Of a stretch of DNA of 64,000 nt, positions 1 through 64,000 are shown one piece after another; the stretch's first letter is position 1; each line of letters opens with the position of its first letter. The stretch covers positions 26,412,001 to 26,476,000 of the forward strand of contig OZ024741.1 of NCBI GenBank assembly GCA_964016885.1. The letters are read 5' to 3'. The stretch comes from Eledone cirrhosa (Eukaryota). Position numbers and translations under genes: made by a program. Under the pieces are notes generated by a model. It did no database searches and was not told the DNA's origin. It saw only the letters and a list, made by a program, of their open reading frames with translations.

Positions 1-347
1 GTACTACAATAGCATCCCCTTACACTATCTCGCTGTATACCTGGATATAGAGTAGTAGTACCCCACCCACCCTCTACCAGATGACTGTACCCCACACCCT
101 CCCACCAGCAGATTGTAAACCTAGATATAGAGTAGTAGCACCCACCCACCCTTGCTTCCTCCCTCACCCAACATGGATATACAGCAATAGTACCTACCCT
201 CCCCAATAGATGTCTCTATAAGAATACAGAGTAACATCCTCCCACCAGCAACACTGGCAACACCAGCACCACCACTGGCAACACCAGCACCACCACCACC
301 AGGGTTCAGGTAGCTGCGTATAAGATGGAGTAGTTTACTTCACTTAC

Positions 348-392
348 CACTTTCAATAACTGGTTTCTCACAAATTCCACATTTCTGTCCAT
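348..392 (-). CDS. VPS41: VPS41 exon, start of RING-H2 finger (GQKCGICEKPVIES)
   Basis: 45 nt, tttcag acceptor, gtaagt donor; CxxC at the position of human CESC; phase consistent. The gene continues beyond both window edges. Confidence 0.85.
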
Positions 393-479
393 CTGAAAGA
401 GAAACAGGCTCAAGTATTAACTGCTACTAAAGGAATATATATCAAACATTGATAATTTTCTTTTTATCAACAAGATTGA

Positions 480-830
480 TATGCGCAGCTTGGTTGGAAG
501 TGGTATCACAACTGGTAGGAGGTAAAATCAGTTGGCTGGAATACGCACTCTATTGTTGCTCGATAGAGTGCGTAGCTCGGAGATCAGAGAGTCACTCCAG
601 GTAGAGCTGTGACTTCTCCGAATTTACAGATCATAGCTCCAATACTATGGAAATATGGTTAGAATGTCTCAGGAAAGAATCACTGGTCAGATTTTATGGG
701 TAAAACAAACAGGCAGGAGACCCAGTCGGATCAACTGGAGACTGTTGCTTCTGACAGGACTTACTGGAAGGAGTGTTTGAGGACTCTGCCCCGACGACCC
801 TCTCCGGAATAAATGGGTGAAGAAGATTTG
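480..830 (+). mobile_element. Degraded RTE-type LINE 3' fragment
   Basis: Translates with stops to LLDRVRSSEIRESLQVE...LQYYGNMVRMSQERITGQILW...GRRP, an RTE C-terminal signature. Confidence 0.6.
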
Positions 831-1327
831 ATAATGTATTGCTAGATATATTGAGCTGGCATAAAGGATTCCATGTTCATGGCTAATATGTCTTTCATCA
901 CAGGTCTCCTTTCACAACCATATTTCTAATGAAATACATTCTATTTTAATTAATTAATGAACATTGTTGAGGGATTTATTAAAATTATTAATCATTTCAT
1001 TACTAAAATATTAACTTAATGTAAGGTTCATATATAAAATTATGTTGGAAGATTTTAATTTAAACTGGAAACCTTTAAAATGTGTGGTTTTATTTCATAG
1101 AACTGGAGCTGGTTTTGGCTGGGTTGGTAACTAACGGGTCAAAGATATATTGGGCTTGAATAAAGATTTCCATATTCACAGCTAACATGTCTTTTGTCAC
1201 ATGTCTGCTTGAAGAAAACAATAACAATTAGTATGTTTGTAGCAGAAAATTTAGAAAGCTACAGGCTTGTACACTTCTAGGTAAATATGAAAAAACAAAA
1301 GAGACATTGTGAAGTATTTCCACTTAC

Positions 1328-1427
1328 AATCGATCATATATCCATGTTGACGAGTTTTGATTTGTTTGGTCAGTAAACTGTAGCTGTCTTTGACAAGGAT
1401 CTTTTGACAACCTTCCAACAGGGCAAT
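1328..1427 (-). CDS. VPS41: VPS41 exon (IALLEGCQKILVKDSYSLLTKQIKTRQHGYMID)
   Basis: Resembles human ILLREGCKKILVADSLSLLKKMHRTQMKG; tag acceptor, gtaagt donor; 100 nt. Confidence 0.93.
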
Positions 1428-1476
1428 CTACAGTAATAACAACAACAACATTACTTATATCTGGTAGTGTGTGTAT

Positions 1477-1640
1477 CATCATCATCATCATTTTATGTCC
1501 GCTTTTCCCTGCTTGCAAGGGTGGGACGGGAACTGATTCTGGCTTGATTTCTACAGCTGGATGCCCTTCCTAACACCAACCTCATTTACAGTGAGTGCTG
1601 GGTGCTTTTTTTCCGTGGCACCTCCACGACCACTTTGTAG
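1477..1640 (-). mobile_element. (GAT)n-tailed short element sharing the RTE 3' UTR
   Basis: ggcttgatttctacagctggatgcccttcctaacaccaacctcatttacagtgagtgctgggtgc is identical to 6638-6702; (CAT)n on the + strand. Confidence 0.75.
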
Positions 1641-1659
1641 TGGAATGATAGGGACTCCA

Positions 1660-1812
1660 GTCCTATCATCTCATTTCTACAGCTGAGTAAACTGGAGCAA
1701 TGTGAAATAAAGTGTCTTGCTCAAGGAAACACCACATCACATCACCCGGTCTGAGAATTGAACTCACAACCTTTTGATTGCAAGCCCAATGCTCTAACCA
1801 CTAAGCCATGTG

Positions 1813-1814
<2 letters not shown>
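1660..1814 (-). mobile_element. tRNA-derived SINE with CORE/V-like central motif
   Basis: Minus strand shows box A tggcttagtgg, box B gttcaattc, then ccttgagcaagacactt; related copy at about 12255-12392. Confidence 0.75.
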
Positions 1815-1876
<62 letters not shown>

Positions 1877-1879
<3 letters not shown>

Positions 1880-4353
1880 AATATAATAAATATAAGAAGA
1901 ATATTCCCACCCCCCCTAAAATCTCGTATGAGAAATCATTGATAACTAGCATAAACTCATTCGTAAAACGTGTTCGGTGGCGTGCGTTCCACTTTGATAG
2001 GAGGTATGATAGCCCTGAGGAGAGGCGTAGTTTTAATAATTATGGATTTAAGACCTATAGGAGCCCCCCGCATAATAGCCTGTTGGATAACTTCGAAAGT
2101 GAGCTATTATCCCTTGTTAGGAATATTAGATATAAAAAATCTAGATGTACCAATAAATTTCAGAGTAAACTAAGTTCAATCGTTAGGGACTTTAGGGATA
2201 ATAAATCCATTCTGGTCCCCTCTGACAAAACTAAAAACTTATATAGTATGGATTATAAAACCTATCGAGGCTTCATTTATAATGAACTACATAGGAACTA
2301 CAAAAAAACAACGCAGAGTAATTTAGATAATATTAATCTGGAGGGGTATAACATAGTGGTAAAATTAGGTCTGGATAAACACACTCAGCCTTATTACCCC
2401 AAGCAGCCTAGATTCACCCTCAAGGACCACAAGGAAGATTTTATTAGCAGACCCTCGGTTAGGCTTATCTGCCCCTCCAAGTCTGACCTGGGGATTATTA
2501 GTAAGGGAATCTTGGATAGCGTTATTCCCCTGGTTAGAGAAAAAACTTTCCTTGAGCTTTGGGGTAACACTAGTGAGGTCATTACATGGTTCTCTACTGA
2601 TTGTGGTCGTGACTCACTAAAATTCATCCAATTTGATATTGATGCTTATTATACATCTATATCTCCTATTATCCTCAATAAGGCCCTCATCCTAGCCATG
2701 CGGAGGGGGGCAATTACTAGGCCACAGATAGATATTGTTCTCGCTGCACGTAAAACCATTATCATGTTTGAGGATAATCTATGGACGAGAAAAAACACAC
2801 CTGATAATTTTGACATCACTATGGGGTCGAGTGACTCTGCTCAAGTCACCGACTTAGTTGGACTATACCTCCTCAATGAACTGCATAGTAACTTCCCTTT
2901 CCTTAGGGGTGGGTTGTACCGAGATGACGCCCTACTCTCCATAGATACTAGTAAGTATAATATAGAGCGCATTAGGAAAAAGCTGCATAGCTTTTTTAAA
3001 ACTTTTAACCTATCCATTACAATGGATGTAAATGATAGAACTGTGAACTTCCTAGATGTTACACTGGACTTGGATAACCATACGTACACACCGTACCATA
3101 AGCCCAATGAATTGCTGACTTACGTGAATACCAACTCCAACCACCCTAGGTCTGTCATCAGCGGTATACTGAAGGGCGTATCTAACAGAATAAGTTCACT
3201 CTCACATAGTGAGGAGGCGTTTGACTCGCAGGCTGATTACTATAACGACGCCTTAGCTAGATCCGGCTTTAGGGACAAATTGTATTACACCCAGGGAAAT
3301 AATGGTCCTAATAGTAGCTCTACCAGTGTTGTTATAACACATAATATGTCCATTGGTAATCGAGGTGTCGCGAATGGGAGGGTTCTAAATGCCGGTGGAA
3401 TGAAACAGCAGGGCACCATTAGTCTAAGTAATAACAATAGAGGTGTCGTGAACGGGAGGTTTCTAGATGCCGGTGGAATGAACCAGCAGGGCACCATTAG
3501 TCTAAGTAATAGCAATGGTGGGCCTCGCAGCTCCCCGCATAGACTAGGTGAGCATAGGAACCGTAGAAATAATAATGCTAATAATACTGATGGAAATAGA
3601 AAGAATAAAAAGAATAGAAGAAGATTGAATACATACTTCAACCCCCCTTTTAATTCTGAAGTGGCTACAAATATTCCTAGGGCCTTCTTCTCTGTGCTAG
3701 AACGGAACTTCCCTCCTGGTAATAGGTACCACTCTATCCTCAATAAGAATGTTGTTAAACTTTCGTATTCTACAACCCAAAATCTGGCCTCTCATCTGGC
3801 CATTACTAATAATAAGAAAATAAAGGAAGGCCTGGACAACCTAAGCCTAGGGGAAAACACGGTAGTGGATAGAGTGGGCAGTAACACTGGTGGTAATCTT
3901 TCTGAGAATAGCATCACCAGAGGTTGTAACTGTAGAAGGGCTTCAGGCTGCCCCCTGAATGGTTTCTGCCTTGTTAGAAACATAGTTTATGCGTGTGATG
4001 TGGTAACTACGGCGTCCACTATGACCTATATAGGATCAACTTCCACCCCCTTTAAGACCAGGTTTAACTCTCATCAATGCACTTTTAGACATAATAAACT
4101 GAAGAACTCCACCTCCTTGGCAGCGTACGTCCATAATTTAAAAAATGCACGAACACCTTACACACTTACTTGGCGGCAGGTTGCTAAATCCCATCCATAT
4201 ACTCCTCATAGTAGAGTATGCAACCTGTGCCTTGCCGAATCCCACTCTATTATATTTGCTAAATGCCCTCTACTAAATAGAAAGTCTGAAATTTTTTCCT
4301 CTTGCCCCCACCGAATATTAAGCTCTTTCTTCTACTTTAAACCTGTTAGCTAG
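1877..4353 (+). CDS. Penelope-like RT plus C-terminal GIY-YIG endonuclease
   Basis: RT motifs FDIDAYYTSI, MGSSDSAQVTDLVG, YRDD; CNC-x5-C-x5-C linker; IVY...YIGST...FKTRFNSH...CNLC...LNRKSE...CPH endonuclease; no internal stops; no ATG at the 5' junction. Confidence 0.93.
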
Positions 4354-5759
4354 CACGTCCTTATTCCTCCAGTTGGGCTGTCTTGTGTAACTGTCTCTGA
4401 CTGAGTGTAACTGTCTCCTAATGTTGGTCGTCTATGTATACGAGTCTGTGAATGTATACGTATGCCTGTGGGAGGATATTGATCTTGATATTGGGGTGTG
4501 CAGGGGAGTGTATGTTAATAAGCACCCCTGTTTGGTACAGTGGATGTAACCCATCCACGCTGGCCTACCCACCATTAGTGCATTGGTGGACCTATCCTAA
4601 CGTATATCTTGTTGATCTGTACCTCTGTATGCGCACGAGTTGTGATGTAATGTATTTATGTAAAGCGTGTACTGTGATTTAGGCTGCACTAGTAGAAATT
4701 TAGCCTGTAACTGTGGGCGGACCCGTGCCATCCTGCCGTAAGCAGTGGATACGTGGCGCATATACGTGTTGCCCTCATATTCTGTGGTTCAAGATCTACA
4801 GGCTGACCTCTGGGAGCTCTTACCCGGGGTTGTAGTCTTTCTAGCACGATCGGCCTTCCATATATTGACGGTCGTTTTTATGATCCCGAAAGTAACGTTT
4901 TGGCCCCGATGGCCCTCCGTAGTTACTAACGGTCTGTGTACACTCGAATCGGTCAATGGCACGTGCAGACATGAATATCTCCGTAGGATTTCAACTTTAT
5001 TTTAATACATCTCATCGTATGTATTTGTTTTGAATATATTACCTGTGGTGGTGGGTCTGGTCTAATGTGGTATTTCGGTGTTTAATATCGTATTTAATAT
5101 CGTATTTAATATCGGCTTTGACCCGGGTGTCCTACGCTGTGTGTGTGTGTCCGTGTATACATTTATATGTGTATGGGTGTAGGTGGTTATATGTGTCTGT
5201 GTATATATATAAAAAAATATATATATATATATATGTATACCGTCTCTGCATATGCATGTGGTGTGTATACGTGCATATACGTGCTGAACATATTGATGTG
5301 TACAATCTTGTGATGTCCCAATGCGGTGACTTAATGGCTCTTGAAGCTATTTTTTTTATATATCTTCTGTCTTTTTATATATATTTTGTATGCGCTACAA
5401 CTGTGTCTGCTTGCTTTAACCTCACCTCGCTTGCTAATGCATGTGAATTCTTCTACCTCCTTCGATGCACCTCTCTCTGACCATTTGACTCCTGCCCGTG
5501 TGTGAACCGGTTTGTGATTACCCCACCGCTCAACTGTGTGAATGCACACCCATGACTTTCGAGTGAACTTTCGAGACTGCCCAACCTGGGACGCCTCCAT
5601 TGCCTTGCAATGGTCAAGTGATACTGGTGACTGTGACACTTAGTGCCTTCGTGGGCCCCTGATGTTTTCAAGAAATATATTTTAAAAAATTGGTCAAGTG
5701 ATACACATAACTGTGACATTTAGTGCCTTCGTGGGCCCCTGATATATTCAAGAGATATA

Positions 5760-5859
5760 TTCTAAAAAAATATATATCTTATCTCAATTTACTTTATTTC
5801 ATTTTATTTTATTTCATTTCATGTTATCTAATTTTATTTATTTACTTACTTGACTCCAT

Positions 5860-5899
<40 letters not shown>

Positions 5900-6290
5900 A
5901 TTTAAATTTAAATTTAAATTTTAAAATTTTAAAATTTAAATTTTATTTATTTATTTAATTTTTATTTATTTATTTATTTATTTATTTAATTACATTTAAT
6001 TATACATTTAATTATATCTTATATTATATTATTTTAATTTAGTCTATGTTATTTGATTTTAGTTTACCTTATTTTATCTTATTTTACGATTATACTATAT
6101 TATGTTCTATGTATATAATTTTTAATTTTTAATTTTATATTATTTTATCTCATTCCTTACCCTATATTTTATATTTTATATGTAAGTTTGTTATGTATTT
6201 CTTTGTATTTCTTTTTATATATATTATAAGTCTGTTTTTCACCTATTTTTTACCTATTTTTTACCTACTCTTACCTAATCCCATTATCTT
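5760..6290. repeat. Extremely AT-rich (TTTA)n/(TTTAAA)n tract
   Basis: Direct reading. Confidence 0.8.
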
Positions 6291-6815
6291 ATCTACTCTT
6301 GTCTGTTCTCTTATCCATGTGTCTACTCTTGTCTGTTCTCTTATCCATGTGTATGCTTGTATGTAACTATATGTTGACAGCACCCCGCCCAACTGTGACT
6401 GATAGCACCCCTTATTTTTATTTTTATTTTTATTTTTATTCTTATCCTCTATCGTCTATTATTACCTTTCATTCTTCAATGTCTTGGATTTGTTATTGCT
6501 TGTATGGTATGTCATCATCATCATCATCATCACCGTTTTACGTCCGTTCTTCCACGCTAGCATGGGTTAGACGGGTTGTCCTGTTGTGGGCAGTGTCTGG
6601 TCGGCTGACCATGCCTTGCTCATACAGGAACTGATCTGGCTTGATTTCTACAGCTGGATGCCCTTCCTAACACCAACCTCATTTACAGTGAGTGCTGGGT
6701 GCTTTTTCGTGGCGCCTACACGTCCACTTTACAGTGTGGGCTGGGTGCTTTTTTGCCGTGGCACCTCCACGACCACCTTGCGGTGGGGGGGGGGGGGGCA
6801 TATTGTTTATATGCT

Positions 6816-9800
6816 TCAGCATGTACCCATGGGAGGTCGGGTACCCTGTATTACTGCGTGACGCCAGAAGTCACGGTCGTGTGTCATTGACTTTGAGAGG
6901 TGTAGTTGGGTAAGGTCGGCTTTTATCACCTCATCCCAAGTCATCTTGGGTCTCCCCACTCCGCGGTTTCCATCAACTTCTAGTGCTCTGCACCTTTTTA
7001 TGCAGCTGTCATCCTTCATACGCATCACATGCCCATACCAGCGTAACCGCCTCTCCTGCACGCAGCATTTGATTCCTCTTATGCTCAGTCTCTCTCTCAA
7101 TTCATTTATGCTTTGTCGTTCACGTATATTACTGTTACACATCCATCGGAGCATGCAGGCTTCGTTTCTCTCTAATCTACGTAAGTCTTCCACCTTCAGC
7201 GCCCAGGTCTCACTACCATGCAACATCGCTGTTCGGATACACGCATCATACAGTCTGCCTTTCATTCTGAGGGAGAAGCCTTTTGCAGCTAGCAGTGGTA
7301 GTAGTTCCCTAAACTTCTTCCATCCCGTTCTTACCCTAGTTATTGTACTTTCTGAGCACCCACCTCCGTTGCTAATTCGGTCACCTAGGTAGCAGAAGCT
7401 GTCTACTGTTTCTACAGGGCCCTCCCAGAGATTGGTGGTACTTGTTTCCTGTGGCTGTTTGCTTGCTGTTTCAGCACAGCTGCTGCATGTGAATCCTACA
7501 TTCTTAATTAAGCTTCCTGAGATCCCGCTACATCTCTTGTGTACCCATTGTTTGCATTTGGGGCAAAGAATGGAGTTCCTACCTACACCTTTCCTACATA
7601 CTGAGCAAGGCCATTTCCCTGAGGGGATCTGGGTTCTGTTTTCTCGTCTACTTATAAGGACCTTAGTCTTTGTCATGTTGACTTTGAGGCCCTTTCTCTC
7701 TAGTCCCTGCTTCCAGGTTTGGAATTTATTCTCTAGTTCTACCATAGATTCAGCTATGAGTGCGAGGTCATCAGCATACAGGAGTTCCCATGGGCATCCG
7801 GTCTTAAACTCCTCCGTTATTGCCTGCAGGACTATGATGAACAGGAGAGGGCTAAGAACAGAGCCCTGGTGGACCCCAACCTGTACGCTAAATTCCTCGC
7901 TATACTCATTGCCAATCCTAACTTTGCTGACTGCTCCCCTATACATGGCTTGTACCGCTTTCACAAGCCATTCATCTACTCCTAGTTTTCTAAGAGCCCA
8001 CCAGATTACTGCACGTGGAACTCTGTCAAAGGCTTTCTCAAGGTCGACAAATGCCAAGTAGAGTGGCTTACTTTTAGCTAGGTACTTTTCCTGTAATTGC
8101 CTCACAAGGAAGAGCGCATCAGTGGTGCCTTTCCCTGGAACAAACCCAAATTGCATCTCGTCTATATTCACCCGGTCCCTAATCAGCTGTGCTATAACTC
8201 TTTCTGTTACTTTCATGACCTGGTCCATCAACTTTATACCTCTATAGTTTCCTCTATCTAGTGCATCGCCTTTACCTTTGTAGCAGTTGACAATGATGCT
8301 ACTGCACCAATCTTTTGGTATGGCCCCCTCTAGTATTACCTGGTTAACGATACGTGTGGTTATAGTGTGACCTACAGACCCAGATGCCTTCAGCATCTCG
8401 GCAGCTATACCCGATGGACCGGTTGCCTTCCCTATCTTCATATCTCTGATTGCCTTACTTACTACGCTGCCGCTGACTTGTACTGCTGGTCCCTCTATAG
8501 GGTCTACGTGGGGTAGGGTCTCTTCTTCCCATGCATTCTCCTCATTTAGTAATCTATCATAATGACTCTTCCATGCATCTTTCTTCTCAGCACTTGTGAG
8601 GGCAAGCTCACCTTTATCATTCCGGATACACTTCTCTCCAATGACATCACAACTATCTCTGACACACTGCCTCGCAATCTTGAATACCTCCTGTTTCTGG
8701 TCCTCACGTTGTAAAACATGCTTGAATTTTCTATCCTCTGCTTCCCTCCTAGCTAAGTATACTTGTCGCCTAGCTTCCCTCTTGGTCTCTATGTAATGTA
8801 CCCTGCTCCCCCCGTTCTTCCATTCTTTCCATGCCTGTCTCTTGGCCTTGACTGCTTCATCTACCTTATTGTTCCACCACCAAGTCACTCTCCTCCTGCT
8901 TGAGGTCTTACTCCAGCCACAAACCTCATCCGTCGCCTCTAGTAAGTTATTTTTTAGGAACTCCCAGTTCTCTTCTACGTTAAATGTCTCTATCTGTTCT
9001 TCTTTACTGTCGTAGGCGTTGAGTAAAATATCTTTAAATCTGTTACTGGTTGAGGGGACTTTCAGCTTCCAGATCTTTCTTCTCCAGGTTGGCCTCTGTT
9101 TCAGGGCTCGTCTAGTTCTGACCGTGAGGTCGCTGACAACTAAGCTATGTTGGGATGTACATTCCTCACTAGGGAAGGCTTTTGTGTTTACGACCGTCCA
9201 TCTGTCACGTCCTCTGATGAGGATAAAATCTAACTGACTAGAGTGCTCCCCTGATCTATAGGTGATCAGGTGGTTGTCGGGTTTTTTAAAGTTTGTGTTA
9301 CATATCGACATGTCATTGGCGTCGCAGAATTCTAGAAGTCTGAATCCTTCCTCATTCCTTGTGCCAACTCCATGGCCTCCATGTACTCTATTGAAGCCGT
9401 CGCAGTGTTTACCTACGTGTCCGTTAAAATCTCCTGCAATGATTAGGAAGTCCTTGTCGTCTGTTAGAGCAGTAGTGTGTATTAGGGACTCGTAAAACCT
9501 ATCCTTAAGTTCGTCTGGCAGCCCCGATTGGGGTGCGTAAGCTGATATTATTGTGGTAATTGTCTTATTCAGGACTAGTCTGAGTTTAATGATTCTTGCA
9601 TTTACCCTGTACACTGAGATTACTTTATCTACCCACTTGTCAGCTAATAGTATACCTACACCACCCATCCCATCGTCATTTCCCACCCAGAAAAATTTGT
9701 AGCACTGGCTTTTTCCTACAAGGACTCTAGCAGACCCTCCTCTCCATCTAGTCTCTTGCACACAGCATACATCAACTTCCTTTCGCTCTAGCATTTCTAC

Positions 9801-9935
9801 GATTTCTCCTGCTCTTCCTTTCATTGAGCCTACATTGATGGTACCAACTCGGAGTTTTGGGCATTTGTCGACACTCGTAGGGGAGGGTCTCTGGGTTGGC
9901 GCTTCACGTGGGTGCTTGGTAGCTCGCAGATTCAT
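6816..9935 (-). CDS. RTE LINE ORF: APE endonuclease, RT and PHD-like Zn finger (1039 aa)
   Basis: GTINV, VQETRW, YAPQ, GDFNGHVG, LDFIL; FVDLEKAFDRV, QGSVLSP, YADD; FCYLG, GSETW, RRLRWYGHVMR. Confidence 0.96.
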   Translation of the reverse strand: MNLRATKHPREAPTQRPSPTSVDKCPKLRVGTINVGSMKGRAGEIVEMLERKEVDVCCVQETRWRGGSARVLVGKSQCYKFFWVGNDDGMGGVGILLADKWVDKVISVYRVNARIIKLRLVLNKTITTIISAYAPQSGLPDELKDRFYESLIHTTALTDDKDFLIIAGDFNGHVGKHCDGFNRVHGGHGVGTRNEEGFRLLEFCDANDMSICNTNFKKPDNHLITYRSGEHSSQLDFILIRGRDRWTVVNTKAFPSEECTSQHSLVVSDLTVRTRRALKQRPTWRRKIWKLKVPSTSNRFKDILLNAYDSKEEQIETFNVEENWEFLKNNLLEATDEVCGWSKTSSRRRVTWWWNNKVDEAVKAKRQAWKEWKNGGSRVHYIETKREARRQVYLARREAEDRKFKHVLQREDQKQEVFKIARQCVRDSCDVIGEKCIRNDKGELALTSAEKKDAWKSHYDRLLNEENAWEEETLPHVDPIEGPAVQVSGSVVSKAIRDMKIGKATGPSGIAAEMLKASGSVGHTITTRIVNQVILEGAIPKDWCSSIIVNCYKGKGDALDRGNYRGIKLMDQVMKVTERVIAQLIRDRVNIDEMQFGFVPGKGTTDALFLVRQLQEKYLAKSKPLYLAFVDLEKAFDRVPRAVIWWALRKLGVDEWLVKAVQAMYRGAVSKVRIGNEYSEEFSVQVGVHQGSVLSPLLFIIVLQAITEEFKTGCPWELLYADDLALIAESMVELENKFQTWKQGLERKGLKVNMTKTKVLISRRENRTQIPSGKWPCSVCRKGVGRNSILCPKCKQWVHKRCSGISGSLIKNVGFTCSSCAETASKQPQETSTTNLWEGPVETVDSFCYLGDRISNGGGCSESTITRVRTGWKKFRELLPLLAAKGFSLRMKGRLYDACIRTAMLHGSETWALKVEDLRRLERNEACMLRWMCNSNIRERQSINELRERLSIRGIKCCVQERRLRWYGHVMRMKDDSCIKRCRALEVDGNRGVGRPKMTWDEVIKADLTQLHLSKSMTHDRDFWRHAVIQGTRPPMGTC

Positions 9936-10249
9936 ATTTCATCTATTGATTCAGAGTTGCTCGTGTATTCCCAGCTCATCCATCCCTAACGGTGGGAAAA
10001 TTGAGGGCTAGAAGGACAGTGGTGGTGGGGTAATGGCAGGGTGTGTTGGGATGCGCCAGAGGAGGAGAGAGTTAGTTAGGCAGGTAGTAGCAGCAGCAGC
10101 AGTGGAAATGGCATGCTAGGTTTGATTGGTCGAATAGACTATGGTGGTGTGTGGGGGTGGGGGGGAGGGAAATTGTGAGGTAGGAACTGAGGGTCGCATG
10201 GTAAATATCCAAGTTAATACTACATCAGTAAAATTAACAATAATAACGT

Positions 10250-10839
10250 CATGAAAAAAGCTACTAAGAGAAACCCTCGAAAATTTATCGCTAATACAGC
10301 AGGGAAAATTTAACGCTAATACAGCAGGGAACATCATAATATTAACGACATGAAAAAGCTACTAAGAGAAACCCTCGAAAATTTATCGCTAATACAGCAG
10401 GGAAAATTTAACGCTAATACAGCAGGGAACATCATAATATTAACGACATGAAAAAGCTACTAAGAGAAACCCTCGAAAATTTATCGCTAATACAGCAGGG
10501 AAAATTTAACGCTAATACAGCAGGGAACATCATAATATTAACGACATGAAAAAGCTACTAAGAGAAACCCTCGAAAATTTATCGCTAATACAGCAGGGAA
10601 AATTTAACGCTAATACAGCAGGGAACATCATAATATTAACGACATGAAAAAGCTACTAAGAGAAACCCTCGAAAATTTATCGCTAATACAGCAGGGAAAA
10701 TTTAACGCTAATACAGCAGGGAACATCATAATATTAACGACATGAAAAAGCTACTAAGAGAAACCCTCGAAAATTTATCGCTAATACAGCAGGGAAAATT
10801 TAACGCTAATACAGCAGGGAACATCATAATATTAACGAC
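10250..10839. repeat. 98-bp tandem array, 6 units (2 more at 11149-11346)
   Basis: Unit starts at 10250, 10349, 10447, 10545, 10643, 10741; units nearly identical. Confidence 0.93.
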
Positions 10840-11510
10840 AATATGTAGGCTAAAATACCTTCGTAGATTAGGTGGATGGCTGGCTGGGAAAATTTGAATC
10901 AGCTCTAGTGGTACATTTTAGCAGAGAAGAATGGCAAAGTGTCTTATCTCTTCAATATTTTCAGATTGAATGAATTAGGTTAAAGACAGGGTAGTAAGCC
11001 TTAAAGAAGTGCATAGAGGGGGGGGGGGTAGGAACTGAGGGTCGCATGGTAAATAACTGAGAGAGATACAATAGGATTAGAATACCGCATGGTAAATATC
11101 CAAGTTAATAAGTTAATACTACATCAGTAAAATTAACAATAATAACGTCATGAAAAAAGCTACTAAGAGAAACCCTCGAAAATTTATCGCTAATACAGCA
11201 GGGAAAATTTAACGCTAATACAGCAGGGGACATCATAATATTAACGACATGAAAAAGCTACTAAGAGAAACCCTCGAAAATTTATCGCTAATACAGCAGG
11301 GAAAATTTAACGCTAATACAGCAGGGAACATCATAATATTAACGACAATATGTAGGCTAAAATACCTTCGTAGATTAGGTGGATGGCTGGCTGGGAAAAT
11401 TTGAATCAGCTCTAGTGGTACATTTTAGCAGAGAAGAATGGCAAAGTGTCTTATCTCTTCAATATTTTCAGATTGAATGAATTAGGTTAAAGACAGGGTA
11501 TGTAATTAAC

Positions 11511-11568
11511 CTTTATGCTCTGATGAGTCCCACTTATAGTGCGGATGAAACAATGTTAGCAAGTAAAG
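11511..11568 (+). ncRNA. Minimal type I hammerhead ribozyme
   Basis: cuuua-ugcu CUGAUGA gucc-cac-uuaua-gug-c-ggau GAAAC aau GU U agca-ag-uaaag: stems I, II and III pair and the catalytic core is intact. Confidence 0.85.
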
Positions 11569-11699
11569 ATATGCATATGCTATAAGCGTTCTTTGTTATT
11601 TATTTATTATATTACGGCTCTGTCCTCAGACATTGAGCTAACCTCATACTGCCTGCTGGATAAGTGGAGTGTTATACACCCCTGATCCTTTCCCTAGCA

Positions 11700-11768
<69 letters not shown>

Positions 11769-12050
11769 CGCAAAAGGTAAACAGAAATAACACAGTACAA
11801 CAAACAAAAATGTATTAGTTTTACGCTTGATATAGTAGGAAAAAAGTTTTAACATTTCGGAAGCTAGTCCTTCATCAGAAAATAGAATGATAAATTAAAG
11901 AAGAAATAGAAAAATAAAGGAGTGAGCGGTGGAAGAAACAAAAAAATTTCTTTGAGAAAAAACAGATCTATTCACACCACCATCTCTTGGGAAACTGTAG
12001 CATGGAAAATAGATGTTAAAAATGATGATATATATTTAACATCTAAAGTC

Positions 12051-12188
12051 TGTCTCATGCCAGGAGGCTTGTCAGGCTGGTGCTTATACCTGTTTCATGC
12101 CAGGAGGCTTGTCAGGCTGGTGCTTATACCTGTCTCATGCTAGGAGGCTTGTCAGGCTGGTGCTTATACCTGTTTCATGTCAGGAGGT
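12051..12188. repeat. 40-bp minisatellite, about 3.4 units
   Basis: tgtytcatgccaggaggcttgtcaggctggtgcttatacc repeated. Confidence 0.9.
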
Positions 12189-12254
12189 GACAGAGAGTAC
12201 AAGACTTCCTCCTGGACAGGATGCCTGTCCACCATTAGATTAAAACCCCAACTA

Positions 12255-12392
12255 TTGCTGGTACTCATTTCAGCTGAGTTTAGTGGAGCAATGTGAAATG
12301 AAGTGTTATGCTCGAGAACACAACACACAACCCAGTCTAGGAATCAAACACAACATTATGATTGTAAGTCCAACACCCTTACTACATGGCTA
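12255..12392 (-). mobile_element. tRNA-derived SINE, same family as 1660-1814
   Basis: Shared ctcattt.cagctgagt...tggagcaatgtgaaat.aagtgt. Confidence 0.65.
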
Positions 12393-12404
12393 TGTATCTC
12401 CTGT

Positions 12405-12797
12405 ACACAACACAATACACCACAACATATCACAACTACAGACACAATACAATACAACCACACTGCAACTACACAACACCACAACTACACACTACACAAC
12501 ACAACACCACAACTACAACACCACAACTACACACCACACCACCACAACTACAACACCACAACACCTCTACTACACACTACAACACCACAACTACACACTA
12601 CACTACACAACACCACCACAACACAACTACACACTACAACACAACTACACACCACACCACCACAACACCACAACACCTCTACTACACACTACAACACCAC
12701 AACTACACACAACACAACCACCACACCACCACAACAACTACACACTACAACACAACTACACACCACACCACCACAACTACAACACTAAACTACAACA
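12405..12797. repeat. Degenerate CA-rich simple repeat (CACAACTACAC-like)
   Basis: Direct reading. Confidence 0.9.
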
Positions 12798-12834
12798 TGG
12801 AACAAAATATTGTAAATAAGCAACACAACTTTAC

Positions 12835-12971
12835 CTGGATTTGATAATCCTGGAGGATCTTGACGAGGGAATCTCGCAGTTTTGGGATCTGCATACCATT
12901 CTGTATCCTCTGGATGAGGATAATGGGGTCAACATGGGTCCCTATGTTCTGTAGAAGGCCTGTGATGAATC
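12835..12971 (-). CDS. VPS41: VPS41 exon (FITGLLQNIGTHVDPIILIQRIQNGMQIPKLRDSLVKILQDYQIQ)
   Basis: Near-identical to human FITGLLNNIGTHVDPILLIHRIKEGMEIPNLRDSLVKILQDYNLQ; 137 nt, phase consistent. Confidence 0.96.
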
Positions 12972-13069
12972 CTGTTGGATAGGGACAGAGATGCAGGTAT
13001 TAGTCCAGTGGGATTGACAAGCTAGGAAGGGGTGGTCACTATTTCAGGGAGGGGAATATATAGGTAGAG

Positions 13070-13520
13070 AGGGTAGCTGAGAATAGTGGTGGTGGTGGTG
13101 TGGGTAGCTGAGAATGGTGGTGTGGGTAGCTAGGATGGTGGTGGTGGTGAGGGTAGCTAAGATGGTGGTGGTGGTGAGGGTAGCTAAGGTGGTGGTGGTG
13201 AGGGTAGCTGAGAATGGTGTTGTGGGTAGCTAAGATGGTGGTGGTTGTGGTGGTGTTGGTGTGGGTAGCTAGGATGGTGGTGGTGTAGGTAGCTGAGGTG
13301 GTGGTGGTGGTGTGGGTAGGTGAGATGGTAGTGGTGGTGGTTGTGTGGGTAGGTGAGATGGTGGTGGTGGTGTGGGTAGCTGAGGTGGTGGTGGTGGTGT
13401 GGGTAGGTGAGATGGTAGTGGTGGTGGTTGTGTGGGTAGGTGAGATGGTGGTGGTGGTGTGGGTAGCTGAGATGGTGGTGGTGGGGGTAGCTGAGATAGT
13501 GGTGTGGGTAGCAAAAATGG
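13070..13520. repeat. Degenerate G-rich repeat (GGTGGTGGTGTGGGTAGCTGAGAT-like)
   Basis: Direct reading. Confidence 0.9.
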
Positions 13521-13927
13521 TGTGTGAGTGTCAGGGATGGTGACAGCAGAGAATAGTGGTGTGGCATGGTTGGGGGGTGTGGGATGGCCAGTAAGGGTGA
13601 CTGAGTTCCCATGGTAAGCTCTGAGAGGTATTGCCTATGACAGTTGTCACGGTGACCCAGTCAAGTGTGGTTGCTATGGTGAGTCATAGAGTGGTTTGTA
13701 AATCAACCAAGAGAAGAGAGGGGAGGTTACTCTTTAACAGAAGGAGAGAAAATTTGTGTGGCTGATGTGTGTAGCGTGTATGTGAAAAGCAATGTCTGTA
13801 GTTTATTGGGAAAGAGACTCCTCAGGTCATCCCACAGCATTTGGTGCGTGTGCATGTATGTATATGTGTATATATACACTTATATATACAAACAGACACA
13901 CAGACAGACATACACGTTTATCTTGCA

Positions 13928-13996
<69 letters not shown>

Positions 13997-14574
13997 ATTG
14001 TCATCATCATCATTGTTTAAGATCTTTCCCGGCTAACAAGGGCTTGATGGGTTGTCACAGACCAGATACTCCACCATCAGAACTACTGATCCCTTAGATA
14101 GGTTGGAGTGTGCACCTTGCTTACCTATGCTCCCACAGGGTGAGAGCCTGCATTACATATGATCCTATATTCCACTGAGTACCTGTTATCATGGCACTAA
14201 CACTAATGAGGTTGTCATGTCTTTGACATAGCTGATGAGCCATCCCAATCCTTTGTTTGAGAGGTTTTCTATGGCCAGATGCCCTTCCTATAACCAACCC
14301 TTGTGTATGTGTGTGTGTGTTTGTGTATATATATATATATTGGTAAAATGGTGTGACACCTGTTTTGTATATCTGTACGAAATGAAGGTAAACCCCAAGG
14401 TATTCACCAGGTGTAATCCCAAACTCCCGAGAGATTACAATGAAACTCTGTACACACAGTTCCACTGACACTTCAGTTCTTATTTATAGAGTTTCACCTG
14501 GTCCACTTTTAGTTACATGGAGGTATTCAGGGTTTTTTGTCCACAACACACACACATATATATATATATATATG

Positions 14575-15300
14575 AAATAGTCCTATATGAGACACAGTCA
14601 CCCAACCCTACTTGCCTCAAGTGGGACAATTCTTGTCTAACCCATGCTAGCATGGAAGATAGATGTTAAACGATGATGATGATGATATATATGTTAAACG
14701 ATGATGATGATATATATATAGTAGTGAAAAGACGGGAGGTTATATCTAAAGTTGGTAGAACATTCAGTTTAGAGAACTCATGCTAGCATGGAAGATGGAC
14801 ATTAAACGATGATGATGAATATGATGAACAATAAACAAACCAGAATCTATCCAGCTCATAAATACTTCCGTTCTCAAAATAACCATACACTAGTTGAATA
14901 ATCCTTTTAGGTGAACCATGTGTCCTTAAGTATTCTGTGTTAATTGTTGTGGAACTAACTATCTCTCTCTATATATATATCATCATCGTTTAATGTCTTT
15001 TTCACTGGGTTAGATGGGTTTGCCCCATTTGAGGCAAGCTGAATTGGGTGACATGTCTTACTCATATAGGACTGTTTCTGGATAGTTTTCTACGGCTGGA
15101 TGCCCTTCCTAACACCAACTATATTTACAGTGTGGGCTGGGCGCTTTTTGCCGTGTCTCCTACATGACCACTTTACAGTGTGGGCTGGATGTTTTGTGAT
15201 ACCAACATAAAATATATATATATGATGATTATATATATATATTTGTGCCATCATCATCATCGTTTAACGTCCATCTTCCATGCTAGCATGGGTTAGACGG
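14575..15300. mobile_element. Cluster of (GAT)n-tailed short elements in both orientations
   Basis: ctaacccatgctagcatggaagat..gttaaacgatgatg at about 14637-14686 and 14779-14817; reverse copies at about 14981-15205 and 15249-15300. Confidence 0.7.
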
Positions 15301-15341
15301 TAATCATCACACATACACGCATATATATATATATATATATA

Positions 15342-15552
15342 TATAATTAGTTACAACAGTGACATATATAGGCACTTAAGATTTGTTGAGTTATTCACCT
15401 CCGACTCATTCAGACAGTTACATAAAAAAGAAGATGGCTACTACCACAGTTGATTGGAGGTGTTTAGAAAAATACAAGAGCTCTGCAAGGGCAGGTAATT
15501 TCCAAATTAGCTAAACGTAAGTACCTGTATGTCACAGTTGTAACTAATTATA
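15342..15552. repeat. MITE-like imperfect inverted repeat, arms about 35 bp
   Basis: tataattagttacaacagtgacata.. versus ..tatgtcacagttgtaactaattata. Confidence 0.7.
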
Positions 15553-15615
15553 CTTAACTCGTCCTATGGACTGAGTGTTCTTACCTTTGGATATTTCTAC
15601 CAAACTTATACTACA

Positions 15616-15663
<48 letters not shown>

Positions 15664-15666
<3 letters not shown>

Positions 15667-16306
15667 CTCAGCCTGGTAGAAAATGTTGAGAAGCCAGAGG
15701 GGATCACTAATGTAGGCAGGAAGCCGCTAGAATTGGTTGAGGACTTCCTGTATTTGGGAGCAAAGATTGGGAATACGGAAGATGATGTGGTTGAGAGGAA
15801 GAGCAAAGCCTGGGCGGTGTGCCACAGCTTGAGATCGATGTGGAAGTCGGACCTCCGTAAAGACCTGAAAATCCGCCTCTTCATTGCTGTAGTGGAGTCT
15901 GTGCTGCTGTACGGGTCTGAGACTTGGACACTGACCAAGAAACTCATTCAGATGGTGGATGGGTGCTACACGAGAATGCTGAGGATGGCTCTGAACATTA
16001 ATCAGTATACACTGAGGATGAAAAACTCAGAGCTATATGGGAGCCTCCCAAAAGTGACACAGAGGAGACTGAGGTTAGCTGGATATGCTCACCGACATCC
16101 AGAGTTGACATTGCACTCAGTACTCCTGTGGGAGCCCCTACATGGACACGCTGGAAGAGGAAGACCAAGGTTAACGTATGTTGATGTCCTAAGGACAGAC
16201 ACTGGTCTGTTGGAGACGCAGGACATGGCAGCGATAATGAGAGACAGAGACCGCTGGAGAGAACTCGTCCATGGATCTCAGGAACTTTACCCGCCCTAGA
16301 ATAGAA
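15664..16306 (+). mobile_element. 5'-truncated RTE/RTE-X-like LINE 3' end within a (TA)n tract
   Basis: Open frame VEDFLYLG...VLLYGSETWTLTK...RRLRLAGYAHR...GRGRPRLTY; ends TAGAATAGAA; (TA)n on both sides. Confidence 0.85.
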
Positions 16307-16355
16307 TATATATATATATGTGTGTGTGTATGTGACATAAAATCTCCAAACTTAC

Positions 16356-16496
16356 CTGGTTTATTGATAGAGAATGTAATGAGGTCATCCCACAATTCCT
16401 TGTCATTGTGTTCTTTACAGAAATCTATGGCTTTCTGGACATTATTCTGCAGTTCCATAATCACATTTAAGGCCCCCTTTGTGTCACCCATTTTAT
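16356..16496 (-). CDS. VPS41: VPS41 exon (KMGDTKGALNVIMELQNNVQKAIDFCKEHNDKELWDDLITFSINKP)
   Basis: Within ORF 16189..16563; resembles human MGNSRSALKMIMEELHDVDKAIEFAKEQDDGELWEDLILYSIDKP; tttcag acceptor, gtaagt donor. Confidence 0.96.
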
Positions 16497-16617
16497 CTGA
16501 AACAGAAACAAATGACTCAGTACTGTAGACTGTGTGTATCTGGCCAGGCAGGTATATAAACAAGGGAGAGATACTCTATCTTCTACAGACACAGCAGGTG
16601 GTATTATTGTCGGGAAT

Positions 16618-16830
16618 CAGGCGGTGGATTGGCAGTATCGGTAGAGCGTCGGACACCATGCTTTGCAATATAGAGTTATGGCCATTTACGTTCTGAGTTC
16701 AAATCCCGCCAAAGTTAGCTTTGCCTTTCATCCTTACAGGGTCGATAAAATGAAGCACCAGTAATTCACTGGGGTTGATTTAATTGACTTTCTCCTCCCC
16801 TTCAAATTCTGCTTATAGTAGAAACAATTA
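16618..16830 (+). mobile_element. tRNA-derived SINE with Meta-domain-like core
   Basis: Box A tggcagtatcgg, box B gttcaaatcc, then gcctttcatccttacagggtcgataaaatgaagcaccag. Confidence 0.75.
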
Positions 16831-17490
16831 TTGTCCGGAATCATTACACTTATATATCATCATCATCATTTTACACCTGCTGTTCCAAGCTTGCATGTGT
16901 CAGGTTTTTTTCAAGCACAGTATACCTCCATTCATCCTCTCCAATACTGGTGTCAAGTATGTCTGAGCTGGGCAGTGGGGGGCTGCTGAAATTGGTATGC
17001 TTGAGCTTGGCAGTGGGTTGAGCTCTTGCTGGCCTACAAAATGGCTTAAAATAGGTTGTGTTTACCACTTCTGCCAGCCAAACTCCCTTCCATGCATCCT
17101 TGTCACAATACTGGCTCCACCAAATTGGGTTGGGTGTGAAAGTGAGAGCCCAGCACTACAACCAATGTAATGTTTAGATTACACTATCCTAAATTAGATA
17201 TACTTGTGGCTGGGCACCGCTTTGGAAACCAATCACCTGAAGAAACTCCATTGAAATGTTCTTATACCAGGAATATCACTTTCCCTCCCTGGAAAAACAG
17301 TGGCATGATAAGACTTGCCCCCCATCAAGGGACTTTCTATGAGATGGAAGCTCGTAGGATGCCAACTAAATTTAGACAGGTATGAGCCTTATCAATAACA
17401 ACAACAAAAAGAAAAATCTCACATTGACAGAAAATACTTCAAACCTGTTTGTGGGTTAGAAGCTAAGGACATAGTTGAAATTGTACTTAC

Positions 17491-17683
17491 TGAGGAGGAA
17501 GACTTGTTCTGGTAAGAAGTTCCGAATACGACACACTTCAAGAGCTGCCTGTAGAGGGCAGTGTGTGCTGTTCTTTAGTAGTGGTAGCAACTTCTCTCGG
17601 TCATACTCTGCGTATAATTCTATTTGCAATGCGTGATATTCCTGGCCTAGGTGGGGGTCCATTTGGAAGAGTTTATCAAGGTA
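17491..17683 (-). CDS. VPS41: VPS41 exon (YLDKLFQMDPHLGQEYHALQIELYAEYDREKLLPLLKNSTHCPLQAALEVCRIRNFLPEQVFLL)
   Basis: C-terminal part of ORF 17456..18970; LYAEYDR..LL..L..STHCPL motif of the VPS41 clathrin repeat; pyrimidine tract plus cag, gtaagt donor. Confidence 0.96.
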
Positions 17684-17759
17684 CTGTAATGGAGAAAGAG
17701 AGAGAGAGAGGTTAGAAAATAATAATATGAATGTCAAAATAGAGAAAGTGAATGGTAAC

Positions 17760-19003
17760 AACATGTAGCTGTGTATAGAAGGTATTGAAGAGATGTAGCT
17801 ATGTATAGAAGGTATTGGAGACATGTAGCAGTGTATAGAAGGTATTGGAGACATGTAGCTGTGTATAGAAGGTATTGAAGACATGTAGCTATGTATAGAA
17901 GGTATTGGAGACATGTAGCTATGTATAGAAGGTATTGGAGACATGTAGCTGTGTATAGAAGGTATTGGAGACATGTAGCTGTGTATAGGTATTGGAGACA
18001 TGTAGCTGTGTATAGAAGGTATTGGAGACATGTAGCTGTGTATAGAAGGTATTGGAGACATGTAGCTGTGTATAGAAGGTATTGGAGACATGTAGCTGTG
18101 TATAGAAGGTATTGGAGACATGTAGCTCTGTATAGAAGGTATTGGAGACATGTAGCTATGTATAGAAGGTATTGGAGACATGTAGCTGTGTATAGAAGGT
18201 ATTGGAGACATGTAGCTCTGTATAGAAGGTATTGGAGACATGTAGCTGTGTATAGAAGGTATTGGAGACATGTAGCTATGTATAGAAGGTATTGGAGACA
18301 TGTAGCTATGTATAGAAGGTATTGGAGACATGTAGCTGTATATAGAAGGTATTGGAGACATGTAGCTGTGTATAGAAGGTATTGGAGACATGTAGCTGTG
18401 TATAGAAGGTATTGGAGATATGTAGCTGTGTATAGAAGGTATTGGAGACATGTAGCTGTGTATAGAAGGTATTGGAGACATGTAGCTGTGTATAGAAGGT
18501 ATTGGAGACATGTAGCTCTGTATAGAAGGTATTGGAGACATGTAGCTATGTATAGAAGGTATTGGAGACATGTAGCTGTGTATAGAAGGTATTGGAGACA
18601 TGTAGCTGTGTATAGAAGATATTGGAGACATGTAGCTATGTATAGAAGGTATTAGAGACATGTAGCTATGTATAGAAGGTATTGGAGACATGTAGCTGTG
18701 TATAGATGGTATTGGAGACATGTAGCTGTGTATAGAAGGTATTGAAGATATGTAGCTATGTATAGATGGTATTAAGGGACATGTAGCTGTGTATAGAAGG
18801 TATTGGAGACATGTAGCTATGTATAGAAGGTATTGGAGACATGTAGCTTTGTGTATAGAAGGTATTAAGGGACATGTAGCTGTATATAGAAGGGTTGGAG
18901 ACATGTAGCTTTGTGTATAGAAGCTATTTGGAGACATGTAGCTTTGTGTATAGAAGGTATTAAGGGACATGTAGCTGTATATAGAAGGGTTGGAGACATG
19001 TGG
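17760..19003. repeat. 30-bp minisatellite, about 41 units
   Basis: acatgtagctgtgtatagaaggtattggag repeated. Confidence 0.96.
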
Positions 19004-19359
19004 TTATGTGTAAGTATCATGATCATCACGGTTTAATATCTATTTCCCTTGCTTTGCAGGGATTAGACAGGCTGTCACAAGACTAGACAGGTCAGGTGAA
19101 CACCTCTTGCTCACATATTCCACTTTGGGCTTAGTTTTCTATGGCTTGATGCCTTTTCTAATGCCAATCACTTTACAGTGTGGACTGTGAACCTTTGCTG
19201 TGACAGAAGCTACTGGTGACATATATGTGTGTGTATAGAGGGTTTACAGTAAATATACTATTTCTGAAAAACAAAAATGACATGATGGTCATGGCTAGAA
19301 TACAGTTTATCATAAGTCTGTGTTTCTCTAAAACTAAACAACAGAATCATTATATTTAC

Positions 19360-19410
19360 CTTGTGCAACAATTCTGGTGTTGGTTCCAGTTGTTGAACAA
19401 CCTTTTTGGT
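19360..19410 (-). CDS. VPS41: VPS41 exon (TKKVVQQLEPTPELLHK)
   Basis: 51 nt, phase 0/0, aacag acceptor, gtaaat donor; resembles human IKKVVEELEDRPELQHV. Confidence 0.88.
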
Positions 19411-19860
19411 CTGTTATAAAAAAAAGGCATAAGTTTTTTCTTAAACAAAAATATTTAACACTTTTAATTCAAAAACATCCATAGTTATAATAATAATAAT
19501 AATAATAATAATGAAATATTGTGTACAGTGCTCAGGTGCACTACAACTCATCAAAAAGTGTATGTATAGTACATAGGGTAATGTACAAACGTCAGGAAAA
19601 TGAACAGTGCATGAGTCATGATATACACATGTGTGCATGTGTATGGAAGGGGTACATCAGGTGTAGTTCTACAAGACAAAACAACTTGTTGTAAAATCTT
19701 CATATTTATATTAAAAGCTGCCAACATAATTTTACGTAAGAACTTTTGTTATGTTATGCTCCAAACATTAGCTTAATAATGAAAAGGTTATTTTACTAAG
19801 TTGCCCAAAATTTCTGATTATCCTCAAAATTTATTTAAAACAAAATGTTTATGTACGCCA

Positions 19861-20226
19861 TTAGGATTATGGTAACATATTGGCAGTGTAGTTCACAAGG
19901 ATTATGGTAACAACAGGGCTGTGTAGTTCACTAGGATTATGGTAACATATTGGCTGTGTAGTTCATTGGGATTATGGTAACATATTGACTGTAGTTCATT
20001 AGGATTATGGTAACATATTGGCTGTGTAGTTCACTAGGATTATGGTAACATATTGGCTATGTAGTTCATTAGGATTATGGTAACATATTGGCTGTGTAGT
20101 TCATTGGGATTATGGTAACATATTGACTGTAGTTCATTAGGATTATGGTAACATATTGGCTGTGTAGTTCACTAGGATTATGGTAACAAGGCTGTGTAGT
20201 TCACTGGGATTATGGTAACATATTGG
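19861..20226. repeat. 35-bp minisatellite, about 10 units
   Basis: taggattatggtaacatattggctgtgtagttcac repeated. Confidence 0.93.
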
Positions 20227-20359
20227 TTACTTCTGAAAAGATCCACAAATGATTTACAAAAACGTTATAAAAGACTCAAAAGAACCAACATTGCTTTCTA
20301 ATTTAAGACCAACAAATAAATGTGAAGTTTATTTAGAAGACATGTAAGAAGAGGTTTAC

Positions 20360-20498
20360 CGGTATCTTTTCAATGTTATCAAGCAGCAATATCACAGCTT
20401 TCTCTGAATCAAACTGCATCAACTGTACAATACGGTCGGTTATTGAATCAAACAAATTGTGCTTGTTGATTAAGTTAAAAACATCCTTGTGTTTCATC
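20360..20498 (-). CDS. VPS41: VPS41 exon (MKHKDVFNLINKHNLFDSITDRIVQLMQFDSEKAVILLLDNIEKIP)
   Basis: Within ORF 20333..20521; resembles human RHKDVFQLIHKHNLFSSIKDKIVLLMDFDSEKAVDMLLDN; AG/GT boundaries; 139 nt. Confidence 0.95.
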
Positions 20499-20577
20499 CT
20501 GTATAAAATACATACACACACACATTATATATATATATATATAGCAGGAATTCGTAGTTTACTTGAAGCATTGTAGG

Positions 20578-20770
20578 TATAAAGTTTTTGAAGTTTGAAA
20601 ACCACAATAATACGGATTGGATGGATAAATAATTAAGTTGGCAGAAGAGATATTAATCTCGAAATATCTGGACATGTGAATAAATTAAGGTAAAAAAACA
20701 CTCCTCATTTCTTATGACTTAATTATTTATCCGTCCAATCTGCATTGTCATGGCATTCAAACTTCAAATT

Positions 20771-20777
<7 letters not shown>
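20578..20777. repeat. MITE-like imperfect inverted repeat, arms about 60 bp
   Basis: tataaagtttttgaagtttgaa...ggataaataattaagt versus acttaattatttatcc...ttcaaacttcaaattctttata. Confidence 0.75.
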
Positions 20778-20808
<31 letters not shown>

Positions 20809-20938
20809 CAAGATTAAAAAAGACAAACTAAGAGAAACAATTACAGTCTTAATAGTTTCACAGTTGTTGAAAAAGGAATGTCTCAATGTATTGGACATGA
20901 ATCCTTCATCGTGAAAGAAAACAAAACCTCTATATCAA

Positions 20939-21160
20939 GGGCGGTGGATTGGCAGTATCGGTAGAGGGTTGGATGCCATGCTTTGCAGCATAGCGTTACA
21001 GCCCTTCATGATCTTAGTTCAACTCCCTACGAGGTTAACTTTGCCTTTCATCCTTACGGGATCAATAAAATAAAGTACCAGTCACGTAATGGGGTCGCTT
21101 TAATCGACTTTCCCGTCCCCCAAAATTGCTGGCCTTGTGCCTATATAAGAAGCCATTATT
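20939..21160 (+). mobile_element. Second copy of the Meta-like tRNA SINE
   Basis: ggcggtggattggcagtatcggtagag start and gcctttcatccttacggg core shared with 16618. Confidence 0.75.
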
Positions 21161-21669
21161 AACAGTAGTTGATGCAAGGAAGTGGTCAGCTTGGTCATGT
21201 GTGCTTATAGATGTAGAGGGATGTTGAAGGATGGAGTTACATCAACTTTGATGTTATATAATGTGGTGGCGATGGTGGGGTAGTTATGGCGATAAAAGTC
21301 TAGTGTATATAGATGTCGGAAGTGATTTCTAAGGGAGGGAACTGTTTGTTCGAAACAAGTTAGCGTAATGAAAGAATAATTCAAAGGGAGATAATGTGTG
21401 TGTGACAGTATATATATTAATGGACAGATAGAGAAAGAAATTAACATAAAATATTTAGTGAGACCAGTATATGTGTAGTGTGTACAAGTGTTGTCGTGTG
21501 TAGAGGTAAATGTGTAGAGTGCAAAGGAAAATGTGTAGAGTGTAGACGTAGTGTGTTGTGTAGTTTGAAGAGGTAAATATGTAGAGTGTAGAAGGGTGTA
21601 GTGTCTACAGGTAAATGGGTAGAGTGTAGATATAGTGTGTAGTGGTAAGAGTGTAGTATCAACACCCTG

Positions 21670-23525
21670 TCAATCATTTTACATCCCTTTTCCATGCTTG
21701 CATGGATTAGATGAGTCTTTTCCAGCACAACAACTTTCCACTTATTGCATTCCTTCATCTTCTACTGCAATTACCTTCCAGTGGGAATTCCTGGCAACTC
21801 GTTCATATACACCACATGTCCACACCAGCAGTCTTCTCTCTTGCACACCTCATCTGATTCTACTTACACCCAATTTATCTCTCAGCTCATCCAACAAAGT
21901 ATGCTTGCTTCATTCATCTCCAGCTATTGCATATCCTCTGCATTCACCACTCATATCTTACTATGATGCAACATCACACACAGGTCTCATAAATCAGGGC
22001 TTTTGTTTGTAGAGAGAAACCTTATGTTGTCAACAGAGACAGCATCTCTAAATTTTTCTATCCTGTTCTTATTTTAGCTGCTATGGTCTAAGTGGTTTAC
22101 ATTTAGGAACTTCTAGTTATCTCTTGAAGGTGAGGGCATCTGTGGAGCTCCTCCCTGGCACAAAACTAAATTACATCTTATCTAGTTGCACTCTTTCCCT
22201 AATTAGTTCTGCTAAAACTCCATCTTTCATGACCTGGTCCACCAGTTTTATGCTCCTGTATTGGCTCCTATCTAGCACATCAACAATTAATGAGTATATT
22301 ACTATACCAGTCATTGACAATTTCAACATCTCAGTGATTATCTATCATGGCCTAGCAGTATTACCAGTTTTTATCTCCTCGATTGTTTCTTTGACCCTAT
22401 AACTGTCAATTATGACTGCCTGTCCTTCTGTTGGGTCAGTTAGATGTAGTCTACCTTGTTTTTACCTCATTCTCCACATTTATCAGCTGCTTATAGTAAC
22501 ATTTCCACACCTCTTTCTTTTGGAATGCCAGTGATATTTAGTGTACCACTGTCATTTTTACACACTTTTCCCTCAAGAACGTCCTGATTCACATAGACAC
22601 ACTGCTTTGCAATGCAGAACCTCACATCTCTGATCCTCAAGTCGCAGGACATTGACAAACCTTCTGTTTTCAGCTTCTTTACATACTATATATACTTGTT
22701 GTCTAGCTTCTACTTTAGCCATATGGTATTGATCTTCTATTTTTCTACACCAGACTCTTGGCTTTAACAGCTCGATCAATGGTGCTGTTCCACAACCAGG
22801 ACACCCTTCGTCTAGCTAATGCTTCACTCCAGCCACAAGTCTTGTCTGTAACCTGCAGAAGATTGTCACATAGGAACTTCCAATCCTCTATATTATATCT
22901 AACTCTTCCTTCTCATTATATGTATAATGTAGAGCTTTTCTGAATCAACTTTTAACAGAGGTCCTTTAGCTTCCATACATTCCCCCTTCTCTCATTCTGT
23001 ATTATATCTATTCTGATATCACTAATAATTAACTTATGTCAAATGGGGCATTCTTCTCCAGGGAGGGATTTGACATTTATAACCATCTGTCTATCCCCTT
23101 TCCTAATAAGTAAAAGGTCAATCTAGCGTATGTTCACATGATTAGTACTCTTAGGTCCCAAATAATGGGGGGAGGGGATAAACAGAGTGGGGGGGGTGGG
23201 GTGGAAAAATCAATAATTTTTTTAAATTGTCTCCTTTGATTTTTAAAAAACCAGAATTAGTCATTTAGTTTACATATTGAGACCCCAACCCATCCTATTT
23301 ATTTTATAACATATGGGATTTCTAGTAATGTACTTTTTTGTCATGTGTAATATTTTTTTAATGTATAAAGAAAATTAATTGTTGCAGGAATTTAGAGCAG
23401 ATGAGTGGGGAAGGGGTTAGAAAAAATCTGAAAAATTAATGAGGAGAGGGTGGGGCGATTATTCGAGACCTGAGAGTAGGTAATCAGGTGGTTTGACCAG
23501 TTTTCTGAAGTTAGTGCTGTAAATA
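21670..23525 (-). pseudogene. Old degraded copy of the RTE family seen at 6513-11496
   Basis: ORF 22573..22779 (KVEARQQVYIVCKEAENRRFVNVLRLEDQRCEV) aligns to KREARRQVYLARREAEDRKFKHVLQREDQKQEV; further nucleotide matches such as tttcatgacctggtcca. Confidence 0.8.
23148..23476. mobile_element. Non-autonomous TIR DNA transposon with TA flanks
   Basis: ta|ctcttaggtcccaaataat ... attattcgagacctgagag|ta; RTE homology resumes on both sides. Confidence 0.75.
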
Positions 23526-23644
23526 GATATTTCATTTGTATCTCAGAATTCCCTAGCTTTGCTCCCTTCTTATTTCTTGAGTCACAAACCATAACCAGAG
23601 CCACCATCTATAGAGAATAAAGTATAAAATATATGTCTACTTAC

Positions 23645-23692
23645 TGGAGGAAAATAGTCAAAGCTTTGTCAAACCGTTTCTGGAATGTGTAT
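23645..23692 (-). CDS. VPS41: VPS41 exon (YTFQKRFDKALTIFLQ)
   Basis: 48 nt, tacag acceptor, gtaagt donor; phase matches both neighbours; resembles human YTYDKNYGNALEIYL. Confidence 0.88.
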
Positions 23693-23711
23693 CTGTAAAT
23701 AAAAGGTAAAA

Positions 23712-23895
23712 TCATCATCATCGTTTAACGTCCATCTTCCATGCTAGTATGGGTTAGACAGTTTTGTTCCATTTGATGCACGGAAGTGTCTCTGGCAGGT
23801 ATTTTTACAGCTGGATGCTCTTCCTAACACCAACCACATTTACAGTGTGGACTGGGAGCCTTTTCACCGTGTCTCCTACATGGCCACCTTACAAT
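23712..23895 (-). mobile_element. (GAT)n-tailed short element sharing the RTE 3' UTR
   Basis: catcatcgtttaacgtccatcttccatgctag..gggttagac and cagctggatgc..ttcctaacaccaacc. Confidence 0.7.
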
Positions 23896-24342
23896 GAAGA
23901 CTGTTGTGTCATTGACACAGTGGATGGAACGGGAGAGGGAGGATGGGTAGGTGTGGCGGTGAGGTGTACATTGAGTTAAGAGGGGCCTACTGACTGTAGG
24001 TTTGTATGCATCATAGATTTATTCCAGTAGTTCACTTAACACTAGAAGATTATTGAACTGAAGTTGAAACCATGTGATTGCAAAAAGAACTTCTTAAGCC
24101 CACAGCCATGATGCTGTAATATCATCATCATTTAACATCCATTTTCCAGGCTAACATGGGTTACATGAGCTGTCCCACCATAAGACAAGCCAGGTTGGAG
24201 GACCACGTTTTGCTCACACAGAGCTAAACAATATCATATGTTTACATAATATGAAAACATTCTACTTTGTATGATATACATTGACAAGTCAGTTATGATA
24301 CTGGTGATACTGTACTCAGAATAAACACATACTTATGACTTC

Positions 24343-27300
24343 ATCATATCCCAGCAATATTGAGGGCAGAGCTCTCCTGTCACTGTGTATATTATATCCC
24401 AGCAATATTGAGGACAGAGCTCTCCTGTCACTGTGTATATTATATCCCAGCAATATTGAGGGCAGAGCTCTCCCCTCACTGTGTATATCATATCCCAGCA
24501 ATATTGAAGGCAGAGCTCTCCTGTCACTGTGTATATGATATCCCAGCAATATTGAAGGCAGAGCTCTCCTGTCACTGTGTATATTATATCCCAGCAATAT
24601 TGAGGACAGAGCTCTCCTCTCACTGTGTATATTATATCCCAGCAATATTGAAGGCAGAGCTCTCCTGTCACTGTGTATATCATATCCCAGCAATATTGAG
24701 GGCAGAGCTCTCCCCTCACTGTGTATATCATATCCCAGCAATATTGAGGGCAGAGCTCTCCTGTCACTGTGTATATTATATCCCAGCAATATTGAGGACA
24801 GAGCTCTCCTGTCACTGTGTATATTATATCCCAGTAATATTGAGGGCAGAGCTCTCCTCTCACTGTGTATATTATATCCCAGCAATATTGAAGGCAGAGC
24901 TCTCCTGTCACTGTGTATATTATATCCCAGCAATATTGAAGGCAGAGCTCTCCTGTCACTGTGTATATTATATCCCAGCAATATTGAGGACAGAACTCTC
25001 TTCTCACTGTGTATATTATATCCCAGCAATATTGAGGACAGAGCTCTCCTGTCACTGTGTATATCATATCCCAGCAATATTGAAGGCAGAGCTCTCCTGT
25101 CACTGTGTATATTATATCCCAGCAATATTGAGGACAGAGCTCTCCTGTCACTGTGTATATTATATCCCAGCAATATTGAAGGCAGAGCTCTCCTCTCACT
25201 GTGTATATCATATCCCAGCAATATTGAGGACAGAGATCTCCTGTCACTGTGTTTATTATATCCCAGCAATATTGAGGACAGAGCTCTCCTGTCACTGTGT
25301 ATATTATATCCCAGCAATATTGAGGACAGAGCTCTCCTGTCACTGTGTATATTATATCCCAGTAATATTGAGGGCAGAGCTCTCCTCTCACTGTGTATAT
25401 TATATCCCAGCAATATTGAAGGCAGAGCTCTCCTGTCACTGTGTATATTATATCCCAGCAATATTGAAGGCAGAGCTCTCCTGTCACTGTGTATATTATA
25501 TCCCAGCAATATTGAGGACAGAGCTCTCCTGTCACTGTGTATATTATATCCCAGCAATATTGAAGGCAGAGCTCTCCTGTCACTGTATATTATATCCCAG
25601 CAATATTGAGGACAGAGCTCTCTTCTCACTGTGTATATTATATCCCACAATATTGAGGACAGAGCTCTCCTGTCACTGTGTTTATTATATCCCAGCAATA
25701 TTGAGGACAGAGCTCTCCTGTCACTGTGTATATTATATCCCAGCAATATTGAGGGCAGAGCTCTCCTCTCACGGTGTATATTATATCCCAGCAATATTGA
25801 AGGCAGAGATCTCCTGTCACTGTGTATGTGATATCCCAGCAATATTGAGGACAGAGCTCTCCTGTCACTGTGTATATTATATCCCACAATATTGAGGACA
25901 GAGCTCTCCTGTCACTGTGTATATTATATCCCAGTAATATTGAGGGCAGAGCTCTCCTGTCACTGTGTATATTATATCCCAGCAATATTGAAGGCAGAGA
26001 TCTCCTGTCACTGTGTATATTATATCCCAGCAATATTGAGGGCAGAGCTCTCCTGTCACTGTGTATATTATATCCCACAATATTGAGGACAGAGCTCTCC
26101 TGTCACTGTGTATATTATATCCCAGTAATATTGAGGGCAGAGCTCTCCTGTCACTGTGTATATTATATCCTAGCAATATTGAAGGCAGAGCTCTCCTGTC
26201 ACTGTGTATATTATATCCCAGTAATATTGAGGGCAGAGCTCTCTTCTCACTGTATATTATATCCCAGCAATATTGAGGGCAGAGCTCTCCTCTCACTGTG
26301 TATATTATATCCCAGCAATATTGAAGGCAGAGCTCTCCTGTCACTGTGTATATTATATCCCAGCAATATTGAGGGCAGAGCTCTCCTGTCACTGTGTATA
26401 TTATATCCCAGTAATATTGAGGGCAGAGCTCTCCTGTCACTGTATATTATATCCCAGCAATATTGAGGACAGAGCTCTCCTCTCACTGTGTATATTATAT
26501 CCCAGCAATATTGAGGACAGAGCTCTCCTGTCACTGTATATTATATCCCAGCAATATTGAGGACAGAGCTCTCACTGTGTATATTATATCCGACAATATT
26601 GAGGACAGAGCTCTCCTGTCACTGTGTTTATTATATCCCAGCAATATTGAAGGCAGAGCTCTCCTGTCACTGTGTATATCATATCCCAGCAATATTGAAG
26701 ACAGAGCTCTCCTGTCACTGTGTATATTATATCCCAGCAATATTGAGGACAGAGCTCTCCTCTCACTGTGTATATTATATCCCACAATATTGAAGGCAGA
26801 GCTCTCCTGTCACTGTGTATATCATATCCCAGCAATATTGAGGACAGAGCTCTCCTCTCACTGTGTATATTATATCCCACAATATTGAAGGCAGAGCTCT
26901 CCTGTCACTGTGTATATCATATCCCAGCAATAGTGAAGGCAGAGCTCTCCTGTCACTGTGTATATTATATCCCAGCAATATTGAGGGCAGAGCTCTCCTC
27001 TCACTGTGTATATTATATCCCAGCAATATTGAGGACAGAGCTCTCCTCTCACTGTGTATATCATATCCCAGCAATATTGAAGGCAGAGCTCTCCTGTCAC
27101 TGTGTATATTATATCCCAGCAATATTGAGGGCAGAGCTCTCCTCTCACTGTGTATATTATATCCCAGCAATATTGAGGGCAGAGCTCTCCTCTCACTGTG
27201 TATATCATATCCCAGCAATATTGAGGACAGAGCTCTCCTGTCACTGTGTTTATTATATCCCAGCAATATTGAAGGCAGAGCTCTCCTGTCACTGTGTTTA

Positions 27301-30300
27301 TTATATCCCAGCAATATTGAAGGCAGAGCTCTCCTGTCACTGTGTATATCATATCCCAGCAATATTGAGGACAGAGCTCTCCTGTCACTGTTTATTATAT
27401 CCCAGGAATATTGAAGGCAGAGCTCTCCTGTCACTGTGTATATCATATCCCAGCAATATTGAAGGCAGAGCTCTCCTCTCACTGTGTATATTATATCCCA
27501 GCAATATTGAGGGCAGAGCTCTCCTCTCACTGTGTATATCATATCCCAGCAATATTGAGGACAGAGCTCTCCTGTCACTGTGTATATTATATCCCAGCAA
27601 TATTGAAGGCAGAGCTCTCCTCTCACTGTGTATATTATATCCCAGCAATATTGAGGGCAGAGCACTCCTCTCACTGTGTATATTATATCCCAGCAATATT
27701 GAGGGCAGAGCTCTCTTCTCACTGTGTATATTATATCCCAGCAATATTGAGGACAGAGCTCTCCTCTCACTGTGTATATTATATCCCAGCAATATTGAGG
27801 GCAGAGCTCTCCTCTCACTGTGTATATCATATCCCACAATATTGAGGACAGAGCTCTCCTGTCACTGTGTTTATTATATCCCAGCAATATTGAGGACAGA
27901 GCTCTCCTGTCACTGTGTATATCATATCCCACAATATTGAGGACAGAGCTCTCCTGTCACTGTGTATATTATATACCAGCAATATTGAGGGCAGAGCTCT
28001 CCTGTCACTGTGTATATCATATCTCACAATATTGAGGACAGAGCTCTCCTGTCACTGTGTTTATCATATCCCAGCAATATTGAGGGCACAGCTCTCCTCT
28101 CACTGTGTATATTATATCCCAGCAATATTGAAGGCAGAGCTCTCCTCTCACTGTGTATATCATATCCCACAATATTGAGGACAGAGCTCTCCTGTCACTG
28201 TGTTTATCATATCCCAGCAATATTGAGTGCAGAGCTCTCCTGTCACCGTGTATATTATATCCCAGCAATATTGAGGACAGAGCTCTTCTTTCACTGTGTA
28301 TATGATATCCCAGTAATATTGAGGACAGAGCTCTCCTGTCACTGTGTTTATTATATCCCACAATATTGAGGACAGAGCTCTCCTGTCACTGTGTTTATTA
28401 TATCCCAGCAATATTGAAGGCAGAGCTCTCCTGTCACTGTGTATATTATATCCCAGCAATATTGAGGGCAGAGCTCTCCTGTCACTGTGTATATTATATC
28501 CCAGCAATATTGAAGGCAGAGCTCTCCTGTCACTGTGTTTATCATATCCCAGCAATATTGAGGACAGAGCTCTCCTGTCACTGTGTATATTATATCCCAG
28601 CAATATTGAGGGCAGAGCTCTCCTCTCACTGTGTATATTATATCCCAGCAATATTGAAGGCAGAGATCTCCTGTCACTGTGTATATGATATCCCAGCAAT
28701 ATTGAGGACAGAGCTCTCCTGTCACTGTGTATATTATATCCCACAATATTGAGGACAGAGCTCTCCTGTCACTGTGTATATTATATCCCAGTAATATTGA
28801 GGGCAGAGCTCTCCTGTCACTGTGTATATTATATCTCAGCAATATTGAAGGCAGAGATCTCCTGTCACTGTGTATATTATATCCCAGCAATATTGAGGGC
28901 AGAGCTCTCCTGTCACTGTGTATATTATATCCCACAATATTGAGGACAGAGCTCTCCTGTCACTGTGTATATTATATCCCAGCAATATTGAGGACAGAGC
29001 TCTCCTGTCACTGTGTATATCATATCCCACAATATTGAGGACAGAGCTCTCCTGTCACTGTGTATATTATATCCCAGTAATATTGAGGGCAGAGCTCTCT
29101 TCTCACTGTATATTATATCCCAGCAATATTGAGGGCAGAGCTCTCCTCTCACTGTGTATATTATATCCCAGCAATATTGAAGGCAGAGCTCTCCTGTCAC
29201 TGTGTATATTATATCCCAGCAATATTGAGGGCAGAGCTCTCCTGTCACTGTGTATATCATATCCCAGCAATATTGAAGGCAGAGCTCTCCTGTCAATGTG
29301 TATATTATATCCCACAATATTGAAGGCAGAGCTCTCCTCTCACTGTGTATATTATATCCCAGCAATATTGAGGACAGAGCTCTCCTCTCACTGTGTATAT
29401 TATATCCCACAATATTAAAGGCAGAGCTCTCCTGTCACTGTGTATATCATATCCCAGCAATATTGAGGACAGAGCTCTCCTCTCACTGTGTATATTATAT
29501 CCCACAATATTGAAGGCAGAGCTCTCCTGTCACTGTGTATATCATATCCCAGCAATATTGAAGGCAGAGCTCTCCTGTCACTGTGTATATTATATCCCAG
29601 CAATATTGAGGGCAGAGCTCTCCTCTCACTGTGTATATTATATCGCAGCAATATTGAGGACAGAGCTCTCCTCTCACTGTGTATATCATATCCCAGCAAT
29701 ATTGAAGGCAGAGCTCTCCTGTCACTGTGTATATTATATCCCAGCAATATTGAGGGCAGAGCTCTCCTCTCACTGTGTATATTATATCCCAGCAATATTG
29801 AGGACAGAGCTCTCCTCTCACTGTGTATATTATATCCCAGCAATATTGAAGGCAGAGCTCTCCTGTCACTGTGTATATTATATCCCAGCAATATTGAAGG
29901 CAGAGCTCTCCTCTCACTGTGTATATTATATCCCAGCAATATTGAGGACAGAGCTCTTCTGTCACTGTGTATATGATATCCCAGCAATATTGAGGACAGA
30001 GCTCTTCTGTCACTGTGTATATTATATCCCAGCAATATTGAGGGCAGAGCTCTCCTCTCACTGTGTATATTATATCCCAGCAATATTGAGGACAGAGCTC
30101 TGCTCTCACTGTGTATATTATATCCCAGCAATATTGAGGACAGAGCTCTCTTCTCACTGTGTATATTATATCCCAGCAATATTGAGGACAGAGCTCTCTT
30201 CTCACTGTGTATATTATATCCCAGCAATATTGAGGACAGAGCTCTCCTCTCACTGTGTATATTATATCCCAGCAATATTGAGGACAGAGCTCTCCTCTGG

Positions 30301-33300
30301 CTGTGTATATTATATCCCAGCAATATTGAAGGCAGAGCTCTCCTCTCACTGTGTATATTATATCCCAGCAATATTGAGGACAGAGCTCTCCTCTCACTGT
30401 GTATATTATATCCCAGCAATATTGAGGACAGAGCTCTCCTCTCACTGTGTATATTATATCCCAGCAATATTGAGGGCAGAGCTCTCCTCTCACTGTGTAT
30501 ATCATATCCCACAATATTGAGGACAGAGCTCTCCTGTCACTGTGTTTATTATATCCCAGCAATATTGAGGACAGAGCTCTCCTGTCACTGTGTATATCAT
30601 ATCCCACAATATTGAGGACAGAGCTCTCCTGTCACTGTGTATATTATATACCAGCAATATTGAGGGCAGAGCTCTCCTGTCACTGTGTATATCATATCTC
30701 ACAATATTGAGGACAGAGCTCTCCTGTCACTGTGTTTATCATATCCCAGCAATATTGAGGGCACAGCTCTCCTCTCACTGTGTATATTATATCCCAGCAA
30801 TATTGAAGGCAGAGCTCTCCTCTCACTGTGTATATCATATCCCACAATATTGAGGACAGAGCTCTCCTGTCACTGTGTTTATTATATCCCAGCAATATTG
30901 AAGGCAGAGCTCTCCTGTCACTGTGTATATTATATCCCAGCAATATTGAGGGCAGAGCTCTCCTGTCACTGTGTATATTATATCCCAGCAATATTGAAGG
31001 CAGAGCTCTCCTGTCACTGTGTTTATCATATCCCAGCAATATTGAGGACAGAGCTCTTCTGTCACTGTGTATATTATATCCCAGCAATATTGAGGGCACA
31101 GCTCTCCTCTCACTGTGTATATTATATCCCAGCAATATTGAAGGCAGAGCTCTCCTCTCACTGTGTATATTATATCCCACAATATTGAGGGCAGAGCTCT
31201 CTTGTCACTGTGTATATTATATCCCAGCAATATTGAAGGCAGAGCTCTCCTGTCACTGTGTATATCATATCCCAGCAATATTGAGGACAGAGCTCTTCTG
31301 TCACTGTGTATATTATATCCCAGCAATATTGAGGGCACAGCTCTCCTCTCACTGTGTATATTATATCCCAGCAATATTGAAGGCAGAGCTCTCCTCTCAC
31401 TGTGTATATTATATCCCACAATATTGAGGGCAGAGCTCTCTTGTCACTGTGTATATTATATCCCAGCAATATTGAAGGCAGAGCTCTCCTGTCACTGTGT
31501 ATATTATATCCCAGTAATATTGAGGGCAGAGCTCTCCTCTCACTGTGTATATTATATCCCAGCAATATTGAAGGCAGAGCTCTCCTGTCACTGTGTATAT
31601 TATATCCCAGCAATATTGAGGGCAGAGCTCTCCTCTCACTGTGTATATTATATCCCAGCAATATTGAAGGCAGAGCTCTCCTGTCACTGTGTATATTATA
31701 TCCCAGCAATATTGAAGGCAGAGCTCTCCTCTCACTGTGTATATTATATCCCAGCAATATTGAGGGCAGAGCTCTCCTGTCACTGTGTATATTATATCCT
31801 AGCAATATTGAAGGCAGAGCTCTCCTGTCACTGTGTATATTATATCCCAGTAATATTGAGGGCAGAGCTCTCTTCTCACTGTATATTATATCCCAGCAAT
31901 ATTGAGGGCAGAGCTCTCCTCTCACTGTGTATATTATATCCCAGCAATATTGAAGGCAGAGCTCTCCTGTCACTGTGTATATTATATCCCAGCAATATTG
32001 AGGGCAGAGCTCTCCTGTCACTGTGTATATTATATCCCAGTAATATTGAGGGCAGAGCTCTCCTGTCACTGTATATTATATCCCAGCAATATTGAGGACA
32101 GAGCTCTCCTCTCACTGTGTATATTATATCCCAGCAATATTGAGGACAGAGCTCTCCTCTCACTGTGTATATTATATCCCAGCAATATTGAGGACAGAGC
32201 TCTCCTGTCACTGTATATTATATCCCAGCAATATTGAGGACAGAGCTCTCACTGTGTATATTATATCCGACAATATTGAGGACAGAGCTCTCCTGTCACT
32301 GTGTTTATTATATCCCAGCAATATTGAAGGCAGAGCTCTCCTGTCACTGTGTATATCATATCCCAGCAATATTGAAGGCAGAGCTCTCCTGTCACTGTGT
32401 ATATTATATCCCACAATATTGAAGGCAGAGCTCTCCTCTCACTGTGTATATTATATCCCAGCAATATTGAGGACAGAGCTCTCCTCTCACTGTGTATATT
32501 ATATCCCACAATATTGAAGGCAGAGCTCTCCTGTCACTGTGTATATCATATCCCAGCAATATTGAGGACAGAGCTCTCCTCTCACTGTGTATATTATATC
32601 CCACAATATTGAAGGCAGAGCTCTCCTGTCACTGTGTATATCATATCCCAGCAATAGTGAAGGCAGAGCTCTCCTGTCACTGTGTATATTATATCCCAGC
32701 AATATTGAGGGCAGAGCTCTCCTCTCACTGTGTATATTATATCCCAGCAATATTGAGGACAGAGCTCTCCTCTCACTGTGTATATCATATCCCAGCAATA
32801 TTGAAGGCAGAGCTCTCCTGTCACTGTGTATATTATATCCCAGCAATATTGAGGGCAGAGCTCTCCTCTCACTGTGTATATTATATCCCAGCAATATTGA
32901 GGGCAGAGCTCTCCTCTCACTGTGTATATTATATCCCAGCAATATTGAGGGCAGAGCTCTCCTCTCACTGTGTATATCATATCCCAGCAATATTGAGGAC
33001 AGAGCTCTCCTGTCACTGTGTTTATTATATCTCAGCAATATTGAAGGCAGAGCTCTCCTGTCACTGTGTTTATTATATCCCAGCAATATTGAAGGCAGAG
33101 CTCTCCTGTCACTGTGTATATCATATCCCAGCAATATTGAGGACAGAGCTCTCCTGTCACTGTTTATTATATCCCAGGAATATTGAAGACAGAGCTCTCC
33201 TGTCACTGTATATTATATCCCAGCAATATTGAAGGCAGAGCTCTCCTCTCACTGTGTATATTATATCCCAGCAATATTGAGGGCAGAGCTCTCCTGTCAC

Positions 33301-36300
33301 TGTATATCATATCCCAGCAATATTGAAGGCAGAGCTCTCCTGTCACTGTGTATATTATATCCCAGCAATATTGAAGGCAGAGCTCTCCTCTCACTGTGTA
33401 TATTATATCCCAGCAATATTGAGGGCAGAGCTCTCTTCTCACTGTGTATATTATATCCCAGCAATATTGAGGACAGAGCTCTCCTCTCACTGTGTATATT
33501 ATATCCCAGCAATATTGAGGGCAGAGCTCTCCTCTCACTGTGTATATCATATCCCACAATATTGAGGACAGAGCTCTCCTGTCACTGTGTTTATTATATC
33601 CCAGCAATATTGAGGACAGAGCTCTCCTGTCACTGTATATCATATCCCACAATATTGAGGACAGAGCTCTCCTGTCACTGTGTATATTATATACCAGCAA
33701 TATTGAGGGCAGAGCTCTCCTGTCACTGTGTATATCATATCTCACAATATTGAGGACAGAGCTCTCCTGTCACTGTGTTTATCATATCCCTGCAATATTG
33801 AGGGCACAGCTCTCCTCTCACTGTGTATATTATATCCCAGCAATATTGAAGGCAGAGCTCTCCTCTCACTGTGTATATCATATCCCACAATATTGAGGAC
33901 AGAGCTCTCCTGTCACTGTGTTTATCATATCCCAGCAATATTGAGGGCAGAGCTCTCCTGTCACCGTGTATATTATATCCCAGCAATATTGAGGACAGAG
34001 CTCTTCTTTCACTGTGTATATGATATCCCAGTAATATTGAGGACAGAGCTCTCCTGTCACTGTGTTTATTATATCCCACAATATTGAGGACAGAGCTCTC
34101 CTGTCACTGTGTTTATTATATCCCAGCAATATTGAAGGCAGAGCTCTCCTGTCACTGTGTATATTATATCCCAGCAATATTGAGGGCAGAGCTCTCCTGT
34201 CACTGTGTATATTATATCCCAGCAATATTGAAGGCAGAGCTCTCCTGTCACTGTGTTTATCATATCCCAGCAATATTGAGGACAGAGCTCTCCTGTCACT
34301 GTGTATATTATATCCCAGCAATATTGAGGGCAGAGCTCTCCTCTCACTGTGTATATTATATCCCAGCAATATTGAAGGCAGAGATCTCCTGTCACTGTGT
34401 ATATGATATCCCAGCAATATTGAGGACAGAGCTCTCCTGTCACTGTGTATATTATATCCCACAATATTGAGGACAGAGCTCTCCTGTCACTGTGTATATT
34501 ATATCCCAGTAATATTGAGGGCAGAGCTCTCCTGTCACTGTGTATATTATATCTCAGCAATATTGAAGGCAGAGATCTCCTGTCACTGTGTATATTATAT
34601 CCCAGCAATATTGAGGGCAGAGCTCTCCTCTCACTGTGTATATTATATCCCACAATATTGAGGACAGAGCTCTCCTGTCACTGTGTATATTATATCCCAG
34701 CAATATTGAGGACAGAGTTCTCCTGTCACTGTGTATATCATATCCCACAATATTGAGGACAGAGCTCTCCTGTCACTGTGTATATTATATCCCAGTAATA
34801 TTGAGGGCAGAGCTCTCTTCTCACTGTATATTATATCCCAGCAATATTGAGGGCAGAGCTCTCCTCTCACTGTGTATATTATATCCCAGCAATATTGAAG
34901 GCAGAGCTCTCCTGTCACTGTGTATATTATATCCCAGCAATATTGAGGGCAGAGCTCTCCTGTCACTGTGTATATCATATCCCAGCAATATTGAAGGCAG
35001 AGCTCTCCTGTCAATGTGTATATTATATCCCACAATATTGAAGGCAGAGCTCTCCTCTCACTGTGTATATTATATCCCAGCAATATTGAGGACAGAGCTC
35101 TCCTCTCACTGTGTATATTATATCCCACAATATTGAAGGCAGAGCTCTCCTGTCACTGTGTATATCATATCCCAGCAATATTGAGGACAGAGCTCTCCTC
35201 TCACTGTGTATATTATATCCCACAATATTGAAGGCAGAGCTCTCCTGTCACTGTGTATATCATATCCCAGCAATATTGAAGGCAGAGCTCTCCTGTCACT
35301 GTGTATATTATATCCCAGCAATATTGAGGGCAGAGCTCTCCTCTCACTGTGTATATTATATCCCAGCAATATTGAGGACAGAGCTCTCCTCTCACTGTGT
35401 ATATCATATCCCAGCAATATTGAAGGCAGAGCTCTCCTGTCACTGTGTATATTATATCCCAGCAATATTGAGGGCAGAGCTCTCCTCTCACTGTGTATAT
35501 TATATCCCAGCAATATTGAAGACAGAGCTCTCCTCTCACTGTGTATATTATATCCCAGCAATATTGAAGGCAGAGCTCTCCTGTCACTGTGTATATTATA
35601 TCCCAGCAATATTGAAGGCATAGCTCTCCTCTCACTGTGTATATTATATCCCAGCAATATTGAGGACAGAGCTCTTCTGTCATTGTGTATATGATATCCC
35701 AGCAATATTGAGGACAGAGCTCTTCTGTCACTGTGTATATTATATCCCAGCAATATTGAGGGCAGAGCTCTCCTCTCACTGTGTATATTATATCCCAGCA
35801 ATATTGAGGACAGAGCTCTCCTCTCACTGTGTATATTATATCCCAGCAATATTGAGGACAGAGCTCTCTTCTCACTGTGTATATTATATCCCAGCAATAT
35901 TGAGGACAGAGCTCTCTTCTCACTGTGTATATTATATCCCAGCAATATTGAGGACAGAGCTCTCCTCTCACTGTGTATATTATATCCCAGCAATATTGAG
36001 GACAGAGCTCTCCTCTCGCTGTGTATATTATATCCCAGCAATATTGAAGGCAGAGCTCTCCTCTCACTGTGTATATTATATCCCAGCAATATTGAGGACA
36101 GAGCTCTCCTCTCACTGTGTATATTATATCCCAGCAATATTGAGGACAGAGCTCTCCTCTCACTGTGTATATTATATCCCAGCAATATTGAGGGCAGAGC
36201 TCTCCTCTCACTGTGTATATCATATCCCACAATATTGAGGACAGAGCTCTCCTGTCACTGTGTTTATTATATCCCAGCAATATTGAGGACAGAGCTCTCC

Positions 36301-39300
36301 TGTCACTGTGTATATCATATCCCACAATATTGAGGACAGAGCTCTCCTGTCACTGTGTATATTATATACCAGCAATATTGAGGGCAGAGCTCTCCTGTCA
36401 CTGTGTATATCATATCTCACAATATTGAGGACAGAGCTCTCCTGTCACTGTGTTTATCATATCCCAGCAATATTGAGGGCACAGCTCTCCTCTCACTGTG
36501 TATATTATATCCCAGCAATATTGAAGGCAGAGCTCTCCCCTCACTGTGTATATCATATCCCACAATATTGAGGACAGAGCTCTCCTGTCACTGTGTTTAT
36601 TATATCCCAGCAATATTGAAGGCAGAGCTCTCCTGTCACTGTGTATATTATATCCCAGCAATATTGAGGGCAGAGCTCTCCTGTCACTGTGTATATTATA
36701 TCCCAGCAATATTGAAGGCAGAGCTCTCCTGTCACTGTGTTTATCATATCCCAGCAATATTGAGGACAGAGCTCTTCTGTCACTGTGTATATTATATCCC
36801 AGCAATATTGAGGGCACAGCTCTCCTCTCACTGTGTATATTATATCCCAGCAATATTGAAGGCAGAGCTCTCCTCTCACTGTGTATATTATATCCCACAA
36901 TATTGAGGGCAGAGCTCTCTTGTCACTGTGTATATTATATCCCAGCAATATTGAAGGCAGAGCTCTCCTGTCACTGTGTATATCATATCCCAGCAATATT
37001 GAGGACAGAGCTCTTCTGTCACTGTGTATATTATATCCCAGCAATATTGAGGGCACAGCTCTCCTCTCACTGTGTATATTATATCCCAGCAATATTGAAG
37101 GCAGAGCTCTCCTCTCACTGTGTATATTATATCCCACAATATTGAGGGCAGAGCTCTCTTGTCACTGTGTATATTATATCCCAGCAATATTGAAGGCAGA
37201 GCTCTCCTGTCACTGTGTATATTATATCCCAGTAATATTGAGGGCAGAGCTCTCCTCTCACTGTGTATATTATATCCCAGCAATATTGAAGGCAGAGCTC
37301 TCCTGTCACTGTGTATATTATATCCCAGCAATATTGAGGGCAGAGCTCTCCTCTCACTGTGTATATTATATCCCAGCAATATTGAAGGCAGAGCTCTCCT
37401 GTCACTGTGTATATTATATCCCAGCAATATTGAAGGCAGAGCTCTCCTCTCACTGTGTATATTATATCCCAGCAATATTGAGGGCAGAGCTCTCCTGTCA
37501 CTGTGTATATGATATCCCAGCAATATTGAGGACAGAGCTCTTCTGTCACTGTGTATATTATATCCCAGCAATATTGAGGGCAGAGCTCTCCTCTCACTGT
37601 GTATATTATATCCCAGCAATATTGAGGACAGAGCTCTCCTCTCACTGTGTATATTATATCCCAGCAATATTGAGGACAGAGCTCTCCTCTCACTGTGTAT
37701 ATTATATCCCAGCAATATTGAGGACAGAGCTCTCCTGTCACTGTGTATATTATATCCCAGCAATATTGAAGGCAGAGCTCTCCTGTCACTGTGTATATTA
37801 TATCCCAGCAATATTGAAGGCAGAGCTCTCCTGTCACTGTGTATATTATATCCCAGCAATATTGAAGGCAGAGCTCTCCTGTCACTGTGTATATTATATC
37901 CCAGCAATATTGAAGGCAGAGCTCTCCTGTCACTGTGTATATGATATCCCAGCAATATTGAGGACAGAGCTCTCCTGTCACTGTGTATATTATATCCCAG
38001 CAATATTGAGGGCAGAGCTCTCCTCTCACTGTGTATATTATATCCCAGTAATATTGAGGGCAGAGCTCTCCTCTCACTGTGTATATTATATCCCAGCAAT
38101 ATTGAAGGCAGAGCTCTCCTGTCACTGTGTATATTATATCCCAGCAATATTGAGGGCAGAGCTCTCCTCTCACTGTGTATATTATATCCCAGCAATATTG
38201 AAGGCAGAGCTCTCCTGTCACTGTGTATATTATATCCCAGCAATATTGAAGGCAGAGCTCTCCTCTCACTGTGTATATTATATCCCAGCAATATTGAGGA
38301 CAGAGCTCTTCTGTCACTGTGTATATCATATCCCAGCAATATTGAGGACAGAGCTCTCCTGTCACTGTGTATATGATATCCCAGCAATATTGAGGACAGA
38401 GCTCTCCTGTCACTGTGTATATTATATCCCAGCAATATTGAGGACAGAGCTCTCCTCTCACTGTGTATATTATATCCCAGCAATATTGAGGACAGAGCTC
38501 TCTTCTCACTGTGTATATTATATCCCAGCAATATTGAGGACAGAGCTCTCTTCTCACTGTGTATATTATATCCCAGCAATATTGAGGACAGAGCTCTCCT
38601 CTCACTGTGTATATTATATCCCAGCAATATTGAGGACAGAGCTCTCCTCTCGCTGTGTATATTATATCCCAGCAATATTGAAGGCAGAGCTCTCCTCTCA
38701 CTGTGTATATTATATCCCAGCAATATTGAGGACAGAGCTCTCCTCTCACTGTGTATATTATATCCCAGCAATATTGAGGACAGAGCTCTCCTCTCACTGT
38801 GTATATTATATCCCAGCAATATTGAGGACAGAGCTCTCTTCTCACTGTGTATATTACATCCCAGCAATATTGAGGACAGAGCTCTCTTCTCACTGTGTAT
38901 ATTATATCCCAGCAATATTGAGGACAGAGCTCTCCTCTCACTGTGTATATTATATCCCAGCAATATTGAAGGCAGAGCTCTCCTGTCACTGTGTATATTA
39001 TATCCCAGCAATATTGAGGGCAGAGCTCTCCTCTCACTTTGTATATTATATCCCAGCAATATTGAAGGCAGAGCTCTCCTGTCACTGTGTATATTATATC
39101 CCAGCAATATTGAAGGCAGAGCTCTCCTCTCACTGTGTATATTATATCCCAGCAATATTGAGGACAGAGCTCTTCTGTCACTGTGTATATTATATCCCAG
39201 CAATATTGAAGGCAGAGCTCTCCTGTCACTGTGTATATTATATCCCAGCAATATTGAAGGCAGAGCTCTCCTGTCACTGTGTATATTATATCCCAGCAAT

Positions 39301-42300
39301 ATTGAAGGCAGAGCTCTCCTGTCACTGTGTATATTATATCCCAGCAATATTGAAGGCAGAGCTCTCCTGTCACTGTGTATATTATATCCCAGCAATATTG
39401 AAGGCAGAGCTCTCCTGTCACTGTGTATATGATATCCCAGCAATATTGAGGACAGAGCTCTCCTGTCACTGTGTATATTATATCCCAGCAATATTGAGGG
39501 CAGAGCTCTCCTCTCACTGTGTATATTATATCCCAGTAATATTGAGGGCAGAGCTCTCCTCTCACTGTGTATATTATATCCCAGCAATATTGAAGGCAGA
39601 GCTCTCCTGTCACTGTGTATATTATATCCCAGCAATATTGAGGGCAGAGCTCTCCTCTCACTGTGTATATTATATCCCAGCAATATTGAAGGCAGAGCTC
39701 TCCTGTCACTGTGTATATTATATCCCAGCAATATTGAAGGCAGAGCTCTCCTCTCACTGTGTATATTATATCCCAGCAATATTGAGGACAGAGCTCTTCT
39801 GTCACTGTGTATATCATATCCCAGCAATATTGAGGACAGAGCTCTCCTGTCACTGTGTATATGATATCCCAGCAATATTGAGGACAGAGCTCTCCTGTCA
39901 CTGTGTATATTATATCCCAGCAATATTGAGGACAGAGCTCTCCTCTCACTGTGTATATTATATCCCAGCAATATTGAGGACAGAGCTCTCTTCTCACTGT
40001 GTATATTATATCCCAGCAATATTGAGGACAGAGCTCTCTTCTCACTGTGTATATTATATCCCAGCAATATTGAGGACAGAGCTCTCCTCTCACTGTGTAT
40101 ATTATATCCCAGCAATATTGAGGACAGAGCTCTCCTCTCGCTGTGTATATTATATCCCAGCAATATTGAAGGCAGAGCTCTCCTCTCACTGTGTATATTA
40201 TATCCCAGCAATATTGAGGACAGAGCTCTCCTCTCACTGTGTATATTATATCCCAGCAATATTGAGGACAGAGCTCTCCTCTCACTGTGTATATTATATC
40301 CCAGCAATATTGAGGACAGAGCTCTCTTCTCACTGTGTATATTACATCCCAGCAATATTGAGGACAGAGCTCTCTTCTCACTGTGTATATTATATCCCAG
40401 CAATATTGAGGACAGAGCTCTCCTCTCACTGTGTATATTATATCCCAGCAATATTGAAGGCAGAGCTCTCCTGTCACTGTGTATATTATATCCCAGCAAT
40501 ATTGAGGGCAGAGCTCTCCTCTCACTTTGTATATTATATCCCAGCAATATTGAAGGCAGAGCTCTCCTGTCACTGTGTATATTATATCCCAGCAATATTG
40601 AAGGCAGAGCTCTCCTCTCACTGTGTATATTATATCCCAGCAATATTGAGGACAGAGCTCTTCTGTCACTGTGTATATTATATCCCAGCAATATTGAAGG
40701 CAGAGCTCTCCTGTCACTGTGTATATTATATCCCAGCAATATTGAAGGCAGAGCTCTCCTGTCACTGTGTATATTATATCCCAGCAATATTGAAGGCAGA
40801 GCTCTCCTCTCACTGTGTATATTATATCCCAGCAATATTGAAGGCAGAGCTCTCCTGTCACTGTGTATATTATATCCCAGCAATATTGAGGACAGAGCTC
40901 TCCTGTCACTGTGTATATTATATCCCAGCAATATTGAAGGCAGAGCTCTCCTGTCACTGTGTATATTATATCCCAGCAATATTGAAGGCAGAGCTCTCCT
41001 CTCACTGTGTATATTATATCCCAGCAATATTGAAGGCAGAGCTCTCCTCTCACTGTGTATATTATATCCCAGCAATATTGAGGACAGAGCTCTCCTCTCA
41101 CTGTGTATATTATATCCCAGCAATATTGAGGACAGAGCTCTCCTCTCACTGTGTATATTATATCCCAGCAATATTGAGGACAGAGCTCTCCTGTCACTGT
41201 GTATATTATATCCCAGCAATATTGAAGGCAGAGCTCTCCTGTCACTGTGTATATTATATCCCAGCAATATTGAAGGCAGAGCTCTCCTCTCACTGTGTAT
41301 ATTATATCCCAGCAATATTGAGGACAGAGCTCTCCTCTCACTGTGTATATTATATCCCAGCAATATTGAGGTCAGAGCTCTCTTCTCACTGTGTATATTA
41401 TATCCGAGCAATATTGAGGGCAGAGCTCTCCTCTCACTGTATATATTATATCCCAGCAATATTGAAGGCAGAGCTCTTCTTTCACTGTGTATATGATATC
41501 CTAGCAATATTGAGGGCAGAGCTCTCCTGTCACTGTGTATATGATATCCCAGCAATATTGAGGACAGAGCTCTCCTGTCACTGTGTATATTATATCCCAG
41601 CAATATTGAAGGCAGAGCTCTCTTCTCACTGTGTATATTTTATCCTAGCAATATTGAGGACAGAGCTCTCTTCTCACTGTGTATATTATATCCCAGCAAT
41701 ATTGAGGACAGAGCTCTCCTGTCACTGTGTTTATTATATCCCAGCAATATTGAGGACAGAGCTCTCCTGTCACTGTGTATATGATATCCCAGCAATATTG
41801 AGGACAGAGCTCTCCTGTCACTGTGTATATGATATCCCAGCAATATTGAGGACAGAGCTCTCCTGTCACTGTGTATATTATATCCCAGCAATATTGAGGG
41901 CAGAACTGCTCCCCTCACTGTGTATATTATATCCCAGCAATATTGAAGGCAGAGCTCTTCTTTCACTGTGTATATTATATCCCAGCAATATTGAGGACAG
42001 AGCTCTCCTGTCACTGTGTATATTATATCCCAGCAATATTGAGGACAGAGCTCTCCTGTCACTGTGTATATTATATCCCAGGAATATTGAGGGCAGAACT
42101 GCTCCCCTCACTGTGTATATTATATCCCAGCAATATTGAGGACAGAGCTCTCCTGTCACTGTGTATATTATATCCCAGCAATATTGAGGGCAGAACTGCT
42201 CCCCTCACTGTGTATATTATATCCCAGCAATATTGAAGGCAGAGCTCTTCTTTCACTGTCTATATGATATCCCAGCAATATTGAAGGCAGAGCTCTCCTG

Positions 42301-45300
42301 TCACTGTGTATATTATATCCCAGCAATATTGAAGGCAGAGCTCTCCTGTCACTGTGTATATTATATCCCAGCAATATTGAAGGCAGAGCTCTCCTCTCAC
42401 TGTGTATATTATATCCCAGCAATATTGAAGGCAGAGCTCTCCTGTCACTGTGTATATTATATCCCAGCAATATTGAGGACAGAGCTCTCCTGTCACTGTG
42501 TATATTATATCCCAGCAATATTGAAGGCAGAGCTCTCCTGTCACTGTGTATATTATATCCCAGCAATATTGAAGGCAGAGCTCTCCTCTCACTGTGTATA
42601 TTATATCCCAGCAATATTGAAGGCAGAGCTCTCCTCTCACTGTGTATATTATATCCCAGCAATATTGAGGACAGAGCTCTCCTCTCACTGTGTATATTAT
42701 ATCCCAGCAATATTGAGGACAGAGCTCTCCTCTCACTGTGTATATTATATCCCAGCAATATTGAGGACAGAGCTCTCCTGTCACTGTGTATATTATATCC
42801 CAGCAATATTGAAGGCAGAGCTCTCCTGTCACTGTGTATATTATATCCCAGCAATATTGAAGGCAGAGCTCTCCTGTCACTGTGTATATTATATCCCAGC
42901 AATATTGAAGGCAGAGCTCTCCTCTCACTGTGTATATTATATCCCAGCAATATTGAAGGCAGAGCTCTCCTCTCACTGTGTATATTATATCCCAGCAATA
43001 TTGAAGGCAGAGCTCTCCTGTCACTGTGTATATTATATCCCAGCAATATTGAGGACAGAGCTCTCCTGTCACTGTGTATATTATATCCCAGCAATATTGA
43101 GGGCAGAGCTCTCCTCTCACTGTGTATATTATATCCCAGCAATATTGAAGGCAGAGCTCTCCTGTCACTGTGTATATTATATCCCAGCAATATTGAAGGC
43201 AGAGCTCTCCTGTCACTGTGTATATTATATCCCAGCAATATTGAAGGCAGAGCTCTCCTGTCACTGTGTATATTATATCCCAGCAATATTGAAGGCAGAG
43301 CTCTCCTCTCACTGTGTATATTATATCCCAGCAATATTGAAGGCAGAGCTCTCCTGTCACTGTGTATATTATATCCCAGCAATATTGAAGGCAGAGCTCT
43401 CCTGTCACTGTGTATATTATATCCCAGCAATATTGAGGACAGAGCTCTCCTCTCACTGTGTATATTATATCCCAGCAATATTGAGGACAGAGCTCTCTTC
43501 TCACTGTGTATATTATATCCCAGCAATATTGAGGACAGAGCTCTCCTCTCACTGTGTATATTATATCCCAGCAATATTGAGGACAGAGCTCTCCTCTCAC
43601 TGTGTATATTATATCCCAGCAATATTGAGGTCAGAGCTCTCTTCTCACTGTGTATATTATATCCGAGCAATATTGAGGGCAGAGCTCTCCTCTCACTGTA
43701 TATATTATATCCCAGCAATATTGAAGGCAGAGCTCTTCTTTCACTGTGTATATGATATCCTAGCAATATTGAGGGCAGAGCTCTCCTGTCACTGTGTATA
43801 TGATATCCCAGCAATATTGAGGACAGAGCTCTCCTGTCACTGTGTATATTATATCCCAGCAATATTGAAGGCAGAGCTCTCTTCTCACTGTGTATATTTT
43901 ATCCTAGCAATATTGAGGACAGAGCTCTCTTCTCACTGTGTATATTATATCCCAGCAATATTGAGGACAGAGCTCTCCTGTCACTGTGTTTATTATATCC
44001 CAGCAATATTGAGGACAGAGCTCTCCTGTCACTGTGTATATGATATCCCAGCAATATTGAGGACAGAGCTCTCCTGTCACTGTGTATATGATATCCCAGC
44101 AATATTGAGGACAGAGCTCTCCTGTCACTGTGTATATTATATCCCAGCAATATTGAGGGCAGAACTGCTCCCCTCACTGTGTATATTATATCCCAGCAAT
44201 ATTGAAGGCAGAGCTCTTCTTTCACTGTGTATATTATATCCCAGCAATATTGAGGACAGAGCTCTCCTGTCACTGTGTATATTATATCCCAGCAATATTG
44301 AGGACAGAGCTCTCCTGTCACTGTGTATATTATATCCCAGGAATATTGAGGGCAGAACTGCTCCCCTCACTGTGTATATTATATCCCAGCAATATTGAGG
44401 ACAGAGCTCTCCTCTCACTGTGTATATTATATCCCAGCAATATTGAAGGCAGAGCTCTTCTTTCACTGTGTATATGATATCCCAGCAATATTGAGGACAG
44501 AGCTCTCCTGTCACTGTGTATATTATATCCCAGCAATATTGAGGGCAGAACTGCTCCCCTCACTGTGTATATTATATCCCAGCAATATTGAAGGCAGAGC
44601 TCTTCTTTCACTGTCTATATGATATCCCAGCAATATTGAGGACAGAGCTCTCCTGTCACTGTGTATATTATATCCCAGCAATATTGAGGGCAGAACTGCT
44701 CCCCTCACTGTGTATATTATATCCCAGCAATATTGAAGGCAGAGATCTTCTTTCACTGTGTATATGATATCCCAGCAATATTGAGGACAGAGCTCTCCTG
44801 TCACTGTGTATATTATATCCCAGCAATATTGAGGGCAGAGCTCTCCTGTCACTGTGTTTATTATATCTCAGCAATATTGAAGGCAGAGCTCTCCTGTCAC
44901 TGTGTTTATTATATCCCAGCAATATTGAAGGCAGAGCTCTCCTGTCACTGTGTATATCATATCCCAGCAATATTGAGGACAGAGCTCTCCTGTCACTGTT
45001 TATTATATCCCAGGAATATTGAAGGCAGAGCTCTCCTGTCACTGTGTATATCATATCCCAGCAATATTGAAGGCAGAGCTCTCCTCTCACTGTGTATATT
45101 ATATCCCAGCAATATTGAGGGCAGAGCTCTCCTCTCACTGTGTATATCATATCCCAGCAATATTGAGGACAGAGCTCTCCTCTCACTGTGTATATTATAT
45201 CCCAGCAATATTGAGGGCAGAGCTCTCCTGTCACTGTATATCATATCCCAGCAATATTGAAGGCAGAGCTCTCCTGTCACTGTGTATATTATATCCCAGC

Positions 45301-48300
45301 AATATTGAAGGCAGAGCTCTCCTCTCACTGTGTATATTATATCCCAGCAATATTGAGGGCAGAGCTCTCTTCTCACTGTGTATATTATATCCCAGCAATA
45401 TTGAGGACAGAGCTCTCCTCTCACTGTGTATATTATATCCCAGCAATATTGAGGGCAGAGCTCTCCTCTCACTGTGTATATCATATCCCACAATATTGAG
45501 GACAGAGCTCTCCTGTCACTGTGTTTATTATATCCCAGCAATATTGAGGACAGAGCTCTCCTGTCACTGTATATCATATCCCACAATATTGAGGACAGAG
45601 CTCTCCTGTCACTGTGTATATTATATACCAGCAATATTGAGGGCAGAGCTCTCCTGTCACTGTGTATATCATATCTCACAATATTGAGGACAGAGCTCTC
45701 CTGTCACTGTGTTTATCATATCCCAGCAATATTGAGGGCACAGCTCTCCTCTCACTGTGTATATTATATCCCAGCAATATTGAAGGCAGAGCTCTCCTCT
45801 CACTGTGTATATCATATCCCACAATATTGAGGACAGAGCTCTCCTGTCACTGTGTTTATCATATCCCAGCAATATTGAGGGCAGAGCTCTCCTGTCACCG
45901 TGTATATTATATCCCAGCAATATTGAGGACAGAGCTCTTCTTTCACTGTGTATATGATATCCCAGTAATATTGAGGACAGAGCTCTCCTGTCACTGTGTT
46001 TATTATATCCCACAATATTGAGGACAGAGCTTTCCTGTCACTGTGTTTATTATATCCCAGCAATATTGAAGGCAGAGCTCTCCTGTCACTGTGTATATTA
46101 TATCCCAGCAATATTGAGGGCAGAGCTCTCCTGTCACTGTGTATATTATATCCCAGCAATATTGAAGGCAGAGCTCTCCTGTCACTGTGTTTATCATATC
46201 CCAGCAATATTGAGGACAGAGCTCTCCTGTCACTGTGTATATTATATCCCAGCAATATTGAGGGCAGAGCTCTCCTCTCACTGTGTATATTATATCCCAG
46301 CAATATTGAAGGCAGAGATCTCCTGTCACTGTGTATATGATATCCCAGCAATATTGAGGACAGAGCTCTCCTGTCACTGTGTATATTATATCCCACAATA
46401 TTGAGGACAGAGCTCTCCTGTCACTGTGTATATTATATCCCAGTAATATTGAGGGCAGAGCTCTCCTGTCACTGTGTATATTATATCTCAGCAATATTGA
46501 AGGCAGAGATCTCCTGTCACTGTGTATATTATATCCCAGCAATATTGAGGGCAGAGCTCTCCTGTCACTGTGTATATTATATCCCACAATATTGAGGACA
46601 GAGCTCTCCTGTCACTGTGTATATTATATCCCAGCAATATTGAGGACAGAGCTCTCCTGTCACTGTGTATATCATATCCCACAATATTGAGGACAGAGCT
46701 CTCCTGTCACTGTGTATATTATATCCCAGTAATATTGAGGGCAGAGCTCTCTTCTCACTGTATATTATATCCCAGCAATATTGAGGGCAGAGCTCTCCTC
46801 TCACTGTGTATATTATATCCCAGCAATATTGAAGGCAGAGCTCTCCTGTCACTGTGTATATTATATCCCAGCAATATTGAGGGCAGAGCTCTCCTGTCAC
46901 TGTGTATATCATATCCCAGCAATATTGAAGGCAGAGCTCTCCTGTCAATGTGTATATTATATCCCACAATATTGAAGGCAGAGCTCTCCTCTCACTGTGT
47001 ATATTATATCCCAGCAATATTGAGGACAGAGCTCTCCTCTCACTGTGTATATTATATCCCACAATATTGAAGGCAGAGCTCTCCTGTCACTGTGTATATC
47101 ATATCCCAGCAATATTGAGGACAGAGCTCTCCTCTCACTGTGTATATTATATCCCACAATATTGAAGGCAGAGCTCTCCTGTCACTGTGTATATCATATC
47201 CCAGCAATATTGAAGGCAGAGCTCTCCTGTCACTGTGTATATTATATCCCAGCAATATTGAGGGCAGAGCTCTCCTCTCACTGTGTATATTATATCCCAG
47301 CAATATTGAGGACAGAGCTCTCCTCTCACTGTGTATATCATATCCCAGCAATATTGAAGGCAGAGCTCTCCTGTCACTGTGTATATTATATCCCAGCAAT
47401 ATTGAGGGCAGAGCTCTCCTCTCACTGTGTATATTATATCCCAGCAATATTGAGGACAGAGCTCTCCTCTCACTGTGTATATTATATCCCAGCAATATTG
47501 AAGGCAGAGCTCTCCTGTCACTGTGTATATTATATCCCAGCAATATTGAAGGCAGAGCTCTCCTCTCACTGTGTATATTATATCCCAGCAATATTGAGGA
47601 CAGAGCTCTTCTGTCACTGTGTATATGATATCCCAGCAATATTGAGGACAGAGCTCTTCTGTCACTGTGTATATTATATCCCAGCAATATTGAGGGCAGA
47701 GCTCTCCTCTCACTGTGTATATTATATCCCAGCAATATTGAGGACAGAGCTCTCCTCTCACTGTGTATATTATATCCCAGCAATATTGAGGACAGAGCTC
47801 TCTTCTCACTGTGTATATTATATCCCAGCAATATTGAGGACAGAGCTCTCTTCTCACTGTGTATATTATATCCCAGCAATATTGAGGACAGAGCTCTCCT
47901 CTCACTGTGTATATTATATCCCAGCAATATTGAGGACAGAGCTCTCCTCTCGCTGTGTATATTATATCCCAGCAATATTGAAGGCAGAGCTCTCCTCTCA
48001 CTGTGTATATTATATCCCAGCAATATTGAGGACAGAGCTCTCCTCTCACTGTGTATATTATATCCCAGCAATATTGAGGACAGAGCTCTCCTCTCACTGT
48101 GTATATTATATCCCAGCAATATTGAGGGCAGAGCTCTCCTCTCACTGTGTATATCATATCCCACAATATTGAGGACAGAGCTCTCCTGTCACTGTGTTTA
48201 TTATATCCCAGCAATATTGAGGACAGAGCTCTCCTGTCACTGTGTATATCATATCCCACAATATTGAGGACAGAGCTCTCCTGTCACTGTGTATATTATA

Positions 48301-51300
48301 TACCAGCAATATTGAGGGCAGAGCTCTCCTGTCACTGTGTATATCATATCTCACAATATTGAGGACAGAGCTCTCCTGTCACTGTGTTTATCATATCCCA
48401 GCAATATTGAGGGCACAGCTCTCCTCTCACTGTGTATATTATATCCCAGCAATATTGAAGGCAGAGCTCTCCCCTCACTGTGTATATCATATCCCACAAT
48501 ATTGAGGACAGAGCTCTCCTGTCACTGTGTTTATTATATCCCAGCAATATTGAAGGCAGAGCTCTCCTGTCACTGTGTATATTATATCCCAGCAATATTG
48601 AGGGCAGAGCTCTCCTGTCACTGTGTATATTATATCCCAGCAATATTGAAGGCAGAGCTCTCCTGTCACTGTGTTTATCATATCCCAGCAATATTGAGGA
48701 CAGAGCTCTTCTGTCACTGTGTATATTATATCCCAGCAATATTGAGGGCACAGCTCTCCTCTCACTGTGTATATTATATCCCAGCAATATTGAAGGCAGA
48801 GCTCTCCTCTCACTGTGTATATTATATCCCACAACATTGAGGGCAGAGCTCTCTTGTCACTGTGTATATTATATCCCAGCAATATTGAAGGCAGAGCTCT
48901 CCTGTCACTGTGTATATCATATCCCAGCAATATTGAGGACAGAGCTCTTCTGTCACTGTGTATATTATATCCCAGCAATATTGAGGGCACAGCTCTCCTC
49001 TCACTGTGTATATTATATCCCAGCAATATTGAAGGCAGAGCTCTCCTCTCACTGTGTATATTATATCCCACAATATTGAGGGCAGAGCTCTCTTGTCACT
49101 GTGTATATTATATCCCAGCAATATTGAAGGCAGAGCTCTCCTGTCACTGTGTATATTATATCCCAGTAATATTGAGGGCAGAGCTCTCCTCTCACTGTGT
49201 ATATTATATCCCAGCAATATTGAAGGCAGAGCTCTCCTGTCACTGTGTATATTATATCCCAGCAATATTGAGGGCAGAGCTCTCCTCTCACTGTGTATAT
49301 TATATCCCAGCAATATTGAAGGCAGAGCTCTCCTGTCACTGTGTATATTATATCCCAGCAATATTGAAGGCAGAGCTCTCCTCTCACTGTGTATATTATA
49401 TCCCAGCAATATTGAGGGCAGAGCTCTCCTGTCACTGTGTATATGATATCCCAGCAATATTGAGGACAGAGCTCTTCTGTCACTGTGTATATTATATCCC
49501 AGCAATATTGAGGGCAGAGCTCTCCTCTCACTGTGTATATTATATCCCAGCAATATTGAGGACAGAGCTCTCCTCTCACTGTGTATATTATATCCCAGCA
49601 ATATTGAGGACAGAGCTCTCCTCTCACTGTGTATATTATATCCCAGCAATATTGAGGACAGAGCTCTCCTGTCACTGTGTATATTATATCCCAGCAATAT
49701 TGAAGGCAGAGCTCTCCTGTCACTGTGTATATTATATCCCAGCAATATTGAGGACAGAGCTCTCTTCTCACTGTGTATATTATATCCCAGCAATATTGAG
49801 GACAGAGCTCTCTTCTCACTGTGTATATTATATCCCAGCAATATTGAGGACAGAGCTCTCTTCTCACTGTGTATATTATATCCCAGCAATATTGAGGACA
49901 GAGCTCTCCTCTCACTGTGTATATTATATCCCAGCAATATTGAGGACAGAGCTCTCCTCTCGCTGTGTATATTATATCCCAGCAATATTGAAGGCAGAGC
50001 TCTCCTCTCACTGTGTATATTATATCCCAGCAATATTGAGGACAGAGCTCTCCTCTCACTGTGTATATTATATCCCAGCAATATTGAGGACAGAGCTCTC
50101 CTCTCACTGTGTATATTATATCCCAGCAATATTGAGGACAGAGCTCTCTTCTCACTGTGTATATTACATCCCAGCAATATTGAGGACAGAGCTCTCTTCT
50201 CACTGTGTATATTATATCCCAGCAATATTGAGGACAGAGCTCTCCTCTCACTGTGTATATTATATCCCAGCAATATTGAAGGCAGAGCTCTCCTGTCACT
50301 GTGTATATTATATCCCAGCAATATTGAGGGCAGAGCTCTCCTCTCACTTTGTATATTATATCCCAGCAATATTGAAGGCAGAGCTCTCCTGTCACTGTGT
50401 ATATTATATCCCAGCAATATTGAAGGCAGAGCTCTCCTCTCACTGTGTATATTATATCCCAGCAATATTGAGGACAGAGCTCTTCTGTCACTGTGTATAT
50501 TATATCCCAGCAATATTGAAGGCAGAGCTCTCCTGTCACTGTGTATATTATATCCCAGCAATATTGAAGGCAGAGCTCTCCTGTCACTGTGTATATTATA
50601 TCCCAGCAATATTGAAGGCAGAGCTCTCCTCTCACTGTGTATATTATATCCCAGCAATATTGAAGGCAGAGCTCTCCTGTCACTGTGTATATTATATCCC
50701 AGCAATATTGAGGACAGAGCTCTCCTGTCACTGTGTATATTATATCCCAGCAATATTGAAGGCAGAGCTCTCCTGTCACTGTGTATATTATATCCCAGCA
50801 ATATTGAAGGCAGAGCTCTCCTCTCACTGTGTATATTATATCCCAGCAATATTGAAGGCAGAGCTCTCCTCTCACTGTGTATATTATATCCCAGCAATAT
50901 TGAGGACAGAGCTCTCCTCTCACTGTGTATATTATATCCCAGCAATATTGAGGACAGAGCTCTCCTCTCACTGTGTATATTATATCCCAGCAATATTGAG
51001 GACAGAGCTCTCCTGTCACTGTGTATATTATATCCCAGCAATATTGAAGGCAGAGCTCTCCTGTCACTGTGTATATTATATCCCAGCAATATTGAAGGCA
51101 GAGCTCTCCTCTCACTGTGTATATTATATCCCAGCAATATTGAGGACAGAGCTCTCCTCTCACTGTGTATATTATATCCCAGCAATATTGAGGTCAGAGC
51201 TCTCTTCTCACTGTGTATATTATATCCGAGCAATATTGAGGGCAGAGCTCTCCTCTCACTGTATATATTATATCCCAGCAATATTGAAGGCAGAGCTCTT

Positions 51301-54300
51301 CTTTCACTGTGTATATGATATCCTAGCAATATTGAGGGCAGAGCTCTCCTGTCACTGTGTATATGATATCCCAGCAATATTGAGGACAGAGCTCTCCTGT
51401 CACTGTGTATATTATATCCCAGCAATATTGAAGGCAGAGCTCTCTTCTCACTGTGTATATTTTATCCTAGCAATATTGAGGACAGAGCTCTCTTCTCACT
51501 GTGTATATTATATCCCAGCAATATTGAGGACAGAGCTCTCCTGTCACTGTGTTTATTATATCCCAGCAATATTGAGGACAGAGCTCTCCTGTCACTGTGT
51601 ATATGATATCCCAGCAATATTGAGGACAGAGCTCTCCTGTCACTGTGTATATGATATCCCAGCAATATTGAGGACAGAGCTCTCCTGTCACTGTGTATAT
51701 TATATCCCAGCAATATTGAGGGCAGAACTGCTCCCCTCACTGTGTATATTATATCCCAGCAATATTGAAGGCAGAGCTCTTCTTTCACTGTGTATATTAT
51801 ATCCCAGCAATATTGAGGACAGAGCTCTCCTGTCACTGTGTATATTATATCCCAGCAATATTGAGGACAGAGCTCTCCTGTCACTGTGTATATTATATCC
51901 CAGGAATATTGAGGGCAGAACTGCTCCCCTCACTGTGTATATTATATCCCAGCAATATTGAGGACAGAGCTCTCCTGTCACTGTGTATATTATATCCCAG
52001 CAATATTGAGGGCAGAACTGCTCCCCTCACTGTGTATATTATATCCCAGCAATATTGAAGGCAGAGCTCTTCTTTCACTGTCTATATGATATCCCAGCAA
52101 TATTGAAGGCAGAGCTCTCCTGTCACTGTGTATATTATATCCCAGCAATATTGAAGGCAGAGCTCTCCTGTCACTGTGTATATTATATCCCAGCAATATT
52201 GAAGGCAGAGCTCTCCTCTCACTGTGTATATTATATCCCAGCAATATTGAAGGCAGAGCTCTCCTGTCACTGTGTATATTATATCCCAGCAATATTGAGG
52301 ACAGAGCTCTCCTGTCACTGTGTATATTATATCCCAGCAATATTGAAGGCAGAGCTCTCCTGTCACTGTGTATATTATATCCCAGCAATATTGAAGGCAG
52401 AGCTCTCCTCTCACTGTGTATATTATATCCCAGCAATATTGAAGGCAGAGCTCTCCTCTCACTGTGTATATTATATCCCAGCAATATTGAGGACAGAGCT
52501 CTCCTCTCACTGTGTATATTATATCCCAGCAATATTGAGGACAGAGCTCTCCTCTCACTGTGTATATTATATCCCAGCAATATTGAGGACAGAGCTCTCC
52601 TGTCACTGTGTATATTATATCCCAGCAATATTGAAGGCAGAGCTCTCCTGTCACTGTGTATATTATATCCCAGCAATATTGAAGGCAGAGCTCTCCTGTC
52701 ACTGTGTATATTATATCCCAGCAATATTGAAGGCAGAGCTCTCCTCTCACTGTGTATATTATATCCCAGCAATATTGAAGGCAGAGCTCTCCTCTCACTG
52801 TGTATATTATATCCCAGCAATATTGAAGGCAGAGCTCTCCTGTCACTGTGTATATTATATCCCAGCAATATTGAGGACAGAGCTCTCCTGTCACTGTGTA
52901 TATTATATCCCAGCAATATTGAGGGCAGAGCTCTCCTCTCACTGTGTATATTATATCCCAGCAATATTGAAGGCAGAGCTCTCCTGTCACTGTGTATATT
53001 ATATCCCAGCAATATTGAAGGCAGAGCTCTCCTGTCACTGTGTATATTATATCCCAGCAATATTGAAGGCAGAGCTCTCCTGTCACTGTGTATATTATAT
53101 CCCAGCAATATTGAAGGCAGAGCTCTCCTCTCACTGTGTATATTATATCCCAGCAATATTGAAGGCAGAGCTCTCCTGTCACTGTGTATATTATATCCCA
53201 GCAATATTGAAGGCAGAGCTCTCCTGTCACTGTGTATATTATATCCCAGCAATATTGAGGACAGAGCTCTCCTCTCACTGTGTATATTATATCCCAGCAA
53301 TATTGAGGACAGAGCTCTCTTCTCACTGTGTATATTATATCCCAGCAATATTGAGGACAGAGCTCTCCTCTCACTGTGTATATTATATCCCAGCAATATT
53401 GAGGACAGAGCTCTCCTCTCACTGTGTATATTATATCCCAGCAATATTGAGGTCAGAGCTCTCTTCTCACTGTGTATATTATATCCGAGCAATATTGAGG
53501 GCAGAGCTCTCCTCTCACTGTATATATTATATCCCAGCAATATTGAAGGCAGAGCTCTTCTTTCACTGTGTATATGATATCCTAGCAATATTGAGGGCAG
53601 AGCTCTCCTGTCACTGTGTATATGATATCCCAGCAATATTGAGGACAGAGCTCTCCTGTCACTGTGTATATTATATCCCAGCAATATTGAAGGCAGAGCT
53701 CTCTTCTCACTGTGTATATTTTATCCTAGCAATATTGAGGACAGAGCTCTCTTCTCACTGTGTATATTATATCCCAGCAATATTGAGGACAGAGCTCTCC
53801 TGTCACTGTGTTTATTATATCCCAGCAATATTGAGGACAGAGCTCTCCTGTCACTGTGTATATGATATCCCAGCAATATTGAGGACAGAGCTCTCCTGTC
53901 ACTGTGTATATGATATCCCAGCAATATTGAGGACAGAGCTCTCCTGTCACTGTGTATATTATATCCCAGCAATATTGAGGGCAGAACTGCTCCCCTCACT
54001 GTGTATATTATATCCCAGCAATATTGAAGGCAGAGCTCTTCTTTCACTGTGTATATTATATCCCAGCAATATTGAGGACAGAGCTCTCCTGTCACTGTGT
54101 ATATTATATCCCAGCAATATTGAGGACAGAGCTCTCCTGTCACTGTGTATATTATATCCCAGGAATATTGAGGGCAGAACTGCTCCCCTCACTGTGTATA
54201 TTATATCCCAGCAATATTGAGGACAGAGCTCTCCTCTCACTGTGTATATTATATCCCAGCAATATTGAAGGCAGAGCTCTTCTTTCACTGTGTATATGAT

Positions 54301-57300
54301 ATCCCAGCAATATTGAGGACAGAGCTCTCCTGTCACTGTGTATATTATATCCCAGCAATATTGAGGGCAGAACTGCTCCCCTCACTGTGTATATTATATC
54401 CCAGCAATATTGAAGGCAGAGCTCTTCTTTCACTGTCTATATGATATCCCAGCAATATTGAGGACAGAGCTCTCCTGTCACTGTGTATATTATATCCCAG
54501 CAATATTGAGGGCAGAACTGCTCCCCTCACTGTGTATATTATATCCCAGCAATATTGAAGGCAGAGATCTTCTTTCACTGTGTATATGATATCCCAGCAA
54601 TATTGAGGACAGAGCTCTCCTGTCACTGTGTATATTATATCCCAGCAATATTGAGGGCAGAGCTCTCCTGTCACTGTGTTTATTATATCTCAGCAATATT
54701 GAAGGCAGAGCTCTCCTGTCACTGTGTTTATTATATCCCAGCAATATTGAAGGCAGAGCTCTCCTGTCACTGTGTATATCATATCCCAGCAATATTGAGG
54801 ACAGAGCTCTCCTGTCACTGTTTATTATATCCCAGGAATATTGAAGGCAGAGCTCTCCTGTCACTGTGTATATCATATCCCAGCAATATTGAAGGCAGAG
54901 CTCTCCTCTCACTGTGTATATTATATCCCAGCAATATTGAGGGCAGAGCTCTCCTCTCACTGTGTATATCATATCCCAGCAATATTGAGGACAGAGCTCT
55001 CCTCTCACTGTGTATATTATATCCCAGCAATATTGAGGGCAGAGCTCTCCTGTCACTGTATATCATATCCCAGCAATATTGAAGGCAGAGCTCTCCTGTC
55101 ACTGTGTATATTATATCCCAGCAATATTGAAGGCAGAGCTCTCCTCTCACTGTGTATATTATATCCCAGCAATATTGAGGGCAGAGCTCTCTTCTCACTG
55201 TGTATATTATATCCCAGCAATATTGAGGACAGAGCTCTCCTCTCACTGTGTATATTATATCCCAGCAATATTGAGGGCAGAGCTCTCCTCTCACTGTGTA
55301 TATCATATCCCACAATATTGAGGACAGAGCTCTCCTGTCACTGTGTTTATTATATCCCAGCAATATTGAGGACAGAGCTCTCCTGTCACTGTATATCATA
55401 TCCCACAATATTGAGGACAGAGCTCTCCTGTCACTGTGTATATTATATACCAGCAATATTGAGGGCAGAGCTCTCCTGTCACTGTGTATATCATATCTCA
55501 CAATATTGAGGACAGAGCTCTCCTGTCACTGTGTTTATCATATCCCAGCAATATTGAGGGCACAGCTCTCCTCTCACTGTGTATATTATATCCCAGCAAT
55601 ATTGAAGGCAGAGCTCTCCTCTCACTGTGTATATCATATCCCACAATATTGAGGACAGAGCTCTCCTGTCACTGTGTTTATCATATCCCAGCAATATTGA
55701 GGGCAGAGCTCTCCTGTCACCGTGTATATTATATCCCAGCAATATTGAGGACAGAGCTCTTCTTTCACTGTGTATATGATATCCCAGTAATATTGAGGAC
55801 AGAGCTCTCCTGTCACTGTGTTTATTATATCCCACAATATTGAGGACAGAGCTTTCCTGTCACTGTGTTTATTATATCCCAGCAATATTGAAGGCAGAGC
55901 TCTCCTGTCACTGTGTATATTATATCCCAGCAATATTGAGGGCAGAGCTCTCCTGTCACTGTGTATATTATATCCCAGCAATATTGAAGGCAGAGCTCTC
56001 CTGTCACTGTGTTTATCATATCCCAGCAATATTGAGGACAGAGCTCTCCTGTCACTGTGTATATTATATCCCAGCAATATTGAGGGCAGAGCTCTCCTCT
56101 CACTGTGTATATTATATCCCAGCAATATTGAAGGCAGAGATCTCCTGTCACTGTGTATATGATATCCCAGCAATATTGAGGACAGAGCTCTCCTGTCACT
56201 GTGTATATTATATCCCACAATATTGAGGACAGAGCTCTCCTGTCACTGTGTATATTATATCCCAGTAATATTGAGGGCAGAGCTCTCCTGTCACTGTGTA
56301 TATTATATCTCAGCAATATTGAAGGCAGAGATCTCCTGTCACTGTGTATATTATATCCCAGCAATATTGAGGGCAGAGCTCTCCTGTCACTGTGTATATT
56401 ATATCCCACAATATTGAGGACAGAGCTCTCCTGTCACTGTGTATATTATATCCCAGCAATATTGAGGACAGAGCTCTCCTGTCACTGTGTATATCATATC
56501 CCACAATATTGAGGACAGAGCTCTCCTGTCACTGTGTATATTATATCCCAGTAATATTGAGGGCAGAGCTCTCTTCTCACTGTATATTATATCCCAGCAA
56601 TATTGAGGGCAGAGCTCTCCTCTCACTGTGTATATTATATCCCAGCAATATTGAAGGCAGAGCTCTCCTGTCACTGTGTATATTATATCCCAGCAATATT
56701 GAGGGCAGAGCTCTCCTGTCACTGTGTATATCATATCCCAGCAATATTGAAGGCAGAGCTCTCCTGTCAATGTGTATATTATATCCCACAATATTGAAGG
56801 CAGAGCTCTCCTCTCACTGTGTATATTATATCCCAGCAATATTGAGGACAGAGCTCTCCTCTCACTGTGTATATTATATCCCACAATATTGAAGGCAGAG
56901 CTCTCCTGTCACTGTGTATATCATATCCCAGCAATATTGAGGACAGAGCTCTCCTCTCACTGTGTATATTATATCCCACAATATTGAAGGCAGAGCTCTC
57001 CTGTCACTGTGTATATCATATCCCAGCAATATTGAAGGCAGAGCTCTCCTGTCACTGTGTATATTATATCCCAGCAATATTGAGGGCAGAGCTCTCCTCT
57101 CACTGTGTATATTATATCCCAGCAATATTGAGGACAGAGCTCTCCTCTCACTGTGTATATCATATCCCAGCAATATTGAAGGCAGAGCTCTCCTGTCACT
57201 GTGTATATTATATCCCAGCAATATTGAGGGCAGAGCTCTCCTCTCACTGTGTATATTATATCCCAGCAATATTGAGGACAGAGCTCTCCTCTCACTGTGT

Positions 57301-60300
57301 ATATTATATCCCAGCAATATTGAAGGCAGAGCTCTCCTGTCACTGTGTATATTATATCCCAGCAATATTGAAGGCAGAGCTCTCCTCTCACTGTGTATAT
57401 TATATCCCAGCAATATTGAGGACAGAGCTCTTCTGTCACTGTGTATATGATATCCCAGCAATATTGAGGACAGAGCTCTTCTGTCACTGTGTATATTATA
57501 TCCCAGCAATATTGAGGGCAGAGCTCTCCTCTCACTGTGTATATTATATCCCAGCAATATTGAGGACAGAGCTCTCCTCTCACTGTGTATATTATATCCC
57601 AGCAATATTGAGGACAGAGCTCTCTTCTCACTGTGTATATTATATCCCAGCAATATTGAGGACAGAGCTCTCTTCTCACTGTGTATATTATATCCCAGCA
57701 ATATTGAGGACAGAGCTCTCCTCTCACTGTGTATATTATATCCCAGCAATATTGAGGACAGAGCTCTCCTCTCGCTGTGTATATTATATCCCAGCAATAT
57801 TGAAGGCAGAGCTCTCCTCTCACTGTGTATATTATATCCCAGCAATATTGAGGACAGAGCACTCCTCTCACTGTGTATATTATATCCCAGCAATATTGAG
57901 GACAGAGCTCTCCTCTCACTGTGTATATTATATCCCAGCAATATTGAGGGCAGAGCTCTCCTCTCACTGTGTATATCATATCCCACAATATTGAGGACAG
58001 AGCTCTCCTGTCACTGTGTTTATTATATCCCAGCAATATTGAGGACAGAGCTCTCCTGTCACTGTGTATATCATATCCCACAATATTGAGGACAGAGCTC
58101 TCCTGTCACTGTGTATATTATATACCAGCAATATTGAGGGCAGAGCTCTCCTGTCACTGTGTATATCATATCTCACAATATTGAGGACAGAGCTCTCCTG
58201 TCACTGTGTTTATCATATCCCAGCAATATTGAGGGCACAGCTCTCCTCTCACTGTGTATATTATATCCCAGCAATATTGAAGGCAGAGCTCTCCTCTCAC
58301 TGTGTATATCATATCCCACAATATTGAGGACAGAGCTCTCCTGTCACTGTGTTTATTATATCCCAGCAATATTGAAGGCAGAGCTCTCCTGTCACTGTGT
58401 ATATTATATCCCAGCAATATTGAGGGCAGAGCTCTCCTGTCACTGTGTATATTATATCCCAGCAATATTGAAGGCAGAGCTCTCCTGTCACTGTGTATAT
58501 CATATCCCAGCAATATTGAGGACAGAGCTCTTCTGTCACTGTGTATATTATATCCCAGCAATATTGAGGGCACAGCTCTCCTCTCACTGTGTATATTATA
58601 TCCCAGCAATATTGAAGGCAGAGCTCTCCTCTCACTGTGTATATTATATCCCACAATATTGAGGGCAGAGCTCTCTTGTCACTGTGTATATTATATCCCA
58701 GCAATATTGAAGGCAGAGCTCTCCTGTCACTGTGTATATTATATCCCAGTAATATTGAGGGCAGAGCTCTCCTCTCACTGTGTATATTATATCCCAGCAA
58801 TATTGAAGGCAGAGCTCTCCTGTCACTGTGTATATTATATCCCAGCAATATTGAGGGCAGAGCTCTCCTCTCACTGTGTATATTATATCCCAGCAATATT
58901 GAAGGCAGAGCTTTCCTGTCACTGTGTATATTATATCCCAGCAATATTGAAGGCAGAGCTCTCCTCTCACTGTGTATATTATATCCCAGCAATATTGAGG
59001 GCAGAGCTCTCCTGTCACTGTGTATATGATATCCCAGCAATATTGAGGACAGAGCTCTTCTGTCACTGTGTATATTATATCCCAGCAATATTGAGGGCAG
59101 AGCTCTCCTCTCACTGTGTATATTATATCCCAGCAATATTGAGGACAGAGCTCTCCTCTCACTGTGTATATTATATCCCAGCAATATTGAGGACAGAGCT
59201 CTCCTCTCACTGTGTATATTATATCCCAGCAATATTGAGGACAGAGCTCTCCTGTCACTGTGTATATTATATCCCAGCAATATTGAAGGCAGAGCTCTCC
59301 TGTCACTGTGTATATTATATCCCAGCAATATTGAAGGCAGAGCTCTCCTGTCACTGTGTATATTATATCCCAGCAATATTGAAGGCAGAGCTCTCCTGTC
59401 ACTGTGTATATTATATCCCAGCAATATTGAAGGCAGAGCTCTCCTGTCACTGTGTATATGATATCCCAGCAATATTGAGGACAGAGCTCTCCTGTCACTG
59501 TGTATATTATATCCCAGCAATATTGAGGGCAGAGCTCTCCTCTCACTGTGTATATTATATCCCAGTAATATTGAGGGCAGAGCTCTCCTCTCACTGTGTA
59601 TATTATATCCCAGCAATATTGAAGGCAGAGCTCTCCTGTCACTGTGTATATTATATCCCAGCAATATTGAGGGCAGAGCTCTCCTCTCACTGTGTATATT
59701 ATATCCCAGCAATATTGAAGGCAGAGCTCTCCTGTCACTGTGTATATTATATCCCAGCAATATTGAAGGCAGAGCTCTCCTCTCACTGTGTATATTATAT
59801 CCCAGCAATATTGAGGACAGAGCTCTTCTGTCACTGTGTATATCATATCCCAGCAATATTGAGGACAGAGCTCTCCTGTCACTGTGTATATGATATCCCA
59901 GCAATATTGAGGACAGAGCTCTCCTGTCACTGTGTATATTATATCCCAGCAATATTGAGGACAGAGCTCTCCTCTCACTGTGTATATTATATCCCAGCAA
60001 TATTGAGGACAGAGCTCTCTTCTCACTGTGTATATTATATCCCAGCAATATTGAGGACAGAGCTCTCTTCTCACTGTGTATATTATATCCCAGCAATATT
60101 GAGGACAGAGCTCTCCTCTCACTGTGTATATTATATCCCAGCAATATTGAGGACAGAGCTCTCCTCTCGCTGTGTATATTATATCCCAGCAATATTGAAG
60201 GCAGAGCTCTCCTCTCACTGTGTATATTATATCCCAGCAATATTGAGGACAGAGCTCTCCTCTCACTGTGTATATTATATCCCAGCAATATTGAGGACAG

Positions 60301-63300
60301 AGCTCTCCTCTCACTGTGTATATTATATCCCAGCAATATTGAGGACAGAGCTCTCTTCTCACTGTGTATATTACATCCCAGCAATATTGAGGACAGAGCT
60401 CTCTTCTCACTGTGTATATTATATCCCAGCAATATTGAGGACAGAGCTCTCCTCTCACTGTGTATATTATATCCCAGCAATATTGAAGGCAGAGCTCTCC
60501 TGTCACTGTGTATATTATATCCCAGCAATATTGAGGGCAGAGCTCTCCTCTCACTTTGTATATTATATCCCAGCAATATTGAAGGCAGAGCTCTCCTGTC
60601 ACTGTGTATATTATATCCCAGCAATATTGAAGGCAGAGCTCTCCTCTCACTGTGTATATTATATCCCAGCAATATTGAGGACAGAGCTCTTCTGTCACTG
60701 TGTATATTATATCCCAGCAATATTGAAGGCAGAGCTCTCCTGTCACTGTGTATATTATATCCCAGCAATATTGAAGGCAGAGCTCTCCTGTCACTGTGTA
60801 TATTATATCCCAGCAATATTGAAGGCAGAGCTCTCCTCTCACTGTGTATATTATATCCCAGCAATATTGAAGGCAGAGCTCTCCTGTCACTGTGTATATT
60901 ATATCCCAGCAATATTGAGGACAGAGCTCTCCTGTCACTGTGTATATTATATCCCAGCAATATTGAAGGCAGAGCTCTCCTGTCACTGTGTATATTATAT
61001 CCCAGCAATATTGAAGGCAGAGCTCTCCTCTCACTGTGTATATTATATCCCAGCAATATTGAAGGCAGAGCTCTCCTCTCACTGTGTATATTATATCCCA
61101 GCAATATTGAGGACAGAGCTCTCCTCTCACTGTGTATATTATATCCCAGCAATATTGAGGACAGAGCTCTCCTCTCACTGTGTATATTATATCCCAGCAA
61201 TATTGAGGACAGAGCTCTCCTGTCACTGTGTATATTATATCCCAGCAATATTGAAGGCAGAGCTCTCCTGTCACTGTGTATATTATATCCCAGCAATATT
61301 GAAGGCAGAGCTCTCCTGTCACTGTGTATATTATATCCCAGCAATATTGAAGGCAGAGCTCTCCTCTCACTGTGTATATTATATCCCAGCAATATTGAAG
61401 GCAGAGCTCTCCTGTCACTGTGTATATTATATCCCAGCAATATTGAAGGCAGAGCTCTCCTGTCACTGTGTATATTATATCCCAGCAATATTGAGGACAG
61501 AGCTCTCCTGTCACTGTGTATATTATATCCCAGCAATATTGAGGGCAGAGCTCTCCTCTCACTGTGTATATTATATCCCAGCAATATTGAAGGCAGAGCT
61601 CTCCTGTCACTGTGTATATTATATCCCAGCAATATTGAAGGCAGAGCTCTCCTGTCACTGTGTATATTATATCCCAGCAATATTGAAGGCAGAGCTCTCC
61701 TGTCACTGTGTATATTATATCCCAGCAATATTGAAGGCAGAGCTCTCCTCTCACTGTGTATATTATATCCCAGCAATATTGAAGGCAGAGCTCTCCTGTC
61801 ACTGTGTATATTATATCCCAGCAATATTGAAGGCAGAGCTCTCCTGTCACTGTGTATATTATATCCCAGCAATATTGAGGACAGAGCTCTCCTCTCACTG
61901 TGTATATTATATCCCAGCAATATTGAGGACAGAGCTCTCTTCTCACTGTGTATATTATATCCCAGCAATATTGAGGACAGAGCTCTCCTCTCACTGTGTA
62001 TATTATATCCCAGCAATATTGAGGACAGAGCTCTCCTCTCACTGTGTATATTATATCCCAGCAATATTGAGGTCAGAGCTCTCTTCTCACTGTGTATATT
62101 ATATCCGAGCAATATTGAGGGCAGAGCTCTCCTCTCACTGTATATATTATATCCCAGCAATATTGAAGGCAGAGCTCTTCTTTCACTGTGTATATGATAT
62201 CCTAGCAATATTGAGGGCAGAGCTCTCCTGTCACTGTGTATATGATATCCCAGCAATATTGAGGACAGAGCTCTCCTGTCACTGTGTTTATTATATCCCA
62301 GCAATATTGAGGACAGAGCTCTCCTGTCACTGTGTATATGATATCCCAGCAATATTGAGGACAGAGCTCTCCTGTCACTGTGTATATGATATCCCAGCAA
62401 TATTGAGGACAGAGCTCTCCTGTCACTGTGTATATTATATCCCAGCAATATTGAGGGCAGAACTGCTCCCCTCACTGTGTATATTATATCCCAGCAATAT
62501 TGAAGGCAGAGCTCTTCTTTCACTGTGTATATTATATCCCAGCAATATTGAGGACAGAGCTCTCCTGTCACTGTGTATATTATATCCCAGCAATATTGAG
62601 GACAGAGCTCTCCTGTCACTGTGTATATTATATCCCAGGAATATTGAGGGCAGAACTGCTCCCCTCACTGTGTATATTATATCCCAGCAATATTGAGGAC
62701 AGAGCTCTCCTCTCACTGTGTATATTATATCCCAGCAATATTGAAGGCAGAGCTCTTCTTTCACTGTGTATATGATATCCCAGCAATATTGAGGACAGAG
62801 CTCTCCTGTCACTGTGTATATTATATCCCAGCAATATTGAGGGCAGAACTGCTCCCCTCACTGTGTATATTATATCCCAGCAATATTGAAGGCAGAGCTC
62901 TTCTTTCACTGTCTATATGATATCCCAGCAATATTGAGGACAGAGCTCTCCTGTCACTGTGTATATTATATCCCAGCAATATTGAGGGCAGAACTGCTCC
63001 CCTCACTGTGTATATTATATCCCAGCAATATTGAAGGCAGAGATCTTCTTTCACTGTGTATATGATATCCCAGCAATATTGAGGACAGAGCTCTCCTGTC
63101 ACTGTGTATATTATATCCCAGCAATATTGAGGGCAGAACTGCTCCCCTCACTGTGTATATTATATCCCAGCAATATTGAAGGCAGAGCTCTTCTTTCACT
63201 GTGTATATGATATCCCAGCAATATTGAGGACAGAGCTCTCCTGTCACTGTGTATATTATATCCCAGCAATATTGAGGGCAGAACTGCTCCCCTCACTGTG

Positions 63301-63359
63301 TATATTATATCCTAGCAATATTGAGGGCAGAACTGCTCCCCTCACTGTGTATATTATAT
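24343..63359. repeat. 48-bp intronic satellite, about 39 kb and about 810 units
   Basis: Consensus atatcccagcaatattgaRgRcagagctctcctStcactgtgtatatt, with 46-, 47- and 49-bp variants and no foreign insertions seen. Confidence 0.99.
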
Positions 63360-63677
63360 TTAATATCAGTTAAACTGAGGGTAGTGGGAGTTCTCCCAAT
63401 GTGTTTTATCTTTTTCCTTGTCATATTTCTAATAAAATATTCTGTATTTGAATTAAACCCCAATGAATTTGCAGGCATTTACTAAAATTATTTCAATTAT
63501 TATGATGGTCTTTGTCACATAACAACAAAGATTCTTACATAAAATTATGTTGGTGGAAGATTCCTATTGATGTATGACCCCTTCAAGGGGATGGTTTTGC
63601 TCCACTGAGGTAGAGACATTTTGGAGTCAGGATGGTATTGAAAATGTTAAAGAAATCAATATGAAAGATGTACTCAC

Positions 63678-63805
63678 AACTCTCCAAGACACTCCAGTAG
63701 TATAAGGTTATTCTTATCTTTCTCATGTTCATTTAAAAGTATGTTGATGATAACTTGCATGTTGTAGAGGTTGTGTGGCCAAGATTGGATCAAGTGAAGG
63801 AAACC
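63678..63805 (-). CDS. VPS41: VPS41 internal exon (GFLHLIQSWPHNLYNMQVIINILLNEHEKDKNNLILLECLGEL)
   Basis: Hand translation resembles human VPS41 GFATLIREWPGDLYNNSVIV...LLKTLAEL (recalled); ttccag acceptor, gtgagt donor; 128 nt, ends phase 2. Confidence 0.9.
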
Positions 63806-63845
63806 CTGGAATAAAGGAGAGCAATGTTAGGAATCAAGGCTGGAA

Positions 63846-64000
63846 TCATCGCCATCATCATCATCATTATTATCATTGTCGTCATTTTTACATCCATTTT
63901 TCCACGCTTGCATGGGTTGGACAGGTCCTTTTCAGCACAGCATCTCTCCACTCGCCACATTCCTTCATCATTTCCTCTGCGAGTCTCAGTGATTTGAGAT
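63846..64000 (-). mobile_element. RTE-family 3' end fragment running off the window
   Basis: (CAT)n then catccattttccacgcttgcatgggttggac; continues like 21670-21760. Confidence 0.6.

What the first reader, a model, noticed from the sequence alone, without database searches (positions are those of the whole stretch)
1877..11702. Nested retroelement: a (TA)n-bounded Penelope element separated from its hammerhead ribozyme by an intact antisense RTE LINE
Seen: the PLE ORF starts at one (TA)n tract, and a second (TA)n tract follows about 135 nt after a same-strand hammerhead. The RTE between them is bracketed by GGTATGT, and removing it gives ...ttgtatGGTATGTaattaacctttatgctCTGATGA, so it landed 7 nt upstream of ribozyme stem I. 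Known: PLEs carry minimal hammerheads in their terminal repeats and several clades favour microsatellites. Inference: this is a single element of about 4.8 kb with an unusually long (about 2.3 kb) non-coding 3' region. Both ORFs lack stops, so both insertions look young.
Basis: partly seen in the sequence, partly recalled or inferred. Interest (0 to 1): 0.75.

Follow-up and report, generated by a model that had tools for sequence, protein, structure and literature searches.

The report
Long Hydra-type Penelope split by LINE
One young jumping gene (a LINE) has landed inside a front-clipped copy of another (an unusually long Penelope-type element), which is an ordinary event, but the copies of that Penelope family stop at just two fixed points, and back-to-back copies use one of each, which likely shows the enzyme starting to copy one RNA at two hairpin signals on the two DNA strands.

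Summary
The nesting is real. In 29 of the 30 best copies of 11504-11702 the upstream sequence is 6450-6512, uninterrupted (the 30th is this locus); the LINE junction occurs once in the genome. Corrections: the Penelope-like element (PLE) is not intact. It lacks the leader and first 11 codons; the full unit is about 5.0-5.2 kb. The 7-nt duplication overlaps LINE sequence by 4 nt. The LINE itself favours TATAT sites (10 of 11 other copies), so landing beside the ribozyme looks incidental. The PLE meets the motif tests of the Hydra clade (DKT, CxCX5C, no CCHH, hammerhead, (TA)n) but is twice the length of published families. Most interesting: 93 termini fall at two sites 94 nt apart, each just before a GGCUC/GAGCU bulged hairpin. 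Inverted insertions carry one end of each kind in 35 of 35 cases (sister family 15 of 15), and the two arms usually share a haplotype. This window's 5' junction looks like a vestigial second arm. One-sided tails and two start sites are known for other PLEs, and this scan noted the hairpin and one-sided tail before on other DNA.

The parts
1471..1814 (-). Flanking SINE-like repeat: tRNA-like head at the (TA)n end, 3' end shared with the LINE, (CAT)n tail. Not part of the PLE.
   Evidence: Rfam tRNA 1751-1808, 31.6 bits; 73 nt identical to LINE 3' UTR 6635-6707
1815..1876 (.). Left (TA)n tract, target remnant
1877..1895 (-). Likely vestigial inverted second arm: about 10 nt of the short (S) end, stuttered twice
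   Evidence: Of 1460 distinct (TA)>=8 tract ends in held loci, 9 continue with ATAAATA: 8 are S ends of this family, the ninth is this junction. Inferred.
1896..4353 (+). Hydra-clade PLE ORF (RT, Asn-rich insert, CxCX5C linker, C-terminal GIY-YIG-like endonuclease), 818 codons, 5'-truncated: lacks the leader and first 11 codons of the 829-aa protein
4354..6512 (+). PLE 3' UTR, upstream part (2159 nt): 80-nt tandem pair at 5611-5769, AT-rich tract 5788-6148; ends in GGTATGT (6506-6512)
   Evidence: Colinear with other copies; repeats
6513..11496 (-). RTE-type LINE, 4984 nt: (CAT)6 tail 6513-6530, 3' UTR, single ORF 9935-6816 (1039 aa; APE, RT, PHD-like finger), 5' region of tandem monomers holding 98-nt repeats (10239-10840, 11138-11347)
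11497..11503 (+). Second copy of GGTATGT; GGTA is also LINE sequence (5' microhomology)
   Evidence: junction unique in the genome
11511..11568 (+). Type I hammerhead motif of the PLE; predicted cut after 11557; short palindromic stem III
   Evidence: Core in sequence; 3 pairs with changes on both sides in stems I-II across 13 copies of the related families. Cleavage untested.
11612..11639 (+). Short-end site S (about 11612) and hairpin 1 (11616-11639: GGCUC, 4-bp inner stem, 2-nt bulge, GAGCU)
   Evidence: 44 of 93 termini end here, 39 at one base; helix 100% paired, 2 pairs with double changes
11613..11706 (+). 94-nt tail ending at long-end site L (CATAC, then TATA shared with the target); hairpin 2 follows only in read-through copies elsewhere
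   Evidence: 49 of 93 termini end here, 42 at one base; read-through junction in L023
11703..11763 (.). Right (TA)n tract
11770..11998 (-). Older, different repeat whose hammerhead-like motif (about 11846-11882) faces the same (TA)n tract. Not part of this PLE.
   Evidence: 2628 candidates, best other copies 78-85% identical; motif seen in 6 of 11 fetched copies

Best explanation
The stretch is a 5'-truncated copy of a young, roughly 5.1-kb Penelope-like retrotransposon with the motifs of the Hydra clade, lying between two (TA)n tracts and split in its 3' UTR by a young RTE-type LINE; the PLE likely inserted by nicking both strands of a (TA)n target and priming reverse transcription at two hairpin-marked sites of one RNA. 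SHOWN: contiguity of the two PLE halves in other copies; a unique LINE junction with duplicated target; two fixed 3' ends (S and L) 94 nt apart, each within 2 nt of a CGGCUC hairpin start; one S plus one L in every inverted insertion scored; tandem units of 5.0-5.2 kb in which the L end runs into hairpin 2, a leader and the ATG. INFERRED: a dimer of the PLE protein binds the two hairpins; each nicked strand anneals by TA microhomology at one site; two cDNAs grow inward and are joined head to head. One cDNA often aborts, which gives a single copy between TA tracts; here the L-primed cDNA ran 4.8 kb and the S-primed one about 10 nt. The template probably reads through the hammerhead site (uncleaved multimer, or cleaved and circularised RNA). 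The LINE came later, nicked at GTATGT, a near match to its usual TATAT target, annealed its (AUG)n tail there, and finished at the 5' end by a 4-nt microhomology. The PLE copy was probably dead on arrival (no leader, no ATG).
For: Empty-site junction in 29 of 30 loci and no LINE upstream in 100 of 100 C1 hits; LINE junction 1 match genome-wide. Leader and ATG in other copies: 26 of 30 ORF-start loci show the hairpin-2 leader; the other 4 are this locus and 3 copies cut inside the leader. Hydra motifs. End positions. S+L in 35 of 35 inverted insertions among 83 loci, the other 48 being single-ended, 26 L and 22 S; 0.5^35 is about 3e-11 if ends were independent. Sister family at 57-68% protein identity: 15 of 15 (counted by eye). 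Arms of one insertion identical over 155 nt in 11 of 18 pairs against 13% across loci. Hairpins kept in families whose UTR bodies do not align. LINE 3' ends on ATAT in 10 of 11 other sites. In vitro precedent for two internal start sites, cutting of both strands and a predicted dimer in another PLE clade (PMC11167929).
Against: No biochemistry or RNA evidence for this family. Shared arm haplotypes could come from gene conversion or from two RNAs of one source locus, and 5 of 18 pairs were not nearest to their own partner in the 385-nt comparison (3 of these have an arm shorter than the window). Hairpin 2 has no pair changed on both sides, so its structure rests on conservation and likeness to hairpin 1. 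In the pair-count control, 'pairs with a change on both sides' did not beat the shuffles (235 of 500), and the 13 rows are related. In the Anolis element the start sites are in an AC-rich stem-loop without homology to the target, unlike the TA microhomology inferred here. 5' truncations do not cluster at the predicted hammerhead cut (2 of 100 hits stop 3 nt from it). The vestigial arm is about 10 AT-only bases. Clade placement was not tested on a tree.
Confidence: 0.7

Rival explanations
1. Same elements and nesting, but the one-sided tail is made at resolution: one cDNA is primed at L, and the inverted S-ended arm arises by fold-back or template switching followed by endonuclease cutting of the intermediate at S. 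The hairpins would then be cutting or stop signals and not priming signals.
For: Craig et al. attribute the tail to EN-mediated resolution; Arkhipova et al. favour self-priming from palindromes at inverted junctions. Some arms meet at adjacent positions, as a fold-back would (L263, L143). It also predicts shared haplotypes and one end of each kind.
Against: Single-ended copies of the S type are common (22 of 48 in this family; nearly all in the sister family), and either arm can be the long one, which fits two independent primings. Two RT start sites matching the tail ends were measured in vitro for another PLE.
Confidence: 0.2
2. The LINE targets the hammerhead-proximal site of this PLE, as a specific parasite or a means of silencing it.
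For: The insertion lies 7 nt from stem I and separates the ORF from the ribozyme and end signals.
Against: The junction is unique; 0 of 100 other hammerhead hits carry the LINE; other LINE copies sit on ATAT in 10 of 11 cases; 1896-6512 holds 72 TATAT/ATATA and 25 TATGT/ACATA words; the host copy already lacked its ATG.
Confidence: 0.03
3. 11504-11702 belongs to a different element, or the arrangement is an assembly chimera of three abundant repeats.
For: (TA)n tracts collect several hammerhead-bearing families; public reads could not confirm either junction.
Against: The segment is joined to 6450-6512 in all other copies examined; an exact duplication flanks the LINE; no N in 1-12000.
Confidence: 0.03

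Closest known systems
Hydra clade of C-terminal-endonuclease PLEs (Craig et al. 2021, PMC8557442), including Hydra-1_Obim of Octopus bimaculoides
   Same: RWK-like motif (RWR here), DKT, CxCX5C linker, CxxC and CxH around the conserved E and N, no CCHH, sense hammerhead near the 3' end, (TA)n target, partial tandems and inverted 5'-truncated arms.
   Different: Unit of 5.0-5.2 kb against 1080-3045 bp for the 27 listed families; 3' UTR about 2.2-2.6 kb; tail of 94 nt against the 30-40 nt given for PLEs; Asn-rich inserts in the ORF; a hammerhead sequence unlike that listed for Hydra-1_Obim, so a different family.
Poseidon_Ac (PAc) of Anolis carolinensis (Frangieh et al. 2024, PMC11167929)
   Same: Two internal RT start sites whose spacing equals the genomic tail; AT-rich target; both strands cut and extended; predicted dimer; hammerhead cleavage not needed in vitro.
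   Different: Other clade; its start sites lie inside the ORF in an AC-rich stem-loop with no homology to the target. Here they lie in non-coding RNA, end in TA matching the target, and each precedes a copy of one hairpin.
Adineta vaga Pen1, Pen2a (Arkhipova et al. 2013, PMC3846280)
   Same: Long spacer between ORF and 3' pLTR (0.9-1.5 kb in Pen1); Asn-rich insertions between RT and EN; tail on one inverted pLTR; nesting with other retroelements.
   Different: Pen1 spacers differ between copies (captured DNA). Here the spacer is family-wide and longer, and its length is similar in sister families whose sequence does not align.
Octopus RTE LINEs, e.g. RTE-2_OV (Petrosino et al. 2022, PMC9115989)
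   Same: Single ORF of about 1000-1100 aa with endonuclease, RT and a zinc finger; recent activity.
   Different: That element is described with a C2H2 finger and UTRs of about 600 nt; this one has a PHD-like finger, a 5' monomer array and a TATAT target bias. No sequence comparison was made.

Membership tests
Penelope-like elements (EN+) | Single ORF with RT and C-terminal GIY-YIG endonuclease | tested here: met
   One 829-aa ORF in intact copies; RT motifs and IVY..TYIG region conserved in alignment with 11 homologs. Pfam gave no hit, so the domain call rests on motifs.
Penelope-like elements (EN+) | Partial tandems (pLTRs) and inverted 5'-truncated arms with a one-sided tail | tested here: met
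Penelope-like elements (EN+) | Type I hammerhead near the 3' end | tested here: met
   Core and stems in sequence, paired changes; activity untested
Hydra clade | RWK motif; DKG changed to DKT | tested here: met
   RVRWRAF (K to R; homologs RWK/RWR/RWQ) and SDKTKN; criteria
Hydra clade | CxCX5C linker before the endonuclease | tested here: met
   CNCRRASGC
Hydra clade | No CCHH motif; CxxC and CxH flanking conserved E and N | tested here: met
   No conserved Cys pair between the IVY and YIG motifs; CNLC..E..N..CPH
Hydra clade | Insertion into (TA)n | tested here: met
   86 of 93 termini joined to TA-rich sequence by a strict filter
Hydra clade | Generally short (<3 kb); descriptive in the source, not diagnostic | tested here: not met
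   Unit 5214 nt in L163; tandem spacings about 5.0-5.1 kb. Filed as a long variant for this reason.
Hydra clade | Branches with Hydra RTs on a tree | not tested
   Named reference proteins were not held as sequences; homologs are almost all unnamed
Neptune / Nematis / Poseidon / Naiad clades | CCHH in the endonuclease, DKG or DKA; N-terminal endonuclease for Naiad | tested here: not met
RTE-clade LINE | Single ORF with APE endonuclease and RT, no ORF1 | tested here: met
   single-ORF property as stated
RTE-clade LINE | Short 3' UTR ending in a short tandem-repeat tail, with target duplication (recalled) | tested here: met
   About 285-nt 3' UTR, (CAT)6 on the + strand, GGTATGT on both sides
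RTE-clade LINE | RT phylogeny with RTE references | not tested
   226 homologs, best 55% identical, none named by clade among the 120 listed; the label RTE rests on architecture and recalled motifs

The most novel reading that the evidence does not exclude
These long Hydra-type PLEs carry a duplicated bulged hairpin that loads a reverse-transcriptase dimer on a single, ribozyme-circularised RNA, so that both strands of a (TA)n target are primed at once, one at each hairpin. Inverted arms, one-sided tails, pLTRs and multi-unit tandems would all be outcomes of this one reaction, and a roughly 150-nt two-hairpin cassette would be enough to direct any RNA into TA microsatellites.
Probability: 0.3. 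Interest if true: 0.75.

Novelty: new variant of a known kind. Interest (0 to 1): 0.42.

Why it matters
The nested insertion is ordinary. The value lies in the host family. How Penelope-like elements integrate, and what their tail and ribozyme do, is still open: one element has been studied in vitro (PMC11167929), and the circular-template idea is a proposal (PMC4209133). This family is young, has many open-frame copies, ends at two single-base positions marked by the same small hairpin, and follows a one-of-each rule without exception in 50 scored insertions. That turns a qualitative remark in the literature into a sharp prediction that can be tested with a defined RNA and a defined target. 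It also roughly doubles the known size range of the Hydra clade.

Tried and rejected
Rfam scan of 1-16000 at E<=1: only low-complexity hits and one tRNA-like head; no hammerhead, twister or HDV call. MFE folding does not recover the hammerhead as a whole. Pfam finds nothing on the PLE ORF. Public runs: no RNA holder listed. Laying contigs and RAD reads on both LINE junctions showed no record bridging either; the left junction region was skipped as repeat, so allele state (empty, PLE-only, nested) stays open. Clustering of 5' truncations at the hammerhead cut: not seen; this neither supports nor excludes a circular template. A second gene in the 3' UTR: only frames of 67-185 aa in L163, the longest built on an internal repeat; rejected. 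LINE targeting of the ribozyme: rejected. A longest-common-substring search for vestigial arms in single-ended copies stopped on a script error after 26 of 42 entries, finding 2 short inverted arms; it was replaced. Literature searches turned up no paper counting S/L pairing, describing a duplicated hairpin at PLE ends, or describing TA targeting by an RTE. The library lacks most subscription papers, including the 2005-2006 PLE reviews; Repbase was not searchable; and the supplement of PMC8557442 was only partly read, so priority is not established.
Full report
Observation. The window is G000:C2:26412001-26476000 of a 3.0-Gb animal genome. The host is probably an octopod: one of the few named homologs of the PLE protein is from Argonauta hians, and earlier scan notes call the genome octopus; I did not determine it further.

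The nesting. 11504-11702 has 1637 candidates in the genome. Of 30 fetched loci, 29 continue upstream into the sequence of 6450-6512 with a single copy of the 7-mer (GGTATGC in L023); the thirtieth is this locus (three rows were read from the BLAST table because the printout was cut). An unselected set, the first 100 of 1004 exact hammerhead-core matches, was fetched with flanks: none has the LINE upstream. The LINE/PLE junction matches once in the genome. In other LINE copies the 5' monomer continues GACAGGGTAGTAAG, so GGTA is shared by LINE and target, and the true duplication is 3-7 nt. The LINE is 99.7-99.9% identical to 9 other copies and 99.3-99.5% to 2 more over 1.5 kb. Of 12 distinct 3' flanks of this LINE tail in held loci, 10 end in ATAT, one in TTAT, and this one in ATGT. 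The site is thus a near match to the LINE's usual target inside a TA-rich host, and closeness to the ribozyme needs no special cause.

The PLE copy is clipped. In 26 of 30 loci matching the ORF start, the upstream sequence is the element's own 3' region, then hairpin 2, a leader and an in-frame ATG 11 codons before window 1897; three more are cut inside the leader. An intact copy (L163) has a 5214-nt unit, an 829-aa ORF and 2656 nt from stop to end. Head-to-tail arrays of 2-3 units occur on C1002, C15 and C4; units within an array are 99.8-100% identical against 98.3-98.4% between arrays. Many copies have open frames. The window ORF is 99.6% identical to L163.

Clade. Against the criteria in section 11 of Craig et al., the protein has RWR for RWK, DKT, CxCX5C, CxxC and CxH, and no CCHH; it has a sense hammerhead and joins TA-rich DNA at 86 of 93 termini. 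It fails only 'generally short': the 27 listed Hydra families are 1080-3045 bp. Sister families in the same genome at 57-68% protein identity have 1.6-2.3 kb between ORF and hammerhead that does not align to this family by blastn, and the best-sampled one has units of about 5.05-5.1 kb. No tree was built. Long spacers and Asn-rich inserts have precedent in rotifer PLEs.

Two ends, two hairpins. Of the 100 hits, 7 read through into a next unit, 44 end at site S (39 at one base; window about 11612) and 49 at site L (42 at one base; window 11702-11706). Both sites lie within 2 nt of CGGCUC, which opens a hairpin of the same shape: 5-bp GGCUC/GAGCU stem, 2-nt 3' bulge, short inner stem. Across 13 copies from the related families, hairpin 1 is 100% paired with 2 pairs changed on both sides; hairpin 2 is 100% paired in the 12 rows that hold it but has no such change; hammerhead stems I and II have 3 such pairs. 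Controls were mixed: percentage paired, cells with double change and covariation score beat all 500 shuffles and all slid versions, while the number of such pairs did not (235 of 500), and the rows are related.

The one-of-each rule. Among 83 insertion loci on C1 (71 scored as 72 groups, plus 11 of the 12 regions fetched; L298, a complex double, was left out), 35 are inverted and all 35 have one S and one L outer end; 48 are single-ended (26 L, 22 S). In the sister family (1014 matches) 15 of 15 inverted insertions are S+L, while single ends are nearly all S (the 30 loci reach only 1.5 kb, so some partners may be missed). The two arms of an insertion are identical over 155 nt in 11 of 18 pairs against 13% across loci (sister: 3 of 9 against 2%); over 385 nt the own partner is nearest or tied in 13 of 18. 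At this window's 5' junction, the (TA)n continues with ATAAATA, the reverse complement of the S end; that continuation was found at 9 of 1460 distinct tract ends, 8 of them true S ends and the ninth this junction. I read 1877-1895 as an aborted S arm.

Mechanism. Most likely the protein acts as a dimer on one RNA, nicks both strands of (TA)n, and primes at S and at L by TA microhomology; the cDNAs are joined head to head, and one often aborts. [quoted passage not shown] The rival, tail formation by fold-back and endonuclease resolution, is not excluded. Hairpin 2 lies beyond the L end, so L-ended copies that include the ORF need a template that reads through the unit boundary, or hairpin 2 is dispensable. 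A ribozyme-cut, circularised RNA would supply it, as Cervera and de la Pena proposed, but nearly all copies read through the cut site and only 2 of 100 stop within 3 nt of it, which does not separate circular from uncleaved templates. Order of events at the locus: an older hammerhead-bearing repeat (best copies 78-85% identical) and a SINE flank the TA tract; the PLE entered the tract; the LINE entered the PLE. The last step is shown by the duplication; the earlier order is inferred.

Papers seen. PMC8557442: outline, passages, sections 3, 6 and 11, supplement part 2 of 59 and two supplement searches. PMC11167929: parts 1-2 of 4. bioRxiv 10.64898/2026.07.22.740005: part 1 of 5; its supplements were not seen. 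PMC3846280, PMC4209133, PMC7761336, PMC13282606, PMC9115989: passages only. RTE tail and motif features are recalled. Earlier scan notes were read only after these analyses; several report the Hydra assignment, the hairpin and the one-sided tail on other DNA of this and other genomes. They are unreviewed and are not counted as support.

Verdict. The nesting is ordinary. The host is a long variant of the Hydra clade whose end structure makes the PLE integration mechanism testable. Interest 0.42.

Noticed in passing
window 24346-63359: A 39-kb array of a 48-nt unit (815 copies, 94% matches) fills most of the window; smaller arrays at 17761-19001 (30 nt) and 19859-20226.
   Followed up: no
window 10179-11500; L169-L193: The LINE's 5' region is an array of roughly 400-850-nt monomers, each holding 98-nt repeats; at least 11 monomers in a row at C1:61.5 Mb. 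It may be a renewable promoter, as in mouse L1 (recalled).
   Followed up: partly
window 6513-6530; L245-L255: This LINE family prefers TATAT targets (10 of 11 other 3' junctions); one literature search listed no paper on TA targeting by RTE elements.
   Followed up: partly
window 11846-11882 (-); L002, L012, L068, L194, L197, L204: Several unrelated hammerhead-like motifs lie next to the same (TA)n tracts as this family's ends, so TA tracts collect PLE-like elements; L204 holds a tandem of about 225-310-nt hammerhead repeats that looks retrozyme-like.
   Followed up: partly
window 3300-3600 and 3830-3910: Asn/Gly-rich inserts in the PLE ORF, including a 78-nt tandem pair at 3358-3516; the closest homologs have their own Asn-rich inserts at the same places.
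   Followed up: partly
L197, L199, L205, L212: Sister Hydra-type families (57-68% protein identity, open frames up to 877 codons, 1014 hammerhead matches for one) are also young; in that one, single-ended copies are almost all S-type, unlike the near-even split here.
   Followed up: partly
L162:1003-4404: Another copy of this PLE is interrupted by a 3.4-kb insert with no long ORF, placed in a TA run of the 3' UTR and starting with a short inverted repeat; nesting in this family is not unique to the window.
   Followed up: no
window 15544-16299 (+): A 251-codon open frame resembling the C-terminal part of another LINE ORF, starting at a TA tract.
   Followed up: no
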